Of a stretch of DNA of 64,000 bases, positions 1 to 64,000 are shown in pieces. Numbering within the stretch: position 1 is the stretch's first letter; the number at the start of each line of letters is the position of its first letter. Under the pieces are notes generated by a model. That model did no database searches and had not been told where the DNA came from. It saw only the letters and a program-made list of their open reading frames with translations. The DNA is taken from assembly GCA_965215565.1 (NCBI GenBank), contig CBDCDZ010000004.1:2432001-2496000 (forward strand). Direction: 5' to 3'. Origin of the DNA: Trueperaceae bacterium (GTDB taxonomy: Bacteria > Deinococcota > Deinococci > Deinococcales > Trueperaceae). The position numbers were made by a program, and so were the translations under genes.

Positions 1-157
1 TATTTTCATCAGCGTACGTGAGCCGCGCTTGGCTCAGCCGTACAAAATCTTGCAGCCTATGGGATAGGAGAGGGAATGAGGCATTTGTCACAGGTTTGTT
101 ACCTGGCAGCGCCCTATCTCTCACCTAAAAGGTCTATCTTGTTTGCAGGAGGACACC

Positions 158-784
158 ATGAAATTAGGCATCATCGGCGCGGGCAACATCGGCGCAACCT
201 TGGCGGGGCTTTTTGCGAAGGCGGGTCACGAGGTAGCGCTAAGTAACTCTCGAGGTCCCGAAACCCTACAAGATTTAGTCTCAGACCTGAATAAAAACGC
301 CAAAGGTGAGGTGCAAGCGGTGACGGCTGAGGACGCGGCGGCGTTCGGCGACATCGTCATCGAAGCGATTCCTTTTGGGCACTACGAAGACTTACCGAAA
401 GACGAACTCGCAAGCAAAACCCTCATCAGCGCCTCGAACTACTATCCAAGGCGCGACGGCGAGATGGATTTTGGCGGGCATACCCAAACCGGGCTCGTCG
501 CGGCGTATTTATCCGATACAACTGTGGTTAAGGCGTTTAACACCATCTACTGGGAGCATCTGCGCGACCAGGGCGACACCTCTAAACCTACGAACGAACG
601 GCGCGTCATCTTTTTAGCAGGGGACAACGAGGCGGCAAAGCGAGAGGTTGCCAACCTCACCGAAGAAATAGGTTTCGGTCCATTTGATACGGGCGCGTTG
701 AGTGGGAGCGGCGTGCAAGAACCGGGCGCAGATATTTACAATAACGATATGACGGTGGCGGAGGCGAGGGAGAGGCTCGAGTAG
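158..784 (+). CDS. NADPH-dependent F420 reductase / NADP oxidoreductase family protein
   Basis: Rossmann GIIGAGNIG, SNSRGPE and VVKAFNTI motifs; start moved to ATG 158 behind SD AGGAGG. Confidence 0.85.
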   Translation: MKLGIIGAGNIGATLAGLFAKAGHEVALSNSRGPETLQDLVSDLNKNAKGEVQAVTAEDAAAFGDIVIEAIPFGHYEDLPKDELASKTLISASNYYPRRDGEMDFGGHTQTGLVAAYLSDTTVVKAFNTIYWEHLRDQGDTSKPTNERRVIFLAGDNEAAKREVANLTEEIGFGPFDTGALSGSGVQEPGADIYNNDMTVAEARERLE

Positions 785-797
785 AACCTGAGAGATT

Positions 798-922
798 GGC
801 AGTGACGCTATCTGGAATGACGTTGATGTCAAAGCAAGGGGTTGAAACCCCTTGTTCATCCCCTGTTCAGTATGCAGAGGTAGCAGGGAGCACATGGCAG
901 CGTTCGACTTAGAGCCACTACC
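798..922 (+). mobile_element. IS1-like MITE, degenerate copy, with internal REP-like hairpin CAAGGGGTTGAAACCCCTTG
   Basis: Aligns end to end with the reverse complement of 40782-40897; ends GGCAGTGA...CCACTACC; no clean target duplication. Confidence 0.75.
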
Positions 923-1042
923 CTGAGAGGCCACGCCACGTAGAGGTCTACGTAGCTACGCCACGTAAGCGTGCTTGCAGACGCGCAGCGTGTCTTTAGA
1001 AAATGCTTGAAGTAATCTGCTATCATTCCGCAACGAATTTGA

Positions 1043-1153
1043 CAGCAGTTCCACTTATCGTTGCTACACTTCTCCGCAGATATCATCCCCGAAAGTGCGT
1101 GCTAGACAACGTTCTTTTGAGTGAGAGTGTAGCTGACCAGATAATACCTGCTA
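1043..1153 (+). mobile_element. TAGCAG/CTGCTA miniature repeat element, copy 1
   Basis: CAGCAGTTCCAC...GCAGATATCATC...GTGCGTGCTAG...GTGAGAGTGT...ACCAGATAATACCTGCTA; colinear with 40603-40713. Confidence 0.8.
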
Positions 1154-1175
1154 TAACAGCGTAGGAGGACAAAAG

Positions 1176-2840
1176 GTGGCGAGCAAACCCGTCATATTGA
1201 CCGTAGACGATGATCCCCAGGTACTAGGCGCGGTGGCCAGGGACCTGCGCCGCCGCTACAGCGACGACTACCGCGTCGTGCGCTCCGATTCGGGACAGGG
1301 CGCATTAGACGCCGTGCAGGAGTTCAAAACGCGCGGCACGCCCGTCGCGTTACTTTTGGCGGACCAGCGAATGCCGCAGATGGACGGCGTCGCTTTCCTA
1401 AGCGAAGCGATGAAGCTTTTCCCCGACGCCAAACGCGCCCTTCTGACCGCCTACGCTGACACCGACGCGGCGATTAACGCCATCAACCAGAGCAAGATTC
1501 ACCACTACCTCCTAAAACCGTGGGACCCGCCCGAGGAGAAGCTCTACCCGGTCTTAGACGACCTTTTAAGCGACTGGCAGGCGGGTTACCGTCCGCCCTT
1601 TACGGGCATCCGCATCGTGGGTGACAGGTGGTCGCCCGACGGACACACGCTCCGCGACTTCTTGGCGCGTAATCAGGTGCCGTACCGTTGGTTAGACGTC
1701 GAGACGGACGACGAGGCGAAGACGCTCGTCGAAGGCGAGCACATCGAACCAGAAAGACTCCCGCTCGTCATCTTCGAGGACGGAGAACGCTTAGAGAAGC
1801 CAACGCCCTTAGAACTCGCCCGCAAAGCCGGACTCAACACCGAAGCGGCGAATGAGTTCTACGACCTCATCATCGTGGGCGCGGGACCGGCAGGCTTGGC
1901 GTCGGGCGTGTACGGCGCATCCGAAGGGCTCAAAGTCGCTGTTTTGGACAGCGAAGCGCCGGGGGGTCAAGCGGGCACCTCGAGCCGCATCGAGAACTAT
2001 CTGGGCTTTCCCGTCGGGCTCTCAGGTAGCGACTTGGCGCGGCGCGGGGTGGCGCAAGCGCGCAAGTTTGGCGCGGAATTCATCACGCCGCAGCAGGTGG
2101 TCGAAGTCGGGCTGAAAGATAACTACAAGCTCGTTAAGCTAGACAGCGGAGCAGAGATTACCGCGCACGCGCTCGTTGTGGCGACGGGCGTGCAGTACCG
2201 CAAGCTGGACGCGCCCGGCATGGACGCGCTCACGGGCGCGGGCGTCTACTACGGTTCCTCGATTGCCGAAGCGGTCGCTTGTGAAGGTGAAGACGTCTAC
2301 ATTGTTGGCGCAGGCAACTCGGCGGGGCAAGCGGCGCTCTACTTGGCGGGCTTCGCGCGGAGTGTGACGCTCTTGGTGCGCGGGGGCGACTTGGAATCCA
2401 AAATGTCGAACTACCTCGTCACGCGCATCTACGACGCGGAGACGATTCACGTGTCGCTCAACACCGAAGTCGAGGCGGTACACGGTAGCTCGAGGCTAGA
2501 AGCGATCACGGTAAACTGCAACGGCAATAAGGTCAAGAAACCGACCTCCGCTCTATTCATCTTCATCGGCGCGTCACCCTCGACGGAGTGGCTGGGCGAC
2601 AAGGTCAAGCGCGACGCGAAAGGCTTCGTCTACACCGGACCCGACGTGATGGAAGAGGGCAAGCCGCCCGCAGATTGGCTCTTGGAGCGCGACCCCTTCC
2701 TCTTAGAGACGAACGTGCCGGGCATCTTCGCCTCGGGCGACGTGCGGCACGGCTCGGTCAAGCGCGTGGCGTCGGCGGTGGGGGAAGGCTCGATTGCAGT
2801 GCAGTTCATTCACCAATATTTGGCGGACGTGGGCGCATGA
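1176..2840 (+). CDS. Response regulator receiver domain fused to thioredoxin reductase-like FAD oxidoreductase
   Basis: N-terminal REC (VDDD, DQRMP, KPW), glutaredoxin-like linker, GAGPAG FAD motif, GGQAGTSSRIENYLGFP, GAGNSA NADPH motif; SD AGGAGG. Confidence 0.9.
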   Translation: MASKPVILTVDDDPQVLGAVARDLRRRYSDDYRVVRSDSGQGALDAVQEFKTRGTPVALLLADQRMPQMDGVAFLSEAMKLFPDAKRALLTAYADTDAAINAINQSKIHHYLLKPWDPPEEKLYPVLDDLLSDWQAGYRPPFTGIRIVGDRWSPDGHTLRDFLARNQVPYRWLDVETDDEAKTLVEGEHIEPERLPLVIFEDGERLEKPTPLELARKAGLNTEAANEFYDLIIVGAGPAGLASGVYGASEGLKVAVLDSEAPGGQAGTSSRIENYLGFPVGLSGSDLARRGVAQARKFGAEFITPQQVVEVGLKDNYKLVKLDSGAEITAHALVVATGVQYRKLDAPGMDALTGAGVYYGSSIAEAVACEGEDVYIVGAGNSAGQAALYLAGFARSVTLLVRGGDLESKMSNYLVTRIYDAETIHVSLNTEVEAVHGSSRLEAITVNCNGNKVKKPTSALFIFIGASPSTEWLGDKVKRDAKGFVYTGPDVMEEGKPPADWLLERDPFLLETNVPGIFASGDVRHGSVKRVASAVGEGSIAVQFIHQYLADVGA

Positions 2841-4231
2841 TGGACGTTAAAGCTTTAGAGGTCATTGCGGACTTTCAGGACGTGCCGTATGGGGAACTCG
2901 AGTGGCTCGCTTCAAATTCAGGAGTGCGTCATTTAGATGTAGGCGAACGCTTCTACACCCAGGGCGACCCGGCAGACGCTTTGCACCTCATCCTCTCGGG
3001 CAGCCTTCAACTTGTGCGGCGCGAGGCGGGACAAGAGGTCAACTCGTTCCTGGCGGAGCCCGGCGAAATCAGTGGCGTTTTGCCCTTTTCACGCATGAAG
3101 AACTACGGCGCGTCGGCGGTGGCGCTGCGCGAAACCGAGGTGGCAGAACTCAAGGCGAAACACTTCCCCGAGTTGCATAAGTGCGCCCCCGTCCTCTTAG
3201 AGACGCTCGTTCACGAGATGCTCGACCGCACCCAGGAGTACACCCGCGTCGGGGCGCAGCGCGAGAAGCTCATATCTTTGGGCACGATGTCGGCGGGGCT
3301 GGCGCACGAACTCAACAACCCCGCCTCGGCCGCCAAACGCGCCGCGCAGAATCTGCGCGAGACGCTGCAAGCCTTCGACGAGCACTCCTCGCAGATGCTG
3401 AGCCCAGTCATCTTTCAGAACTACGAGGGCGGCGACCCCTTCGCGCCGCTCTACGACGAGATGACCTTGGACGGCGACACGCTGAGCGCTTTGGAACGGA
3501 GCGACTTGGAAGATGAACTAGGCGACTGGTTGGACGAGCAGGGTGTCGAGCATCCTTGGGAGGTCGCGGCGACGCTCGTGACGGGCGGGCTCTCCAAAGA
3601 ACCAATGGTGGCGGTGGCAAACGCCCTAAAACCCGAACAGGTGCAAAACTTCCTCGAGTGGGCTCCCAAAGGCGTCGAGATGCGCCTCTTAGCGCAAGAA
3701 CTCATCGAGAGCACCGCGCGCATCTCTGACTTAGTCGGCGCGATGAAAGCGTATACGTACATGGACCAGGGGCTGGAAAAGCAAGAGGTGGACCTCAAAG
3801 AGGGCATCGTCAACACGCTCATCATCTTGAAGCACAAACTCAAAAAGAAGGACGTCACCGTCGAGAAACATTTCGCCGATCTGCCTAAAGTTCCCGCCTA
3901 CGGCAGCGAACTCAATCAGGTCTGGACGAACCTCTTGTCCAACGCCATCGACGCGGTGGATGAGGGCGGCACCATCCAGATTCAGACCACGCTTGATGCC
4001 TCCGCCGAGGTCGCCTGCGTAGACATTATCGACGACGGAAGCGGCGTACCCAAAGAGATTCAAGGACGCATCTTCGAGCCGTTTTTTACTACCAAAGGTG
4101 TCGGTGAGGGGACGGGGATGGGTTTGGATATCGCGAATAGAATCGTACGGCAGCGGCACCGGGGGACGTTGCAGTTGGAGTCGCGCCCTGGACGCACGAG
4201 GTCTCGGGTGCGGTTGCCGCTTGACGCATAA
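2837..4231 (+). CDS. cNMP-binding-domain sensor histidine kinase
   Basis: ATGA overlap with upstream stop; N-terminal cNMP domain, H-box AHELNNP, N-box NQVWTNLLSNA, DDGSG, FFTTK-GTGMGL. Confidence 0.9.
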   Translation: MMDVKALEVIADFQDVPYGELEWLASNSGVRHLDVGERFYTQGDPADALHLILSGSLQLVRREAGQEVNSFLAEPGEISGVLPFSRMKNYGASAVALRETEVAELKAKHFPELHKCAPVLLETLVHEMLDRTQEYTRVGAQREKLISLGTMSAGLAHELNNPASAAKRAAQNLRETLQAFDEHSSQMLSPVIFQNYEGGDPFAPLYDEMTLDGDTLSALERSDLEDELGDWLDEQGVEHPWEVAATLVTGGLSKEPMVAVANALKPEQVQNFLEWAPKGVEMRLLAQELIESTARISDLVGAMKAYTYMDQGLEKQEVDLKEGIVNTLIILKHKLKKKDVTVEKHFADLPKVPAYGSELNQVWTNLLSNAIDAVDEGGTIQIQTTLDASAEVACVDIIDDGSGVPKEIQGRIFEPFFTTKGVGEGTGMGLDIANRIVRQRHRGTLQLESRPGRTRSRVRLPLDA

Positions 4232-4366
4232 TCAAAAAGGTTGATAAAGGCTGATGGGAAGTACCTGCGAAAAGTAGCCGAAGTCTTTGTCCGTAGTCAG
4301 AATGTCGCAGCCATAACTTACCGCCGCCGCGCAGATAAGAAAGTCCGTGTCAACAATGACCCTCAT
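4232..4366 (-). pseudogene. VapC (PIN) toxin remnant with large in-frame internal deletion
   Basis: Manual translation MRVIVDTDFLICAAAVSYGCDILTTDKDFGYFSQVLPISLYQPF*: PIN N-terminal motif joined directly to PIN C-terminal motifs; ATGA overlap with the antitoxin stop. Confidence 0.8.
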
Positions 4367-4563
4367 TCCCGCTTGCGTTGCGCCTTGTAGTCGTAGTCCT
4401 CTTCATAGTCAATCGTTCCAAAGAGGTCTAGGACTTGAAGCTGCTTGCGCCGCATGACGTATTCTTGCAACGCTTCTTCGACGGCGGCGCGTTTGGTACG
4501 GTGTCCGCCTAGCTCGAGGGCCTCTTGCATGAGACGCTCGTCAATTTGCAGGTTCGTTGTCAT
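4363..4563 (-). CDS. Type II TA antitoxin, VapB family (RHH-like)
   Basis: MTTNLQIDERLMQEALELGGHRTKRAAVEEAL...LFGTIDY is a typical VapB pattern; coupled to the VapC remnant. Confidence 0.85.
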   Translation of the reverse strand: MTTNLQIDERLMQEALELGGHRTKRAAVEEALQEYVMRRKQLQVLDLFGTIDYEEDYDYKAQRKRE

Positions 4564-4626
4564 GTACATAGCCTTGCATAACGGTTTGCACAATTCAAGC
4601 CAAGTGTGTGCGTTACTTGGGAAGAT

Positions 4627-5166
4627 TCAGGAGGTTGGTTCAACGATGACGTAGTCTAGCTCGAGCGCAGCCTCCGCGAACATGTCTTTTAACGTTTCGC
4701 TCAAATCTTTCCGGCTGAAGAGGGAGAGCGTCACAGAATCGTGATATGGGAGCGGTCCGCCGATGAGCGAATAGAGTTCCGTCTCTATGTGCAAAATGAC
4801 CTCTTCGCCCTGCTCGAGCCTGAACCTCGCTGGAAAATCGGCGTCCTTCTGCTGCGCTTCTTCGGATGAAAGAGGTCGCCAGGGTTTTTCGGAACACTTC
4901 ACGTCTCGTGACCATGTAAAGATAAACCCTATCTCTCGGCGTTCCCAATGCTCCTCGACGATGTTAGGTGCGCCCAGCGTAGACGCGACTTTGGGAAAGG
5001 CTCGAGCACACAAGTCCCAAGGATCAACCTGACCACCGTCTTCCTCCAACCAGGTGAGCACGGCGAAACGGTAGGGATATCCCGGAGGAGGGGTCGGGCT
5101 GTAAGCGTCCATCCCCTTCAAAAAAGCGACGCACCCCGTGACCATCAGTTTACCCGCCAGCAACAT
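4627..5166 (-). CDS. Hypothetical protein
   Basis: 179-aa ORF with protein-like composition; no family recognised; start uncertain. Confidence 0.55.
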   Translation of the reverse strand: MLLAGKLMVTGCVAFLKGMDAYSPTPPPGYPYRFAVLTWLEEDGGQVDPWDLCARAFPKVASTLGAPNIVEEHWERREIGFIFTWSRDVKCSEKPWRPLSSEEAQQKDADFPARFRLEQGEEVILHIETELYSLIGGPLPYHDSVTLSLFSRKDLSETLKDMFAEAALELDYVIVEPTS

Positions 5167-5221
5167 CCGCGCTCAGGTGTGGCGTCTTTTTGGATTCGGC
5201 TGCAACCTTTCTTTACCGCGC

Positions 5222-5473
5222 TCATCGTCTGCGTCCGCGCACGACGTAGTAAAGCCCGTTGGCGAGGAGCCAGAGCGCCCCCGCTGCGGTGATGAGTAGC
5301 CCGATATTTACTATTCTCGAGGCGATAGTGAGTTGAGCGTTGTACTCAGCCTGCACCGCGGGCGTCGGGTCTTGATAGGGAACGCTCACGAACATAGCGA
5401 AGTATAGAAGGGCAGCGAAGAGCGTGATGAAGCCCAACACTAAAGGCGCAGTTGCTAGGAGCCATTTTTTCAC
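5222..5473 (-). CDS. Small two-TM membrane protein
   Basis: Two hydrophobic segments flanking a VPYQDPTP loop. Confidence 0.65.
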   Translation of the reverse strand: MKKWLLATAPLVLGFITLFAALLYFAMFVSVPYQDPTPAVQAEYNAQLTIASRIVNIGLLITAAGALWLLANGLYYVVRGRRR

Positions 5474-5526
5474 GGAATACTCACCAATTTATCTGCATGA
5501 GATAGACAGACGCTTCGCGGTTTATA

Positions 5527-6009
5527 TCATGAGGCACTGTCAGCCTTAAACTTATCCTTGAATCGCCCAAGTTTACGGTCCCACATCAACTCATTAGACA
5601 ATGGCCCAGTTACAACTCGCGTACAACTTTTTGATCTAGCAGATGAAACTAATTCTGGTCCAGATTCCATTGGCTTGTACTCTGGCTGCGTTAGCCAAGA
5701 GATAGTTTCTATCCCTGTTTCAGGATCAGTAGTGGTTGTTAGGTCACTCACTTGTTCTGCAAATAGAAAAGGATTATGTCCACAACGAATACGGTTGTTG
5801 AAATCTATTTTAGCCCGGTACGGTACATTGTTCCGATTTTTAGCATATGCTGCTAATTCTTCAATGTTTGCTCTACTCTGAGCGTATAAAAATTCGACTA
5901 TTTCAGCAACATATTGAGGTGATTTACGTACGCTTAGTATTCCAGCAATTCTGTCAGCAACCGCTGCCGCGTCTCCCGTCCAATCCCACGTAATCAACCA
6001 AGCTTTCAT
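5527..6009 (-). CDS. Hypothetical protein, AT-rich
   Basis: 160-aa ORF with ATG and SD-like AAGGGG; markedly lower GC than its neighbours. Confidence 0.65.
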   Translation of the reverse strand: MKAWLITWDWTGDAAAVADRIAGILSVRKSPQYVAEIVEFLYAQSRANIEELAAYAKNRNNVPYRAKIDFNNRIRCGHNPFLFAEQVSDLTTTTDPETGIETISWLTQPEYKPMESGPELVSSARSKSCTRVVTGPLSNELMWDRKLGRFKDKFKADSAS

Positions 6010-6057
6010 GATCTATCCCTTCGACTCATCATAGTAATAGTAAAAGCCTACTTCAAG

Positions 6058-6822
6058 CTAAAAAAGCGGACTACTCGAGGCCACCTCCTCCGCCGCCTCC
6101 ACCTTATCGAGCCGAAAGGTCAAGACCTTCTGGCGCAGATGGCAAAAGCCCCTGATATACGCGCCGTCAAACTTATTCACGTCTACCAGACGCTCCTTGC
6201 CGCCGTAGACCATGCGCACGCTGCTGCGGTTCAGCGCGGCGTGCTTGAACACGGCTCCAAAGGGGCTCTCTGCGAAGCTCATGGGGACGGGGGCGCGGCG
6301 CGGACCTTTTTGGTAGAGGAGTTGCCCGTTCGCTTTGGCGTATTCGTAGAGGTCGCGGGTGAGTTTGACGTCCTCCAAGCAGTAGCGCTCGAGCCGCGCC
6401 CAGTCGCCGTCGCGGTAATACTCTAAAGCGTCTAAGCCGGAGCCGAGTTTGCCCGAACCTAGCGTCGCTTGCGCCAGAGAATCTAAAGAGATGCGGCGTC
6501 CCAGCGCCTTTTGCGCCTCCACCATGAGGTCTAAGGTCGGCAGGTCGTAGACCCAGTCGCCTAGCTCGGACGCGAGCACGGGCCAGTCGAAGCCGATGAG
6601 GTTGAAGCCGACGATCTGCTCCGCCTCTCTAAGCACCTCTTCCAGTTCTCCAAAGCGGTCTTCGCGGTAGGCGGCGAAGCGGTCGCCTTCGTAGAAGTAG
6701 ACGCCGACGACGCTCACGCCGAGCTTCGCTTTGTTGTGCGCGCCGCCCACCTCGTCGAAGGAGCGTTTCGTTTCCAAGTCCAAGACGAGTCGTTTCACCG
6801 GGTCATTCACTGGGTGACTCAC
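6058..6822 (-). CDS. RNase H-like DEDD 3'-5' exonuclease (YprB-like) with C-terminal WYL domain
   Basis: LDLETK, GFNLIGFD, YCLEDV exonuclease motifs; C-terminal YIRGFCHLRQKVLTFRLDKV WYL signature; GTG start overlapping suhB stop. Confidence 0.8.
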   Translation of the reverse strand: MSHPVNDPVKRLVLDLETKRSFDEVGGAHNKAKLGVSVVGVYFYEGDRFAAYREDRFGELEEVLREAEQIVGFNLIGFDWPVLASELGDWVYDLPTLDLMVEAQKALGRRISLDSLAQATLGSGKLGSGLDALEYYRDGDWARLERYCLEDVKLTRDLYEYAKANGQLLYQKGPRRAPVPMSFAESPFGAVFKHAALNRSSVRMVYGGKERLVDVNKFDGAYIRGFCHLRQKVLTFRLDKVEAAEEVASSSPLF

Positions 6823-7613
6823 TGCGTTACCTTGCCTAGCTCGAGCCCCTCTAAGAGCACTTCGTGTAAAACGCCGTTCGAGGAGACGAGCACCTTGTCT
6901 TCGACGTTGTAGGGCTCGCCGGCGGGTCCCGTGACGCGCCCACCTGCCTCTTGAATAATCAGCACGCCCGCCGCCACGTCCCAGGCGTTGAGCTTGAGTT
7001 CCCAGAAGCCGTCGAGCCGCCCGCACGCGACGTAGCAGAGGTCTAAGGCGGCGGCTCCAGGGCGGCGAACCGCGCGGCAGCGGTGCATCATGCGGGCGAA
7101 GACTTCGATGTTGTCTGAAGCGGTGTCGGGGTTGTAGGGGAAGCCCGTGGCGAGCATGGCGCTTCTGAGGACGGTTTCGCTCGAGACCCCAATCGGCATC
7201 CCGTTCAGCGTCGCGCCCTCACCCTTGACCGCCGTGAAGAGTTCGTTTCGGAACGAGTCGAGCACCACGCCCACCTGGAGTTCGCCCTCAATCTCCAAGC
7301 CGATGGAGACGCAGTAGAAGGGGAAACCGTGGGCGTAGTTCAGCGTGCCGTCTAAGGGGTCCACGATCCAGCGGTGGCTCGCCTCCTCACCGGATGCACT
7401 ACCCTGGCCTTCCTCTTCGCCTAAAACGGCGTGGTCTGGGTACGCGCTCAGCAAAATCTCGCGTATCTTCGCCTCGCTCTCCTTGTCCACGCGGGTGACG
7501 AGGTCGGTTTCGGTCGTTTTGGTCTGAATGCCCAAGTCTCCACCGACGTTACGCTGATGAATCTTGGCGGCGGCTTGGGCGGCGCGGAGGGCGGTGCGGA
7601 GGTAGTCGTTCAT
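6819..7613 (-). CDS. suhB: Inositol monophosphatase family protein
   Basis: DLVT, GEE, WIVDPLDGTLNY, WDVAAG motifs; start ATG 7613. Confidence 0.9.
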   Translation of the reverse strand: MNDYLRTALRAAQAAAKIHQRNVGGDLGIQTKTTETDLVTRVDKESEAKIREILLSAYPDHAVLGEEEGQGSASGEEASHRWIVDPLDGTLNYAHGFPFYCVSIGLEIEGELQVGVVLDSFRNELFTAVKGEGATLNGMPIGVSSETVLRSAMLATGFPYNPDTASDNIEVFARMMHRCRAVRRPGAAALDLCYVACGRLDGFWELKLNAWDVAAGVLIIQEAGGRVTGPAGEPYNVEDKVLVSSNGVLHEVLLEGLELGKVTQ

Positions 7614-7699
7614 AGCTCCACTATACGCGCCACGCAACTCCACAAATCGGTCTTCTAGCAAAGTCGCTGCTCGGTAGCGTAAGGTAAGCTCGTACCAGC

Positions 7700-8206
7700 G
7701 TGAAGTCACAGCAGCCCTCATCCGAACGTCAGCGCACTTTACGGCGGCGCTTGAGTTTGCGCGGCGAATTCACGCTGGCGCTGCTGCCTACCGCGACGGT
7801 ATTGGCGGTGTTCGCTTTTGTCGAGGCGGTGAGCGAACAGCGGCTGCTCTTCGCGTCGCTGGCGTCCAGCGCCTTTCTCATCTACCTGGACCCGCAGCAC
7901 GGTATGAACCGCACGCGCACCTTGCTCACCGCGCAGCTTGCGGCGGTGAGTTTGGGGTTTCTCATGGACGTGCTGTTCGGGGAAGGCTATCTCGCGGGCG
8001 GTCTAGCGATGGTGAGTACGATCACCCTGATGATCCTCCTAGACGCCATGCACCCACCCGCCATCTCGACCTCGCTCTCGTTCGCCTTTCGCACGGCGGG
8101 AATCAACAACGTGCTTCTGTTCGCGCTCGCACTCGGGGTGACGGTGATGCTGCTGGGGCTCGAGCGCTCCGCCGTGTGGCTCTTAGCGCGGCAAGAGGAT
8201 ACGTGA
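7700..8206 (+). CDS. HPP family membrane protein
   Basis: Hydrophobic; LFASLASSA and MHPPA motifs. Confidence 0.85.
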   Translation: MKSQQPSSERQRTLRRRLSLRGEFTLALLPTATVLAVFAFVEAVSEQRLLFASLASSAFLIYLDPQHGMNRTRTLLTAQLAAVSLGFLMDVLFGEGYLAGGLAMVSTITLMILLDAMHPPAISTSLSFAFRTAGINNVLLFALALGVTVMLLGLERSAVWLLARQEDT

Positions 8207-8234
8207 TAAAAGAGGGAATAATTAGGGGGTAGAG

Positions 8235-8762
8235 ATGGCACCAGAACGAAATACGTCGGACGCGAGGGAGCAAGCGGACGGACCCGGACGCTCTAACGAG
8301 TCCTGGGCGAGCTTTTTGCTGCCCACCGCGCTGATCTTCGGCTTCGTCTTGCTGCTCAATTTGAGCGCGGAGGGCGTAGGCGAGGTGGCGGAAACGAGCC
8401 CTTTGGAACACTGGCTCGAGCTAGTCGTCGACTACCTCGCCTTCGGCGCGGAGATTGCGGCGGCGCTCGTGATCGGCGTGGCGGTGGTGCAGGGCATCTT
8501 TCGGTATCTGAGAAACCTCTTCGCGCCCTCCGTAGATACCGCCGAAGCGACGGAGAACATCCGGCTCAAGTTGGGTCAGGTGCTGGCGTTGGGGTTAGAA
8601 TTCACCGTCGCCAGCGACATCTTGCGCACCGCCGTTGCGCCGACGCGCGAAGATATCTTGATCCTTGGCGCGGTCGTCCTTTTGCGCACGCTGCTCAACT
8701 ACTTCTTGGACCGTGAAATCCGCGAGGAACGTGCGAAGCTGAAAGCTGAGGAGCGCGCGTGA
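8235..8762 (+). CDS. DUF1622 family membrane protein
   Basis: RLKLGQVLALGLEFTVASDILRT...RTLLNYFLDRE signature. Confidence 0.85.
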   Translation: MAPERNTSDAREQADGPGRSNESWASFLLPTALIFGFVLLLNLSAEGVGEVAETSPLEHWLELVVDYLAFGAEIAAALVIGVAVVQGIFRYLRNLFAPSVDTAEATENIRLKLGQVLALGLEFTVASDILRTAVAPTREDILILGAVVLLRTLLNYFLDREIREERAKLKAEERA

Positions 8763-8820
8763 CGCCAGCTTGGACGGGCACTGGCAGAGGTATTGGCAGT
8801 ATTGGTAGTGGTGTAGCGTC

Positions 8821-9555
8821 GTGAGCGACGCCCAGCCTATATTCCCGCCAGCCGACCCGCACGCTGAGCTTAAAGCGCGACTTTTAGAGGTGCACGCGAG
8901 GCTCGGTAAGCACTACGGCGCGCCCTTCCCCTTCTTCCGTGACGCAGACCCGCTAAGCGAACTCGTCGGCTCCATGCTCTCGCACCGCACGCGCAACGAG
9001 GACTCGGGGCGGGCATTCGACAATCTTAGGAACACCTTTCCGACTTGGGAAGCGGTGCGGGACGCGCCTACGCGGGAGGTGCAAGAGGCGATCTCGGCGG
9101 CGACCTGGTCCGAGCAGAAAGCGCCGCGCATCCAAGAAGCGCTGCGCACGGTTACGAAGAGGTGCGGGGCGCTGTCCTTGGAGTTCCTAGCCGAGATGGA
9201 GCCTCGCGCCGCGCAAGATTGGCTGGAATCGCTCAACGGCGTCGGTCCTAAGACGAGCGCCGCCGTGCTGCTCTTCAGTCGCCTGAGGATGCCCGCGCTG
9301 CCCGTGGACTCGCACCATCACCGCGTGGCGCAGCGCTTGGGCTTCATTCCCCGGAGCGTCGGTCCCGGTCCCGCGCACGCCCGGCTGCGCGCGCTCCTAC
9401 CTGAGGGTTGGCCTGCGCAGACGCTCTACGACCACCACGAGGCGCTGATGTTTCACGGGCAGAAATGCTGCTTCTACCGCCACCCTACCTGCGGGCGATG
9501 CGTCGTCCTATCCCTCTGCCCTTACGGAGCGCGTGGGGGCGCTCATGACCCCTGA
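8821..9555 (+). CDS. Endonuclease III-like HhH-GPD DNA glycosylase with Fe-S cluster
   Basis: LNGVGPKTS HhH motif, PVDSH, C-terminal C-x6-C-x2-C-x5-C. Confidence 0.9.
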   Translation: MSDAQPIFPPADPHAELKARLLEVHARLGKHYGAPFPFFRDADPLSELVGSMLSHRTRNEDSGRAFDNLRNTFPTWEAVRDAPTREVQEAISAATWSEQKAPRIQEALRTVTKRCGALSLEFLAEMEPRAAQDWLESLNGVGPKTSAAVLLFSRLRMPALPVDSHHHRVAQRLGFIPRSVGPGPAHARLRALLPEGWPAQTLYDHHEALMFHGQKCCFYRHPTCGRCVVLSLCPYGARGGAHDP

Positions 9556-12500
9556 TCGAGAGAGGGTAAAGGGGACAGCGGCACCGTTGCGCTCACCGTC
9601 GTGCCCCTTTTAGGTTGCGAGCGCACCTTTAAGTTGCCCGCCAAGAGCCCCTCGACCTGCTCCTCTAAACCGACCAAGCCGAAGTGCTGGTCGCGAGCGA
9701 ACAAGCTGAGGCGCTCGGGCACCTCGAAGCCCACACCGTTATCTTCGACGCTCAGCGCGGCGCACCCCTCTTGCGTATTCAAAGTGATACAAACCTCGCT
9801 CGCGCTCGCGTGTTTAAGCGTGTTGCGCAGCGCCTCTTGCGCTACCCGAAAGAGGATTTGGGCGATCACAAGTGGTAAGCGCTGCTCGAGCGTGATGTCG
9901 AGCGCAATGTTGGGGCTCCTCGGGCTCGCCTCCTCGACCTGTTTAGCGTAGATTTCCAAGGTGTTTTTGAGCCCCAACTCCTCCAACCCAGGCGTGCGCA
10001 ACTCGCCGATGGTGTGGCGCAAGCGGCTCACGAGCCGCAGTACACCGTCGCGGTGCGCCTGTATCTCATCCGCGAACGCGGCGTCTTTGCCGCGCTTCGA
10101 GAGCGCTAAACCCTGCGCGATACCGATGAGTTCTTGGATGGCGTCGTCGTGAAGGTTGCGCGCCAAAGCGATGCGCTCCTCTTCGCGGATTTCGCCCAGC
10201 TTGCGCCGCACGGTGGCGAGTTCTTCCTCGACGCGCCGCCGCTCGGTCACGTCGTCTAGGATGAGCAGCGTGTGACCTTCGCCAGCAAATTCGATGATCT
10301 CGAGCGACGCTTGTAAAAAGCGCTCGCCGCTGCCCTTTTTGTTGATCGTCAGCTCTAAGAGCCGCGCTTTTTGCTGCGCTTCGAGCATCTTTTTGAGCGA
10401 CGCGGGCGCGACCTTATCCTGCCAGATGTCCAGCTCGAAAATGGACTTGTCCATCAGCTCGCCCCGCGCGTAGCCCAGGACCGCTTCGCACTGCGCGTTC
10501 ACGTCGATGACGACGCCCCTATCCAAGATGAGCAGACACGTCGCGCTCGGTCCCTGCTCGAAAACCGCCCGAAAGCGCTCCTCGGAGGCGCGGAGTTCGT
10601 CCTCCGCCTCTTTGCGCGCCGTCGTGTCGCGCACCATCGCCAAGCCGCCGACTATATCGCCTGCGCCGTCGCGGAGCGGCGCGTAGTTCGCGGAGAAAAC
10701 ACCCTCTAGCCCCGTCGCTGGAACGGTGTAGGGTTGGTCCTGCGTCTTAGGGCGCTCGCCCGCCAAGGTCGCGCGCTGTACGTCCATCTCGCCGATGTCT
10801 TCTAAAAAGGGAAAGACCTCGTGCGCTACGTTGCCGATGACATTTGCCGCTGCCATCCCCGTGATGCGCTCCATGCCGGGGTTCCAAACCGTGTAGCGGT
10901 GCTCATAGTCAAAGGCGAGAACGCCGTCCACGCTGCTGCTGATGAGTTGCTCGGTGAACTCTTTTTCGCGCTGCAAGGCGAGTTCAGCCTCTTTGCGCTC
11001 GGTGATGGGCAGAGCGGTACCGATGATTCTATAGACCTTGCCCGCAGCGTCAGCGACGGGATTGAGCGTGACGAGCCACCACATCTCTTCGTCCGTCAGC
11101 GAGGCGTTGATTTCGTACTCGAGCCGCTGGTTCGTCCCGGCGCACGTCCGGTGCTTCTGCCGTACCCACTCCACGGTGCCTATCGGCGAACGCGAGAGGA
11201 GCGTTTGAATGGTTTTACCTTCTATCTCGTTCGCCGGAACGCCCGTGAAGCGCTCGAAGGCAGGGTTTACATTTATGTAGGTCATCGTTTCGGCGTCCAT
11301 CACGTAGACCGCTAGGCTGACCTCGTTATAGATACTCTGCAAGAACGCGCGCTGCTCCCTGAGCTGCATATTTGCGCTCTGGAGCGCTTCGGTGCGCTCG
11401 GCGACGCGCCGCTCTAAGCCCTCGTTCGCACGTTGTAGAGCGTGCTCTGCGCCTTGGCGTAAAGACGCTTGGGCAAGCACGTTGGCGACGGCTTGCACGA
11501 AGGTCACGTCGTCCTGGGAGAAGTCGCGCGGCGTCCTCGTGTGCACCCCTAGCACACCATAAGGTTTTTCCTGCCCCTCGATGGTGACACTGACGCCGCT
11601 AACTACGCCGTGCTCGCTGAGGAGCGCGGAACCCGAGAAGCGCGTCTCTTCGGCTAGATTTGTAACGATGACAGGACCCTCCGCTTGAAGCGTATAGCCC
11701 GCCTGCGAGTCTAAGTCGTCACTGACTTTCGCGGTGCCCGCGAGCCCCTCGCGCCAGCCGACGCCCGCGCGCAGCAGGAGGGCTCCCTCGTCTGGCAGAT
11801 GCTTTAAGACCTTACAGAAGTCCGCGTCCAGGGTCTCGGCGACGCGCGTTGCGGCGCTGTCCATAAGGACTTGCGCGTCCACGCCTGCTAGCGCTCTCTG
11901 CCCGAGCCTCGCGACGACGTCTTGCTGCTGGGCGCGGCGCTCCGCCTGGCGCTGCGCGCTCTCCAACGCGGTGACGTCGAAGAGCGTCACCACCACGCCG
12001 TCGATGCGGTCGTCGACGGTGCGGTAGGGCAGGAGTTTGACGATGTAGAACGCGCCGTCCTTGCTCTCTAGCTCGAGTTCTTGCGCGTGGAGCGTCTCTA
12101 AAACCTCGGCGGCGTCTTCCTCGAGCGCGTTGTAGCGCAGTGTGTGCGACACGTGACTAAAGGGCCGCCCAACGTCCTCGGAAATGAGGTTGAAGACCTC
12201 CGCAGCACGCGGCGTGTAGCGCTTGAGGCGCAGGTTACTGTCTAAAAAGAGCGTACCGACGTCGGTGCTGGCGATCAAGTTTTCCAGGTCGCTGTTCGCT
12301 TGGTTGAGTTCTTCGATTTTGTTGCGCAGTTCCTGATTGACCGTGACCAACTCTTCGTTGGTGGACTGAAGCTCCTCGCGCGAAGTTTCAAGCTCCTCGG
12401 CGGTAGAGCGCGTCTCCTCGTTCATCGACTGCAGCTCTTCGTTCGAGGCGCGTAACTCTTCGTTGGAGGTCTCGAACTCTTCGGTGATCATTTGCAGCGT

Positions 12501-14462
12501 CTCGCGGGTGCTCCTCAGTTCGTCCTCTAACTGGCGGGCGAGTTCGCCTTGCGTCTCATCCGCAGCGTCGCTCGCGCCCTGTCCTGCTTCGGCAAGTTCG
12601 CTGGAGGCTCGCTCCTCCAATAAGATGATCGCAAAGCGCGTCTCATCCTCTAGGGGACGCACGGTGAGATTGAGCGTCAAGGTATCGTCCTCATTTTGAA
12701 AGGAGACGCGCTTGTCCTCGGTGATCTTATCTCGGCGAAAAAGGCGGTACAACGCACTGCGCAGCTCGAGGCTCAAGTTGCCCCGCGCAAGCTGCACGAC
12801 GTTTTGCGTCGGCTCCCCCTCGGGCTGCTCCAGATACTTGCCCGTGCGCCCCGAGGTGTAGACGACGTCGTAAGCGTCGTTGACGACGATGTAGGTGGGC
12901 GCGTAGTGCTTTAAGACAAAACGCTTGGCGAGGCTGCCGGGGTCGTCCTCTTTTTTATCTTTGGACGCGGGCGCGTCCTTCGTCGGTAGCGTGAAGGGGT
13001 AGCTCGCTCGCGTCTGCCCCTGATTGTCCGTGTCTCGGCGCACGAAGAGCTTCGACTTCCGCTCGACTTCGCCGAAGAGGTTCGCCACTTTACCAAGCGA
13101 CTCGGACGCGCCCAAGAAGAGGTAGCCGTTCTCACGGAGCGCATAGTGGAAGAGGTTGAACACGCGCTCCTGGAGCGGATTGTCCAAATAGATGAGCAGG
13201 TTGCGGCAGGTGATGAGGTCGAGCCGAGAGAAGGGTGGGTCTTTAATGAGGTTGTGCGCGGTGAAGAGAACAATTTCACGCAGGTCCTGGTTGACGCGGT
13301 AGTGATCGCCCTCGGAGGTGAAAAAGCGCTTGAGGCGCTCTTTCGACACGTCCGTGGCAATCGAACCAGGATAGACGCCGCGCCGCGCGAACTCCAAGGC
13401 GCGCTCATCGATATCCGAGGCGAAGACCTGCAGCGTTTTGCGCTTGGGCTGCCGCGCGTTCGCCTCAGAGAGGAGCATGGCGAGCGAATAAGCCTCCTCA
13501 CCCGTCGCGCAGCCCGTGACCCACACGCGCACGCTCTCCTCTTCGCCCCCAAAGAGCTTGGGGATAACGCGCTGCTCCAACGTCTCGAACGCATCCTTGT
13601 CCCGGAAGAAGTTCGTTACGCTGATGAGGAGTTCGCGGAAGAGGTTGTCCACCTCCGCTGCGTTGTCACGCAGATACGCCAGGTAGTCGCTCAGCTCAGA
13701 AAGCCCCAAGACCTGCATCCGCCGCCCGATGCGCCGGAAGATGGTGTTGCGCTTGTAGTACGAGAAGTCGTGACCCGTTTTATTGCGCAGTTGTCCGAAG
13801 ATTTTCTGCAGGGTCTCCGAATCGTCTTCGGGCAGCTTGCTCTCGCCGTCGGGTAGGTCCAGCGTCTCGGCGTGGTTTTTAACCTGGACGAGCTTTTCAG
13901 GTATCTGCGCCGCATCCAAGACGAAGTCCACGAGCCCAGTAGCCGCTGCGCTGCGGGGCATCCCGTCGTATTCGGCGTCCTCTTCGCGCTGCGCGAAGGT
14001 GAGCCCGCCCTTCTCCTTGATGGCTTTGAGTCCCTGCGTGCCGTCCGTGCCCGTACCCGACAAGATGACGCAGACCGCGTCCTTTCCCTGGTCTTCGGCT
14101 AAGGAGCGGAAGAAGAGGTCGATCATCGCATGTGAGCCGCGCTGTTCGCGCGCCGAGAGGTGCAGCGTACCGCCGCTGATCTCCAGGTGCTTGTTCGGCG
14201 GGATGATGTAGACGCAGTTTGGCTCGACTTTGGGGCTGTCTTCGACTTGCGTGACCGGCATCGAGGTGTGATTTTGGAGGAGTTCGGCTAACTCGCTGCG
14301 GTGGTTGGGGTCTAGGTGCTGCACCAACACGAACGCCATGCCGCTCTCGGCGTCTAAGTTCTTGAAAAACGTCTCGAACGCCTTGAGTCCTCCCGCCGAC
14401 GCGCCGATGCCGACGATGGGGAAGGTACGTTGCTCGTTCGAATTTTCAGATGTGCTAGCCAT
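9543..14462 (-). CDS. CheB/CheR fusion with coiled coil, PAS, GAF and NarX-type (HisKA_3) histidine kinase domains
   Basis: GASAGG/QH/GTDG CheB triad, GCATGEEAYS and CRNLLIY CheR motifs, SNEELQS coil, three C-terminal PAS, LHDDAIQ H-box, EALRN/DNGVGF. Confidence 0.9.
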   Translation of the reverse strand: MASTSENSNEQRTFPIVGIGASAGGLKAFETFFKNLDAESGMAFVLVQHLDPNHRSELAELLQNHTSMPVTQVEDSPKVEPNCVYIIPPNKHLEISGGTLHLSAREQRGSHAMIDLFFRSLAEDQGKDAVCVILSGTGTDGTQGLKAIKEKGGLTFAQREEDAEYDGMPRSAAATGLVDFVLDAAQIPEKLVQVKNHAETLDLPDGESKLPEDDSETLQKIFGQLRNKTGHDFSYYKRNTIFRRIGRRMQVLGLSELSDYLAYLRDNAAEVDNLFRELLISVTNFFRDKDAFETLEQRVIPKLFGGEEESVRVWVTGCATGEEAYSLAMLLSEANARQPKRKTLQVFASDIDERALEFARRGVYPGSIATDVSKERLKRFFTSEGDHYRVNQDLREIVLFTAHNLIKDPPFSRLDLITCRNLLIYLDNPLQERVFNLFHYALRENGYLFLGASESLGKVANLFGEVERKSKLFVRRDTDNQGQTRASYPFTLPTKDAPASKDKKEDDPGSLAKRFVLKHYAPTYIVVNDAYDVVYTSGRTGKYLEQPEGEPTQNVVQLARGNLSLELRSALYRLFRRDKITEDKRVSFQNEDDTLTLNLTVRPLEDETRFAIILLEERASSELAEAGQGASDAADETQGELARQLEDELRSTRETLQMITEEFETSNEELRASNEELQSMNEETRSTAEELETSREELQSTNEELVTVNQELRNKIEELNQANSDLENLIASTDVGTLFLDSNLRLKRYTPRAAEVFNLISEDVGRPFSHVSHTLRYNALEEDAAEVLETLHAQELELESKDGAFYIVKLLPYRTVDDRIDGVVVTLFDVTALESAQRQAERRAQQQDVVARLGQRALAGVDAQVLMDSAATRVAETLDADFCKVLKHLPDEGALLLRAGVGWREGLAGTAKVSDDLDSQAGYTLQAEGPVIVTNLAEETRFSGSALLSEHGVVSGVSVTIEGQEKPYGVLGVHTRTPRDFSQDDVTFVQAVANVLAQASLRQGAEHALQRANEGLERRVAERTEALQSANMQLREQRAFLQSIYNEVSLAVYVMDAETMTYINVNPAFERFTGVPANEIEGKTIQTLLSRSPIGTVEWVRQKHRTCAGTNQRLEYEINASLTDEEMWWLVTLNPVADAAGKVYRIIGTALPITERKEAELALQREKEFTEQLISSSVDGVLAFDYEHRYTVWNPGMERITGMAAANVIGNVAHEVFPFLEDIGEMDVQRATLAGERPKTQDQPYTVPATGLEGVFSANYAPLRDGAGDIVGGLAMVRDTTARKEAEDELRASEERFRAVFEQGPSATCLLILDRGVVIDVNAQCEAVLGYARGELMDKSIFELDIWQDKVAPASLKKMLEAQQKARLLELTINKKGSGERFLQASLEIIEFAGEGHTLLILDDVTERRRVEEELATVRRKLGEIREEERIALARNLHDDAIQELIGIAQGLALSKRGKDAAFADEIQAHRDGVLRLVSRLRHTIGELRTPGLEELGLKNTLEIYAKQVEEASPRSPNIALDITLEQRLPLVIAQILFRVAQEALRNTLKHASASEVCITLNTQEGCAALSVEDNGVGFEVPERLSLFARDQHFGLVGLEEQVEGLLAGNLKVRSQPKRGTTVSATVPLSPLPSLDQGS

Positions 14463-14705
14463 GCAGTGAAGCCTCATTCTTGCGGGTCGTTGAGTACACG
14501 TTGGGTAGGATCGTAACATCGTACTTTAACGTATTTTGCTCATAAAACCCCTTCACGAGGGCTACACTCGAGCCTCAACCAAACCACTAAAAAGAGCGAG
14601 CAAACGAGCACGCCTCGAATACAGCGGTCCAAGCTAAAGAGGTCAGCGTCATCCCGAAACAGTAGTAGACCTCGCTGAAAAAGTCATAGAAGGAGGCGAA
14701 TGCAG

Positions 14706-14746
14706 CGTAGGGGTGATTCATACAGTGATAAATATGTGCCCCTACG
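14706..14746. repeat. GTAG-type REP-like inverted repeat
   Basis: CGTAGGGG...CCCCTACG in intergenic DNA. Confidence 0.5.
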
Positions 14747-14917
14747 TCGCGTACTCCCTCACTGAGAGATGACGGTGACTTTTCTGGGGTAGTGAATAAT
14801 AACAGATGAGCCTTGGATCGCTCCCCTTGGACTTCGGCGAAAGAAGGGGGCGAAGTGCTGCAAGCGTGCGGTGAGGTAGAGGACCTCGAGCTACACTCCT
14901 AAGTAGGAGGTCCGCGT

Positions 14918-17677
14918 ATGTCCGACACAACTGAACGTGACACAGGTGAGCGTGATGTGGTCAACAGCCCCGCGAGCGAACCGCGCACCTACTACCGCGC
15001 CCCCGAGCCCCAAGGTCCCGCCGAGACGGGTCAGGTCATCTTAAAAGATGGCAGCACCGCCTACTTGCGCCCTGCGCGCTCCGAGGACAAAGACCTGCTC
15101 ATCCGCTTTTTACAAGGCATCTCGAAAGAGGCGTACGTGCGCCGCTTCTTCGCCGAGACCCCTTACGAGTCGGCGGCGAAACGAATGTTGGCAGGCGAAC
15201 CCATAGAGATGAAACTCGTCTTGTTCGTCTTGTCGGGCGATCCGCAAGACCCGGACATCATCGGGGCGGGGGAGTATATTCGCGAGAAAGAGGGGTCGAA
15301 AGAGGCTGAAGTTGCCTTTTTAGTAGGCGAAGAGCAGCGCGGCAAGGGCCTGGGCACACTCCTTTTGGAGCGCTTGGCGCTCGTCGCGGCGCGGCACGGA
15401 ATCGAGCGCTTTACGGCGGTGACGATGTCGCGCAACCGCGAGATGATAGGTGTCTTTAAGAGCAGCGGCTACGAGGTGCGGCGCAGGCTCGAGTACGGCG
15501 ACGTCGAAATAGACTTCTCCATTCAGCCGAGTCAAGAGAGCGTCGCACGCGCCGAAGCGAGAGAGCGCGTCGCTACCGTCGCGTCGCTCCGCCCCTTCTT
15601 CGAGCCGAAGCGCGTCGCGGTGATCGGCGCGTCGCGTGAGCCCGAGAGCGTCGGACAGCGCATCTTGTGGAACCTTTTAGACAGCGGCTTTCGCGACCTC
15701 TTCCCCATCCACCCCGAGGCGGACACGCTCGCAGGTCTAAAAGCGTATCCCTCTTTGAAAGAGGTACCGGAGATAGACCTAGCCGTCATCACCGTGCCCA
15801 AAGAGCACGTCGCTGAGGTAGTGGAGGCGTGTGGCGAGGGAGGCGTGCGCTCGCTCGTCATCGTGAGCGCGGGCTTCGGCGAGACGGGCGAGGCGGGGCG
15901 CAAAGCGCAACGGGATTTGGTCAAGAAGGTGCGCGGCTACGGGATGCGCCTGATCGGACCCAATAGCATGGGTCTTATGAACGTGCGCCCTAGAGGTAAG
16001 GGCGGCACGCTCAACGCGAGCTTCGCCGCGACGCTGCCAAAAAGTGGCCCTGTGGCGGTCTCGTCGCAGAGCGGCGCGCTGGGGCTCGCTATTTTGGAGC
16101 ACGCGCAGACGACGGAATTAGGGGTCTCGAGCTTTGTCAGCTTGGGCAACAAGGGCGACGTGTCGGGCAACGACCTCTTGCAGTACTGGGAGGACAACGA
16201 GCAAACGGGGCTCATCATCCTCTACTTGGCGTCGTTCGGCAACCCGCGCCGCTTCGCACGTTTGGCGCGCCGCGTCGGGCGCAAGAAGCCTATCCTGGCG
16301 GTGAAAGCGGAGCGGACGTCATCCGACTCGTCAGCGGACGCCACCGGAGATATCGCGGTAGACGCCCTCTTCCGGCAGACCGGCGTGGTTCGCGCGCAAA
16401 CTTTCGAGGAGTTGTTCGATGTGGCGGCGTTCCTGTCGCACCAACCTCTTCCCAAAGGCAAGCGCGTCGCCGTCGTTTCGAATGCGGGCGGGCCGGCGAG
16501 CTTAGCCACCGACGCGCTAGCGGCGGCGGGGTTGGAGGTGCCGGAGATGGACGAGGCGACGCGGGAGGCGCTGGGGCAAACGCTACTAGCGGGCTCGAGC
16601 CTCACTAACCCCGTCGACATGAGCGCCTTTGCCACCGCCGCGCACTACCGCTTTGCCGTTGAAACAGTGCTGAAGAGCGACGTCGACGCCCTCTTGGTGC
16701 TCTTCTCCCCCATCGGTCCGAGCCACGCCGAAGAGGTCGCGGACGCGGTAGGGGAGGCGGTCAAAGCCGCGCGCGAAGCGGGATGTAACCAGAGCGTACT
16801 CATCTGCTTCACCACCTACCAGAACGCCCGCCCGCCGCTCCCAGCGGGGGACGAAAACCTGCCCACGTACCGCTTCCCCGAGTCGGCGGTGCGCGCGCTC
16901 GCCAAAGCGCGAGAGTACGCAGCGTGGTGTGAGACGCCGCTAGGCTTGATTCCTGATTTTCCTGACCTGAACGTTGACCGCGCTAAAGAGGTCTGCCAAG
17001 GCGCACAGGAGAGAGGCGGCGGCTGGCTCACACCGGGCGAAGTCGCGCACGTTCTGAACGCTTTCGGGCTCCCGCTCGCGCCGCACCGTTTGGCGGACGA
17101 CGCGGCGGGCGCAGTCCGCGCCGCAGCCGACTTAGGCTACCCCGTCGTCGTCAAGCTCGCCTCGCAGACGCTCATGGATAAGTCCGACTGGAACGGCGTC
17201 AAGCTCAACCTCCGGGGCGAAGCGGACGTGCGCCGCGCCTGCGAGGAGATCGAAACGACGCTGCGCGAGGCGGGGCGCGCGGACGACCTCTTGGGCTTTC
17301 TCGTGCAGCCGCTCGTAGAAGCGGGCACCGAACTCGCCATCGGCGTGCGGCAAGACCCGCTCTTCGGACCGCTGCTCTCCTTCGGCCTGGGCGGCGTCTA
17401 TATGGAGGTCCTACACGACACGGTCTACCGCGTGACGCCCCTGACCGAGCGCGACGCCGAGGGGATGGTGCACGAGGTGAGGGGGTACCCGCTCCTGACG
17501 GGCTACCGGGGGCACGCGCCCGCCGACTTAGAGGCGGTTCAAGAGATGCTCTTACAAGTCTCGAGATTGGTCGAAGAACTGCCCGAAATCGCCGAACTCG
17601 ACCTCAACCCCTTCAAGGCGCACGAACCGGGGCGGGGCTGCACGATTCTAGACGCGCGTATTCGCGTGGCTGTATAG
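14918..17677 (+). CDS. GNAT / NDP-forming acyl-CoA synthetase fusion (Pat-type protein lysine acetyltransferase)
   Basis: N-terminal GNAT (QRGKGLGTLLL), CoA-binding (VIGAS, GPNSMG, SQSGALG), C-terminal ATP-grasp (ELDLNP); SD AGGAGG. Confidence 0.9.
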   Translation: MSDTTERDTGERDVVNSPASEPRTYYRAPEPQGPAETGQVILKDGSTAYLRPARSEDKDLLIRFLQGISKEAYVRRFFAETPYESAAKRMLAGEPIEMKLVLFVLSGDPQDPDIIGAGEYIREKEGSKEAEVAFLVGEEQRGKGLGTLLLERLALVAARHGIERFTAVTMSRNREMIGVFKSSGYEVRRRLEYGDVEIDFSIQPSQESVARAEARERVATVASLRPFFEPKRVAVIGASREPESVGQRILWNLLDSGFRDLFPIHPEADTLAGLKAYPSLKEVPEIDLAVITVPKEHVAEVVEACGEGGVRSLVIVSAGFGETGEAGRKAQRDLVKKVRGYGMRLIGPNSMGLMNVRPRGKGGTLNASFAATLPKSGPVAVSSQSGALGLAILEHAQTTELGVSSFVSLGNKGDVSGNDLLQYWEDNEQTGLIILYLASFGNPRRFARLARRVGRKKPILAVKAERTSSDSSADATGDIAVDALFRQTGVVRAQTFEELFDVAAFLSHQPLPKGKRVAVVSNAGGPASLATDALAAAGLEVPEMDEATREALGQTLLAGSSLTNPVDMSAFATAAHYRFAVETVLKSDVDALLVLFSPIGPSHAEEVADAVGEAVKAAREAGCNQSVLICFTTYQNARPPLPAGDENLPTYRFPESAVRALAKAREYAAWCETPLGLIPDFPDLNVDRAKEVCQGAQERGGGWLTPGEVAHVLNAFGLPLAPHRLADDAAGAVRAAADLGYPVVVKLASQTLMDKSDWNGVKLNLRGEADVRRACEEIETTLREAGRADDLLGFLVQPLVEAGTELAIGVRQDPLFGPLLSFGLGGVYMEVLHDTVYRVTPLTERDAEGMVHEVRGYPLLTGYRGHAPADLEAVQEMLLQVSRLVEELPEIAELDLNPFKAHEPGRGCTILDARIRVAV

Positions 17678-17693
17678 ATTAGTGGCGATGTGG

Positions 17694-18830
17694 TTACGCT
17701 GCGTTCGGCATCCGGTCGGCGACACGTTCGGGCAACAAGAGGTTGAGATACTCGTCGCAGATGGACTCTAGGGAGAAGTCCGCCGCCCTCGCTTTGAGTT
17801 CGGCGCTGGGAACGCTGCTCTCCAACGTACGCGAGATGGCCGCCGCGAGCCCCTGCACGTCGCCCACTTCGACGAGCGGACCGTATCTGCCGCCCTCTAA
17901 AATCTCCCTCGGACCGCTCGGGCAATCCGTACTCACCACCGGGCAGCCGCACGCCATCGCCTGGATGAGCACGCCGGGCAGCCCCTCCCACTTCGAGGCG
18001 AGCACGAAGAGAGAGGCCCGCGACATGTACATGAAAGGGTTGTCGACGAAGCCGGGCAGCGAGACGTCCTCCTCTACGCCCAATTCGGCGATGAGCGCTT
18101 CCAGCTCGGCGCGCTGCTGACCTTCGCCTAAGATCATCAGCTTGACGGGGCGCTCGGCCCTTACTTGGGCAAAGGCGCGGATCATATTTGGGTAGTCCTT
18201 CTGCCCCGTGAACCGCCCCGCAGCGAGCAGGACGGGGGGACCGCCGCCATCAAACCAAGGATGCGCGAGGGGCGCTCGCGCCTGGCGCTTCAACTCGTCG
18301 GTCACGACAGGGTTGTAGATGGCGTGGATTTTTTCCGGCGGCGCGCCTGTAAAGCGCCCTATATCGTCCGCCACCCCTTTGGATACGCCGATGAGACCTG
18401 TGGCTCGGGGGAAGAGGTGTCTCACCGCCGCGCGTAGCAGCTTGACTCTGGGACTATTAACCGTTCCCTGAAACATCATGTTGGACACGCGCGCGAAGAC
18501 GCGCGTGTCCGTACCCGCGAGCCGCGCCGCCAAAATAGCCGCCACCGCCGCGTGGTTGAGCGTGACGAGGAGCGTCCTAGGCTTCGCCTTGCGCAAGTAG
18601 CGCACGAGTTTGGGCAGGCTGCTCATCACGCCGCCACTCCCAAGGTCGATCACGTTGACTCCAGGGGGTACGTGCGAGAGGTAGGGTCCCTTCGCCTCGG
18701 CGAGCACCAGATCAACCGCTACGCCGCGCTTCGTGAAACCCTCGCTCAAGTTGACCATCATCCGCTCCGCGCCGCCGCCCTTGAGGTTCGGGATGTAGAG
18801 GGTGATATCCGTAGCGCGGGACCTGCTCAT
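17694..18830 (-). CDS. Glycosyltransferase family 4
   Basis: GGAER, QKDY, SKWEGLPGVLIQAMACG motifs; ATG overlapping asnB stop. Confidence 0.9.
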   Translation of the reverse strand: MSRSRATDITLYIPNLKGGGAERMMVNLSEGFTKRGVAVDLVLAEAKGPYLSHVPPGVNVIDLGSGGVMSSLPKLVRYLRKAKPRTLLVTLNHAAVAAILAARLAGTDTRVFARVSNMMFQGTVNSPRVKLLRAAVRHLFPRATGLIGVSKGVADDIGRFTGAPPEKIHAIYNPVVTDELKRQARAPLAHPWFDGGGPPVLLAAGRFTGQKDYPNMIRAFAQVRAERPVKLMILGEGQQRAELEALIAELGVEEDVSLPGFVDNPFMYMSRASLFVLASKWEGLPGVLIQAMACGCPVVSTDCPSGPREILEGGRYGPLVEVGDVQGLAAAISRTLESSVPSAELKARAADFSLESICDEYLNLLLPERVADRMPNAA

Positions 18831-20770
18831 CGGCGCTGCTCCTCGAGCCACGCCTGCAGCATGAGCGTGGTCCAGATAGGTGACTGACCCTGCGCGAAGT
18901 TGCCCGCCAGAAAGTCCTCCCACTGCCGCCGCACGCGCCCGACCTCGAGCAGCCCCTCGCGCTCCAACCTCTCCTCGCTGAGCAGGTCCTCCGCCCAGTC
19001 GCGCAGCGGTCCGCGCATCCACCTACCGACAGGCACGCTAAAGCCCTTTTTCGGTCGCTCGACTAAGGCTTCGGGCACGTAGCGGTAGAGCACCTCTCGG
19101 AGGAGCCGCTTTCCCTTGCCACCTCTGAAGTTCAGCGCTAAGGGAAAGCGCCAGGCGAGTTCCGCGACGCGGTGGTCCAAGATGGGCACGCGCGCCTCTA
19201 AGCTGACGCCCATGCTCGCCCTGTCGAGCTTGACGAGGATGTCGTCGGGCATGAACGTCGTCATGTCCCAGTACATGAGGCTCTGCACGTGCTCGGGGAA
19301 CGCGGTCCAGTTGGGGCGGTCCGCCCGGTAGGTCTCGTCCGCTGCAGCGCTCAGCAGCATCTGATGGGCGTCTAAGCGGGTGAGGCGTTTGTTGTGCAGT
19401 TCGCGCTGGCTCTCGAGCCTCAAGTAGTCCGCCATGCGCTCCAAGCGCTCGGCGTTGGCGTACTGCTGCAGCGCGCCGGGTAGCGCCTTGCCTAAACTGT
19501 CGAGGTGGCGCTGCGGCGTCTCGGCGGTCTTCGCCAGCACCTGCGCAGCGGGCGCGCGTAGCGCGTAGGGAACGCGCGCCAAGGTCCGCCAGCGCGCCTC
19601 GTCCTGCTGGTAGCTCGTGTAGCCCGCAAAAAGCTCGTCGCCGCCGTCACCCGAGAGGCTGACCGTCACCTGCTTGCGCGCCAACTCCGAGATGAGAAAG
19701 GTGGGAATCTGCGACTCGTCGGCGTAGGGCTCGTCGTAGAGGCGGGGCAGCTTGGGCACCACCGCCAAGGCGTCCTCGGCGGTGACGTAGAGTTCGGTGT
19801 GGTCCGTGCCCAGATGCTCCGCCACCGCCTTCGCGTGGTGCGCTTCGTTAAAGCCCTCCTCGTGAAACCCTACCGTAAAGGTCTTGACGGGGCGCGCGCT
19901 CCGCGCCTGCATCAGCGCAACCACTGTAGAGGAGTCGATACCGCCCGAAAGAAACGCGCCTAAGGGAACGTCCGCCACCATGCGGCACGCCACCGCCTCG
20001 CTGAGTACCCCGTGCAGGGCGTCGGCGGCGTCCGCCGCGTCACCCTCAAAGGGGCAGCGCAGACCCGCTTGCGCCACCTCATAAGCGGACCAGTAGACCT
20101 GGGGCTCAGGGCGCTCGAGTGGATGACGCAGCTTAATAAGCGCGCCCGGCGGCAGCTTGTAGATACCTTCAAAGATGCTCTCGGGGCTCGGCACGTAGCC
20201 GTAGCGCAAGTAGGTGCCTAGCGCCCGCTGGTTGAGGCGTCCCTCAAAGTCGGGATGCTGCTTCAAGGCGTGCAGCTCGGAACCGAACAGAAACGTCGCC
20301 CCGTTCCAGCCGTAGTAGAGCGGCTTGATGCCCAGCCGGTCACGCACCAAGTAAAGCGCGTCCTCCGCGCGGTCCCAGAGCGCGAAGGCGAACATGCCGA
20401 CGAAACGTTTCACCGCCGCCTCGACGCCCCACGCCTCGAAAGCGGCGAGCATCACCTCCGTGTCGGAGTGACCCCGCCACGTTGCAGAGCCCTCACGCTC
20501 TAGCTCGGCGCGCATCTCCCCAAAGTTGTACACTTCGCCGTTATAAACGAGCGTGTAGCGCCCGCTCGCTGAGCACATCGGCTGATGACCTTCGGGCGAG
20601 AGGTCGATGATGGAGAGTCGCCTGTGACCGAGGGCGAGCCCGCGCTCTTCGTCGAGCCAGTGCCCCTGATCGTCGGGGCCCCGGTAGCGAATCGCGTCCG
20701 TCATCTTCCGAACGCTCTGCGCCAGATTGCCCCCGTCTCGTTTTGTCCAGAATCCTGTTAATCCGCACAT
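18827..20770 (-). CDS. asnB: Asparagine synthase (glutamine-hydrolysing)-like amidotransferase, polysaccharide-cluster type
   Basis: MCG N-terminus, RGPD, HRRLSIIDL, LSGGIDSS, SGDGGDELF. Confidence 0.92.
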   Translation of the reverse strand: MCGLTGFWTKRDGGNLAQSVRKMTDAIRYRGPDDQGHWLDEERGLALGHRRLSIIDLSPEGHQPMCSASGRYTLVYNGEVYNFGEMRAELEREGSATWRGHSDTEVMLAAFEAWGVEAAVKRFVGMFAFALWDRAEDALYLVRDRLGIKPLYYGWNGATFLFGSELHALKQHPDFEGRLNQRALGTYLRYGYVPSPESIFEGIYKLPPGALIKLRHPLERPEPQVYWSAYEVAQAGLRCPFEGDAADAADALHGVLSEAVACRMVADVPLGAFLSGGIDSSTVVALMQARSARPVKTFTVGFHEEGFNEAHHAKAVAEHLGTDHTELYVTAEDALAVVPKLPRLYDEPYADESQIPTFLISELARKQVTVSLSGDGGDELFAGYTSYQQDEARWRTLARVPYALRAPAAQVLAKTAETPQRHLDSLGKALPGALQQYANAERLERMADYLRLESQRELHNKRLTRLDAHQMLLSAAADETYRADRPNWTAFPEHVQSLMYWDMTTFMPDDILVKLDRASMGVSLEARVPILDHRVAELAWRFPLALNFRGGKGKRLLREVLYRYVPEALVERPKKGFSVPVGRWMRGPLRDWAEDLLSEERLEREGLLEVGRVRRQWEDFLAGNFAQGQSPIWTTLMLQAWLEEQRR

Positions 20771-20827
20771 GATGCCCTTTCAAGGAACGTGGCGCTCAGG
20801 GTGAAATAGAGCGAGCAACCCAGTATA

Positions 20828-20850
20828 GCGGGGCGTGAAACCCGCCCCAC
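20828..20850. repeat. REP-like hairpin
   Basis: GCGGGGCGTGAAACCCGCCCCAC imperfect palindrome between co-oriented genes. Confidence 0.4.
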
Positions 20851-20912
20851 GTTTGATTTCACACTCTTCCCTATCCCTACCTACGCTTTTAGCTGATCGC
20901 GCCTCGAGCTGA

Positions 20913-22139
20913 TCACGCCTCTAACTGAGGCTGAGCCGGAACGCTGCGCCGCCGCGCCGGGCTCACACTGCTAGGTAGAACGATGTAGGCGCGGTGCGTG
21001 GTGAAGAGCGTCAGCAAAAACCACGGCACCTTGTAAGTCTGCAAACTGCCCGGTATAAAGGCGACGAGTATCGCAAACCACAGCACGAAGTAAAACGTCC
21101 GGTCTATAAAAGGTAGCTTGAACAGGGGCAACACCGGCACGATAAGGAGCAGCCCGAAGAGGACGAAGCCGACGAGCCCTAGCTCGGTGAGTACCGCGAA
21201 GTAAGCGCTGTGCGAAGCGCCTCCAAAGCCGCGCACTCGCTCCACAGCGTCGCTATAGCCGCCCGCCCCGACGCCGGTAAAGGGCGACTCCCAGAAGGCG
21301 ACGAAGCCAGCCTCCCAAATCTGCGCGCGGTTACTCACGTTGCCCTCGGTGATCTCCTGTCCCGTTTCGGACAGACGCTCGAGGTTGGTCTGGGGTATCG
21401 CGCTGATACCCACCACCGACGCCACGACGATAAGGAGCGTGAGAACCACGCGGCGTGTCACGCTCAAGGAGCCGTAGCTGAGCGGGATAAGGGTGAGCGC
21501 CACGACCGCACACAACATGCCCCCCCTCGAGGCGATCAGCCCAATTGCCATGAGAGAGAGCGGCAGATAGGCGACGAAGAACCAGTGCCGCAGCCCACGC
21601 CGGTAGTTCATCGCGAGATACCAACTCATCGCGATGCCGAGCGCGATAAGCGTCGCGACGGAGTTCGGATTGTCGTTGATGCCCGTGTAGCGGTAAAGAT
21701 TTTGATCCTGCGTAGGGACGAAGGGGTTCGCGACGAAGTTATAGATGATCATAGCGATCACGATGTAAGAGCCCCACACGTAAGCCTGCAAGAGCGACAG
21801 ACGCCGCCCATGCGTGCGGCATAACTCCCAGATGAGCCACATCATAACTAAAAACTGCAAAAAGCTCTGAAAACGTATCTGCGCACTGTCAGGGTTAATA
21901 GCCCAAAAGAAGCTGAGCCCTAACCAGAACACGAAAAACGCGAACAAGATTAGAAAGAGCGACGGCACGCGCGCCTTGAGCTTGCCCCCCTGAAAGACAG
22001 CGGCAGCGCCAGCCGCAAACGCGACGAGCCCAAAGATCGTGCCCACGCCCCCAAAGCCAGGGACAGCGACGGCTCTCTCCCAAGGCATCGAGAAGATGAA
22101 GAGCCAGAGGGCGATAAAAGCAATACGGTTGATGGACAT
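20913..22139 (-). CDS. O-antigen ligase / Wzy_C family membrane protein
   Basis: About 12 TM segments, NPN, SRGG, R..IW, P.TGVGAG, SHSAY..L.ELG motifs. Confidence 0.88.
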   Translation of the reverse strand: MSINRIAFIALWLFIFSMPWERAVAVPGFGGVGTIFGLVAFAAGAAAVFQGGKLKARVPSLFLILFAFFVFWLGLSFFWAINPDSAQIRFQSFLQFLVMMWLIWELCRTHGRRLSLLQAYVWGSYIVIAMIIYNFVANPFVPTQDQNLYRYTGINDNPNSVATLIALGIAMSWYLAMNYRRGLRHWFFVAYLPLSLMAIGLIASRGGMLCAVVALTLIPLSYGSLSVTRRVVLTLLIVVASVVGISAIPQTNLERLSETGQEITEGNVSNRAQIWEAGFVAFWESPFTGVGAGGYSDAVERVRGFGGASHSAYFAVLTELGLVGFVLFGLLLIVPVLPLFKLPFIDRTFYFVLWFAILVAFIPGSLQTYKVPWFLLTLFTTHRAYIVLPSSVSPARRRSVPAQPQLEA

Positions 22140-22314
22140 GGTGCTCCCTATAAGATGCGCTCAAAGCAGGTGTAGTCGTTCTAAGCAGGCGGAACAGACG
22201 CCCGCGTTCATTACTATAGCGGTTTCGCTCTAAAAGGGGTGTGTCATCTGCATGTTTAGTGGCTTTTCAAATATGTCTCTACTGCAATACAAGCACCTGC
22301 GCAGCTTGTTGAAC

Positions 22315-22341
22315 AAAAAAAGAAGACCCCGAAGGGTCTTC
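22315..22341 (-). terminator. Intrinsic terminator after the 526-aa lipoprotein gene
   Basis: Minus strand GAAGACCC-TTCG-GGGTCTTC followed by a T run. Confidence 0.8.
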
Positions 22342-22362
22342 CTAAAAGTTGCAAATGTACGT

Positions 22363-23943
22363 TTAGTTAGCAGGTGCTGCCGTGGTCGCACTCGTGTTGA
22401 CGTAGCCACGTGGCACATTGAGCTGAGTACCGTTGATGTTGGCCTTCAAGACGTACGCAAACTCAGTTTGCCGATCTTGATTGAGATTGCTTTCGTCAGC
22501 ATTCTCCGTGACAGTAATTTGGTAAACGCAAGTAACGGTAGTCGGGGCGGTAGAAAGGTCACTACACGCTGCGTCCGAGCCTTCAGCAAGGCCTACCAAT
22601 GTGAACCCCCCGGCACTGGGGTTACCGCTGGTCAGCACTTCTATACGGTTGCCGTTGGTATCAGGGTTGTCAAGGTTGACGATCTCAATGCCGATAGAAG
22701 TCACGCCACCGGCGTCTGAAGCCACGACCTGCGCGTAGATATCGCCCGGGGGCGTAACTTGCACGACGTTGGAATCAGATTCGCTCTCAATGCTTCCTTC
22801 GCTATCATTGAGGAAGTCACCATCAGCAGAGTTAGCTACACCGAAGGAGCTTTCACCCGTTGGCGTTTCGCCGCCGTTGCCATTATCTGGCTCACCAGTG
22901 ACTTCAATCGTCACTTCTTCACTCGTAGCGGTAACGGTGTCGTCATCGTCACTCGTCACAGTTGCTGTTGCGGTGTACGTACCAGCAGCGCTAGGCGTGA
23001 AAACTGCTGTGTTACCCGTTGCGACAACTTCGCCATCAGCAACTGGATCAGGGTCTTCTCCCTCATCGTCACCATCTGGTGTAGTAACGGTGAAGTCGTA
23101 CGTTACGTCACCCTCACCGAAGTTCGAGGCGAGCGCCGTTAAATCAACAGTAGCAGCGTCTTCACCATCGGCTGCAAGCGCGACAGAGGTGGGGTCAGCG
23201 ATCAAGGTTACTGAGGGATCAGCGGTAACAGCTTGACCATTCTCTACGACGGTAACCGTTACAGCGTCGCTGTCAGCAGTCACGGAGTCGTCGTCATCAC
23301 TTGTGGCAGTCGCAGTGATGACGTAGTCGCCCGCCACATCCGGCGTGAGCGTCGCGGTGTTATCCGTTGCAGTGAGTTCGGTGACCGTGCTATCCGTTGG
23401 CGCAGAGGTCACAGCAAAGCTATAGGTTACGTCGCCGCTAGCACCCGAAGCGAGAGCGGTCAGCGTTACGGTTGCAGCGTCTTCGTTCTCGGCTGCGAGC
23501 GCAACAGAGGTAGGGTCCGCAACAAGCGTGACTGAACCGATAGTCGGTGTTTCCGGCTCTTCTCCTTCATTGACGGTGATAGATACAGCGTCGCTCGTAT
23601 CACTTTGGGCACCACTCGTAGCAGTGACGGTAGCGCTGTACGTGCCAGCGGTGCCAGGCGTGAACGTGGCCGTATCGTCGGCTTCAACAAGCTCAGCCAC
23701 AGCAACGTCGGCTCCGCTCGCGTCAGTTACGGCGAAGTCGTAAGTCACATCGCCATCAAAGTCTTCGCTGGTGGCAGTTAAAGTAACAGCGGTTCCTACA
23801 TCTACCGTTGTTGGGCTAGCGCTCAGCGAAGCGGTAGGCGTATCGGTACCGTTTTCGTCCTCCACCGCCGGACACGCTGTAAGCGCGAAGACTAGCAGGA
23901 GCGGAACGAACCGCACCCAAGTTTTGTTGAACATCTGTTGCAT
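22363..23943 (-). CDS. Acidic Thr-rich surface lipoprotein: three PKD/Ig-like repeats plus a C-terminal disulfide domain
   Basis: Lipobox LTAC; three repeats of SVTL.ADPTSV...VTLTA...GDVTY.F.VT...AGTY...T.T; SD GGAGG. Confidence 0.85.
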   Translation of the reverse strand: MQQMFNKTWVRFVPLLLVFALTACPAVEDENGTDTPTASLSASPTTVDVGTAVTLTATSEDFDGDVTYDFAVTDASGADVAVAELVEADDTATFTPGTAGTYSATVTATSGAQSDTSDAVSITVNEGEEPETPTIGSVTLVADPTSVALAAENEDAATVTLTALASGASGDVTYSFAVTSAPTDSTVTELTATDNTATLTPDVAGDYVITATATSDDDDSVTADSDAVTVTVVENGQAVTADPSVTLIADPTSVALAADGEDAATVDLTALASNFGEGDVTYDFTVTTPDGDDEGEDPDPVADGEVVATGNTAVFTPSAAGTYTATATVTSDDDDTVTATSEEVTIEVTGEPDNGNGGETPTGESSFGVANSADGDFLNDSEGSIESESDSNVVQVTPPGDIYAQVVASDAGGVTSIGIEIVNLDNPDTNGNRIEVLTSGNPSAGGFTLVGLAEGSDAACSDLSTAPTTVTCVYQITVTENADESNLNQDRQTEFAYVLKANINGTQLNVPRGYVNTSATTAAPAN

Positions 23944-24432
23944 GTATTTCCTCCATCTCTATTTATCTCTTTAAGAATCTTCACCTGAAAAGGTACAATT
24001 CACAAAGAGCCCAGACACTTATAACACAAGGTTTTTAGCTTGGCTACACCCTTATGTACTATTTCACACCCCAAAAACGCTCTTAGCGCCGTCTATTGAG
24101 CAAGTTCACCTCCTTTTCAGGCAAAAGTGAGATTTTTAACACTGGGCGTTTTTGCGCGTTTTCACTCTCGAGTCCACTCACGCTACTTCCGCTCCGGCTC
24201 GAGGCTCCTCGCAACGTGAAAATCCTCAGACAAAATAGAGTCGAAACCGCACTACCCGGACTTGTGTGAGCTAATTATGAAGTCGCGAGGTGAGGTGTTT
24301 GTGAGGTATCTCGCTTCATGAAGGTCCGAGATTGGTTACACCTTGAAATGTGTGACCTAAAACGTGCGGTGTAAGCTTCTACACAAAGGCAAGTAGCAGG
24401 ACAACTCGAGACTGCATAAGGGAGAGGTGAGG

Positions 24433-25224
24433 ATGAAAAACGCGGCTTTGTTGACAGTGGCTCTTTTGTTGGCGGCTTGTGCGCCTAGCGCGAGGGATTC
24501 GGGCATGGCGGGCGAGGTCAGAACCGAGTCAGAGGATATGGCGAGTAGCGACACGGATATGGACATGTCGAGCGGTATGACGGGCGGCGAAATGGACATG
24601 TCGTCGGATATGGAGATGGCGACGGGCGGCGCGACGGGTGGTGACATGGGGATGGACATGTCGGATATGGACATGGACACAGGCGGTATGACCGGCGGCG
24701 CAGGCATGTCAGATATGGGTGACATGTCGGATATGGGTGACATGTCGGATATGGGTGACGCGCAGACCGGAGTGGCGGGTGACGCGGAAGCGCCGACGGG
24801 AACGCTGGAGGTGGCGGCGAGCCCGGCGGGTCCTTTCTACAACGATAGACCGGGCGGCATCTCGGACATGAGCGACGAGCGCGTGGTGCGCGTGCTGCCG
24901 GGCGGCTCAGTTTTCTTCCGGGTGAATTACAGCGATCCGAGCGGCATCTCACGCGTAAACATCTCCCTTAGAAACTCCGCCGAGCAGGGCGAGCTGCCGA
25001 CGGAATCGTTCACCATCGACGAAGCGGCTTCTACGTCCACGTGTGACGATCAACTCGCCACCACGCCCACCGAACTCAACTGCACGATCAAGGTGGACGT
25101 CGCACCGGGCGCGCAGAACATCAGCGAGGGCGGCGAGTTCGCCTACGTCTTCCGCGCGAGAGTAGGGGACGCGGCGGGCAACGTCGAGGTGGACAACGAC
25201 CGGGGTTACGTGAGCATCCGCTAA
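24433..25224 (+). CDS. Lipoprotein with Met/Asp/Gly-rich linker and C-terminal domain paralogous to that of 22363-23943
   Basis: Lipobox LAAC; MSDMGD repeats; shared EFAYV and RGYV motifs and Cys pair. Confidence 0.85.
   Translation: MKNAALLTVALLLAACAPSARDSGMAGEVRTESEDMASSDTDMDMSSGMTGGEMDMSSDMEMATGGATGGDMGMDMSDMDMDTGGMTGGAGMSDMGDMSDMGDMSDMGDAQTGVAGDAEAPTGTLEVAASPAGPFYNDRPGGISDMSDERVVRVLPGGSVFFRVNYSDPSGISRVNISLRNSAEQGELPTESFTIDEAASTSTCDDQLATTPTELNCTIKVDVAPGAQNISEGGEFAYVFRARVGDAAGNVEVDNDRGYVSIR
24706..24759 (+). repeat. 18-bp tandem repeat x3 encoding MSDMGD
   Basis: ATGTC(A/G)GATATGGGTGAC three times. Confidence 0.9.
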
Positions 25225-25273
25225 GGTAGTAGCAGCACCAGGTTAATAACGTCACAAAGTTAGTAGCATCACT

Positions 25274-25330
25274 GGGGCGTCCCTTTCGTTAAGATTCGCT
25301 TAACTTTATGAAAGGGACGCCTTGTTTTTT
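25274..25330 (+). terminator. Intrinsic terminator
   Basis: GGCGTCCCTTTC...GAAAGGGACGCC then TTGTTTTTT. Confidence 0.65.
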
Positions 25331-25454
25331 AGGTTATAGCGAGGCTGTGGCGGGGCTGTGGTGCGCTGGGGCGCTGCACTCGGTGGTGCCCGCGGCCCAA
25401 CCCCGTGGACGGGTGCACTTCACTTGCTCGAGCGAAAGGTGCTATAACCGTCAG

Positions 25455-27248
25455 GTGACAGAGGTTACGACATCCACCACAGCCGAATCCGCAGGGGCCG
25501 AGAATTCAGCAATCAGTTCAGGCGAACCCTGGCGCAACGTTTGGACAAAGCCGCTGTGGTCGGGCTGCTTCGCGCTCTTATCCCTCTTGTCCCTCGCGTT
25601 CATCTGGCTCTTCCCCTATGTGCCGACGCAAGACGGTCCTGCGCACCTAGACGCGGCGGCGACGCTCTTGCGGCTCTCCGAGGGGAGTTTTCAGAGCCGC
25701 TTTTTCGAGGCGCAGTGGCAGCTCGCGACGAATCAGCTCTATCACGGGCTGCTCGTCTCGCTAGGGTCACTGTTTCCCTTGCTCGTCGCTGAGAAACTCC
25801 TGCTGAGCGTTTACGCGCTCGCGGTGCCCGCTTCGGCGCTCTTCGCGATGCGCGGTCTCAGAGGTTCGTCGCCGCTGGCTATCTTTCTCATCTTTCCCGC
25901 TATCTATTCCTACGTCTTTTATTTGGGGTTTTACAACTTCTGCTTAGGGCTCGTCTTCTTTCTACTCACACTAGGCGTATTTTTCAGACTCGTGGACGCT
26001 GAGACGCTGCGAAGAAGCGCCCTGCTCACGGCGCTGCTCGCGCTCAGCCTCGCGCTCTGCTACGCCGCGCACATCGTCGCGGCGGCGAACGCGCTTTTGG
26101 CGCTCGGGGTGATGACACTCGTCGCGCTGCTGAGAAGGCGGACGCACGCGCCGCGCCACGCGCTCCTCGTCGCTTTAGCCGCGCTGCCCACTGTTGGGTT
26201 CGTCGGCACTTTCTTCTTGACGCAGCCCTCTAGCGCAGAGGAAGGCGCGACGAACTTCTTGAGCGTACCGGACCTCATCGCCGCATTTTTCTTTCACATT
26301 CCGAATCTACCCTACAAGGTCTACAGCCCGCTCATCGTCCACTCGTGGCTCGACGCGCTCTTTAGCGCGCCGTGGCACCTGCTGCTCGTGGCGCTTTTGG
26401 GGTTGGCGATTCGCCAAAGCGTACGCGAACGCAGCGCGGCGCGCCCCGACCTCTTGGCGGCGCTCGCGGTGTTTCTCTTCGTCATCCTCTGGACGCCCAA
26501 CCGTCTGGGCGAGATCGGCTTTCTCACTGACCGTTTTTTGCCCTACGGCTACGCGCTCCTCACGCTGTGGCTTTCGGCTGTGCGCTTTGCGCCGCGCGTT
26601 TGGCGCAGGGCGGCGCTCGCGGGCACGCTCTGCGCAGGGGCGCTCTTCGTGTACCGCTTGCCCCTTCACGCGATGCTGAACGCCAACTTGCGTGAATTCG
26701 TCTCGGCGGAAGAGGTCATTAAGGATAACAGCGCGGTACTGCCGCTCATCTTGGTCAAGGACGACAACGCTCATCCGCCGGCGGGCTTTGTCCTGCCCAA
26801 CATGCGCTACAGCGAGACGCTGCACGCGGTGGGCTACCTCGCGCTGGGGCGCTCCATCGTCACTTTGAACGACTATCAGGCGTCGAAGGGCTACTTTCCG
26901 CTGCGCTACAAGGAGGCGGCGAGCCCGGTTGAATATCTTACGGAGGGTGAGTTTGCGGCGCTCGAGCGCCCCCCCTTCGCCTTCGACTTGCGCGCCTACC
27001 GAGAAGAGACCGGTCAAGCGGTAGATTACCTGCTCCTCTGGGGCGATTTAGATGAGGTCAGGGCGCGCCCGGACGTTCAGGACATCTTGGCGCAACTCGG
27101 CGACTACACGCTCGTCCACACCTCCGAGCCGCGCAACCTCATGCGCGTCTATGCGCGGCAACCGTTGGCGTCGGGCGCAAGGCGCAGGGTAGAGCCCTTA
27201 GAGGAGCGTATGGCAGGGCGTTTGGTGGGGCGTTCAGAGGAGCAGTAG
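25455..27248 (+). CDS. Polytopic membrane protein, probable GT-C-fold glycosyltransferase
   Basis: First TM followed by QDGPAH loop, many TMs, soluble C-terminal domain; GTG 25455 lies 6 nt after an extended -10 TGCTATAAC. Confidence 0.6.
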   Translation: MTEVTTSTTAESAGAENSAISSGEPWRNVWTKPLWSGCFALLSLLSLAFIWLFPYVPTQDGPAHLDAAATLLRLSEGSFQSRFFEAQWQLATNQLYHGLLVSLGSLFPLLVAEKLLLSVYALAVPASALFAMRGLRGSSPLAIFLIFPAIYSYVFYLGFYNFCLGLVFFLLTLGVFFRLVDAETLRRSALLTALLALSLALCYAAHIVAAANALLALGVMTLVALLRRRTHAPRHALLVALAALPTVGFVGTFFLTQPSSAEEGATNFLSVPDLIAAFFFHIPNLPYKVYSPLIVHSWLDALFSAPWHLLLVALLGLAIRQSVRERSAARPDLLAALAVFLFVILWTPNRLGEIGFLTDRFLPYGYALLTLWLSAVRFAPRVWRRAALAGTLCAGALFVYRLPLHAMLNANLREFVSAEEVIKDNSAVLPLILVKDDNAHPPAGFVLPNMRYSETLHAVGYLALGRSIVTLNDYQASKGYFPLRYKEAASPVEYLTEGEFAALERPPFAFDLRAYREETGQAVDYLLLWGDLDEVRARPDVQDILAQLGDYTLVHTSEPRNLMRVYARQPLASGARRRVEPLEERMAGRLVGRSEEQ

Positions 27249-27838
27249 TGACGCCACTCGGACACCTCGCAGTCGCTTACAGCCTCGGTAGGGGTATCGG
27301 CAAGGGCGTCGCTAACGCTTCTGCCCGGTCTTCTACTAGTATGTCTTCCGCCGCGTCCACCGCGCTGCTCGCAACGGTCATAGGTGGACTCGCGCCGGAC
27401 GTCGATTTCTTGCTCATCGGCGTCGGCAGCTTCAACACCTTGCACCGTTCGCTCACCCACAACCTCTTCTTTGTACTCACAGTCGCCGCGTTTTGCGCAT
27501 TCTTGGCTTTTAGAGTACACTCAAAACGCGGTGTCTGGCGGAGCGCATTTTTAGGCGCTGTGACGGGTGGGCTCAGTCACCTTTTTGTAGACGCTATCCT
27601 TGACAGTAATGCGAGTAACGGCGTGGGCGTTGCGGCGCTCTGGCCTCTGAGTGGGTGGTTCTTTTCGCCCTTTAACCTGGCGTCTCAGCGTTGCCCGAGT
27701 TGGGAGGAACCGTTTACAGCCATTTTCTGTAACTTGCCGCTTATCCTCTGGGAGGTGCCCTTTTACCTCCTCGCCGCGCTCCTCTGGTGGCGCACCGCTC
27801 AACGTCGTCGCATATCTACGGGTTCAGAAACTGACTAA
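27248..27838 (+). CDS. YdjM-like membrane metal-dependent hydrolase
   Basis: GH, APDVD, HRSLTHN, SHLFVD motifs. Confidence 0.85.
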   Translation: MTPLGHLAVAYSLGRGIGKGVANASARSSTSMSSAASTALLATVIGGLAPDVDFLLIGVGSFNTLHRSLTHNLFFVLTVAAFCAFLAFRVHSKRGVWRSAFLGAVTGGLSHLFVDAILDSNASNGVGVAALWPLSGWFFSPFNLASQRCPSWEEPFTAIFCNLPLILWEVPFYLLAALLWWRTAQRRRISTGSETD

Positions 27839-27847
27839 GGAAAAGGT

Positions 27848-29344
27848 ATGCCTATGAAACTATCCAACCTACTCAACTTCGAACACACAGCGTCTGCGTC
27901 CGATCTCCAAGAAACTGAGCGCCCTTCCTGGGCGCTACTAAGCCGCAGCTTTCCGCTCACGCTCTTTGTCGGTCTACTCTTGGCGCTCTCGGTGACGCTA
28001 CTCCTTGCCATGTCAATCAACCGCGCTTTCGACTTCCACGACGAGTTCGAGGCGATGCACACCACCTGGAAGATGTTTCAAGGGCAAGAGATTTACACCG
28101 ACTTTATTCAGCACCATCATCCCTTTATGTATTACACCCTGTTGCCACTTTACACGCTTTTTGGCGGCGCGACGGACGTACTTATCGCCGCGAGGGTCTT
28201 CATTTTCTTTCAGCTTGCAGCGATGCTGGCGCTGACCTATCTCATCGCCAAAGAGGTTTATCAAAAGCGCCTCATCGCCCTCACGAGCACACTTTTTTTA
28301 TCGCTGACGACGCTTTTTACCGCGAAAGCTATTGAGATTCGCCCCGATGTGCCGCAGAGCCTCCTGAGTCTTTTGGGCGCGTATCTAGTGGTGCGGTTTT
28401 TTCGCACGCGCTCGAGGTGGACGCTAGTCGCCGCAGGTCTCGCCTCGGGCGCGTCCATTCTATTTTTGCAAAAAGGGATTGTGTTCGCGGGCTTAGTCGG
28501 CTTAGTGCTGTTAGGGCGCTGGCTATTTGGACGCGACATAAAATTTCGTGAAGGGTTGCTCTTTGCAGGCTCTGTTGTTGCGGCGCTGCTCCCTTACACG
28601 CTCTACTTGCTGCTCAGTGGCAAATTAGCCTCGTTTATCTTCTGGAACTTCACTTATAACACGCTCTATTATCAACTGCGCGGCTGGGAGGCGAGCAGGC
28701 TCGCTAAAAATATATACAGTGTTTTTGACGATAACGGTCTCTTGCTACTGCTTTTTTCAGCGACGCTGTTCTTTCTACCTAAAAAGAGGCTCGAATGGGA
28801 ACTCATCTTTTTGGCCGCTGGCGTATTCGGCTTTACCCTTCTCACCGGGCGTCACAACCCGCAGTATTACCTCTTGATCTTTCCGTTTGTAGCGATTTTG
28901 TCGGCTAGGGGGCTCATCACAGGTCTCAAGGTCGGCAGAGGAGGCAAGCTCGCCACTTTGCTCGTTCTAACGTTTGCGTGCCTTATACCGTTTGCCCGCC
29001 AGATCGCGGACATCATCGTCAACACAAACGAGCCACAGCTCGCCAAAATTCAATACGTTCTGGACCTTACAGATGAAGATGACTATGTTCATGACGGCAA
29101 CATCACCTTTAACCTCTTTCGGCGCGACATCGACTTTATCTGGTATATGGTGGACGAACCCTACAAAGCGGTCGAGACATTAGAGACGCTGCTTGACTAC
29201 GACTACAATATCTACGAAGCCATTGAGCGCTACGAACCTAAAGTGATTTCAGCTTTCGGCATTGACGATATGAACGACCCACGCATCGCGAACTACTACG
29301 TCCAGTCACCGGAGTACCGCGACCTCTTTATCCGAATTGAATAA
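27848..29344 (+). CDS. ArnT/PMT-like (GT-C) glycosyltransferase
   Basis: DE motif after TM1, Y.DF..HH.P, EIRPD, multiple TMs. Confidence 0.78.
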   Translation: MPMKLSNLLNFEHTASASDLQETERPSWALLSRSFPLTLFVGLLLALSVTLLLAMSINRAFDFHDEFEAMHTTWKMFQGQEIYTDFIQHHHPFMYYTLLPLYTLFGGATDVLIAARVFIFFQLAAMLALTYLIAKEVYQKRLIALTSTLFLSLTTLFTAKAIEIRPDVPQSLLSLLGAYLVVRFFRTRSRWTLVAAGLASGASILFLQKGIVFAGLVGLVLLGRWLFGRDIKFREGLLFAGSVVAALLPYTLYLLLSGKLASFIFWNFTYNTLYYQLRGWEASRLAKNIYSVFDDNGLLLLLFSATLFFLPKKRLEWELIFLAAGVFGFTLLTGRHNPQYYLLIFPFVAILSARGLITGLKVGRGGKLATLLVLTFACLIPFARQIADIIVNTNEPQLAKIQYVLDLTDEDDYVHDGNITFNLFRRDIDFIWYMVDEPYKAVETLETLLDYDYNIYEAIERYEPKVISAFGIDDMNDPRIANYYVQSPEYRDLFIRIE

Positions 29345-29438
29345 GTGAAGCGCAGCAAGTATTATTGGGTCAGCGACGGGGACGGCGCACGCTCTGCTGC
29401 GAACTCTGAAGCGGTAGTGCAGAAACGATAACCCAAAA

Positions 29439-31001
29439 ATGATGACGCAGAAATGGAGCACAATGATTCGACTTTACGGCGTGTTACTCGTCCTTCTAGC
29501 GCTGAGCGCGTGTAACACCGAGCCGACTACCAGCACACCGACAACGGTTCAGGACCTGTTGGACGGTGACATCACCCTCACGGAAAACCCCTACGAGATT
29601 GCGCCCCTCACGGCTGAAGCTGTTTTTGAAACGAAGAGGCCTGTGCGCGTGACCCTCACCGTCCCCGGAGATGAGCCCGTCACGCAAACCTTTGCAGCGG
29701 CAACCGAGCACCGCATCCCTATCTTAGGGCTCTACCCGGCTACGGACAACCAGGTCACGCTGCGCTTGGAAAGCGACGAAGGCACGGCTGAGACGACGCT
29801 GAACATCGAGACAGACCCTTTACCGGAAGAATTTCCAGCGGTCACGATCGTCAAAGCGAATAAGGGCGAGATGGAGCCGGGCTGGAACCTGAACAGCTTC
29901 AGGCTGAGAGCGGAGCCCGAACGCGCTTTGCCCTTTATGTACGACTCCAAAGGCGTGGTTCGCTGGTACCTAAACCTACCCGTTAGCGGTCGGACGACTT
30001 CGCCTGAGCGGGTTACCAACGGCAACCTCATCTACGGCTTTGAGAGCACGCTCTACGAGTACGACATGCTCGGCAACAAGGTCAACCAGTGGGAGATTCC
30101 CGGCTACAGGTACCACCACGAAATCACCGAGAAGCCAGAGGGCAATCTCAAAGGTAACCTTATCGTCGCAGTCGATAAAGAGGGGCTAGACACCATCGAG
30201 GACTTTGTGATCGAGGTGGACCGTGAAACAGGCACAATCGTGAGGGAGTGGGACTTCAGGGAGGTGCTCGACGTGGACCGCCAGACGTTCGACGACGATG
30301 AAGAGGACTGGCTCCACATGAACGCGATCTTTTACGACGCGCGCGACGACACGCTCATCATTTCGGGGCGCGTCCAGGGACTCGCTAAGGTCACAATGGA
30401 CAACGAACTCGTTTGGATTCTCGCGACGCATAGGGGTTGGAATGAGAACGGTAACGGCGAGGACACGTCCAAGTACCTGCTCACCGCTGTGGACGCAGAC
30501 GGCGAGCCCTACCCAGAAGCCGTTCAGCAGGGCGAAGAGGATACCGAGAATTTCAGTTGGGTGTGGGGGCAACACGCGCCGCTTATTCTGCCTAACGGCA
30601 ATCTGTTCGTGTTCGACAACGGCGAGAACCGCAACTTTAGTGGCAACGGCGACTTCACACAGGATTCACCAAGCTTTAGTCGCGGCGTGGAGTACGCCAT
30701 CGACGCGGAGGCGATGACTGTCGAGCAGGTGTGGCAGTACGGCAAAGAGCGCGGTGAGGCGTTCTACTCACCCATCATCAGCGACGTGGATTATCTGCCG
30801 CAAACGGGCAACCGCCTCATTATGCCCGGCATCATCAACACCTTCTCGCCGCCATCTTACGCGCTCATGACCGAGGTAACGTACGACAAAGAGGTGGTGT
30901 TTGAGGCGAGGCTCGAGTTCAAGAACTTGCTCGAGGGCGAGAGCATCTTCGGAGACTCCATCTACCGCGCCGAACGCCTACCGCTCTATCCCGAGCAGTA
31001 G
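29439..31001 (+). CDS. Aryl-sulfate sulfotransferase (AssT family) lipoprotein
   Basis: Lipobox LSAC, NPY.IAPLTA, YHHE, DWLHMN, GQH, FDNG motifs. Confidence 0.88.
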   Translation: MMTQKWSTMIRLYGVLLVLLALSACNTEPTTSTPTTVQDLLDGDITLTENPYEIAPLTAEAVFETKRPVRVTLTVPGDEPVTQTFAAATEHRIPILGLYPATDNQVTLRLESDEGTAETTLNIETDPLPEEFPAVTIVKANKGEMEPGWNLNSFRLRAEPERALPFMYDSKGVVRWYLNLPVSGRTTSPERVTNGNLIYGFESTLYEYDMLGNKVNQWEIPGYRYHHEITEKPEGNLKGNLIVAVDKEGLDTIEDFVIEVDRETGTIVREWDFREVLDVDRQTFDDDEEDWLHMNAIFYDARDDTLIISGRVQGLAKVTMDNELVWILATHRGWNENGNGEDTSKYLLTAVDADGEPYPEAVQQGEEDTENFSWVWGQHAPLILPNGNLFVFDNGENRNFSGNGDFTQDSPSFSRGVEYAIDAEAMTVEQVWQYGKERGEAFYSPIISDVDYLPQTGNRLIMPGIINTFSPPSYALMTEVTYDKEVVFEARLEFKNLLEGESIFGDSIYRAERLPLYPEQ

Positions 31002-31010
31002 ACATGTACC

Positions 31011-31166
31011 TAGCAGGTTATTTCGTATAGCTTCGCTCAATTAAAGTCTGTCTCGAAAAGCTCGGAAAACTGCGTCCCTGCGGGCTTTCAGAAAGCAGCA
31101 CGCACATTCTGAGATGAGGTCTCGTTAAGCTGCGCTCATCCGTCTCAGTGTGTTTTGGAACTGCTA
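31011..31166 (-). mobile_element. TAGCAG/CTGCTA miniature repeat element, copy 2
   Basis: Ends TAGCAGG...GGAACTGCTA; shares internal blocks with 42686-42970 and 60478-60651. Confidence 0.8.
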
Positions 31167-31170
31167 AAGC

Positions 31171-31209
31171 AAAAAAGCTGCCGTCACTTTTCGGTGACGG
31201 CAGCTTTTT
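31171..31209. terminator. Bidirectional intrinsic terminator
   Basis: AAAAAAGCTGCCGTCAC-TTTTCG-GTGACGGCAGCTTTTT between convergent genes. Confidence 0.88.
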
Positions 31210-31217
31210 CAGGTGCT

Positions 31218-32639
31218 CTAGCCGCCTTTGGGCGACGCGAAGCGCGTCCGCACGTACGTCCCTAGCTCCTGCGGAAGTTTCGGCAACGTCTCAAAGGTAA
31301 AGGCGTCCGCCGCTTTCTTGATCCCTTCGGAGAGCGTCGGGTAGGGGAAGACGACGCCGCCTAGCTTGTAGAGCGAAATGCCCTGATACACCGCGAGCGT
31401 CAGCATGGAGATCATCTCGGAGGCTTTGGGCGCGACGATGGTGGCGCTCAGGATGCGCCCCGTCAGCCGAACGGCGTGGATGCGCACGAAGCCGTCCTCG
31501 AGCCCCTGCGTATACCCTTTGTCCGTATCCTTTAGCTCCACGTGCAGCGTCTTGATGAGGTCGGGGTGGTAGCGCTTATGGAGGTCTTCTAAGCTCGGAC
31601 CCACCATCGCGATTTCAGGATCGCTAAAGGTAGCGCTCGGGTAAGGTGGCTCTTTGCCAAACGTCGGCAACCAGGGCAACGCGAGCCGCCGCACCACGCG
31701 CCGCCCCTGCGCGTTAGCGGAGTGCGTAAAGTTCGAAGCGGGGTTCACGTCGCCGATAGCGAAGAGGCTCTCGACGTTCGTTGCGCCGAAAGGTCCAGCA
31801 GGAACGCCCTTCTTCTCGTCGTAGTGAAGCTCTGTATTCTCCAGCCCCAACCCCGTCACGTTGGGCGTGCGCCCCGCCGCCATCAGCACGCGGTCCACGC
31901 CCGAGAGCGCTATCTCTTGACCGTTTTGGTCCACAAAGAGCGTCTTCTCGTCCTCGTCGTAGCGCGAGGCTTGCGCGTTCAGATAGACCTCGACGCACTT
32001 CTCTTTGAGGCTCTTCTCGAGGACTTGAGAAACTTCGGGATCGCCTACGCTGTAGACCCGCTCGCCCCGGTTGATGAGGCTCACGCGGCTGCCAAGTTTG
32101 CGAAAGGCGAACGCCATCTCCAGACCGATGGGTCCTGCGCCAATGACCGCCAAGTGCTCAGGCTTATGCGGCTCTTCGAACAGGCTTTCATTGGTGAGGG
32201 TGCGCCCTTTTGGGAGCCCGTCAACCTCTAAAAGGCGCGGCTTGCCGCCCGTCGCCAGGACGATATTTTTTGCCTCTAAAGTTTCAACCTTGCCGCCTTC
32301 TAAGCTCACTTCAACGCGGGTCTCGCCCGTCAGCTTCGCCGCGCCGTGAAAAACCGAGACGTTCTCGACGGTGTGGACCCATTCGGTCTCCTCGTCACGG
32401 AGGTGGTTACGCTTGTCACGTATGTGCTGCAGCACCTTATCCGCGTCATCAAAATCATGCTCCACCGAATGGATAAGCGTCTTCGAGGGTACACAGCCGA
32501 CGTTTGTGCAGTCGCCGCCGATGGGTCCGCGCTCAACGAGCGCCACCTGTTTGCCGAACTTCGCTAGACCTACCGCGACGGTGAGCCCACCCGCGCCCGC
32601 ACCGATCACAACCGTATGAAAGGGCGTATGTTGCGCCAT
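31218..32639 (-). CDS. Pyridine nucleotide-disulfide oxidoreductase (MerA/dihydrolipoamide dehydrogenase-like)
   Basis: GAGAGG, GGDCTNVGCVPSK redox motif, YPTLSE; no C-terminal Cys-Cys. Confidence 0.85.
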   Translation of the reverse strand: MAQHTPFHTVVIGAGAGGLTVAVGLAKFGKQVALVERGPIGGDCTNVGCVPSKTLIHSVEHDFDDADKVLQHIRDKRNHLRDEETEWVHTVENVSVFHGAAKLTGETRVEVSLEGGKVETLEAKNIVLATGGKPRLLEVDGLPKGRTLTNESLFEEPHKPEHLAVIGAGPIGLEMAFAFRKLGSRVSLINRGERVYSVGDPEVSQVLEKSLKEKCVEVYLNAQASRYDEDEKTLFVDQNGQEIALSGVDRVLMAAGRTPNVTGLGLENTELHYDEKKGVPAGPFGATNVESLFAIGDVNPASNFTHSANAQGRRVVRRLALPWLPTFGKEPPYPSATFSDPEIAMVGPSLEDLHKRYHPDLIKTLHVELKDTDKGYTQGLEDGFVRIHAVRLTGRILSATIVAPKASEMISMLTLAVYQGISLYKLGGVVFPYPTLSEGIKKAADAFTFETLPKLPQELGTYVRTRFASPKGG

Positions 32640-32640
32640 T

Positions 32641-33369
32641 TTACGCCTCCACCCCTTTGCGGCGTCTGAGGAGCCTCGAGAGCCCCAAACTCGCCACGAA
32701 TATAACGACGGACGCGACCAACACCCACGGATTGAAGCCGCCCCCTTCGGCGCTGAGCCCAGTAGACGCGCCTAAAAGTACAATCCAAATCGTCCCCGGC
32801 AGGGACCCCAAGATCGTCGCCAGGATAAAGGCGCGGTAGCTAATGCGCAAAAAGCCTGCAAGATAGTTGACCAAGTCGTAAGGAAGATAAACGAGGCGCA
32901 TGATAAACACCGTTTCGAAAGCGTTGTCGCGCATCTTGCCCGTCCAGCGCTGCAAACGTCCCTCGTCGCTCCCTTCAGCCTCGAGCGCATCCTGCCCGAA
33001 GAAGTACCCGATAAAGTACGCCAGCGTCGCCCCTAAATTCGCGCCGATAATGGTATAGATAATGCCCCAAACTGCGCCGAAGAGAGCGCCCCCAGCGATA
33101 CTTAGTAGCGTCGCCGAAAAGAGCACAACGGGGCGCAGCGTGTAGAGCCCGATGAAGATAAGGGGCGCTAAGGGGTTGTCGCGCATAAAGTTGACGAGTT
33201 GCCGAACCGTCTGCTGAAGCGCCTCATTCAAAGGTAAGCCGAGGCTAAAGATGTAGGCAGCGAAACCGCCGAGTAAAAGGAGCCAGAACCCACCCGCCAC
33301 GAGTTTCTGCCAGTGCTTGGCGAGGAACGAAGGTTGCTGCGCGGTTGACGGTTGTGACACTTGAGCCAT
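32641..33369 (-). CDS. TVP38/TMEM64 (DedA/SNARE-associated) membrane protein
   Basis: GGALFG..WG, RL..LPYDLVNY.AG, ATILGSLPG motifs. Confidence 0.88.
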   Translation of the reverse strand: MAQVSQPSTAQQPSFLAKHWQKLVAGGFWLLLLGGFAAYIFSLGLPLNEALQQTVRQLVNFMRDNPLAPLIFIGLYTLRPVVLFSATLLSIAGGALFGAVWGIIYTIIGANLGATLAYFIGYFFGQDALEAEGSDEGRLQRWTGKMRDNAFETVFIMRLVYLPYDLVNYLAGFLRISYRAFILATILGSLPGTIWIVLLGASTGLSAEGGGFNPWVLVASVVIFVASLGLSRLLRRRKGVEA

Positions 33370-33370
33370 A

Positions 33371-33973
33371 TTAGAGCCTCCTTAAAGCCCAGCGGACGCG
33401 CTGCCCCGCCGAGAATAAAACGAGCAGCGCCATGAGGGAGAAGAGAAAGGTGAGCGCCTGGGGAAAGATTAAGAACAAGCAGTAGAAGAGGATGGTCTCG
33501 CCTCCTTCGATGAGGCCGCTCGGCATGGTGACGCTGGTTTGCTCACCCCGGCTCACTGCGCCTTGCTTGCGCTTTTCTAAAATCGCCGAGAGGTAGAGCC
33601 AGGAGACGGCGTTTAGGTAGAAGCTCGAGAGGAGCAGCGCTAAACTCAGCCAGACGGGGCTCGAGGACTGCGCCCACGCGAGCGCGACGGGCAAGAGCGC
33701 GTAGATCGCCGTGTCGAGGAGCATGTCCAAGTAGCCGCCCAAGTCACTCTGCTTGGCGCTGCTCCTGGCGATACTGCCGTCTAACCCGTCCAGCACGCGC
33801 CCCACGAGCCACAACCCTAACGCCCAGCCGTACAGCTCGAACGCCGCTGCGCCCACCGCCAAGAGCCCTACGCCGAACGCCGTCAGCGTCACGGTGAGCG
33901 GCGAAATGTCTAAGCGCTTAGCAACGGGCTCCAGCACGCGCTCTTTCGGGAGTCTCAAGTACCTGTCAATCAT
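33371..33973 (-). CDS. CDP-alcohol phosphatidyltransferase family (YnjF-like)
   Basis: DGLDG..AR...SDLGGYLD..LD motif; GLIEGGET. Confidence 0.9.
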   Translation of the reverse strand: MIDRYLRLPKERVLEPVAKRLDISPLTVTLTAFGVGLLAVGAAAFELYGWALGLWLVGRVLDGLDGSIARSSAKQSDLGGYLDMLLDTAIYALLPVALAWAQSSSPVWLSLALLLSSFYLNAVSWLYLSAILEKRKQGAVSRGEQTSVTMPSGLIEGGETILFYCLFLIFPQALTFLFSLMALLVLFSAGQRVRWALRRL

Positions 33974-34302
33974 CGTCGGAGAGCGTCACTACCTTTCTAG
34001 TCTAGGGGTCTTTAGAGCGTTGAAACTACCTCGATTGTAAAACGTTTAGCTGCGCTTCACAGCGGTCAAGTGAACATCTTCCCATTCACCATAACGAACG
34101 AGCTTCGGCTTGTTCGTCAAACACTGTACGAAGACGAGAGTCGTTGACACCCTGCCCCTGCTCGTGAGTACACTTGAGAAATTGGGGGTTTCGAGGGTGG
34201 GGTTCACCTCATTTATGTCCAACGCTTTCGTGCCTGACGCTGGCGCATAAGAAGACGGCCTGAGGTGCGTTAAAGCGCTAGAATAATCCAAGGAGGTCCC
34301 CC

Positions 34303-35001
34303 TTGACATTGCCGCGCAACACATCTCCTAAACCTTACGTCGTCAAAAATACCGGCTTTGCCCAGCGCCTCAGTGAGCGCGATATGGCGGTCTTTCAGCG
34401 CGTTTGCCCCGATAAGATGTACCGCAAAGGCGAGACGATCTTCTACGCGGGCGATCCAGCGACAGACTTGCACGTCATCGCCAAAGGGCAAGTCAAGCTC
34501 GTCACGCAGGATGCGAATGGCAGCGAGCGCATCCTGGTGGTGTGCGGCGTAAACGACTTTATCGGCGAGGCGTTCCTGAGCGAGACCTCGAGTTATTTCG
34601 TAGACGCCGTCGCCCTGACCGACGCCGTGACGTGTCCGGTGAGCCGCCAGCAGTTTTTGCAAATGGCGCTGCACGCGCCGCACTTCACGCTGACCTTTAC
34701 AGAAATTTTAGCGAGCCACCTCTTTCACTGCCGCGAGCAACTCGGTCACTCCTACGCGCCCGTCAAAACGCGCTTGGTCAAGACCTTTTTAGAACAAGCG
34801 GAGCGCTTCGGCGAGCCGGAGCAAGGGGGATGGACCCGGCTCGAGACCAGCCTCAAACACGAAGAACTCGCCTCGATGATCTCCGCCACGCGCGTCAGCG
34901 TGTCGATGGCGATTGCGGAGTTGCGCGAAGCGCAGCTTATTGAGGGGACGCGCGGCAACTACCGAATTGATGTACAGGCGCTGAGCAGCTATCTGCAATG
35001 A
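34303..35001 (+). CDS. Crp/Fnr family transcriptional regulator
   Basis: cNMP domain plus HTH HEELASMISATRVSVS; SD AAGGAGG before TTG. Confidence 0.9.
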   Translation: MTLPRNTSPKPYVVKNTGFAQRLSERDMAVFQRVCPDKMYRKGETIFYAGDPATDLHVIAKGQVKLVTQDANGSERILVVCGVNDFIGEAFLSETSSYFVDAVALTDAVTCPVSRQQFLQMALHAPHFTLTFTEILASHLFHCREQLGHSYAPVKTRLVKTFLEQAERFGEPEQGGWTRLETSLKHEELASMISATRVSVSMAIAELREAQLIEGTRGNYRIDVQALSSYLQ

Positions 35002-35027
35002 GATGAGCGCGGCGCTATACTGCGCAG

Positions 35028-35520
35028 ATGCCTCTATCCTTCCGAACCGACGAAGGGCGCTTTACTTACCGCGTCGCAGGCATCGCCCTCCAAGACGACC
35101 ACGTTCTACTCGGCACAGAGGCGCACATCGACTTCTGGTATCTACCCGGAGGACGCCCCGAGTTCGGTGAAACGCTCCGGGGCGCACTCGCGTGAGGAAC
35201 TTCGCGCAGAGGTTGAGGTTGGGCGATTAACGCTAGTAGTCGAGAACTTCTTCAACCACGCTTCTGAAAAACACCACGGCGTCGGGCTCTACTTCTTGAT
35301 GAGGTTGCCAGCAGCTTGGACGAACAGAGAAGAGGTCTATAAGGGGCTCGAGCACGACGCGGACGCGATTAGAGATTCAGGTCAAGAGGGGGCGCTCGAG
35401 CTGTCCTTTCGCTGGTTTCATCTAAGCCAACTTGAGACGCTCGATGTGCGCCCAAAGTGCTTACAGAAAGCACTCGCCAACCTCTCCGACGAGGTTCAGC
35501 ACCTCATCAACTTTGGATGA
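35028..35520 (+). pseudogene. Nudix hydrolase, frameshifted within the Nudix box
   Basis: ATG 35028 reads MPLSFRTDEGRFTYRVAG...FWYLPGGRPEFGETLRGALA* (TGA 35193); the box resumes in another frame as REELRAEVEVGRL..VVENFF. Confidence 0.8.
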
Positions 35521-35557
35521 CCTCTTGGGCGCGACGACAGAAAGAGCGTACCGCTCG

Positions 35558-38500
35558 CTACCTCTCCTCCACCGGCTTGGGGCGATACGCCTCCTCGAGC
35601 GTCTGTAAAAGGAGCCGCGCTAATACGCCGCCGCTCGCTAGGGTCAAGCTGTCGTCGCGGCGAATCTCCGCTAAGGCCGAATCGTAACGTTTCAAGAGGC
35701 GCGGATGCGTTTCCAAAAACCCTTCAGGACCCCGTTCGCCGCCTTCGCGTAACTCCTCGAAGTAGCGAATCGTCAGCCCGAGTTGGGCGCGGCGCAAGTC
35801 CATGACGAGCCCGCCCAGCGCGATTTTCTCCCACTTGCTCGCGCTCGGCAGCGCGGCGATTTCGTCGCGGAGGACGCCCAGCGAGAGGCGTTCGCCCAAG
35901 CCGTAGAAGCGCTTGGCGGCTTCGTCCACGCTCACGTTCGCCACGCGGCTCACGTCCACGATATTCATCGCGCTCGGCAGGTACTCCATCGCGGCGGCTT
36001 CAGCGGCTAAGGGGTTGGGGCACTCAAGGGATGTAAAGGTCTGCTTATGGCTCTGGTAATGGTCCTTTTCGCCACCGGGGAGGAAGGACTCAAGACCCTC
36101 GCGCAGCGTCTTCATCGGCTCCTTATACGTCTCGACAAACTCAGGAATTGAACGTATCGCCACGTCCGAGAGGAGTATCCAAGCGACGATGTCCTCGGCG
36201 GCGCTAACGAACTCCTCTAGCATCGTGTACTGCGCGTCCGCCGCAATCTCGTAGTCGAGGGCAAACACGCGCTCTAAAAAGTCGCTCGCACCTAAAATCT
36301 CTAGTGCTACGAGCGCCGCCCGGATGACCTCCACCGGGCTTGCGCCCGTGTCGCGGATGCTGCGGTGCACAAAGGTGATACCTAAGAGGTCCACAACGGT
36401 ATTTGTGAACTGCGTGGCGATGATCTCACGGCGTAGCGAGTGGTTTTGAATGACCTCGGGGAAGCGCTCACTCAGAGCACTCGGGAAATAGTCGAAGAGG
36501 TAGTGCTGGAAGTGCGGCTCATCGGGGAAGTCGGTCTCTAAGAGGCGGCGGTAGATGCCCATCTTTGTGTAAGCGAGAAGGATCGCCAACTCGGGACGGG
36601 TCAGGCCCTCGCCAGAGCGCTGCCGCTCGCCGATGACCCTGGGGTTCGGCAAGAACTCCACCTCGGGTTTTAAGGGACCGCGCTCCGCTAAGTAGTCTTG
36701 CAGCGACGCGAAGAGAGGGAGTTCCTCTTGGCTGCGCCGCTCGGCGAGCGAGAGCGCCAAGGACTGCTCGTAGTTGTCGCGCAAAACCGAGGCGCTGACC
36801 TCATCTGTCATCTCGTCTAGTAGGCGGTTGCGCTGCATAAAGGATAACTCGCCGCTGCCGACGAGCGGGCGCAGGGCAATTTTGATGTTGACCTCGTGGT
36901 CGGACATGTCCACGCCGCCCGAGTTGTCGATGGCGTCGGTGTTGATGCGCCCGCCGCGCTTCGCGTATTCGGTGCGGGCGAGTTGGGTGAAGCCCAAGTT
37001 GCCGCCCTCGCCGACAACTTTGGCGCGAAGCTCGGGGGCATCTATGCGCACGGCGTTGTTCGAAGAATCCCCCACGTCCGCGTGCGTTTCCGAAGACGCT
37101 TTGACGTATGTGCCGATGCCGCCGTTCCAAAGCAGATCCACAGGCATTTTGAGAACCGCCCGGATGAGGTCTTGCCCGGAAAGGGCGTCCGCGTCAACGT
37201 CCAACATCACCTTGACTTGAGGGGTGAGGGCGATGGACTTAGTGAACCTCGAATAGACCCCGCCCCCCTCGCTGATGAGATTCTCGTCATAGTCTTCCCA
37301 CGTCGAGCGCGGTTTTTCGAACAGACGTTTGCGCTCCTCAAAGCTCTTTTTAGGGTCAGGGTCGGGGTCTAAAAAGATGTGCAGGTGGTTAAAGGCCGCT
37401 TGCAGTTTGAGCGTGTTCGTGTAGAGGAGCCCGTTGCCAAACACGTCCCCCGACATATCCCCGATGCCCGCTATGGTGACACCATGCTCGTAAACGTTCG
37501 TGCCCATCTCATAAAAGTGCCGCTTGACGCACTCCCACGCGCCGTTTGCGGTAATCGCCTCCTCCTTGTGATCATAGCCGTGCGAGCCGCCCGAGGCGAA
37601 GGCGTCGCCGAGCCAGAAGCCGTACTCGGCGGCGGTCTCGTTGGCGAGGTCAGAGAAGGTAGCCGTGCCTTTGTCTGCCGCGACAACCAGGTAAGGGTCA
37701 GGCGCGTCGTAGGCGACGACGCCTTCGGGCTGCACCGTTTTGCCGTCCACCCGGTTATCGGTGAGGTCCAAGAGGCTGCGGATGTAGGTCCTGTACTGCG
37801 TCCTCACGTACTCGCGCAAAGCTTCACGGTCGGCGGGTGCGTTCTTGACGATGAAGCCCCCCTTCGAGCCCACCGGGACGATCACCGCGTTTTTGGTCAT
37901 CTGCGTTTTCATCAACCCCAAAACTTCGGTGCGGAAGTCATCCGGGCGGTCGCTCCAGCGCAAGCCGCCGCGCGCCACTTTGCCGCCGCGCAGGTGTGTC
38001 CCTTCAACTTTCGGGCTCGACATGGCGATTTCAAAGAGCGGGCGCGGCTCGGGCATCTGGGTGACTTGTGAAGAGTCTAACTTGAGTGAGATATAAGGTT
38101 TGTCCAGGAAAAAGTTCGTGCGCACCGCCGCCGTGACTAAGTTGAAGAGCCCGCGCAGCGTCTGGTCTTCGGACAATGAGGCGACCGCTTGGAGCGCCTC
38201 GGAAAAGGAGGTCTGCACCGCTTCTAGTTCCGTTTCTCTGTTCTCTAGCCCCGGCTTAAACTTCGCGTCGAAGGCGCGGTAGATGAGGCGAGCGACGTCC
38301 GGGTGGTTGAGGAGCGTGCCGGTGACGAAGCTCCGGCTCGTCCCAGGACTCAGTTGGGCATAGTACATCTGCAAGGTGCTCAAAAGGGCGACTTGCCGCA
38401 CGCTGAGGCTGCCGTAGAGCACCAAGCGGTTGAGGGCGTCGCTCTCGGCGCTCTGGGTGAGCAGGGCTAAGAGCGCCTCTTTAAGCCGCTCGCCGTGCTC

Positions 38501-40387
38501 GCGTACATCAATTATCTCCCCGGCGCGGTCCTGTACGCGGAAGATGTCGACGCCGCGCACCTCTCTACGTCGGCTCGAGGACCCCTTGTCAGCCTTGGTG
38601 TAGTAAGAAATCTGCTCCAAAACTTTGCAGCCCAAGTTCTCTAGAATCGGCAACACTTCACTCAAGACGAGCGTGCGCTCTTGGTGATAAATCTTGAGCT
38701 GCGTCGCCTCTTCCCCCTCGTAGCCGTGAACGGGGTTGAGGATGTCCACCCGGTAGGGCGAGTCTCCTAGCGCCTCTAAGTTTTCGATGTCGCGCAGAGC
38801 GACGGCGCTACTCGTGTCCGCCTTGTAGCGCTCGTCGAAGGCGTCCGCGTAGCGCTCCGCCAAGCGTCTACCCGCCGCCTCGCCCTTTTGCGTCATCAGC
38901 CGCTCCAAGAGGTGGTCGCTCCAGGTGCGCGTGAGGTCGGCTACCTCTCCTTCCAACTCAGCCATGTGAAGATCATCTTGACTCTTACTCGTAGTAAAGA
39001 AGAAGTGAAAGCGCACCTGCGCCTCGTCCTCGCCCATCGCGAGCTGATAGTCTACGTGCTCGGCGTCCAGTTTATCCGCCAGAAACCCCTGAATCTCGCG
39101 GCGCACGTCGGCGTTGAAGCGTTCGCGCGGCATGATGACCATCACGGCGAGACCTCTTGCTAGCGGGTCAGGGCGCACCGTGAGCCGCACGCCGCGCTCT
39201 TTAGCCGTATCCATGACCGTGCGGATGTCTTTGTAGAGCTGCGAGGCGTCACTCCAGAAGAGTTCTTCGCGCGGGATGGAGTTGAAAACCGTAACGATGC
39301 GCTTGTAGTCGTGGGAGCCGGGCGTCGCTTTGTCCTTATCCAAGACGAGGCGCAGCTTATGGCGCAAGATAGGGATGTCTTCGACAGACGTGGAGAGCGC
39401 TTTCGAGGTGAAGAGCCCGACGAAGCGCCTTTCGCCCTGCACCTGCCAGTCCTCGCCCATCTTTTTGAGCCCAACGTAGTCCATGCGGGCGGGGCGGTGG
39501 ACGGTGGACTCGGCGTTCGTTTTGGTGACGGTCAAGACCTTGCCGCCCAAGACGCGCTCGCGCAGTCCCTGAGGAATCTCGCCCAATGGGACAGGCTCGG
39601 TGTAGGCGCTCTCTTGCACCTTGCTCAGCACACCCAAGCCCGAGCCCCGGTCCACGACGAGGTGCTGCGCGCCGCGCTGGTCGACGATGTCGTACTCGCG
39701 GTAGCCCAAAAAGACGTAGTTGTCGTCCGCGAGCCAGTCCATGAAGGCGGCGTACTCCTCCAACTCGTCCGCCTGTTTCCGGTTTTGAGTGTGCTCTTGC
39801 AGCCCTTCGAGCGTCCCTCTAAGCTCCTCTGTCTTCGCCCGCATCGCCAGGTAGTCGTCCGTGGCTAAAACGACGTCTTCTAAAACCTCTCGGACGGACG
39901 CCTCTAACGCCTCGCGTTTTTGTGCGTCGTCCTCCCGCCCTAAAAGGTAGAGTTCATACGCCTCTAGTACCTCATCCTCGTCCTGACCTACAGCCACGTC
40001 TGTAATGCCGTCTCCACGTTCGACTTTTAGAATCGGATGTAAGAGGTGGTAGACCTCATATCCCTTACGGCGCAGGGCGGCGCGCACCGAATCCACGATG
40101 AAGGGGCGGTCTTTGAGGGTCAGCTCGAGGGCGGTGTAGGGCGTCTCCCAACCCTCCGCTTCGTAGCTCGGGTTGTAGACGCGCACGCGCACCTCTTCGG
40201 GCGCTTTGTCCTGCATAAAGGAGAGCGCACCCTTGCCCACGGCCAAGAGGCTCTCCGTGTCAAAGGTCTCCAAGAGGTCGGGGCTGGCTTTGTCAAACAA
40301 GAAGCCGACGAACGCTTCTAGTGGATAGTCGGCTCCCTGGCGGTTTCGTTTGATGAACTGCTGCAACTGATTTAGGGTTGCGGGCAC
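35558..40387 (-). CDS. gdhB: Large NAD-specific glutamate dehydrogenase (~1600 aa, GdhB type)
   Basis: VARGGLRWSDR, KNAVIVPVGSKGGF, VAADKGTATFSD, GDMSGDVFGNG, DAIDNSGGV. Confidence 0.95.
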   Translation of the reverse strand: MPATLNQLQQFIKRNRQGADYPLEAFVGFLFDKASPDLLETFDTESLLAVGKGALSFMQDKAPEEVRVRVYNPSYEAEGWETPYTALELTLKDRPFIVDSVRAALRRKGYEVYHLLHPILKVERGDGITDVAVGQDEDEVLEAYELYLLGREDDAQKREALEASVREVLEDVVLATDDYLAMRAKTEELRGTLEGLQEHTQNRKQADELEEYAAFMDWLADDNYVFLGYREYDIVDQRGAQHLVVDRGSGLGVLSKVQESAYTEPVPLGEIPQGLRERVLGGKVLTVTKTNAESTVHRPARMDYVGLKKMGEDWQVQGERRFVGLFTSKALSTSVEDIPILRHKLRLVLDKDKATPGSHDYKRIVTVFNSIPREELFWSDASQLYKDIRTVMDTAKERGVRLTVRPDPLARGLAVMVIMPRERFNADVRREIQGFLADKLDAEHVDYQLAMGEDEAQVRFHFFFTTSKSQDDLHMAELEGEVADLTRTWSDHLLERLMTQKGEAAGRRLAERYADAFDERYKADTSSAVALRDIENLEALGDSPYRVDILNPVHGYEGEEATQLKIYHQERTLVLSEVLPILENLGCKVLEQISYYTKADKGSSSRRREVRGVDIFRVQDRAGEIIDVREHGERLKEALLALLTQSAESDALNRLVLYGSLSVRQVALLSTLQMYYAQLSPGTSRSFVTGTLLNHPDVARLIYRAFDAKFKPGLENRETELEAVQTSFSEALQAVASLSEDQTLRGLFNLVTAAVRTNFFLDKPYISLKLDSSQVTQMPEPRPLFEIAMSSPKVEGTHLRGGKVARGGLRWSDRPDDFRTEVLGLMKTQMTKNAVIVPVGSKGGFIVKNAPADREALREYVRTQYRTYIRSLLDLTDNRVDGKTVQPEGVVAYDAPDPYLVVAADKGTATFSDLANETAAEYGFWLGDAFASGGSHGYDHKEEAITANGAWECVKRHFYEMGTNVYEHGVTIAGIGDMSGDVFGNGLLYTNTLKLQAAFNHLHIFLDPDPDPKKSFEERKRLFEKPRSTWEDYDENLISEGGGVYSRFTKSIALTPQVKVMLDVDADALSGQDLIRAVLKMPVDLLWNGGIGTYVKASSETHADVGDSSNNAVRIDAPELRAKVVGEGGNLGFTQLARTEYAKRGGRINTDAIDNSGGVDMSDHEVNIKIALRPLVGSGELSFMQRNRLLDEMTDEVSASVLRDNYEQSLALSLAERRSQEELPLFASLQDYLAERGPLKPEVEFLPNPRVIGERQRSGEGLTRPELAILLAYTKMGIYRRLLETDFPDEPHFQHYLFDYFPSALSERFPEVIQNHSLRREIIATQFTNTVVDLLGITFVHRSIRDTGASPVEVIRAALVALEILGASDFLERVFALDYEIAADAQYTMLEEFVSAAEDIVAWILLSDVAIRSIPEFVETYKEPMKTLREGLESFLPGGEKDHYQSHKQTFTSLECPNPLAAEAAAMEYLPSAMNIVDVSRVANVSVDEAAKRFYGLGERLSLGVLRDEIAALPSASKWEKIALGGLVMDLRRAQLGLTIRYFEELREGGERGPEGFLETHPRLLKRYDSALAEIRRDDSLTLASGGVLARLLLQTLEEAYRPKPVEER

Positions 40388-40602
40388 GGTTTACCCCTCT
40401 TTCGTTTCTGGCGCAAAAACCGGCATCTTTCACAGGTTGCACCGTTTCGCGGATGAATATAAAAGAGTATAAGCTGAGAATCGGTGTACGATTTCGCCAA
40501 AGTGCACGCTTTAGGAACACAGATTCAAGCTTCCATTTTTAGCCCTACAAGGTGCGGCGTAACGCTATCCGAAAACCGCAAAGGTCTGTTTAGTACAATA
40601 AC

Positions 40603-40713
40603 TAGCAGTTCCACGACATACTGAGACAAAGTGCCGCAGATATCATCTCTGAACGTACGTGCTAGAGCGTGTTGCTCAAAGTGAGAGCGTCTCAAACCAG
40701 ATGATACCTGCTA
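40603..40713 (+). mobile_element. TAGCAG/CTGCTA miniature repeat element, copy 3
   Basis: TAGCAGTTCCAC...ACCAGATGATACCTGCTA with 6-bp terminal inverted repeat. Confidence 0.85.
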
Positions 40714-40781
40714 AACGCTGTGGCACCGAACGACGGCAAAATTATCCACATTGCTAGTCAAGAGATATCAGAAGAAAAACG

Positions 40782-40897
40782 GGTAGTGGTTCTAAGTCGA
40801 ATGCTGCTACGTACTCCCCCTGCTATCTCTACACACTGAACAAGGGGTTGTAACCCCTTGCTTTGACATCAGCGTCATTCCAGATAAAGCCACTACC
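40782..40897 (-). mobile_element. IS1-like MITE with perfect 8-bp target-site duplication GAAAAACG
   Basis: TIR GGTAGTGG...CCACTACC; GAAAAACG at 40774-40781 and 40898-40905; internal hairpin CAAGGGGTTGTAACCCCTTG. Confidence 0.85.
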
Positions 40898-41095
40898 GAA
40901 AAACGAATGTCACACGGTAAATACGAAGCCGGTGAACCTGTTATTTTCAAAGGGAAGAAATACCTCGTGACAAGGGCAGACAGAAGTTTTTCTAAGTCGG
41001 GCGTGGTTTCCCTTTTTACTTTAACGCGCACGTTGTAGAATTCTAATGCAAGCTAATCCACCCCGATAGGGCTCACACTCCGTATACTAAACCCT

Positions 41096-41626
41096 ATGTA
41101 CCTCATAGCAGTTTTCATCCTCGTCGCCATAGACCAGTTTACCAAGTGGTGGGCAGCGAGCACATTCCCCTTAAACGGTCCTGACCTCGCGCTCGGGCTC
41201 GGCTTCCACCTGACCTACACGCGCAACACGGGCGCAGCGTTCGGCATCTTGCAGGGCGGCACATTCCTTTTGGGCATCCTTTCGGCGGTGGTCTCCGCAG
41301 CAATCTTCGTCTACCTCTTGCGCCACGCCCGCACCATGCCTCGGCTGCAACTCGTCGCCTTGACGCTCATTTTAAGTGGCGCAGTCGGCAACATGATCGA
41401 CCGCTTTTTATTGGGCTTCGTGCGCGACTTCATCCACTTCTACGTGCAGGGCTTTAACTACCCGGTATTCAACGTAGCGGACATGTGCGTGGTGGGCGGC
41501 GCGGCGCTGCTCTTACTCTCGAGCTTCTTCGACAAACCACAAGAGGCTGAAGAGAACGAAACAGCGGATTCCGAGCCTTATAGCGGTGCAGAGCCCACCC
41601 GAGCCGACACCCGAAGAGACGCTTAG
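41096..41626 (+). CDS. lspA: Lipoprotein signal peptidase II
   Basis: DQ.TK, NTGAAFG, GN.IDR, V.DF, FNVAD. Confidence 0.95.
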   Translation: MYLIAVFILVAIDQFTKWWAASTFPLNGPDLALGLGFHLTYTRNTGAAFGILQGGTFLLGILSAVVSAAIFVYLLRHARTMPRLQLVALTLILSGAVGNMIDRFLLGFVRDFIHFYVQGFNYPVFNVADMCVVGGAALLLLSSFFDKPQEAEENETADSEPYSGAEPTRADTRRDA

Positions 41627-41635
41627 CGCACCTCT

Positions 41636-42475
41636 TCAGCATCTCAGCCGTAAAAACCGCTCGCGCCGCGCCAGGTCCTTCTCGATCCGGCGCTGCCGCC
41701 AGCTCTCGCACTCGTCAAAGGCAGTGCGCACGTTACGTGGGTCGAGTTCGACGAAGAGCCAAGTGTCCGTTTTAAGCAGGGCGAAAGCGTCACGCGCCAA
41801 CCGTCTAAAATGTGTCAACCCGTCCTCGCCTGAGTAGAGTGCGCCCTGCGGGTCAGCGCGCACCTCCGGGCTAAGCTTGTGGCGGTCCGACTCGGGCAAG
41901 TACGGCGGGTTGGAGATAACGAGGTCAGCGTTTCGAGCGAACGCCCTGACTTCTTCCGACTCTAGAAGATCGGCGACTAAAAAGCGGATATTTAAGCCTA
42001 GATTGGCGGCGTTGGCTCGGGCCACCTCGAGCGCCTCGCCACATATATCCGTCGCCATAACTTCGGCGTTAGGGCGCTCTGCTTTGATCGCGAGCGCGAT
42101 CGCGCCGCTGCCCGTACCGATATCTAAAACTTTGAGCGGCGGACGCCGCCCTAAACGCCGCAAGGCAAGCTCAACCATGCGCTCCGTTTCGGGGCGCGGA
42201 ATGAGCACGTGCGGCGTTACACTAAGTTCTAAGCCGTAAAAGTAGGCGACGCCCAAGATGTGCTGTAGCGGCTCGCGCTCAGTGCGGCGTGAGAGCCAAC
42301 GGCTGAGCTTCGCCTGCTGCAACTCGCTCAGAGGGCGCTGATAGTTGGTGACTATTTCAAGCCGCGACGCGCCCAAAAGATGCTCTAATATGATGAGTGA
42401 CTCGACTCGGTGACTGTCGATTTGAGCAGCCTCGAGGGTCTCTTGCGTCAAAGTAAGTGCTTTCGCTACGTTCAT
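41636..42475 (-). CDS. prmC: Release factor glutamine methyltransferase
   Basis: EPLQHI, VLIPRPETE, DIGTGSGAIA, SNPPY. Confidence 0.95.
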   Translation of the reverse strand: MNVAKALTLTQETLEAAQIDSHRVESLIILEHLLGASRLEIVTNYQRPLSELQQAKLSRWLSRRTEREPLQHILGVAYFYGLELSVTPHVLIPRPETERMVELALRRLGRRPPLKVLDIGTGSGAIALAIKAERPNAEVMATDICGEALEVARANAANLGLNIRFLVADLLESEEVRAFARNADLVISNPPYLPESDRHKLSPEVRADPQGALYSGEDGLTHFRRLARDAFALLKTDTWLFVELDPRNVRTAFDECESWRQRRIEKDLARRERFLRLRC

Positions 42476-42685
42476 AAAATACCTACAATAACAGTAAAAT
42501 TGATTAGGAAATAGTGTATTCGAGACGCCTGTAAGGAAGATACATTCTACCCTACCGATGTGACTATAGTATCATTGGCTAATGTGAAGATATTGTTAAT
42601 AGGGGACGTGGTGGCGGGACGTTTAATGGACGGAACCACACCCCTCTCGAGCGCGCTGCGAGCTTGCCGGCACCAGGCGCGATTT

Positions 42686-42970
42686 TAGCAGTCCCACAAC
42701 ATACTGGGACAAAGTGTCGCTTTCTGAAAGCCCGCAGGGACGTAGTTTTCGCTCTGCGAAGGGTTTCAGTTCGCAGAGCGGTTCCGCTCTCAGACGAAGT
42801 CTAGCGGGACAGCTTCGCTTGAGAACGGAACCTCATCTCGGAACGTGCGTGCTGGCGCACGTCGTCAACAGTGAGAGTGTTTCAAACCACCGTCGCTGCG
42901 CGAGTACTAACGTGAACCAAGCTTTGCGAGGCAGACTTTGATTGCGCGAAGCTTCCGAAGGAACCTGCTA
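42686..42970 (+). mobile_element. TAGCAG/CTGCTA miniature repeat element, copy 4 (longest, 285 bp)
   Basis: TAGCAGTCCCAC...GAACCTGCTA; contains blocks found in all other copies. Confidence 0.8.
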
Positions 42971-42971
42971 T

Positions 42972-43940
42972 TCAGTAAAAAACGGTCCTTGTACGGTGGC
43001 GTGGTTGCGCTTTGTATCTGGAGTCTTGCCCTCTATTCCAGAGCCGCACGTCCAAATTTTGCGCCGTCACGCCCTCTTGGTCACTGCGCAAAACGCTCAC
43101 AAAGCGCTCGACCGCGTGCAGCGCCACAGCGCGAATTTCAACCTCTTCGGGCGAGCCGGGCGCGAGGAGCTGACCCCTTTGAATGCGCCTGGCGAGGTCT
43201 CTATTGAAGCGGAGAACGCCGTCTAAACAGAGCACGTGCGGAACGAGGTTGTCGGCGAATATTGTCAACCTATCCAAGTCTCCAAAATAGCCGTACCCTT
43301 CCCCGTTAAAAGCGAGCGCGAGGTCAGAGGCGGTAATCTGAGCGCGTTTGTAAAGAGGCACGCTGAAGCCTTCGTATGTGGCAACGTCTCTAAAGTAGGG
43401 CATCCCGGTAAGATAGGTTGCCAGACGCTCAGCAGAATGCTCGGCGCTCTCTACAAGCGCGGCGAAGCACCCGTTAAAATGCGCCAAAAGGTAGTCACCT
43501 AAGTCGTTAAGCGCTCGCGTAAAATGCTGCATCAGTTCGGCGCGCACGGGATGTGCTAAGTCTTGACCGAAGAGCCTCGAGCAATCCTCCAGACTCAGCG
43601 TGCTCAGCGCTCGCGCTTCTAAAGGTCCACTTTTACCGAAGTAGTCTTTGAGCGCCGACGCCACCGTGAAATATCCCGACATGCCGGGGCGTTTTTGCAG
43701 GTGCGGAAAATAGCCCGAGCCGAAATTAACGGCGTCCAAGGTAATGATATAGGCGAGCGTGTCGTACGGTGAGCCGACGAAGTGGTGAACGGTGTCGTAA
43801 ACAGGCTCAGGCGTCTCTAAGGGGAGCGAGCGGGCGTAAGCGGCGAGTTCATCCTCGGCTAAGGTGACGTAACGCGAACGCTTCGCCACCTCCGCGCAGG
43901 CCGAGCGGATGTCCGCGAACATACTTTGCGCTTCATGCAT
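42972..43940 (-). CDS. Queuosine salvage family protein (DUF2419, QNG1-like nucleotide N-glycosylase)
   Basis: LDAVNFGSG, F.D, YKRAQI..SD, LTIFADN.VP.VL, EEVEIRA, LD..LW motifs. Confidence 0.88.
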   Translation of the reverse strand: MHEAQSMFADIRSACAEVAKRSRYVTLAEDELAAYARSLPLETPEPVYDTVHHFVGSPYDTLAYIITLDAVNFGSGYFPHLQKRPGMSGYFTVASALKDYFGKSGPLEARALSTLSLEDCSRLFGQDLAHPVRAELMQHFTRALNDLGDYLLAHFNGCFAALVESAEHSAERLATYLTGMPYFRDVATYEGFSVPLYKRAQITASDLALAFNGEGYGYFGDLDRLTIFADNLVPHVLCLDGVLRFNRDLARRIQRGQLLAPGSPEEVEIRAVALHAVERFVSVLRSDQEGVTAQNLDVRLWNRGQDSRYKAQPRHRTRTVFY

Positions 43941-43972
43941 AGCTTAGTCTAACGCAGAAGCTAAACCTTTTT

Positions 43973-44152
43973 TAGCAGGTCTCAGGCGAAGCCTAGCGGA
44001 ACCTCATCTGGTCAGAAACACTCTTACTTTGTAAAACGGCGTTTCGCTCTGCGAAAAGTGCCTAACTAGCGCGCACATTATGAGATAAGGTTCCGCTATT
44101 GCTGCGCAATGAGAACTACGGCAATCTGTCTCAGTATGTTTTGGAACTGCTA
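43973..44152 (-). mobile_element. TAGCAG/CTGCTA miniature repeat element, copy 5
   Basis: TAGCAGG...GTCTCAGTATGTTTTGGAACTGCTA. Confidence 0.8.
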
Positions 44153-44215
44153 TTTGTGCACGAAACGTTGGCAAGAAGTAGCGTCGAGACTTGTCCCGAG
44201 GGCATTTCTATTCAT

Positions 44216-44250
44216 GAAGAATCTCTGACTAAAGGAGTCAGAGATTCTTC
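44216..44250. terminator. Perfect 15-bp hairpin downstream of the symporter gene
   Basis: GAAGAATCTCTGACT-AAAGG-AGTCAGAGATTCTTC; no clear U tract. Confidence 0.55.
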
Positions 44251-44297
44251 GGCTTGGAAAGTTTGATGGAGTAGCTTTACCTGGAGTTGCTCACTGT

Positions 44298-45881
44298 TTA
44301 CCAGAAGGTGATGAGCATGATGACGGTGAGCAAAACGACCGTTGCCGCGTGAACACGGAAGTCAGCGTACCAAGCGACACTACCTTCGGGTTCGGCGTAA
44401 CCGCTGCTAAAGGTCAGCTCGTTGATCTTTTCCTTGCTAGGCGCGCTGCCCAGGTTGAGGCTCGTCACCACACAGATGATACAGCTTACTGTGAAGAGGA
44501 TACCCGCAACATAGAGAAAGTTGATTGTGACAACGCCGGTTTGTACGAGGGCAAAGGTAATCGCGGCAATGACGTGACCCGCGATAAGCGTGATAAACGC
44601 GCTCTGGGCGTTCATCCTATCCCAGAAGAAGCCCACCAAAAAGACTGCAACGATAGGCGAGACGATGTAGGCGAACATCGACTGTATATAGGAGAAGAGA
44701 CCAGGGAAGCCCTGAATAGCAGGTGCCCAAACTGCCGCAACCACCATAAAGCCTAATGTGGCAAATGTACCGAAACGCCGCGCCTCTTTCGGCTCCAAGT
44801 CGCGCCCCATCATCGGCTCGATAAAGTCCAGCGTGAGGAGCGTCGAGGCGGAGTTTAAGGCGGAGTCGACGCTCGAGAGAATCGCCGAAATCAGCCCCGC
44901 CAACACGATGCCCGTTAAACCGATAGGCAAGAACTCCTGAACCAGCGTGGGGAAAACTTGGTCAGGCGACTCTAGGTTAGGTAAGAGCGTCACCGCGAAC
45001 GCGCCGGGGAGCATCATAATGAAGAGCGGCGTGAGCTTGAGGAGCCCTGCTAACATCGCGCCCCAGCGTGCGTTTTGCACGTCTTTCGCGCCTAAAACGC
45101 GCTGCACAATATACTGGTTCAAAATCCAGTAATAGAAACCTAAGAGGGGTACGCCTACAATAAGTCCAGGCCACGGCAACACCTCGTCGGAAATCGGTTT
45201 AACAATGGAGAGGTGTCCTTCAGGTAGCTCTTGAGTGGCTTCACTCCAGGAGAAACCGAACTGAGAAAAGGTGATGATTGCGATAGCTGACGTACCAATG
45301 ATGAGAACAATCGCCTGCAAAACATCCGTATAAACCACCGCCGCGAGCCCCCCCGCCGCTGTGTAGATGCCGCCGATGATCGCTAACGACACGATAAAAA
45401 CGGTTAAGTTGAGGTCCGGGATAAACACCTGCGCAACAAGTGACCCCGCGTAGAGCCCTGCCGCCGTGTCCACCATAACAGCGAGAAAGATGGTGATCGC
45501 CGAAAAATACTTACGTGAACGGGCGTCGAAGCGCTTCTCCAAGAATTCAGGGATAGTCGAGATTCTTGAGCGTAAAAAGAACGGAAAAAAGGTGAACGCG
45601 CCGAAGATGAGCAGGAGCCCCCCCATCCATTCGTACGCCGAGGGTGCCAGGCCTGCACGGTAAGCGTCACCCATAAGACCTACCAGCGTCGAACTCGAGA
45701 TATTCGAGGCGAAGAGCGACATGCCAACTGCCCCCCAACCTAAGCTGCGCCCCGCCAAAAAGAGATCGTCGCCACTTTCAGTACCTTGCGCCACCAAATA
45801 ACCGATGACGAAAATGATAATAAAGTAAGCAGCGATGATAAGAAGATCAATTGTGCTGATTTGGATATCAAGTCCAAACAT
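44298..45881 (-). CDS. Sodium:solute symporter (SGLT-like)
   Basis: FLAGRSL, SLFASNI, YEW, PEFLEKRF, GGL.AVVYTD, NQYIVQR. Confidence 0.92.
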   Translation of the reverse strand: MFGLDIQISTIDLLIIAAYFIIIFVIGYLVAQGTESGDDLFLAGRSLGWGAVGMSLFASNISSSTLVGLMGDAYRAGLAPSAYEWMGGLLLIFGAFTFFPFFLRSRISTIPEFLEKRFDARSRKYFSAITIFLAVMVDTAAGLYAGSLVAQVFIPDLNLTVFIVSLAIIGGIYTAAGGLAAVVYTDVLQAIVLIIGTSAIAIITFSQFGFSWSEATQELPEGHLSIVKPISDEVLPWPGLIVGVPLLGFYYWILNQYIVQRVLGAKDVQNARWGAMLAGLLKLTPLFIMMLPGAFAVTLLPNLESPDQVFPTLVQEFLPIGLTGIVLAGLISAILSSVDSALNSASTLLTLDFIEPMMGRDLEPKEARRFGTFATLGFMVVAAVWAPAIQGFPGLFSYIQSMFAYIVSPIVAVFLVGFFWDRMNAQSAFITLIAGHVIAAITFALVQTGVVTINFLYVAGILFTVSCIICVVTSLNLGSAPSKEKINELTFSSGYAEPEGSVAWYADFRVHAATVVLLTVIMLITFW

Positions 45882-46069
45882 ACCTTTCCTTTCTCCACCT
45901 GTGAATTTCTATACAAAGTATCAAAGGAGATATACGAGAACATGACCTAGAGTCACAATTGTCGTGAAGTGGCGCAAAGTTGTGTAGGACGAAAAAATTC
46001 AGAAGATGCTCGCGTGTACGCTTCGGCGCGAATTGGCAAACACTCACGGAGAAACGAAAACTCGAGCAC

Positions 46070-46096
46070 AAAAAAGGGCGCATTTAGTGCGCCCTT
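46070..46096 (-). terminator. Intrinsic terminator
   Basis: Minus strand AAGGGCGCAC-TAAA-TGCGCCC then TTTTTT. Confidence 0.75.
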
Positions 46097-46124
46097 GAGT
46101 TTGTTCGCTGATCGTCACAGGTAT

Positions 46125-47288
46125 CTAAAAGCGGTAGACAGCCGCCGCAACCCCTTCGCCAGGAACGCCCTCTTTTTGCACCGCGTAGACCGTCCCGCCG
46201 TTCAAGATTGTATGAAGCGCTGCTAAGTCGAGTAAATCGCTGTCGCCGGGTTGCTCTTCGTCGTTCAGCTTGACCTCACGCGCCTCCGGGTCATAGCGCC
46301 CCCAGCGGTGCACGTCTTGCGCCACGAAGAGCGTCTCGATGCGGCTGTCAAAGGCGGCGGGGAGGATGTTCTCTAAGTCATCCGAGGCGTGCTCGGGGTC
46401 AGCGCCCGCTTTATGCATATAGTTATTTTTGTCCTCTTCGCGCTGCCCCTGTAGGTGCGGCTCCACCACGGGCCAGGCTTTCTCGTGGAGCGTCTTGGCG
46501 TCTAGGTTGTCAGGGTTGCCGTCTACATTCTCGTCCAAAAGACCGTTGTAGTGGTTCGCCTCTTGGTAGATAGGAAAGATACCCTTGTCGCCGACGAACA
46601 CGACGGGGATACGACTCCCTTGTGGTTCTAAGATACGCCGCACGCCGTTGTCCAACTCCTTAAAGAAGCGCAGAATGTTGACGTTGCGCTCGTCCTTACC
46701 GCCGCCCTGTCCTTGAAAAACGGCACTTTCGCCGCCGCCACCACGTCCACCTGCGGAGATGGTGTAGTGGTCTAAGCTCGTTTCGGGATCGTCGTATTTA
46801 AGCGCTTCTGCGAGGCTGGTGGGCGTATCCTCCAGCGCGACTTCGCTCACCTCAAAGCGCGTCGCCTCGAAAAGCCGCACGTTGTTGAGGCTCGCCGCCA
46901 AGATGAAGAAGTGCTCGCCCTCCCCTATAAAAGGAAGCATCGGCTTGACATAGAAGTGCTCTGCGACGACAGTGATTTCTTTTGGCGCGAAAGGTAGCTT
47001 GTACTGGCGCTGCTCCTGCTCGCTAAGAAACATCGCGAAGCCCTCGCGCTGATGTTGCCAAAAGTCGTTGTTGTCTACGAGTTGCCGCGCCGAACCGAGC
47101 AACGTGTCAATTCTGCTCGGGTCAATATTATGCTCGTTCAGGCGGCGCTCAGCCTCTTGCAAGCGGTTCTTAAAGCGGATGGGGTTTTCGCGCGTGTCGG
47201 CTCCCGCCATGTGGGTAGGCATATAGATGGAGACGTTGAGCCCTGTCTGTACGCCGAGCGTTTTAAGTTCTTCTTTCGTTGGGACCAT
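46125..47288 (-). CDS. Bacterial archaeo-eukaryotic release factor (baeRF) family protein
   Basis: VSIYMPTH..G...ENPIRFKN, FYVKP, GNPD, RIETLFV, GGTVY..AA.YRF. Confidence 0.82.
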   Translation of the reverse strand: MVPTKEELKTLGVQTGLNVSIYMPTHMAGADTRENPIRFKNRLQEAERRLNEHNIDPSRIDTLLGSARQLVDNNDFWQHQREGFAMFLSEQEQRQYKLPFAPKEITVVAEHFYVKPMLPFIGEGEHFFILAASLNNVRLFEATRFEVSEVALEDTPTSLAEALKYDDPETSLDHYTISAGGRGGGGESAVFQGQGGGKDERNVNILRFFKELDNGVRRILEPQGSRIPVVFVGDKGIFPIYQEANHYNGLLDENVDGNPDNLDAKTLHEKAWPVVEPHLQGQREEDKNNYMHKAGADPEHASDDLENILPAAFDSRIETLFVAQDVHRWGRYDPEAREVKLNDEEQPGDSDLLDLAALHTILNGGTVYAVQKEGVPGEGVAAAVYRF

Positions 47289-47551
47289 CTTGACCTCTCT
47301 GTTCTCGAGTCTAACTGCTTAATCGGTTACGCTTAGTGAATTACAGTTGCGTCGTAACACTGCTTTACAAGGTAACGTTCAGAGTTGCACAGCGCTTTTT
47401 GCGTGACTGTAGCGCAGTCATAAGAGACGACGTTCTAAGTTGAAGCAGAGTGGGGTTTATCACGTTGAGTGTGGGTTGATTTTGTCCCGCCAACCTTGCT
47501 CAACCTCTTCGGACTTTGACAACTATCTCTCTTAACAAGGGCGTGCGCGGC

Positions 47552-47579
47552 GTAGGGACGATTCGCGAATTGCCCCTAC
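47552..47579. repeat. GTAG-type REP hairpin
   Basis: GTAGGGACGATTCGCGAATTGCCCCTAC. Confidence 0.65.
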
Positions 47580-47621
47580 TACATTCGGACGTTTGCAAGT
47601 TGATGGACTCGAGCCCCAACC

Positions 47622-48227
47622 TCACTCCACCGGCTTAACGACAACTCGCCTGTCGCGCCCCTCACCAGACGACTCACTCCTGACCGACGGGTCATCGGCG
47701 AGCGTCATGTGAATAACGCGGCGCTCGCCCGCGTTCATCGGGTCAAGCTCAACAGCGAAACCTGTTTTGCGCACCCGCGCCGCCGCTTTGCGCGCCTCAC
47801 CTCTCAACCTGTCGTCGCGGCGCGCCTTGTAACCGCCCACGTCGATGTTAACGCGCACATTGCCCTCTGACTTATCACGGGTCTCATCACGGTTGATGAC
47901 GGCGTTGGTGAGGTACTCCAGAGCCGCTAAGGTGCGCCCGCCGCGCCCGATAATCTTACCGGGATCGCCGCCGGTGATATCTATGATGACTTCGTCTTCG
48001 TCTGCGCGCCTAACTTCAACCGCGTAGCCAGGGTCGATGTTGAGGAGCAGATGGACTAAGAACGATTCGCAGCGCTCCGCCGCGTCGCCTTCGATCACGA
48101 GCGGCGCGACGAAGGGTTGTGAGGGAGCTGATTTGGGTAGTTCGGGCGTGGCAGACTCCTCTTCACCTGTATTGATGCCGAGGTTATCGAGGTACGTATC
48201 CAAATCGTTATTCTTATCGTCAGCCAC
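47622..48227 (-). CDS. jag: Jag/KhpB RNA-binding protein (KH + R3H)
   Basis: IIGRGGRTL.ALEY, ERRVIH, SESSGEG..R; follows yidC. Confidence 0.92.
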   Translation of the reverse strand: MADDKNNDLDTYLDNLGINTGEEESATPELPKSAPSQPFVAPLVIEGDAAERCESFLVHLLLNIDPGYAVEVRRADEDEVIIDITGGDPGKIIGRGGRTLAALEYLTNAVINRDETRDKSEGNVRVNIDVGGYKARRDDRLRGEARKAAARVRKTGFAVELDPMNAGERRVIHMTLADDPSVRSESSGEGRDRRVVVKPVE

Positions 48228-48297
48228 ACTAGCTCCTTAACATTGGTTTACAGGATGATAGATAATGCTTCGTTTTGACCTTTTGCGCTCTCTTTCG

Positions 48298-49887
48298 TTA
48301 CTTTGCTTTCGCCTGAGCGGTCGCAGCGGGGGGCGTAGACGTACGCTTAATGAGGAACTGCTGGAAGACTTGCACGACCATTGAGGTGATGAGGTAGAGC
48401 GTCACACCAGCGGGAAAGTTGAAGATGAAAAAGACGAACACACCGCTCATCAGGAGTTGCTGGCGAAGCGACTGCATGTTACCTTGCGCCGATACGAACG
48501 CTTGGCCCGCCATCACCACGACGTAGAGGAGCGGCAAGATGTAGTACGGATCGTTGAGACCCAAGTCGGGAATCCACAAAAAACCCTCGTTGAATTCGAA
48601 GTTGATAAAAACGCGCCACAAGATGATGAAGATAGGCATCTGCACAAGAATCGGCAAGCAGCCCCCCGCCGGGTTGACGCCCGCTTCCTTGTAGAGTTTC
48701 ATCGTTTCTTCAGTGAGCTTTTCGCGGTTGTCCTTATGTTTCTTTTGCAAGGTCTGCAGCTTGGGCTGAAGCTGCTGCATCCCCATCATCGACTTTGTCT
48801 GCGTGGCGATAAGCGGCCACACCAAGATGCGAAAGAGGAGCGTCAGCACGATAATGGAGAGTCCCCAGTTGCCGACGACGCCGTGAATCGTCTCTAACGC
48901 GACGACAATGCCCAGTGAGACGCGCCCTAAGATGTTGGGTCTGAAGAGGCCGGGCAAGTCGAGATAGTTCTCTTGCAGATAGCGCACCATCTCATTAGGG
49001 CCGCCGTACACCTCTAAGTCTAAAGTTACAGAGGCGTTCGCTTGACTTGGCAGCGTCTTAGCCAGCGCGATCTGACGCCCTGAGCGCGGCAGAGCGGCGA
49101 GGTCCTGTCCGCCTGCGCCTTCGGCGTTCGGATCAGGGCGCATAACGATGGCGAAGGCGCGGTTGTTGTTGTTGTTTTGTAGCGAGATGTAAGAGGGATT
49201 CTGGACGGGCTGCGACACGGGGTTGAGCGTAAAGTTTTCGCCTTGCCCTATTTTTATGACGGGCGTATTTTGTCGTCCGATACCGGAATAGGCGTACTGC
49301 ACCTCTACGGGCTCTTCGCCCGCCTCGGCGCGAGTAACGGTAACCTCTACATCTACCGAATTTCTGGCTGAGCTGACTAGAATGGTCTTTTCGACTGCGT
49401 AGCCGTTCGTCTGGTAGGAAAACTCGCCTAAGAGCGCGTCTTCGCCGTTACGCTCGACCTCTTGCCAGTTGCTCTCGGCGGTTTCGGGCTCGAGCCTCTC
49501 CCCGCCTACAAAAACCGCACCTCCAGGTATTTGCGCGGTGTACGGAATGAGGTTTTGGTTGTTGTTGAGGTTGTAGTTACCGCTGAAGTCTTGCCCGCGC
49601 TGCTGCTTAGCGAAAAGCGCAACGACTTCGCCGCTCTCGTCGAAGATATAGTCGACGCTCTTCGTGGTGATGAGCTTGAGGTCTTGACCTCTTACGTCGC
49701 ACCAAAATGAGCTAGGGTTTGGGGTGCAAAGCTCATCCAACTCTTCCGCGTTGCTAAACTGCGAGGCGCTAAAATCCTGGATACCGAACGTAACCCTGGC
49801 AAACGCAAACGAAACCAGAACGAGCGCGGCGAGGAGCGCGAGCGCCGAAAATACTTTACCTTTCAAAATTCCTCCGGGTGAGGGCAC
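48298..49887 (-). CDS. yidC: Membrane protein insertase YidC
   Basis: NWGLSII.LT, LYKEAGVNPAGGCLP, DPYYILP, PAGV.LY; operon context; start uncertain. Confidence 0.93.
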   Translation of the reverse strand: MPSPGGILKGKVFSALALLAALVLVSFAFARVTFGIQDFSASQFSNAEELDELCTPNPSSFWCDVRGQDLKLITTKSVDYIFDESGEVVALFAKQQRGQDFSGNYNLNNNQNLIPYTAQIPGGAVFVGGERLEPETAESNWQEVERNGEDALLGEFSYQTNGYAVEKTILVSSARNSVDVEVTVTRAEAGEEPVEVQYAYSGIGRQNTPVIKIGQGENFTLNPVSQPVQNPSYISLQNNNNNRAFAIVMRPDPNAEGAGGQDLAALPRSGRQIALAKTLPSQANASVTLDLEVYGGPNEMVRYLQENYLDLPGLFRPNILGRVSLGIVVALETIHGVVGNWGLSIIVLTLLFRILVWPLIATQTKSMMGMQQLQPKLQTLQKKHKDNREKLTEETMKLYKEAGVNPAGGCLPILVQMPIFIILWRVFINFEFNEGFLWIPDLGLNDPYYILPLLYVVVMAGQAFVSAQGNMQSLRQQLLMSGVFVFFIFNFPAGVTLYLITSMVVQVFQQFLIKRTSTPPAATAQAKAK

Positions 49888-49950
49888 GCCTTTGACGTGT
49901 CACCTTATGCGTGATGTTTCCCTCAGCGTTGTTTCGTACTGGGTGGCGGC

Positions 49951-50235
49951 TCACTTCGCGTCTCTCGAGGTGTGACCTACTTGGGTTGGAACGGGATCGA
50001 GCCCGCCAGGGTGAAACGGATGGCATTTGAGCACGCGCTTCAGCGCCAGATAGCTTCCTTTAAGGACACCGTGCCGCACAACCGCGTCCACGGCGTACTT
50101 GCTACACGTCGGGTGAAAGCGGCAGCTCGGACTTGCCTTGAGCGGTGACAAAAAGCGGCGGTATGTGCGCAGCGGAAGCAGCGCGAGTTGCTGCGCGAAC
50201 GACAGCTTGGTAGGAGCTTTCGCATCCTCTCTCAC
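49951..50235 (-). CDS. yidD: Membrane protein insertion efficiency factor
   Basis: [21 protein letters not shown]. Confidence 0.93.
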
Positions 50236-50570
50236 AGCGCTCCGCCCTTTTTGAGCGCGTAACGCAGCGCATCTTTGAGCTGCCAGTAGTCCGCGTCAGC
50301 GGCAACGGGTCTCGCGATGACGACGAGGTCGAAAGTTTTAGAAACCTTACCTTCTACAGTGAGCGCCCGAAGTGCCTCGCGTAGACGGCGGCGCACGCGG
50401 TTTCTCACCACGGCGTTGCCGACTTTTTTCGACACGACGATACCGACGCGCACACACGTTTCGCGGTTGCCGCGCCAGCGGAGGCTCAAAAGCTTTGCGT
50501 GCCCCGCCTTGCCGCGCCGCATCCTCTGAAACGCGCGGTCACCCTTCAAGGAGCAGACCGGCGTCACCAT
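50232..50570 (-). CDS. rnpA: Ribonuclease P protein component
   Basis: [24 protein letters not shown]. Confidence 0.95.
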
Positions 50571-50575
50571 AAGGG

Positions 50576-50719
50576 TTACTCGTCAGAGACGGAGAGCTTG
50601 GTGCGGCCTTTGGCGCGGCGGCGCTTAATGATGTTGCGGCCCGTCGAGGTCTTCATGCGAGCGCGGAAGCCGTGCGTCTTGGCACGCTTGCGCTTGTTGG
50701 GTTGATAGGTTCTTTTCAT
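50576..50719 (-). CDS. rpmH: 50S ribosomal protein L34
   Basis: [29 protein letters not shown]. Confidence 0.97.
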
Positions 50720-51149
50720 CTCATTCCTCCAGTAGGGTGGGTGCGGGTTAAAGGGCGCAACTCCCAAGTACGCCGAGGAACCATGCGCCGACAAGACGTA
50801 AGAGCATACCATAGGTAGGGGTGTGGACGCTAGGCATGTCGATGCAAAGCTCGAACCAAGTTTGGCGCAATCAAGGACCGCTCGCCGACGCCCTAAACGA
50901 AGTGACGTCCTAAAATGGATACAAAAGCAGCTTCCTCAACTCATCTTTTAGCTCGCCTAGCAGAAGGCGAAACTCTTCGCATGAGGCCAAGTCTGCGCTT
51001 CGTTCTTCAGCGTGGACGGGGCGATGGACGTGCTCTGTTCGAGTCCCGCCACCCCGCTTCAAAACGGACCCCCTCTCGGTGTGACGAATGCACATCTCCC
51101 GCGCCCATTACGCGCTACACTTACTTCAAGTTCAGGGAGACCTGAACGA

Positions 51150-51223
51150 CTTCGGAAGCGATGACGTTTGTTCTGTATCTGGGCGCTTGGAACAAGCTGA
51201 GCTAGTAGCGCACCCGGCCGAGG
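51150..51223 (+). ncRNA. c-di-GMP-II riboswitch aptamer 1 (variant junction GCACCCG)
   Basis: CGGAAGCGATGA...TGGGCGCTTG...GAGCTAGTAGCGCACCCGGCCG; P1 CTTCGG/CCGAGG, kink-turn, pseudoknot GCGCT/AGCGC. Confidence 0.85.
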
Positions 51224-51331
51224 GTGAACAACTCGCTTTTCACAAAGAAGTTTAGCCTCGGGCAAACTTCAATCTGCGAACCTCACTCGAGCAGCCGGGC
51301 TAAGTGCCCCTGGTCGAGCGTTTCTTATGGC

Positions 51332-51407
51332 GTTCGGAGGCGATGAACCGATTCTCCCTATTTGGGCATCATGGGACTCGGGGAGCCAGTGATGCAACCG
51401 GCCGAAC
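51332..51407 (+). ncRNA. c-di-GMP-II riboswitch aptamer 2
   Basis: CGGAGGCGATGA...TTGGGCATCATG...GAGCCAGTGATGCAACCGGCCG; compensatory pairs GGC/GCC and GCATCA/TGATGC relative to the other copies. Confidence 0.88.
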
Positions 51408-51415
51408 TTAGGGTA

Positions 51416-51524
51416 TATCGGTTTCACAGTTACTGAGCTTGAATCACGCAGATATCATCTTTGAATATGCGTGCTAAGCCGTGCTTTTTCGACAGAGCGC
51501 GTCCGTAACCAGATGATACCTGCT
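51416..51524 (+). mobile_element. TAGCAG/CTGCTA miniature repeat element, copy 6 (degenerate left end)
   Basis: ACTGAGCTTGAATCACGC (shared with 59202-59292), GCAGATATCATC..GCGTGCTA, ACCAGATGATACCTGCT. Confidence 0.75.
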
Positions 51525-51565
51525 CTACAAGGTGGTTGTGTCCATTCCACGAAAGGGTGGTTTGG

Positions 51566-52039
51566 ATGCGCAAAAGATTTTTATTTTTCGTTCTCGTAGT
51601 TTTAGGTTTAGCCAACGTCGCAGCGGCGCAAAGAAGTAGCAGCCACGACGTTAGCCTCAGCATCCCCAACATTCTCAGACTCAAAATTGACGATAGCGCG
51701 ACTCAAGACCGAGCGGACGTCGGTATCGACATTCGCGTGTCGAGCGGCGCGTTCGAAATCGCGCCTGCGGGTAGCAGCGTCCGGGTCATGGCGAACAGCG
51801 CGTGGCAGCTCTCCGCGAGCTACGTCCCAGCGAGCGAAGCGGACGCGGCGGCGCAGCTTATGTGGCGAGCCGAAGCGGATGAAAGCGGCTGGGAGCGCTT
51901 CACCTCTTATCCGCAGATCGTCGAACGCGGCGAGAATACGAGGGGCTGGCAGAATTTTGATCTTCGCTACGGGCTCCAGAGCCTACCAGCGGACGGGCAC
52001 TACCAGGGTACGGTGACCTATACGGTGACGCGCCCCTAA
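51566..52039 (+). CDS. Secreted pilin-like subunit 1
   Basis: Signal peptide; SHDVSLSIP N-terminal strand; C-terminal GHYQGTVTYTVTRP. Confidence 0.7.
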   Translation: MRKRFLFFVLVVLGLANVAAAQRSSSHDVSLSIPNILRLKIDDSATQDRADVGIDIRVSSGAFEIAPAGSSVRVMANSAWQLSASYVPASEADAAAQLMWRAEADESGWERFTSYPQIVERGENTRGWQNFDLRYGLQSLPADGHYQGTVTYTVTRP

Positions 52040-52419
52040 TAAGGTACTACCCAGAATTTTGAATAGAAGCGCGAGGAGCTAAGCTCTATCTAAGCTTAGC
52101 CCCTTCTCGAGACCTCTTCTCGAAACTTATACCTCTATCATCGGGGCAACCCTTTCACGCTCCAAGGTGCATAGCGTTTCGCAAGACCTTCTTGAGACGC
52201 TACAACCTCTTGCAAATTGAGCTAGCTAAGGCGCTCCGAACGCGGCGACTTTTCGTGATATTTTTACACCTTTGAGCGGTTCCCTTCCGCGCGAACTTAG
52301 TGGAGTTTTTAACGTCTCTGAGCCACTTTCTTGTCAGAATTTTGTAAGAGCAAATCCGTATACTAATTTTAGTTAAACGCTCCTCCGCAACCCCAAATTC
52401 ACCCACGCGGAGGGTTCCT

Positions 52420-52492
52420 TTCGGAAGCGATGAAGTCTTGACCCGTACTTGGGCGCTTGGGCAAGATGGAGCTAGTAGCGCAACCGGCCGAA
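52420..52492 (+). ncRNA. c-di-GMP-II riboswitch aptamer 3
   Basis: CGGAAGCGATGA...TTGGGCGCTTG...GAGCTAGTAGCGCAACCGGCCG; ends about 9 nt before the SD of the 52513 gene. Confidence 0.92.
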
Positions 52493-52512
52493 CCTATTCC
52501 GGGAGGAATACA

Positions 52513-53040
52513 ATGAAGAAAGTTTTTGGTTTACTCGCAGCCGCAGCCGTCCTCAGCACCAGCGTCGCCTTTGCTCAAGAGCAGCAGAGCCACGAAGTCG
52601 AGATTAAAATCCCGGACGTCTTAGGTATCCGCTTGACGAATGGAAACAGCAACGACGCAGTCGCTGAACCCACCGCTGTCTCCTTCATCTTAAATGACGG
52701 TCAGCTATCGTTCGACGGCGGTACGTTTAATCCAAGCAACTTAGGTGAGGGTAACTGGGACGACGTCAAGGTGTTCTCTAACCAATCCGGCTTCGACGTC
52801 AAGGTAGGCGTTGCGAACGGTCTCAGCTTCGACTGGACCAAAGTATCGGTTGCAGCAGACGGCTTAGCCAGCCCGTTCACCTTAGGCGCACTCAACCCTA
52901 ACATCATCACGAGTGCCGCAAAGACAAATGCGTGGACGAGCTTAGGCTTCGGTCCCGACGACTTCAAGCTCACGCTCGACGGCTCTGAAGATGCGGGCGA
53001 CTACAGCACCGAAGTAACCTACACCATCTCCCTTCCTTAA
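52513..53040 (+). CDS. Secreted pilin-like subunit 2 (candidate major subunit)
   Basis: ATG 52513 after GGAGG; signal peptide ending AFA; SHEVEIKIP; LDGSEDAGDYSTEVTYTISLP; own riboswitch and 3' hairpin. Confidence 0.75.
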   Translation: MKKVFGLLAAAAVLSTSVAFAQEQQSHEVEIKIPDVLGIRLTNGNSNDAVAEPTAVSFILNDGQLSFDGGTFNPSNLGEGNWDDVKVFSNQSGFDVKVGVANGLSFDWTKVSVAADGLASPFTLGALNPNIITSAAKTNAWTSLGFGPDDFKLTLDGSEDAGDYSTEVTYTISLP

Positions 53041-53060
53041 AACTAGCTAGATTCAAGGTC

Positions 53061-53083
53061 AGCCGCCGCATCTTGCGGCGGCT
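53061..53083 (+). terminator. GC-rich hairpin after the candidate major subunit (partial terminator or mRNA stabiliser)
   Basis: AGCCGCCGCA-TCT-TGCGGCGGCT with weak U tail. Confidence 0.6.
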
Positions 53084-53110
53084 ATCTTATCGTGAAAGGG
53101 GGAAGCTGTA

Positions 53111-53761
53111 ATGACACAGTTGCCATACGCTCGAGCTAAGCGTCTAAGACTCGCCAGAGCGTTCGCTTGTCTCGTCCTCATCTGCGCCGCACTCCACATG
53201 TCACTCGCCTCCGCGCAACAGGCTGACCATAAGACCGAGGTGTACATACCGAGCTACCTGGGCATCCGTATCATCAATGACGCCGGTGCCGCGCGCGGCT
53301 CGCCCGCGGTCAACTTCGACTACACTTCGGACGTGTCGGCTTACACGGACGCCTACAAAGGACCAGGGTACATAGGCGCTTCGGAGGTCACTGACTTTGC
53401 CGACGTGCAGGTGTCGGTACGTACCGGCTTCGCGTTTCCACTGTGGTACGTAACCGCTCAAGCGTCGCCGCTAGCCTACGAAGGTAGTCAGGGAGGTGCG
53501 GGACTTACTTTGGGAGATATCGAAGTGGTGCGTGGCTCGGTTTCTGGTCTCAACCAAGGAGCAGTCGTAGGGGGGTTAGGGCGTGTATTCGACGCCTGGA
53601 CGCTCGCTGTCAATCCTCAGCCAGTCGCCTATAGCTTTATCGGAACCTACGGATGGCGGTCTCTAGGCTTTAACGGTCTGGACTACCGCGTGGCTGTAGA
53701 CGGCGACGAAGACCCAGGCGAATATTCCACAACGGTGACCTATGCAATTTTCTATCCTTAG
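53111..53761 (+). CDS. Secreted pilin-like subunit 3
   Basis: Signal peptide; DHKTEVYIP; VDGDEDPGEYSTTVTYAIFYP. Confidence 0.7.
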   Translation: MTQLPYARAKRLRLARAFACLVLICAALHMSLASAQQADHKTEVYIPSYLGIRIINDAGAARGSPAVNFDYTSDVSAYTDAYKGPGYIGASEVTDFADVQVSVRTGFAFPLWYVTAQASPLAYEGSQGGAGLTLGDIEVVRGSVSGLNQGAVVGGLGRVFDAWTLAVNPQPVAYSFIGTYGWRSLGFNGLDYRVAVDGDEDPGEYSTTVTYAIFYP

Positions 53762-53765
53762 AGCT

Positions 53766-54545
53766 ATGGTCACCTCTTCCGCGAGAACGCTCGCCTTCTC
53801 CATACTGACGCTGCTCTTGGCTTCTTTTGCCCAAGCGTCCGACATCGGTCTCTCTCCACCTCGTCTCGCTCTCACAGGCAGCCCGGGGCAAACGCTCACC
53901 GAAACCATCATCTTAGTGACGGATAGCTCAGCGCCGCTACAAGTCAGCACGGAGATCAGCGACTGGACGCTCGACGCGACGGGCAACATCACCTTTTTAC
54001 CGGCGAACAGCTTAGAGCATAGCGCCGCCAACTGGATAAGCTTGGAGAGCACGGACTTTCTCTTGGAGCCCGACTCGAGCCGCGAACTGCGCGTCTCCGT
54101 CACGATTCCGCCTGACGCCAAAGGCGGCACCTATCACGACATGGTGTTCTTCCGCGTGGTGCCGCCCGAGTCAGTTCTTTCGGGCGTCGGCGTCGTGACC
54201 ACGACGCGCATCGGTCTGACGGTCTACATCACGGTGGCGGGCTCGGAGCAAAACAGCGCTGAAGTGGTGGACTTTTTTCAGCAGGACGAAGCCTCACTCA
54301 TGCTAGCAGTCGCCAACACGGGCAACACGCTCATGCGCTTGGGTGGCAACGTCGAGCTGCGCGACGAGACGGGCGAGGTTAGGTACACCGTGGAGGTCCC
54401 TGACGTGCCAGTTCTCCGCGACAGCGAGCGCGAGGTCTTACTTCCCTTGCCAGAAGTGGACGCGGGCTTCTACGTCGCTTTAGCGCTGATCCAGGACAGC
54501 CGGGGCGAACTGCTCGTGGCAGAGCTGCCGATCTCGGTTCCGTGA
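53766..54545 (+). CDS. PapD-like / DUF916-like fimbrial chaperone
   Basis: Signal peptide; IGLSPPRL; A.WI.L; V.V.IP.DA..GTY...VFF; V.NTGN...R..G two-Ig-domain pattern. Confidence 0.72.
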   Translation: MVTSSARTLAFSILTLLLASFAQASDIGLSPPRLALTGSPGQTLTETIILVTDSSAPLQVSTEISDWTLDATGNITFLPANSLEHSAANWISLESTDFLLEPDSSRELRVSVTIPPDAKGGTYHDMVFFRVVPPESVLSGVGVVTTTRIGLTVYITVAGSEQNSAEVVDFFQQDEASLMLAVANTGNTLMRLGGNVELRDETGEVRYTVEVPDVPVLRDSEREVLLPLPEVDAGFYVALALIQDSRGELLVAELPISVP

Positions 54546-55465
54546 AGATTGCGGCGAAAAGGCTAAGTGTCTGCTTAGCCTTTTTATGCTTTCTCTGCAC
54601 GCTATGTACGCTGAACCTAGCTGACGCGCAGAGGCTCCGCTTTCGCTCGTCCGGGCTCGTCACCTTCGCGCCGACGAGCGAGGTCTATTTGACGGCGCTG
54701 GGCGGCACCCTCGAGCCCGAATCCTCGAGCCCGGACGTTCGTATGCGCGTCGACAAGAGCCGCCGCTTTACCCTCAGCGTCGAGCCTACGCCTCGTCCGA
54801 GCGGCGCGCCCGAGTTACAGGCGCGCTACACCTTTACGACGAAAAGAGACGGCACGACAGTGACCCCCTGGCTACCGCTCAACGCTCCTTTTCAAAGCAC
54901 CTTTTCAAATATAGATAGACGCATGGACGTAAGTGTGGCGTACCGCGTACGGCTCACGGGTCAAGAGGTCGCGGGCAGCTATACGGTTGCGCTGACGTAC
55001 CGCGCGAACGATTCATCGGTGCGGCACGAGGTCCGCGTGGTCATCCCTACCGCAACGGCGCTGCGCTTAGATACCTCGCTCGTCACGGCGCAGAACGCCT
55101 TGCTCGACTTCGATTACGGCGGCGCGAACCTCAAAGCGTACTTGCGGGCTGTTGAAGCGCGCTCGCCTCTGAGCGCGACAGCGGATAACTTTCGCGCGCT
55201 CGAGGTCTTCAGCAACCACCCCCGGGGCTACACGGTCACAGTCGAAGTTGCGCAGCAAGACATCTCGCCTGGTGGCGACACGCTCGCCGATAGGCTCTAC
55301 CTCGCCGGGCAGCCCGCGAGGGGGCGGCGTTTTGTCAGCACGTCGCCGACGTACGGGTTCGAGCCGCTCATCTCGCCAGATGACTTCGCACTGCGCGTGG
55401 ACGGGCTCGAGGACCCCGGCCGCTATACCTTCCGCCTAACCTACGACGCGCGAGCGAACCCTTAG
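54542..55465 (+). CDS. Two-domain pilin-like protein (candidate tip subunit/adhesin)
   Basis: Signal peptide; two pilin-type C-terminal motifs (LTGQEVAGSYTVALTY and VDGLEDPGRYTFRLTY) with internal RHEVRVVIP strand. Confidence 0.65.
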   Translation: MKIAAKRLSVCLAFLCFLCTLCTLNLADAQRLRFRSSGLVTFAPTSEVYLTALGGTLEPESSSPDVRMRVDKSRRFTLSVEPTPRPSGAPELQARYTFTTKRDGTTVTPWLPLNAPFQSTFSNIDRRMDVSVAYRVRLTGQEVAGSYTVALTYRANDSSVRHEVRVVIPTATALRLDTSLVTAQNALLDFDYGGANLKAYLRAVEARSPLSATADNFRALEVFSNHPRGYTVTVEVAQQDISPGGDTLADRLYLAGQPARGRRFVSTSPTYGFEPLISPDDFALRVDGLEDPGRYTFRLTYDARANP

Positions 55466-55727
55466 GCTCACAAAAATGCCGCTTTATTCCCCGAGAGCGT
55501 CTACTCATGTTCGGGGGATATTCGAACATTTATCAAAAGACGCATAGCAGCCTAACTCAGTGGCTCTATCAAAAGTGGAGCCGAGTCGTCCCGCTCCTTA
55601 GAGGAAACCGAAATGCGCTGAGAGAATGACTGTTTGCCCTTTGCGAGCCCAACGATCCGTTTCCTCTGCATATCATGAACCTCTCAGCTCACCGCCGAGA
55701 AGTCCGCCTCCTACCGCAAGAGGTTCC

Positions 55728-58700
55728 CTAATCCGGCGCGTTCAGCACCCGCACCCTGCGCGTCTGCTCGACTACCGTGCCGTCCTCTCTCGTGGCGAGA
55801 AAGAGAAGGTCGTAGACGGCGTCATCGGCAGCGGCGACGACAGGGAGCTGCGCTTCGTATCGCCCCGGCTCGACTTCGGTGAGTTGCACGTCGCCTAGGG
55901 GGCTTTGCACGCTCACGTCAGCCGCTCCGAAAAGGGGTGTAGCGGAGAGGTCTAAGGCTTCTCCAGCGCGCACCGGACCGTCAGCGGCGGCGTCTAAAAG
56001 TGCGATGTCGGGGTCAATCACGAGCTGGCCCCGGCGGCTCGCCGTTTCAGCGCCGCGCCGCGCGCTGACCTCGAAGGGGTAGACGCCGGGCGGAGTGTCT
56101 TGAGGCACTACGACGCGCCCAAGCCACACATCGCCCCGCAGCGAGAGGCTGCTTGGGCCCGCTGCCGCGCTCACGCTCACCTCGTCCGCGTCGCCTTGAA
56201 CCCTCACGCTGACGAGCGGCGCAGCGCCGGGCGGAACGCGCTCGGTATCCAGCGTGACGCGGCGCACGCGCAGCGCCGACGAGCCGAAACTCCGCGCTCT
56301 AGTGCGGGCGGGCTGCAGCAGAAAGGTGACCTCGGTGACTTCGCCTGCTCGCATCGCGAGTTCGCGCGCGCTTTCGGCTATAAGGATGCTGCCAACAGGA
56401 TAGCTCATGAGTTGCAACGTTCCTTCGCCGGGCAGGAGACCTCTCGCCGAAAAGTTGCCCTGCTCGTCCGTGTTGAGCGAGCGGTAGAGCCCTTCAGGGT
56501 CGACGAGGAGCAGCCGGGCGGCTAAGCCGCGCGCGGGCGTGTCGGCGACGCCGTCCGCATCCGCGTCCTCGAGCACCCGCCCTCTAAGCGCCGCCGTCCG
56601 CACGAGGCGGAAGTCGTGCGTCGCCGTCTCCCTGAGCGCCACCTCCACGGAGACCGCATCCTCGCCCAACAAGCGGTAGGTGATCGGCAGACTTCCTAGC
56701 TCGAGGTTCACCTTATAGGTGCCGGGCGCAACTTCGGCGTGGTAGCGTCCCTCTTTGTCGGTCAGCAGCCTAAAGCGCCCGACTTTCACCTCAGCGCCCG
56801 CGAGCGGACCCGCGTCCGAGCGCACGACGCCCCCCACGCTACCGACGCGGCGACCTCCAGCAAGCTCGCTCACCGCGCGCGGCACGGGGATGTCGAAGGC
56901 GTAGTCGCTCGAGAGAGACAGCCCGAACGTCAAGGGCGCAGTGGCGTCCGCCGCGTAGCTGTAGCTCGCGTTGCCCGCCACGTCGACGCGCCACGGTCCG
57001 CTGTACCAGACCGTTCCTGCGTTGAGCCCTAGCTGCTTTTCGGAGAGGTTCCAGGTGCCGTTGCCAAAGAGCGTAAGCGGCGTGAACGTCGTCTGCAGTT
57101 TGAGGTCAAACTGACCGTCTAGGTGCGCGGTGCGCGGATAGTAGGTCAGATTACCGCCGAAGCTGTAGTAGTCTTCGCGGCTCTGCGACAGGCGCGCCGA
57201 CGCGCCTAAGCCGAGCCCGTCCGCGCCGTACACCACACCGAAGCGCGACTCCGTGCGCCACACTCGGGCGAGAGGTCCGTCGTCATACTGCAGCCTCGCG
57301 AAACCCTGCTGAGAGCCTATCTCTAAGCCTAACGTAAATTCACCGAGCGCAGACGGCACCTCACCGAGAACGGCGTCAAAGATAGAGTCAAGCACCAAAC
57401 GGTCCTGCAGACCGACGCTCCACTGCGCCTCGGTAGCGCTACCAGGGGGCGTCTCGTCTGAGGCGTCCTCACCGTTAGACTCTTCGCCGTCAGACCCTTC
57501 ACTAGAAGGTCCCTCGCTTAGAAACCAGTTGCCGCTGGCGTAGAGGTGCTCGCTCGCCCCATAAAGGTCAAGGCGTGCGGAGAGCGCCGCGTCTTCACCC
57601 AGGAACTGTGCGAGTTTGAACTGGCCCTCGAGCGTCCCTATGGAGGAGACGGTTTCCGCCTCGAGAGACAGATCGAGGGCGTCACCGTAGCGAGCGTTCC
57701 CTGCCAAGCTGAACGTGCCCAGGTCAGCGCCGCCCCGCACGCTGACCTGCACGCCGCCCCTTTCGACGCCGAGCCCGCCCGCCACCGCGACGTCTTCATC
57801 TCGGTACTCGCCCGCCAGATAGCCCGATGCGGTGTCCGTCAGCCCGCCCAACGCGCCCGCTACCGACCAGCGCGGCGCATAATAACTTCCCGACACGCCG
57901 ACGCCCGCTGTCAGACTCAAGCGATAAGGATCACTCGCGCCGCCGCCTAATTTTGCCGTCCAAGCTTCGTGGGTGAGCGAAGCGTAAGAACTCAGCGCGT
58001 CTTTAGCGTCCAGCCTCGCGTTCAAGGTCACGAAGTCGGAGAGGGAGCCCTCCACATTGAGTCCACCTCTCCACCCTTCGGTACCCAAGCTCGCGGAGGC
58101 GTCCGCTGCCAGCGCGAAGGGCGGCGGCTGCGGCGTGCCGAAGCGCGTCACCGAGAGCGTTTTGCGAACCTCCGTACCCTCTCTATCCTGCGCCGTTAAA
58201 ACGAGCGTATAGCGTCCTTCGCGCGGCACCTCGAGCCGCAAATCCAGCCGCTCCTGCGGCGCAAGCTCGCGCTCACGCGCCGCTAAAACCTCGTCTCTTT
58301 GGCGCAGCTCGAGGCGCGCTTGACTCCTCACATTACCCCGGTTGATGAGCGTGACGCTAAACCCCTCACTCAGCACGATTGCCTCGGGCGCTTCTAAATC
58401 CAACGATAAGCGCTCGCTCACGGTGACGCCGGTCTGAGCTTCGCTGCCGCCAAGCTCGAGCGTCACAATATTCTCTGTAAAAGCGGGTGCGTCGTTAGGA
58501 ACAGCTAACGTGAGGGCAACCGGACGGCTCCGCCCCGGCTCCAACGTCAGCGTGCCGGGCTGACGCAAGATTTGCCAGCCCAAAGACGAACGCGCCTCCG
58601 CCTCGACCTTCAGCGACTCCGCTCCCGGCGTCTGCGCGCGCGGAGCTTCTACGCGGAAAACCAGGGTTACGTAGTCACCTGGCGCGGCGAAACGGCTGTT

Positions 58701-58841
58701 GGGCGGCGTTAAGGTAAGAGACCCAGCTTGCGCCGCGCCGACGCCCGCCGAGATGAGAAGCCAAGCTAAGCTAAAAAAAACGAGGACGCGCCGCGCCGCT
58801 ACGCCTCTCCAGAAGAGCGTGACACCGAAAGCGCCCCTCAT
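55728..58841 (-). CDS. Large secreted/outer-membrane protein: Ig-like domains, beta-rich core, CnaB/SdrD-like domains (candidate usher)
   Basis: Signal peptide; central Gly/aromatic alternating beta strands; TDKEGRY and GRVLEDADADG...TDEQGNF prealbumin-like domains; converges on the pilin operon. Confidence 0.55.
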   Translation of the reverse strand: MRGAFGVTLFWRGVAARRVLVFFSLAWLLISAGVGAAQAGSLTLTPPNSRFAAPGDYVTLVFRVEAPRAQTPGAESLKVEAEARSSLGWQILRQPGTLTLEPGRSRPVALTLAVPNDAPAFTENIVTLELGGSEAQTGVTVSERLSLDLEAPEAIVLSEGFSVTLINRGNVRSQARLELRQRDEVLAARERELAPQERLDLRLEVPREGRYTLVLTAQDREGTEVRKTLSVTRFGTPQPPPFALAADASASLGTEGWRGGLNVEGSLSDFVTLNARLDAKDALSSYASLTHEAWTAKLGGGASDPYRLSLTAGVGVSGSYYAPRWSVAGALGGLTDTASGYLAGEYRDEDVAVAGGLGVERGGVQVSVRGGADLGTFSLAGNARYGDALDLSLEAETVSSIGTLEGQFKLAQFLGEDAALSARLDLYGASEHLYASGNWFLSEGPSSEGSDGEESNGEDASDETPPGSATEAQWSVGLQDRLVLDSIFDAVLGEVPSALGEFTLGLEIGSQQGFARLQYDDGPLARVWRTESRFGVVYGADGLGLGASARLSQSREDYYSFGGNLTYYPRTAHLDGQFDLKLQTTFTPLTLFGNGTWNLSEKQLGLNAGTVWYSGPWRVDVAGNASYSYAADATAPLTFGLSLSSDYAFDIPVPRAVSELAGGRRVGSVGGVVRSDAGPLAGAEVKVGRFRLLTDKEGRYHAEVAPGTYKVNLELGSLPITYRLLGEDAVSVEVALRETATHDFRLVRTAALRGRVLEDADADGVADTPARGLAARLLLVDPEGLYRSLNTDEQGNFSARGLLPGEGTLQLMSYPVGSILIAESARELAMRAGEVTEVTFLLQPARTRARSFGSSALRVRRVTLDTERVPPGAAPLVSVRVQGDADEVSVSAAAGPSSLSLRGDVWLGRVVVPQDTPPGVYPFEVSARRGAETASRRGQLVIDPDIALLDAAADGPVRAGEALDLSATPLFGAADVSVQSPLGDVQLTEVEPGRYEAQLPVVAAADDAVYDLLFLATREDGTVVEQTRRVRVLNAPD

Positions 58842-59132
58842 CTTTGGAAAGCGCTAGTTGCGAACACGTGTAACCAAGAGGCAACAACATAAGGGGGCAC
58901 GTTACTAAGCTCCGCGACGCAGCTAAGAGCGCGACGAGCGTCCCAGGTGTTGCAGTTGGACGCATATAATAGGTAGGCGTAAGCACGCTGAAGCGCCGCT
59001 CTAAAGTTGGAGAAGATGAGCTTCGTCATAAGAAAACGCAGCCTAAGAGATACGCTTCCCTATATATAGCAACGCTGGCGCGCTACTCGCGTGAAGATTT
59101 GCCCCTTGCGGGGCGGGAATTTTACACTTTTA

Positions 59133-59292
59133 TAGCAAGCATCGTCTGGTTTGAGCTAGTCTTACATTAGAGAACATTGCGAGGTAAAGTCCCGCTAGCC
59201 TTAGCAGGCTGAGACTTTCGCCAGGATCAAAACTTCGTCTCTGCGAGCTTTCAAAAAGCGTGATTCAAGCTCAGTGTTTACGTGAACTGCTG
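59133..59292 (-). mobile_element. TAGCAG/CTGCTA miniature repeat element, copy 7 (compound: 59133-59197 and 59202-59292)
   Basis: TAGCAAGCATCGTCTGGTTTGAG matches the family right end; TAGCAGG...GAACTGCTG second unit. Confidence 0.7.
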
Positions 59293-59419
59293 TATAGCTT
59301 TAGGCCATAGGACAAGTCGTAAACATGAGAAAGCGCGAGCATACAAACCTATCTATATACCCGTATAAATTTCACCCATAGCCCGAGCCGACGCCCCGGC
59401 TCTGAACTAAAGCAGGGGT

Positions 59420-59650
59420 TCAGACTGCAGAAACGAGTGCGAGTTGGCGCTCACATTCGGTTGCAAACGCGCCGCAAGCCTCGATGTCATCATGGGTCAG
59501 TTCGGGATAGCGTCTCAAAATGTCCTCTTCGCTTAGACCCGTGGCAAGGTAGCCCAGCACTTGATACACCGTGACCCTCGAGTTGCGAATACAGGGTTGA
59601 CCGCCTCGTTCATTCAGGTCGATAACAATATGATCTCTATAGTTAGTCAT
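59420..59650 (-). CDS. DUF433 family protein (putative antitoxin)
   Basis: GGQPCIRNSRVTVYQVL..LA.G.SEEDIL..YPEL..DDI.AC. Confidence 0.88.
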   Translation of the reverse strand: MTNYRDHIVIDLNERGGQPCIRNSRVTVYQVLGYLATGLSEEDILRRYPELTHDDIEACGAFATECERQLALVSAV

Positions 59651-59862
59651 TCACGCAAATCCAATCCGCTGCAGGAACTGAAAGGTTGGTTCGTTCACCA
59701 TTCAGAGTAAAGATTCTGCACCTTGCAGAATCATAATTTCATGGTGCATCATACGCATCTCATCTTTTAGAAATGTGATAGCTCTTCAATTTGCAACTTC
59801 AACGAACATACTGCGAAACGAACACCAAATGTGTCTTGAGCACCAAAGTAAAGTACACCACA

Positions 59863-59970
59863 GACCTCGGGGCGGTCACCGAGACAGAAGTTCGAGGGGT
59901 GGGAAGACTCACTTTCGTCTACATGATCGATCCAGAAGAGAATATCCTCGAGCTTCAGCGCTGGTCTTGA
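59863..59970 (+). pseudogene. C-terminal fragment of a VOC/glyoxalase family gene
   Basis: Manual translation DLGAVTETEVRGVGRLTFVYMIDPEENILELQRWS*; no matching N-terminus upstream. Confidence 0.6.
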
Positions 59971-59982
59971 AGCATTAGGGTT

Positions 59983-60438
59983 TCAGAGTTTTTTCGTCAT
60001 AAATACGCTGTTGGGGTCATTGGTGTAGCCCGCGAACGGTCCCCGGTAGCCGAAGCCGCGCCTCTCGTACAGATCTCTCGCTGGCGCGAACTCCGGCTGA
60101 GACCCTGTTTCCAAATTTAGAGAGGTGTACCCGCGCCGCGCCGCTTCTCGGAGGATACGTTCTAGAATTTTAGAACCAACCCCTTTACCCCTATGCGCCG
60201 CAGCCGTGCGCATAGATTTGATTTCACCCGTTTGTGCGTCCAACGCTTTGAGCGCGCCGCAGCCGAGCAGTTCATCCTCTTCCCACGCGGACCAAAAGGT
60301 GACTTCAGGCGAGCGTAGCCCTCCAAGACCCAGCGCGTGGACGCTCTCGGGCGGCGAAATCGCGCGCATATTGTCGAGATGTTCTCGGAGAAAGGTGATG
60401 GTCCTCTCCCCGGTCAGATCGTCTTCGCGGATGTGCAC
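59983..60438 (-). CDS. GNAT acetyltransferase (YedL-like)
   Basis: SPPESVHAL, GEIKSMRT, RGKGVG, LETGS, FG; GTG start behind GAGG (the longer ORF call runs into a repeat element). Confidence 0.88.
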   Translation of the reverse strand: MHIREDDLTGERTITFLREHLDNMRAISPPESVHALGLGGLRSPEVTFWSAWEEDELLGCGALKALDAQTGEIKSMRTAAAHRGKGVGSKILERILREAARRGYTSLNLETGSQPEFAPARDLYERRGFGYRGPFAGYTNDPNSVFMTKKL

Positions 60439-60477
60439 GCTGCTCACCTCTTCTGCTCGTCGGGCGTTTGTCCTAAA

Positions 60478-60651
60478 CTGCAGGTACCATCTGGTCTGAA
60501 ACACTCTTACTATGATGAACGGCGTTTCGTTCTGCGAAAACTCCGTCCCTACGGGCTTTCAGAAACTAGCACGTACATTATGAAGTGAGATTCCGTTACA
60601 GCAAGCTGTGAAATCTGCGTCCATCTACATCAGTATATTTTGGAAATGCTA
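60478..60651 (-). mobile_element. TAGCAG/CTGCTA miniature repeat element, copy 8
   Basis: CTGCAGGTACCATCTGGTCTGAAACACTCTTAC...CCCTACGGGCTTTCAGAAA...TTTTGGAAATGCTA. Confidence 0.78.
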
Positions 60652-60813
60652 AGGAATTCAATTTTAACCGTCAGCTCGAACCTCTCAAAATACTAGATTC
60701 AACTGCGCCAAGCGCGTGTCGCCGGGGAAAACCGTTTCGTTGGGAGAGGATACTACCGAACCGTGAGACGTTTGGGTATCGAGCTGGGCGCGCGAGGGTG
60801 GCGATACAAAACC

Positions 60814-60841
60814 AGGGCGCAACCGTGTGGTTGCGCCCTAC
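60814..60841. repeat. GTAG-type REP hairpin
   Basis: Minus strand GTAGGGCGCAACCACACGGTTGCGCCCT. Confidence 0.6.
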
Positions 60842-60898
60842 CTTGAACGAATTTTACTACGTGGTATTAGCTCGAGGTCACTCGGTCCCCAGTACGTA

Positions 60899-63181
60899 CT
60901 ACTCCAAGTAGTCCCTAAACTTCGCCGGATTGCCGAACTCGTCACCTTGCAAGACGTACCACATCATGCCCGAGTCGGAGACGTCGCCACGGATGTTCGC
61001 GTCGTCGATGACCTTACCAACCCAGCGCGTGCCCGCGTCACCCGAGCTTTTCATCCACGCCCACGCCTCTTCGCCCACTGAGGTGCCGAGCCCATTCGCG
61101 CCGTTCTGGTCACGAATTGCTTGAAAGTTGAGCCCAGGAAAGTCGCGCTTGATGTCGGCTAGATTGTAGATATTGTCCGCGTCGTCGTGCGTGTCGTTCC
61201 AGTTCGAATGCGAAATCATCGTGACGTGCTGGAACTTTGAGGGGTCCGCCTGAGCGACACCGCGATAGGCGACGCCGTGCGGCCCGGCGACGACGAAGCA
61301 GAGACGGTTCGTGGCGCTCGAGGCGTTGATCGCCTGCGCGATGCTGTTCACCGAGCCCGAGAGGTCGCGCTGATCGTTGTAAATCCTCGACATGTCGTAG
61401 CCGATGCGCCGCGCGGTCTCCTCGACGGACTCGATCATCTGCTGCTCCATGCTCGGGTTGTTATCGCCCAAGTGCGAGCTGTGGTCCCAGTGGGCTAGAC
61501 GTCCTTGCTGACCTCTTTCGGCGAGGAGCAGCAGGGCCAGCGCAGACGCGCCGATGTCGTCGGGGTCGTGCTGGTTGCCGTCCGAACTCCAGGCGATTCG
61601 TTTGCAGTCGTAGTCTAGCTCGGGACCGAGATTGCCGGGCTCGGGCTGTGGGTCAGGTTGTGGACTTGGTTGTGGATCAGGTGACGCCTCGCCCGCTGCG
61701 GTAGGTCTCCAGAGGCTAGCGTCGTCCCTCTGACCTGTATTCCAAGCCACCTCGCCCGCTGCGACTAGAAAGCCTCGTCCTGCCTCGACGTTGTCGAAAC
61801 GGTAACCGTTTCCTTCCTGGACGACAGTCCAGCGCTTGTCAGCGCCGTCTGGCGCAGCTTCAGCCGTCCAGCGTACATCTCCGTCGGGGCGGGTGTCGAG
61901 CGCACCTCGGCCCGGAAGTTTATTAACGATGAGGTAGCTGCCGCCACCTGCGGGGACAAACTTGAAGTAGCTGTTGTCATCGCGGCTCTCAGCCTCGAGG
62001 AAGAGACCGTTCTCGGCGTCGGTGCTTAAAAGCCCCCCTTGCTGAACGTTCTCGAGGGTGTACCACGTGTCCGTCTGCGGAAATGAACCAGGCTCGGGCG
62101 AATCGACAGGATCAGAGGGCTCGGTAGGACCTGATGGGCCGTCGGCGCAGCGGTTCCTGATGGCGTCCTCTTGGGTAACGGAGTCGTGATAGAGAACGAT
62201 GCGGTCAATCTGATGTCCGTGCGAGCGCCCCGCGAGCTGCATCGTATAGGTGCCGGGTTCGCTAAAGTCGATAGCCATCTCACTCTTCTGGTGATTTTGG
62301 TCCGCTGTTGCTCCATAGTTAAATGAACCCTTCCCATTCCCAAACACCTTGATGAAGCCACCGTAGCTGCCGCCCCCGACCGGACCGAAGCGAGCCGCGT
62401 CCGGGAAGTTGACCCAAGAGTCGTTCGCCTTGTCGCCCGCTACGTCGTCAGGTTGCCGCATCGCCCAGGTAAAGCGGTACGTTCCGACTTGTTGAATTTC
62501 GAGCGCCACATCTACTACATCCGCTGGTTGCCCATTGTTCGCCTCTTTACTGAGCCCAAGCCACGTGGCGTACGCTCCGCCGCTCGCCGCGCCATCATTC
62601 ACAACTTGCCAAGCGCCCGTCAGCGGCAGCGACTCCGCCTCTAGCGTGGTAACCGAACATCCTTCGGGCGCTGGCGAGGGTTCCGGCGTAGGCGCTGGCT
62701 CGCTGGGTTGCCCAGGATTCGGGTCAGGCTGTGCGCCTGCCTCCACCACCTCGAAGCTGAGCTTTTGCGGCGTGCCCGCCTCTCCGCCCGCATTCTCAGA
62801 CGAATAGGGCGTCGCCGTCAGCTCATAAGAGCCCAGCTCCGGCGTCCAATCCATGTAGTCGCCCGCCGTATCGCCCGCTAGGGCATATGGCGCGTCACTT
62901 TCCGTGCGCACATCCTCACCGTTGAGCGTAAAGCGCACGCTGCCCGTCAGGTCCATATTCGCGCGGATGTTGAGTTGCCGCGTCGGTAGAGCGCTTAACT
63001 CGAGCGTCGCCCCTTGCATGATCGGGTCAAAGCCCGCGATGGGCTGATCGCTTCGCGCGTCAATTAGAGTAAAGCTCGAGGCGTTCGTCGGGTCTAGCCC
63101 ATCTAGCGCAGTCTGCTGGCACGCGAGCAATCCCAGCGCGATGAGCAAAAACGCTGCGAGAGGTGTGAAAACCCTACGCAT
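60899..63181 (-). CDS. Multidomain lipoprotein: Ig-like, CBM-like, beta-trefoil-like and nucleoside-hydrolase-like domains
   Basis: Lipobox LLAC; four domains separated by Pro/Glu/Gln linkers; C-terminal SSDGNQHDPDDIGA Asp-rich motif. Confidence 0.7.
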   Translation of the reverse strand: MRRVFTPLAAFLLIALGLLACQQTALDGLDPTNASSFTLIDARSDQPIAGFDPIMQGATLELSALPTRQLNIRANMDLTGSVRFTLNGEDVRTESDAPYALAGDTAGDYMDWTPELGSYELTATPYSSENAGGEAGTPQKLSFEVVEAGAQPDPNPGQPSEPAPTPEPSPAPEGCSVTTLEAESLPLTGAWQVVNDGAASGGAYATWLGLSKEANNGQPADVVDVALEIQQVGTYRFTWAMRQPDDVAGDKANDSWVNFPDAARFGPVGGGSYGGFIKVFGNGKGSFNYGATADQNHQKSEMAIDFSEPGTYTMQLAGRSHGHQIDRIVLYHDSVTQEDAIRNRCADGPSGPTEPSDPVDSPEPGSFPQTDTWYTLENVQQGGLLSTDAENGLFLEAESRDDNSYFKFVPAGGGSYLIVNKLPGRGALDTRPDGDVRWTAEAAPDGADKRWTVVQEGNGYRFDNVEAGRGFLVAAGEVAWNTGQRDDASLWRPTAAGEASPDPQPSPQPDPQPEPGNLGPELDYDCKRIAWSSDGNQHDPDDIGASALALLLLAERGQQGRLAHWDHSSHLGDNNPSMEQQMIESVEETARRIGYDMSRIYNDQRDLSGSVNSIAQAINASSATNRLCFVVAGPHGVAYRGVAQADPSKFQHVTMISHSNWNDTHDDADNIYNLADIKRDFPGLNFQAIRDQNGANGLGTSVGEEAWAWMKSSGDAGTRWVGKVIDDANIRGDVSDSGMMWYVLQGDEFGNPAKFRDYLE

Positions 63182-63584
63182 GTGCTTCCCCTTTAACGAT
63201 GACGTGATAGATGATGTTCATGATTCAACCCTCCAGAGTCGATAAGCCGCCTGCAGACGCACCAGGGCGTCACAGCGCCCGCACCTCGGCTTTCAAGTTG
63301 AGGGTAGCAGTTGCACCTCACCTCGAGAGGCGTCAAGGTGCGTTCTGTGAGGCTCACCGGGGAGGGTACTAGGCGCACGCAAAAGCGGCGTGAGCGTGAT
63401 AAAACCGGCGCTACCTCGTGCCAAACGGAACACCTCTTACTGTATAAAGCTTCGAGGCGTTCGGCTCCGACTGCGCATTGACTGGTGGGAAATACTTGGG
63501 GAGGCGCTGCTCGGCGCATAACGATGTGAGCTTTCATTAAGGACGTCGCCCGCTCCTTTTCATTCCGGCTCGGACTATAGTTTC

Positions 63585-63878
63585 TTGATCGTGACGCGAA
63601 GAGTCCTCGAGTTCACAACCAAGCTTGGCGTCGCGCTACTACACATCGTCACCGCTTACCTGTCGCTTCTACTCGGGCTTGTCTACCTCGTCCGGTGGAC
63701 GGGCGTCGCCGAAGTCGCCGCTATCGTTGCGCTCTTCATCTCGCTGCCTATCCTCATCGTCGGGATACTCAACCTGTCGTTCGACGGCTACAGGCGTATT
63801 CCGCCCCTCGGGTGGGTGGGGGTCAGCATGATGCTGGCGGCGGGTGTGTTTCTGCTTGCGCTTATTCTTGTTTTTTGA
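63585..63878 (+). CDS. Small three-TM hypothetical membrane protein
   Basis: Three hydrophobic segments; TATAGT just upstream; start uncertain. Confidence 0.55.
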   Translation: MIVTRRVLEFTTKLGVALLHIVTAYLSLLLGLVYLVRWTGVAEVAAIVALFISLPILIVGILNLSFDGYRRIPPLGWVGVSMMLAAGVFLLALILVF

Positions 63879-64000
63879 CCTCGAGAACAACTACTTTGCT
63901 GAGACTAAACCGTTTTGCGCTCGCATCTTTTTGGGAAACGCTTTGCCCTTACGAATGCGTTTAATCTTGCGCCTCATGCGCCGACTTTGTAGAACGACTA

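Follow-up and report, generated by a model that had tools for sequence, protein, structure and literature searches.

The chaperone of the WxL / Elr pilus of Bacillota, ElrE, is a WxLIP (DUF916-DUF3324) protein; the system was reported to be confined to Bacillota, with chaperones disjoint from those of the usher pathway, and the main text of the preprint does not mention Deinococcota (bioRxiv 10.64898/2026.10.17.759780). Pam pili, reported from CPR bacteria only, have membrane-anchored chaperones and do without an outer membrane or an usher (PMC13278184). Archaic chaperone-usher systems have been reported in Deinococcus-Thermus (PMC4654587). The c-di-GMP-II riboswitches of Clostridioides difficile precede type IV pili and adhesins and were described as transcriptional ON switches (PMC11477304).

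The window that we analysed, a stretch of 64,000 nucleotides from a Trueperaceae genome, carries a locus of five ORFs on the forward strand (157, 175, 216, 259 and 307 aa) and a convergent ORF of 1037 aa on the reverse strand. The original prediction had listed a set of four secreted paralogues together with a chaperone-like gene and the convergent 1037-aa gene, and had expected them to be annotated as hypothetical; all are present as ORFs, and searches of Pfam and NCBIfam with the six proteins gave no pilin, PapD or usher family match. The paralogues were recovered independently: a pilin profile built from sequences of other genomes only retrieved exactly these four from 18,599 six-frame ORFs of this genome (E 3e-38 to 3e-21), the next-best ORF having E 0.068. 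A scan of genome contigs returned one locus. We consider it probable that the locus builds a donor-strand pilus with a chaperone, a barrel acting as usher and c-di-GMP-switched translation of the likely major subunit.

With alternate (CFA/I: CfaA/B/C/E) and archaic (Csu, CupE) pili the locus shares subunits that are exported by Sec and have a terminal acceptor strand as well as an N-terminal strand, a soluble chaperone of two domains whose G1 strand is predicted to be donated in parallel and which is predicted to touch the subunit's first strand too, and a large predicted outer-membrane barrel followed by Ig-like domains; the best fold matches are CfaE/CfaB of the alternate pathway. It differs from them in the lack of SCPU, PapD_N and usher Pfam matches and of a pilin disulfide, in a predicted barrel that has about 26 strands, a chaperone-like N-terminal module and no inserted plug, in a likely tip with two pilin-like domains fused via a cis donor strand, and in riboswitch control. 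Compared by description, it resembles Pam pili in combining predicted donor-strand pilins with PapD-like chaperones outside Proteobacteria. By its models the locus appears to work like a chaperone-usher pilus, yet by family tests it falls outside both chaperone-usher and WxL pili.

The paralogues, all on the forward strand, were characterized as follows: subunit A (P0001, 157 aa, 51566..52039) is a short pilin-like protein with an N-terminal strand and likely a minor subunit; subunit B (P0002, 175 aa, 52513..53040), for which we have a complex model and which has its own riboswitch and a downstream hairpin, is likely the major pilin; subunit C (P0003, 216 aa, 53111..53761) is pilin-like and likely a minor or adaptor subunit; subunit E (P0005, 307 aa, 54542..55465) has two domains and an AlphaFold2 model and is likely the tip or initiator. 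The common N-terminal strand that had been proposed does not hold for RHEVRVVIP: in the 307-aa protein this strand is internal, at mature residues 132-140, and separates two pilin-like domains. The proposed C-terminal motif has its full form in three of the four subunits; the 157-aa subunit lacks DG.ED and keeps only G.Y...VTY...P.

The subunit E model (pLDDT 93.7) has a strand at 116-126 followed by one at 129-139, and its domain 1 is predicted without an N-terminal donor strand. The model points to completion of domain 1 in cis by the internal RHEVRVVIP strand, and for this reason subunit E is the likely tip; the strand (55013-55045) is conserved in 11 of 11 aligned sequences. As expected for a subunit fold of the donor-strand type, residues 1-141 superpose on engineered self-complemented (donor-strand-complemented) pilins, with the dscCfaE pilin domain matched at Z 10.4 (rmsd 2.6, 124 aligned), while fibre subunits without an added strand (FimG 6e14_G, CS20, TasA) align only to residues 1-128. 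A CfaE-CfaB fusion gave Z 10.1 with rmsd 5.5 over 239 residues and CupB6 gave Z 8.4. Domain 1, where a tip adhesin may carry its receptor-binding domain, matched pilin domains best (Z 10.4) and F17G lectin domains too, at Z 6.3-6.5. Fold scores of Z 8-10 are modest, as Ig-like proteins with no relationship to pilins score 7-8 (CEP192 has Z 8.2). The subunit models predict Ig folds that stay incomplete until a donor strand is added; in mature subunit B the predicted donor strand is residues 1-12.

Such middling Z-scores, which Ig-like folds give easily, together with the lack of a Pfam match for the subunits and of any match to the subunit profile among PDB sequences, would also suit stand-alone, fully folded secreted Ig-like proteins with a generic likeness to pilins. 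We give this reading very little credence, as the boundaries of the fold matches follow the donor strand and the complex model has parallel strand donation with a free N-terminus.

Neither SCPU (PF05229) nor WxL (PF13731) Pfam matches were found for the subunits. When the subunit profile was compared by hhalign with one WxL-like and one SCPU pilin, both probabilities were <1% (0.6% for the WxL-like one), so that which of the two families is nearer is undecidable from sequence; the top 50 fold matches hold no WxL chain, which excludes nothing. Cysteines are absent from the mature chains of A, B and C, and only 2 of 30 aligned subunits have at least two. We worked with mature-chain alignments because signal peptides drew an iterated subunit profile towards chaperones. 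One atlas neighbour, at 0.89, has 20% WxL members, a lead only.

The 259-aa protein (P0004, 53766..54545, forward strand) is a secreted two-domain protein related to WxLIP/DUF916. Its profile has WxLIP (9i25/9i1y) as best PDB match with E 5e-7; DUF916-annotated proteins are among its relatives, and a DUF916 protein scores 71 bits, compared with 24-43 bits for sigma-type PapD chaperones. By profile comparison, WxLIP is its closest solved relative, with a weaker kinship to sigma-type PapD. PapD_N (PF00345) was found in 0 of 134 members of the chaperone family at E<=0.01 and nowhere in the genome; PF06030 was weak in 8 of the 134 (best E 9e-4) and PF11797 matched none of them. The locus is like the WxL / Elr pilus in a chaperone detectably homologous to WxLIP and in predicted chaperone-primed donor-strand exchange. 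It differs in that the subunits have no Pfam WxL match, in that a barrel gene stands in place of the sortase anchor (we noticed no sortase/LPxTG anchoring gene within the locus), and in that the chaperone lacks a C-terminal membrane helix: none was seen on reading the sequence by eye, and the chain ends in a short strand-like segment.

The complex model of chaperone and subunit B reached 0.88, with 0.28 for the best control; the mark applied is reached by 116 of 157 solved pairs and by 2 of 215 mismatched ones. Part of this pass may come from a resemblance to chaperone-pilin pairs already solved, and the alignments supplied were our own. Between runs, at least 98% of contacts are the same, and the partner pLDDT is 80 or higher. 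Chaperone residues 121-128 lie parallel to subunit B residues 148-153, with contacts 122-149, 125-151, 126-152 and 128-153 rising together, while subunit B residues 1-12 stay outside the interface. The model thus predicts that the chaperone G1 strand pairs parallel to the last strand of the pilin. The expectation of a PapD-like protein was borne out in the predicted binding of the subunit by parallel strand donation, not in family: the closest solved relative is WxLIP and there is no PapD_N match.

The usher-like 1037-aa protein (P0006, 55728..58841, reverse strand) consists of an N-terminal chaperone-like pair of Ig domains (58146-58724, from model and profile comparison), a predicted barrel (56886-58115) with some 26 strands, and four C-terminal Ig-like domains. 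In the secondary structure of the model we counted 26 consecutive strands over residues 204-613 with no inserted domain or plug, a prediction that departs from the canonical 24-strand barrel with an internal plug. The pTM of the model is 0.60. Its top Foldseek match is the FimD usher (E 1.7e-13), with barrel-then-Ig-domain order in agreement and TM-scores of only about 0.2; VIA-align ranks MtrB first (Z 17.5) and FimD behind (15.2). The matches of the model are non-specific, in that any large barrel fits. None of 40 barrel homologues had usher Pfam families (PF00577, PapC N/C domains) at E<=0.01, and no PF00577 usher was found elsewhere in the genome. The predicted barrel and the FimD match agree with the usher that the original prediction had assigned here; membership in PF00577 does not. 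We take the protein to be a predicted outer-membrane pore that differs from the known ushers and likely does the work of one.

The same features, namely no usher sequence signatures, no inserted plug and C-terminal domains resembling SdrD-B/Cna surface-protein repeats, would fit a barrel that serves as an anchor or display platform for genuine donor-strand chains, or a product that is a short oligomer or an envelope/S-layer-associated structure; the barrel gene can also be unlinked, lying 2.2 Mb away in one genome (G001), and in another (G043) it is in pieces. We regard this as unlikely, given that the N-terminal module of the barrel protein is a paralogue of the locus chaperone (probability 97.8%), that the barrel-then-Ig order is FimD-like and that linkage to the chaperone is tight: of the 40 loci with a chaperone, 34 have the barrel gene within about 8 kb, including 16 that did not go into building the profile. 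That count also bears out the proposed co-occurrence of the genes in relatives.

Among 151 Deinococcota genomes the barrel gene is present in 58, and a canonical usher over the cut-off in 4. Named Deinococcus isolates carry the locus. Related chaperones adjoin secretins in other bacteria, so the chaperone family is not dependent on this barrel, and when a distant chaperone served as query for a metagenome scan, no barrel turned up next to it. The archaic systems of the phylum lie at loci of their own, which have SCPU pilins, PapD_N and PF00577; identity of the present locus with them was rejected on this ground. Were the locus a strongly diverged branch of the archaic or alternate families already reported in the phylum (PMC4654587 for the archaic ones), this would explain the alternate-pathway CFA/I pilins among the best fold matches and the 24-43 bits of sigma-type PapD. 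Such descent is, in our view, highly improbable: two genomes (G113 and G150) carry both kinds of loci, the higher-scoring chaperone relative is a DUF916 protein, and neither the cysteine-free mature A, B and C nor a plug-less barrel of about 26 strands fits it.

The originally proposed pilus system, in which the fibre and a role in biofilm are putative, is supported by the fold models, the complex model and the co-occurrence, with the reservation that the chaperone is nearer to WxLIP and the pore is not PF00577. In the donor-strand pilus that we favour, the secreted chaperone would complete the fold of each subunit with its G1 strand, and chaperone-subunit complexes would dock on the Ig domains of the barrel protein; at the predicted outer-membrane barrel the chaperone strand would be swapped for the N-terminal strand of the next subunit, and the subunits would exit through the barrel. 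Subunit E would come first as tip, with C and A as minor subunits and B forming the shaft; c-di-GMP would switch on translation of B, and the product would serve surface attachment.

The original prediction had three c-di-GMP-II riboswitches in leaders gating the system. All three aptamers (forward strand) exceed the gathering score of 53.5 for Rfam RF01786 and span model positions 1-84; they make up three of the four over-cut-off matches genome-wide. Two form a tandem ahead of the first gene: the distal aptamer 1 (51145..51228, 74.3 bits), conserved in three loci (L021, L022 and L023), and aptamer 2 (51327..51412, 66.5 bits), proximal to subunit A; the third (52414-52498, 64.8 bits) lies directly before the second gene and forms, with an alternative helix, an element at 52414..52509. 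By folding, the helix 52414-52424 / 52499-52509 hides the ribosome-binding site; it has two-sided changes in 5 of 11 pairs and covariation of 0.43, compared with 0.30 when shuffled. Because a covarying helix hides the ribosome site, aptamer 3 is likely a translational ON switch of the likely major pilin; against this, with P1 forced, a hairpin of -4.6 kcal/mol still overlaps part of the site. Of the three, this switch alone has covariation in support of gating. As in C. difficile, the same aptamer class precedes adhesion-type surface genes, with a likely ON logic; the difference is that switch 3 likely acts at the ribosome-binding site.

The start codon of subunit A is buried in a conserved hairpin (51538-51569) that with an overlapping element occupies 51534..51569; in an alignment of 6 sequences 95.5% of cells are paired, with two-sided change in 2 of 11 pairs. 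Positions 51534-51541 are complementary to aptamer 2 (51392-51399), with a duplex of -15 to -22 kcal/mol, calculated without a shuffle control. Equilibrium folding of the hairpin covered 6 loci (in a seventh no start codon was located) and showed no switching: in 5 of the 6, the start codon is unpaired at <=0.02 in either state. Four GAG-variant aptamers showed no switching either. Control by the tandem pair may run opposite to that by switch 3. A hairpin after subunit B (53056..53087, forward strand, -22 kcal/mol by folding) likely lowers expression of the genes downstream. The barrel gene, convergent here, is outside the riboswitch transcript, and a promoter and terminator search at the locus gave no convincing excess over shuffles. 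Aptamers are present in 15 of 39 loci scanned; the 24 without an aptamer over the cut-off, some of them cut by contig ends, we counted against the preferred reading. The genome encodes 33 GGDEF matches.

One could tentatively go further and suggest that this is the main, undescribed pilus pathway of the phylum, bridging WxL and chaperone-usher pili. It would combine a WxLIP-type chaperone with an independently built usher, whose N-terminus would be a captured chaperone copy plugging or gating a pore of 26 strands. The tip subunit would be self-complemented by nature, and c-di-GMP riboswitches acting in opposite directions would raise the shaft subunit and lower a length-limiting one.

If the preferred reading of a donor-strand pilus is true, a pilus common in Deinococcota, judging from the 58 genomes of 151 with the barrel gene and 4 with a canonical usher, would have been missed by annotation, and attachment in this phylum would be a direct output of c-di-GMP. 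A WxL-type chaperone would also work in diderms with an outer-membrane pore, and a second usher design would become available for asking what parts of an usher the catalysis of strand exchange requires. Heat-stable versions of the pilus may serve as materials.

All six open reading frames (ORFs) and three c-di-GMP-II aptamers of the original prediction were located in the window; the bit scores of the aptamers run from 64.8 to 74.3, above the cut-off of 53.5, and the window holds three of the four matches over this cut-off in the genome. The fourth (G000:C4, near 3833873-3833956) lies ~145 bases upstream of the gene for a 749-aa protein (L086:7480-9729, - strand) that carries BACON/Ig domains and weakly matches a metallopeptidase (M66/M12), possibly a co-regulated attachment or release factor. 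The four secreted pilin-like proteins, subunits A, B, C and E, are paralogues, as claimed: a subunit profile built without the window rows recovered all of them with E-values of 3e-21 or better, and among 18,599 ORFs of the genome nothing else fell below E 0.068. The predicted sequence signatures fared less evenly; RHEVRVVIP, taken for an N-terminal strand, sits internally in the 307-aa subunit E instead, and the C-terminal motif is common to the four except for its DG.ED element, absent from subunit A. Searches of the six proteins against pilin, PapD and usher families gave no match, and in a Deinococcus plasmid copy of the locus 4/4 genes are annotated as 'hypothetical'. The source organism probably belongs to the Trueperaceae, the name borne by close homologues. 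Divergent from the locus lies what we take to be the gene run rpmH-rnpA-yidD-yidC-jag (window 47622-50720), where dnaA often lies. Encoded 2 kb from the barrel gene (window 60899-63181, - strand) is a lipoprotein-like protein of 760 aa, which matches a ricin-type lectin weakly (E 8.5e-5); nothing indicates its membership in the system.

The AlphaFold2 model of mature subunit E (49 rows; pLDDT 93.7, pTM 0.85) has a final strand of domain 1 (116-126) running directly into a strand (129-139) that bears the H-x-V-x-I-P pattern found at the start of subunits A-C. Compared with the donor-strand-complemented CfaE pilin domain, residues 1-141 gave Z 10.4, with 124 residues aligned at rmsd 2.6; against the engineered fusion of CfaE and CfaB the full chain gave Z 10.1, with 239 aligned at rmsd 5.5. 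Lower matches were to self-complemented FimA, CsuA/B, CooA and MyfA (Z 6.7-7.7), interspersed with unrelated Ig-like proteins (CEP192, Z 8.2). The model suggests that subunit E is a natural self-complemented fusion, accepting but not donating a strand, a property that would likely make it the starting point of the fibre, at the tip. Subunit B is likely the shaft, since it has its own riboswitch and is followed by a hairpin of -22 kcal/mol.

In a profile search against PDB the only significant matches of the 259-aa chaperone were to EfmWxLIP1 (9i25, 9i1y; E 5e-7). The same profile scored 71 bits on a DUF916-annotated actinobacterial protein and 24-43 bits on three sigma PapD proteins. The chaperone family comprises 24,520 clusters at E<=0.001 and 1,454 at E<=1e-30; among the best 25 matches scanned, two passed the WxLIP cut-off and none matched PapD_N. 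The chaperone-subunit B complex model scored 0.88 (best control, 0.28), the mark used being attained by 116 of 157 solved pairs and 2 of 215 mismatched pairs, rough counts given our own alignments; contact agreement between runs was at least 98%, with partner pLDDT of at least 80. In the model chaperone residues 121-128 run parallel to subunit B 148-153, residues 3-6 contact subunit B 16-18, and subunit B 1-12 lies outside the interface. The geometry of this predicted pairing is the donor-strand complementation described for chaperones of the usher pathway and of WxL pili, and likeness to solved pairs may therefore account for part of the pass.

The model of the 1037-aa protein (mature, 998 residues; pLDDT 87.6, pTM 0.60) has two N-terminal Ig domains, then strands, then four C-terminal Ig-like domains; residues 204-613 form, by our own count, 26 consecutive strands with no inserted domain. 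FimD was the top Foldseek match (E 1.7e-13, TM about 0.2). VIA-align gave its top rank to MtrB (Z 17.5, 367 residues aligned at rmsd 4.7); FimD (15.2) and PapC (15.0) stood amid TonB-dependent barrels. As usher matches are mixed with MtrB and TonB-dependent barrels, the modelled fold shows a large barrel; its usher role we infer from context. Matches to plugged transporters begin at model residue 11-15, hinting that the first domain is located in the lumen. Over 192 columns the N-terminal Ig pair aligned with the chaperone of this system at a probability of 97.8% (E 1e-12), but it has no counterpart of the long donor loop; it may be a captured chaperone copy, a hypothesis tempered by how widespread such Ig motifs are. 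Members of the chaperone family adjoin secretins elsewhere (L092-L094), and the exit route therefore appears modular. On metagenome contigs L092-L096 doubled chaperones (~530 aa) come after small secreted pilin-like genes and before two secretin genes; cluster members bear the name Aerophobetes.

With regard to regulation, the genome has 33 GGDEF matches. For aptamer 3, directly before subunit B, the alternative partner of the P1 5' strand is the ribosome site (11 bp). Over seven orthologous leaders 89.6% of cells in this alternative helix pair, with two-sided changes in 5 of 11 pairs; its covariation of 0.43 (shuffled, 0.30; slid, <=0.24) is inflated by relatedness, and the helix was itself drawn from the same seven leaders. 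Upon unconstrained folding the ribosome site was unpaired at most 0.14 in six of the seven leaders; forcing P1 raised this to 0.59-0.89 (4-5 bases scored), with a -4.6 kcal/mol hairpin persisting, against -17.5 for the alternative duplex. Aptamer 3 is likely a translational ON switch. Upstream of subunit A the start codon is buried by a conserved hairpin overlapping an element complementary to aptamer 2, an arrangement that would suit an OFF switch, but folding of the hairpin was no different between the two states.

Used as a lone query, the chaperone had matches in 35 of 61 relatives. At E<=1e-8 its profile had hits in 145 of 301 genomes of the phylum, with all five sampled families represented, the weakest few matches being sigma-type PapD proteins. 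The barrel profile matched 58 of 151 genomes at E<=1e-30; PF00577 in an equal-sized phylum sample matched eight, only four over the cut-off. Three PF00577 loci (L081, L082, L085) were examined and proved to be ordinary archaic chaperone-usher loci that match SCPU, PapD_N and the usher family, one of them only weakly. Genomes G113 and G150 each have an archaic system as well as the atypical one.

Among 40 chaperone regions drawn from the 47 match rows of the lone-query search, the barrel gene is present in 34 (16 outside profile construction, two of these partial) and a subunit at E<1e-3 in 31, counts that are descriptive because kin are not independent. In the six regions without the barrel gene, it lies 2.2 Mb distant (G001) or on a different contig (G024), three regions stop within 2.3 kb, and in one none was detected. 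In L050:5360-6445 and G043:C10:70253-71647 the barrel gene is fragmented and has an internal stop, through decay or assembly error, with chaperone and subunits apparently intact. Aptamers exceeded the cut-off in 15 of 39 scanned regions. Five loci have a c-di-GMP-II-GAG variant in place of the standard aptamer upstream of the likely major subunit (L030:7413-7500, L033:7368-7456, L036:7338-7424, L040:5263-5350, L050:9831-9917); three of these loci also have a standard aptamer, at the head of a divergently transcribed subunit A homologue.

In WxL pili, reported as confined to Bacillota, assembly proceeds by chaperone-guided strand exchange (bioRxiv 10.64898/2026.10.17.759780); the main text of that preprint makes no mention of Deinococcus or Thermus, and its supplements could hold relevant sequences. 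Passages in PMC4654587 and PMC10104325 state that archaic systems exist in this phylum; the literature covered also included PMC13278184, PMC11477304, PMC9481103 and PMC13721041. A literature search that covered few subscription papers returned no description of the present system. Judged from models and genomics, it quite probably works like a chaperone-usher pilus, lies by the tested features outside any defined clade and outside WxL pili, and is common in its phylum.
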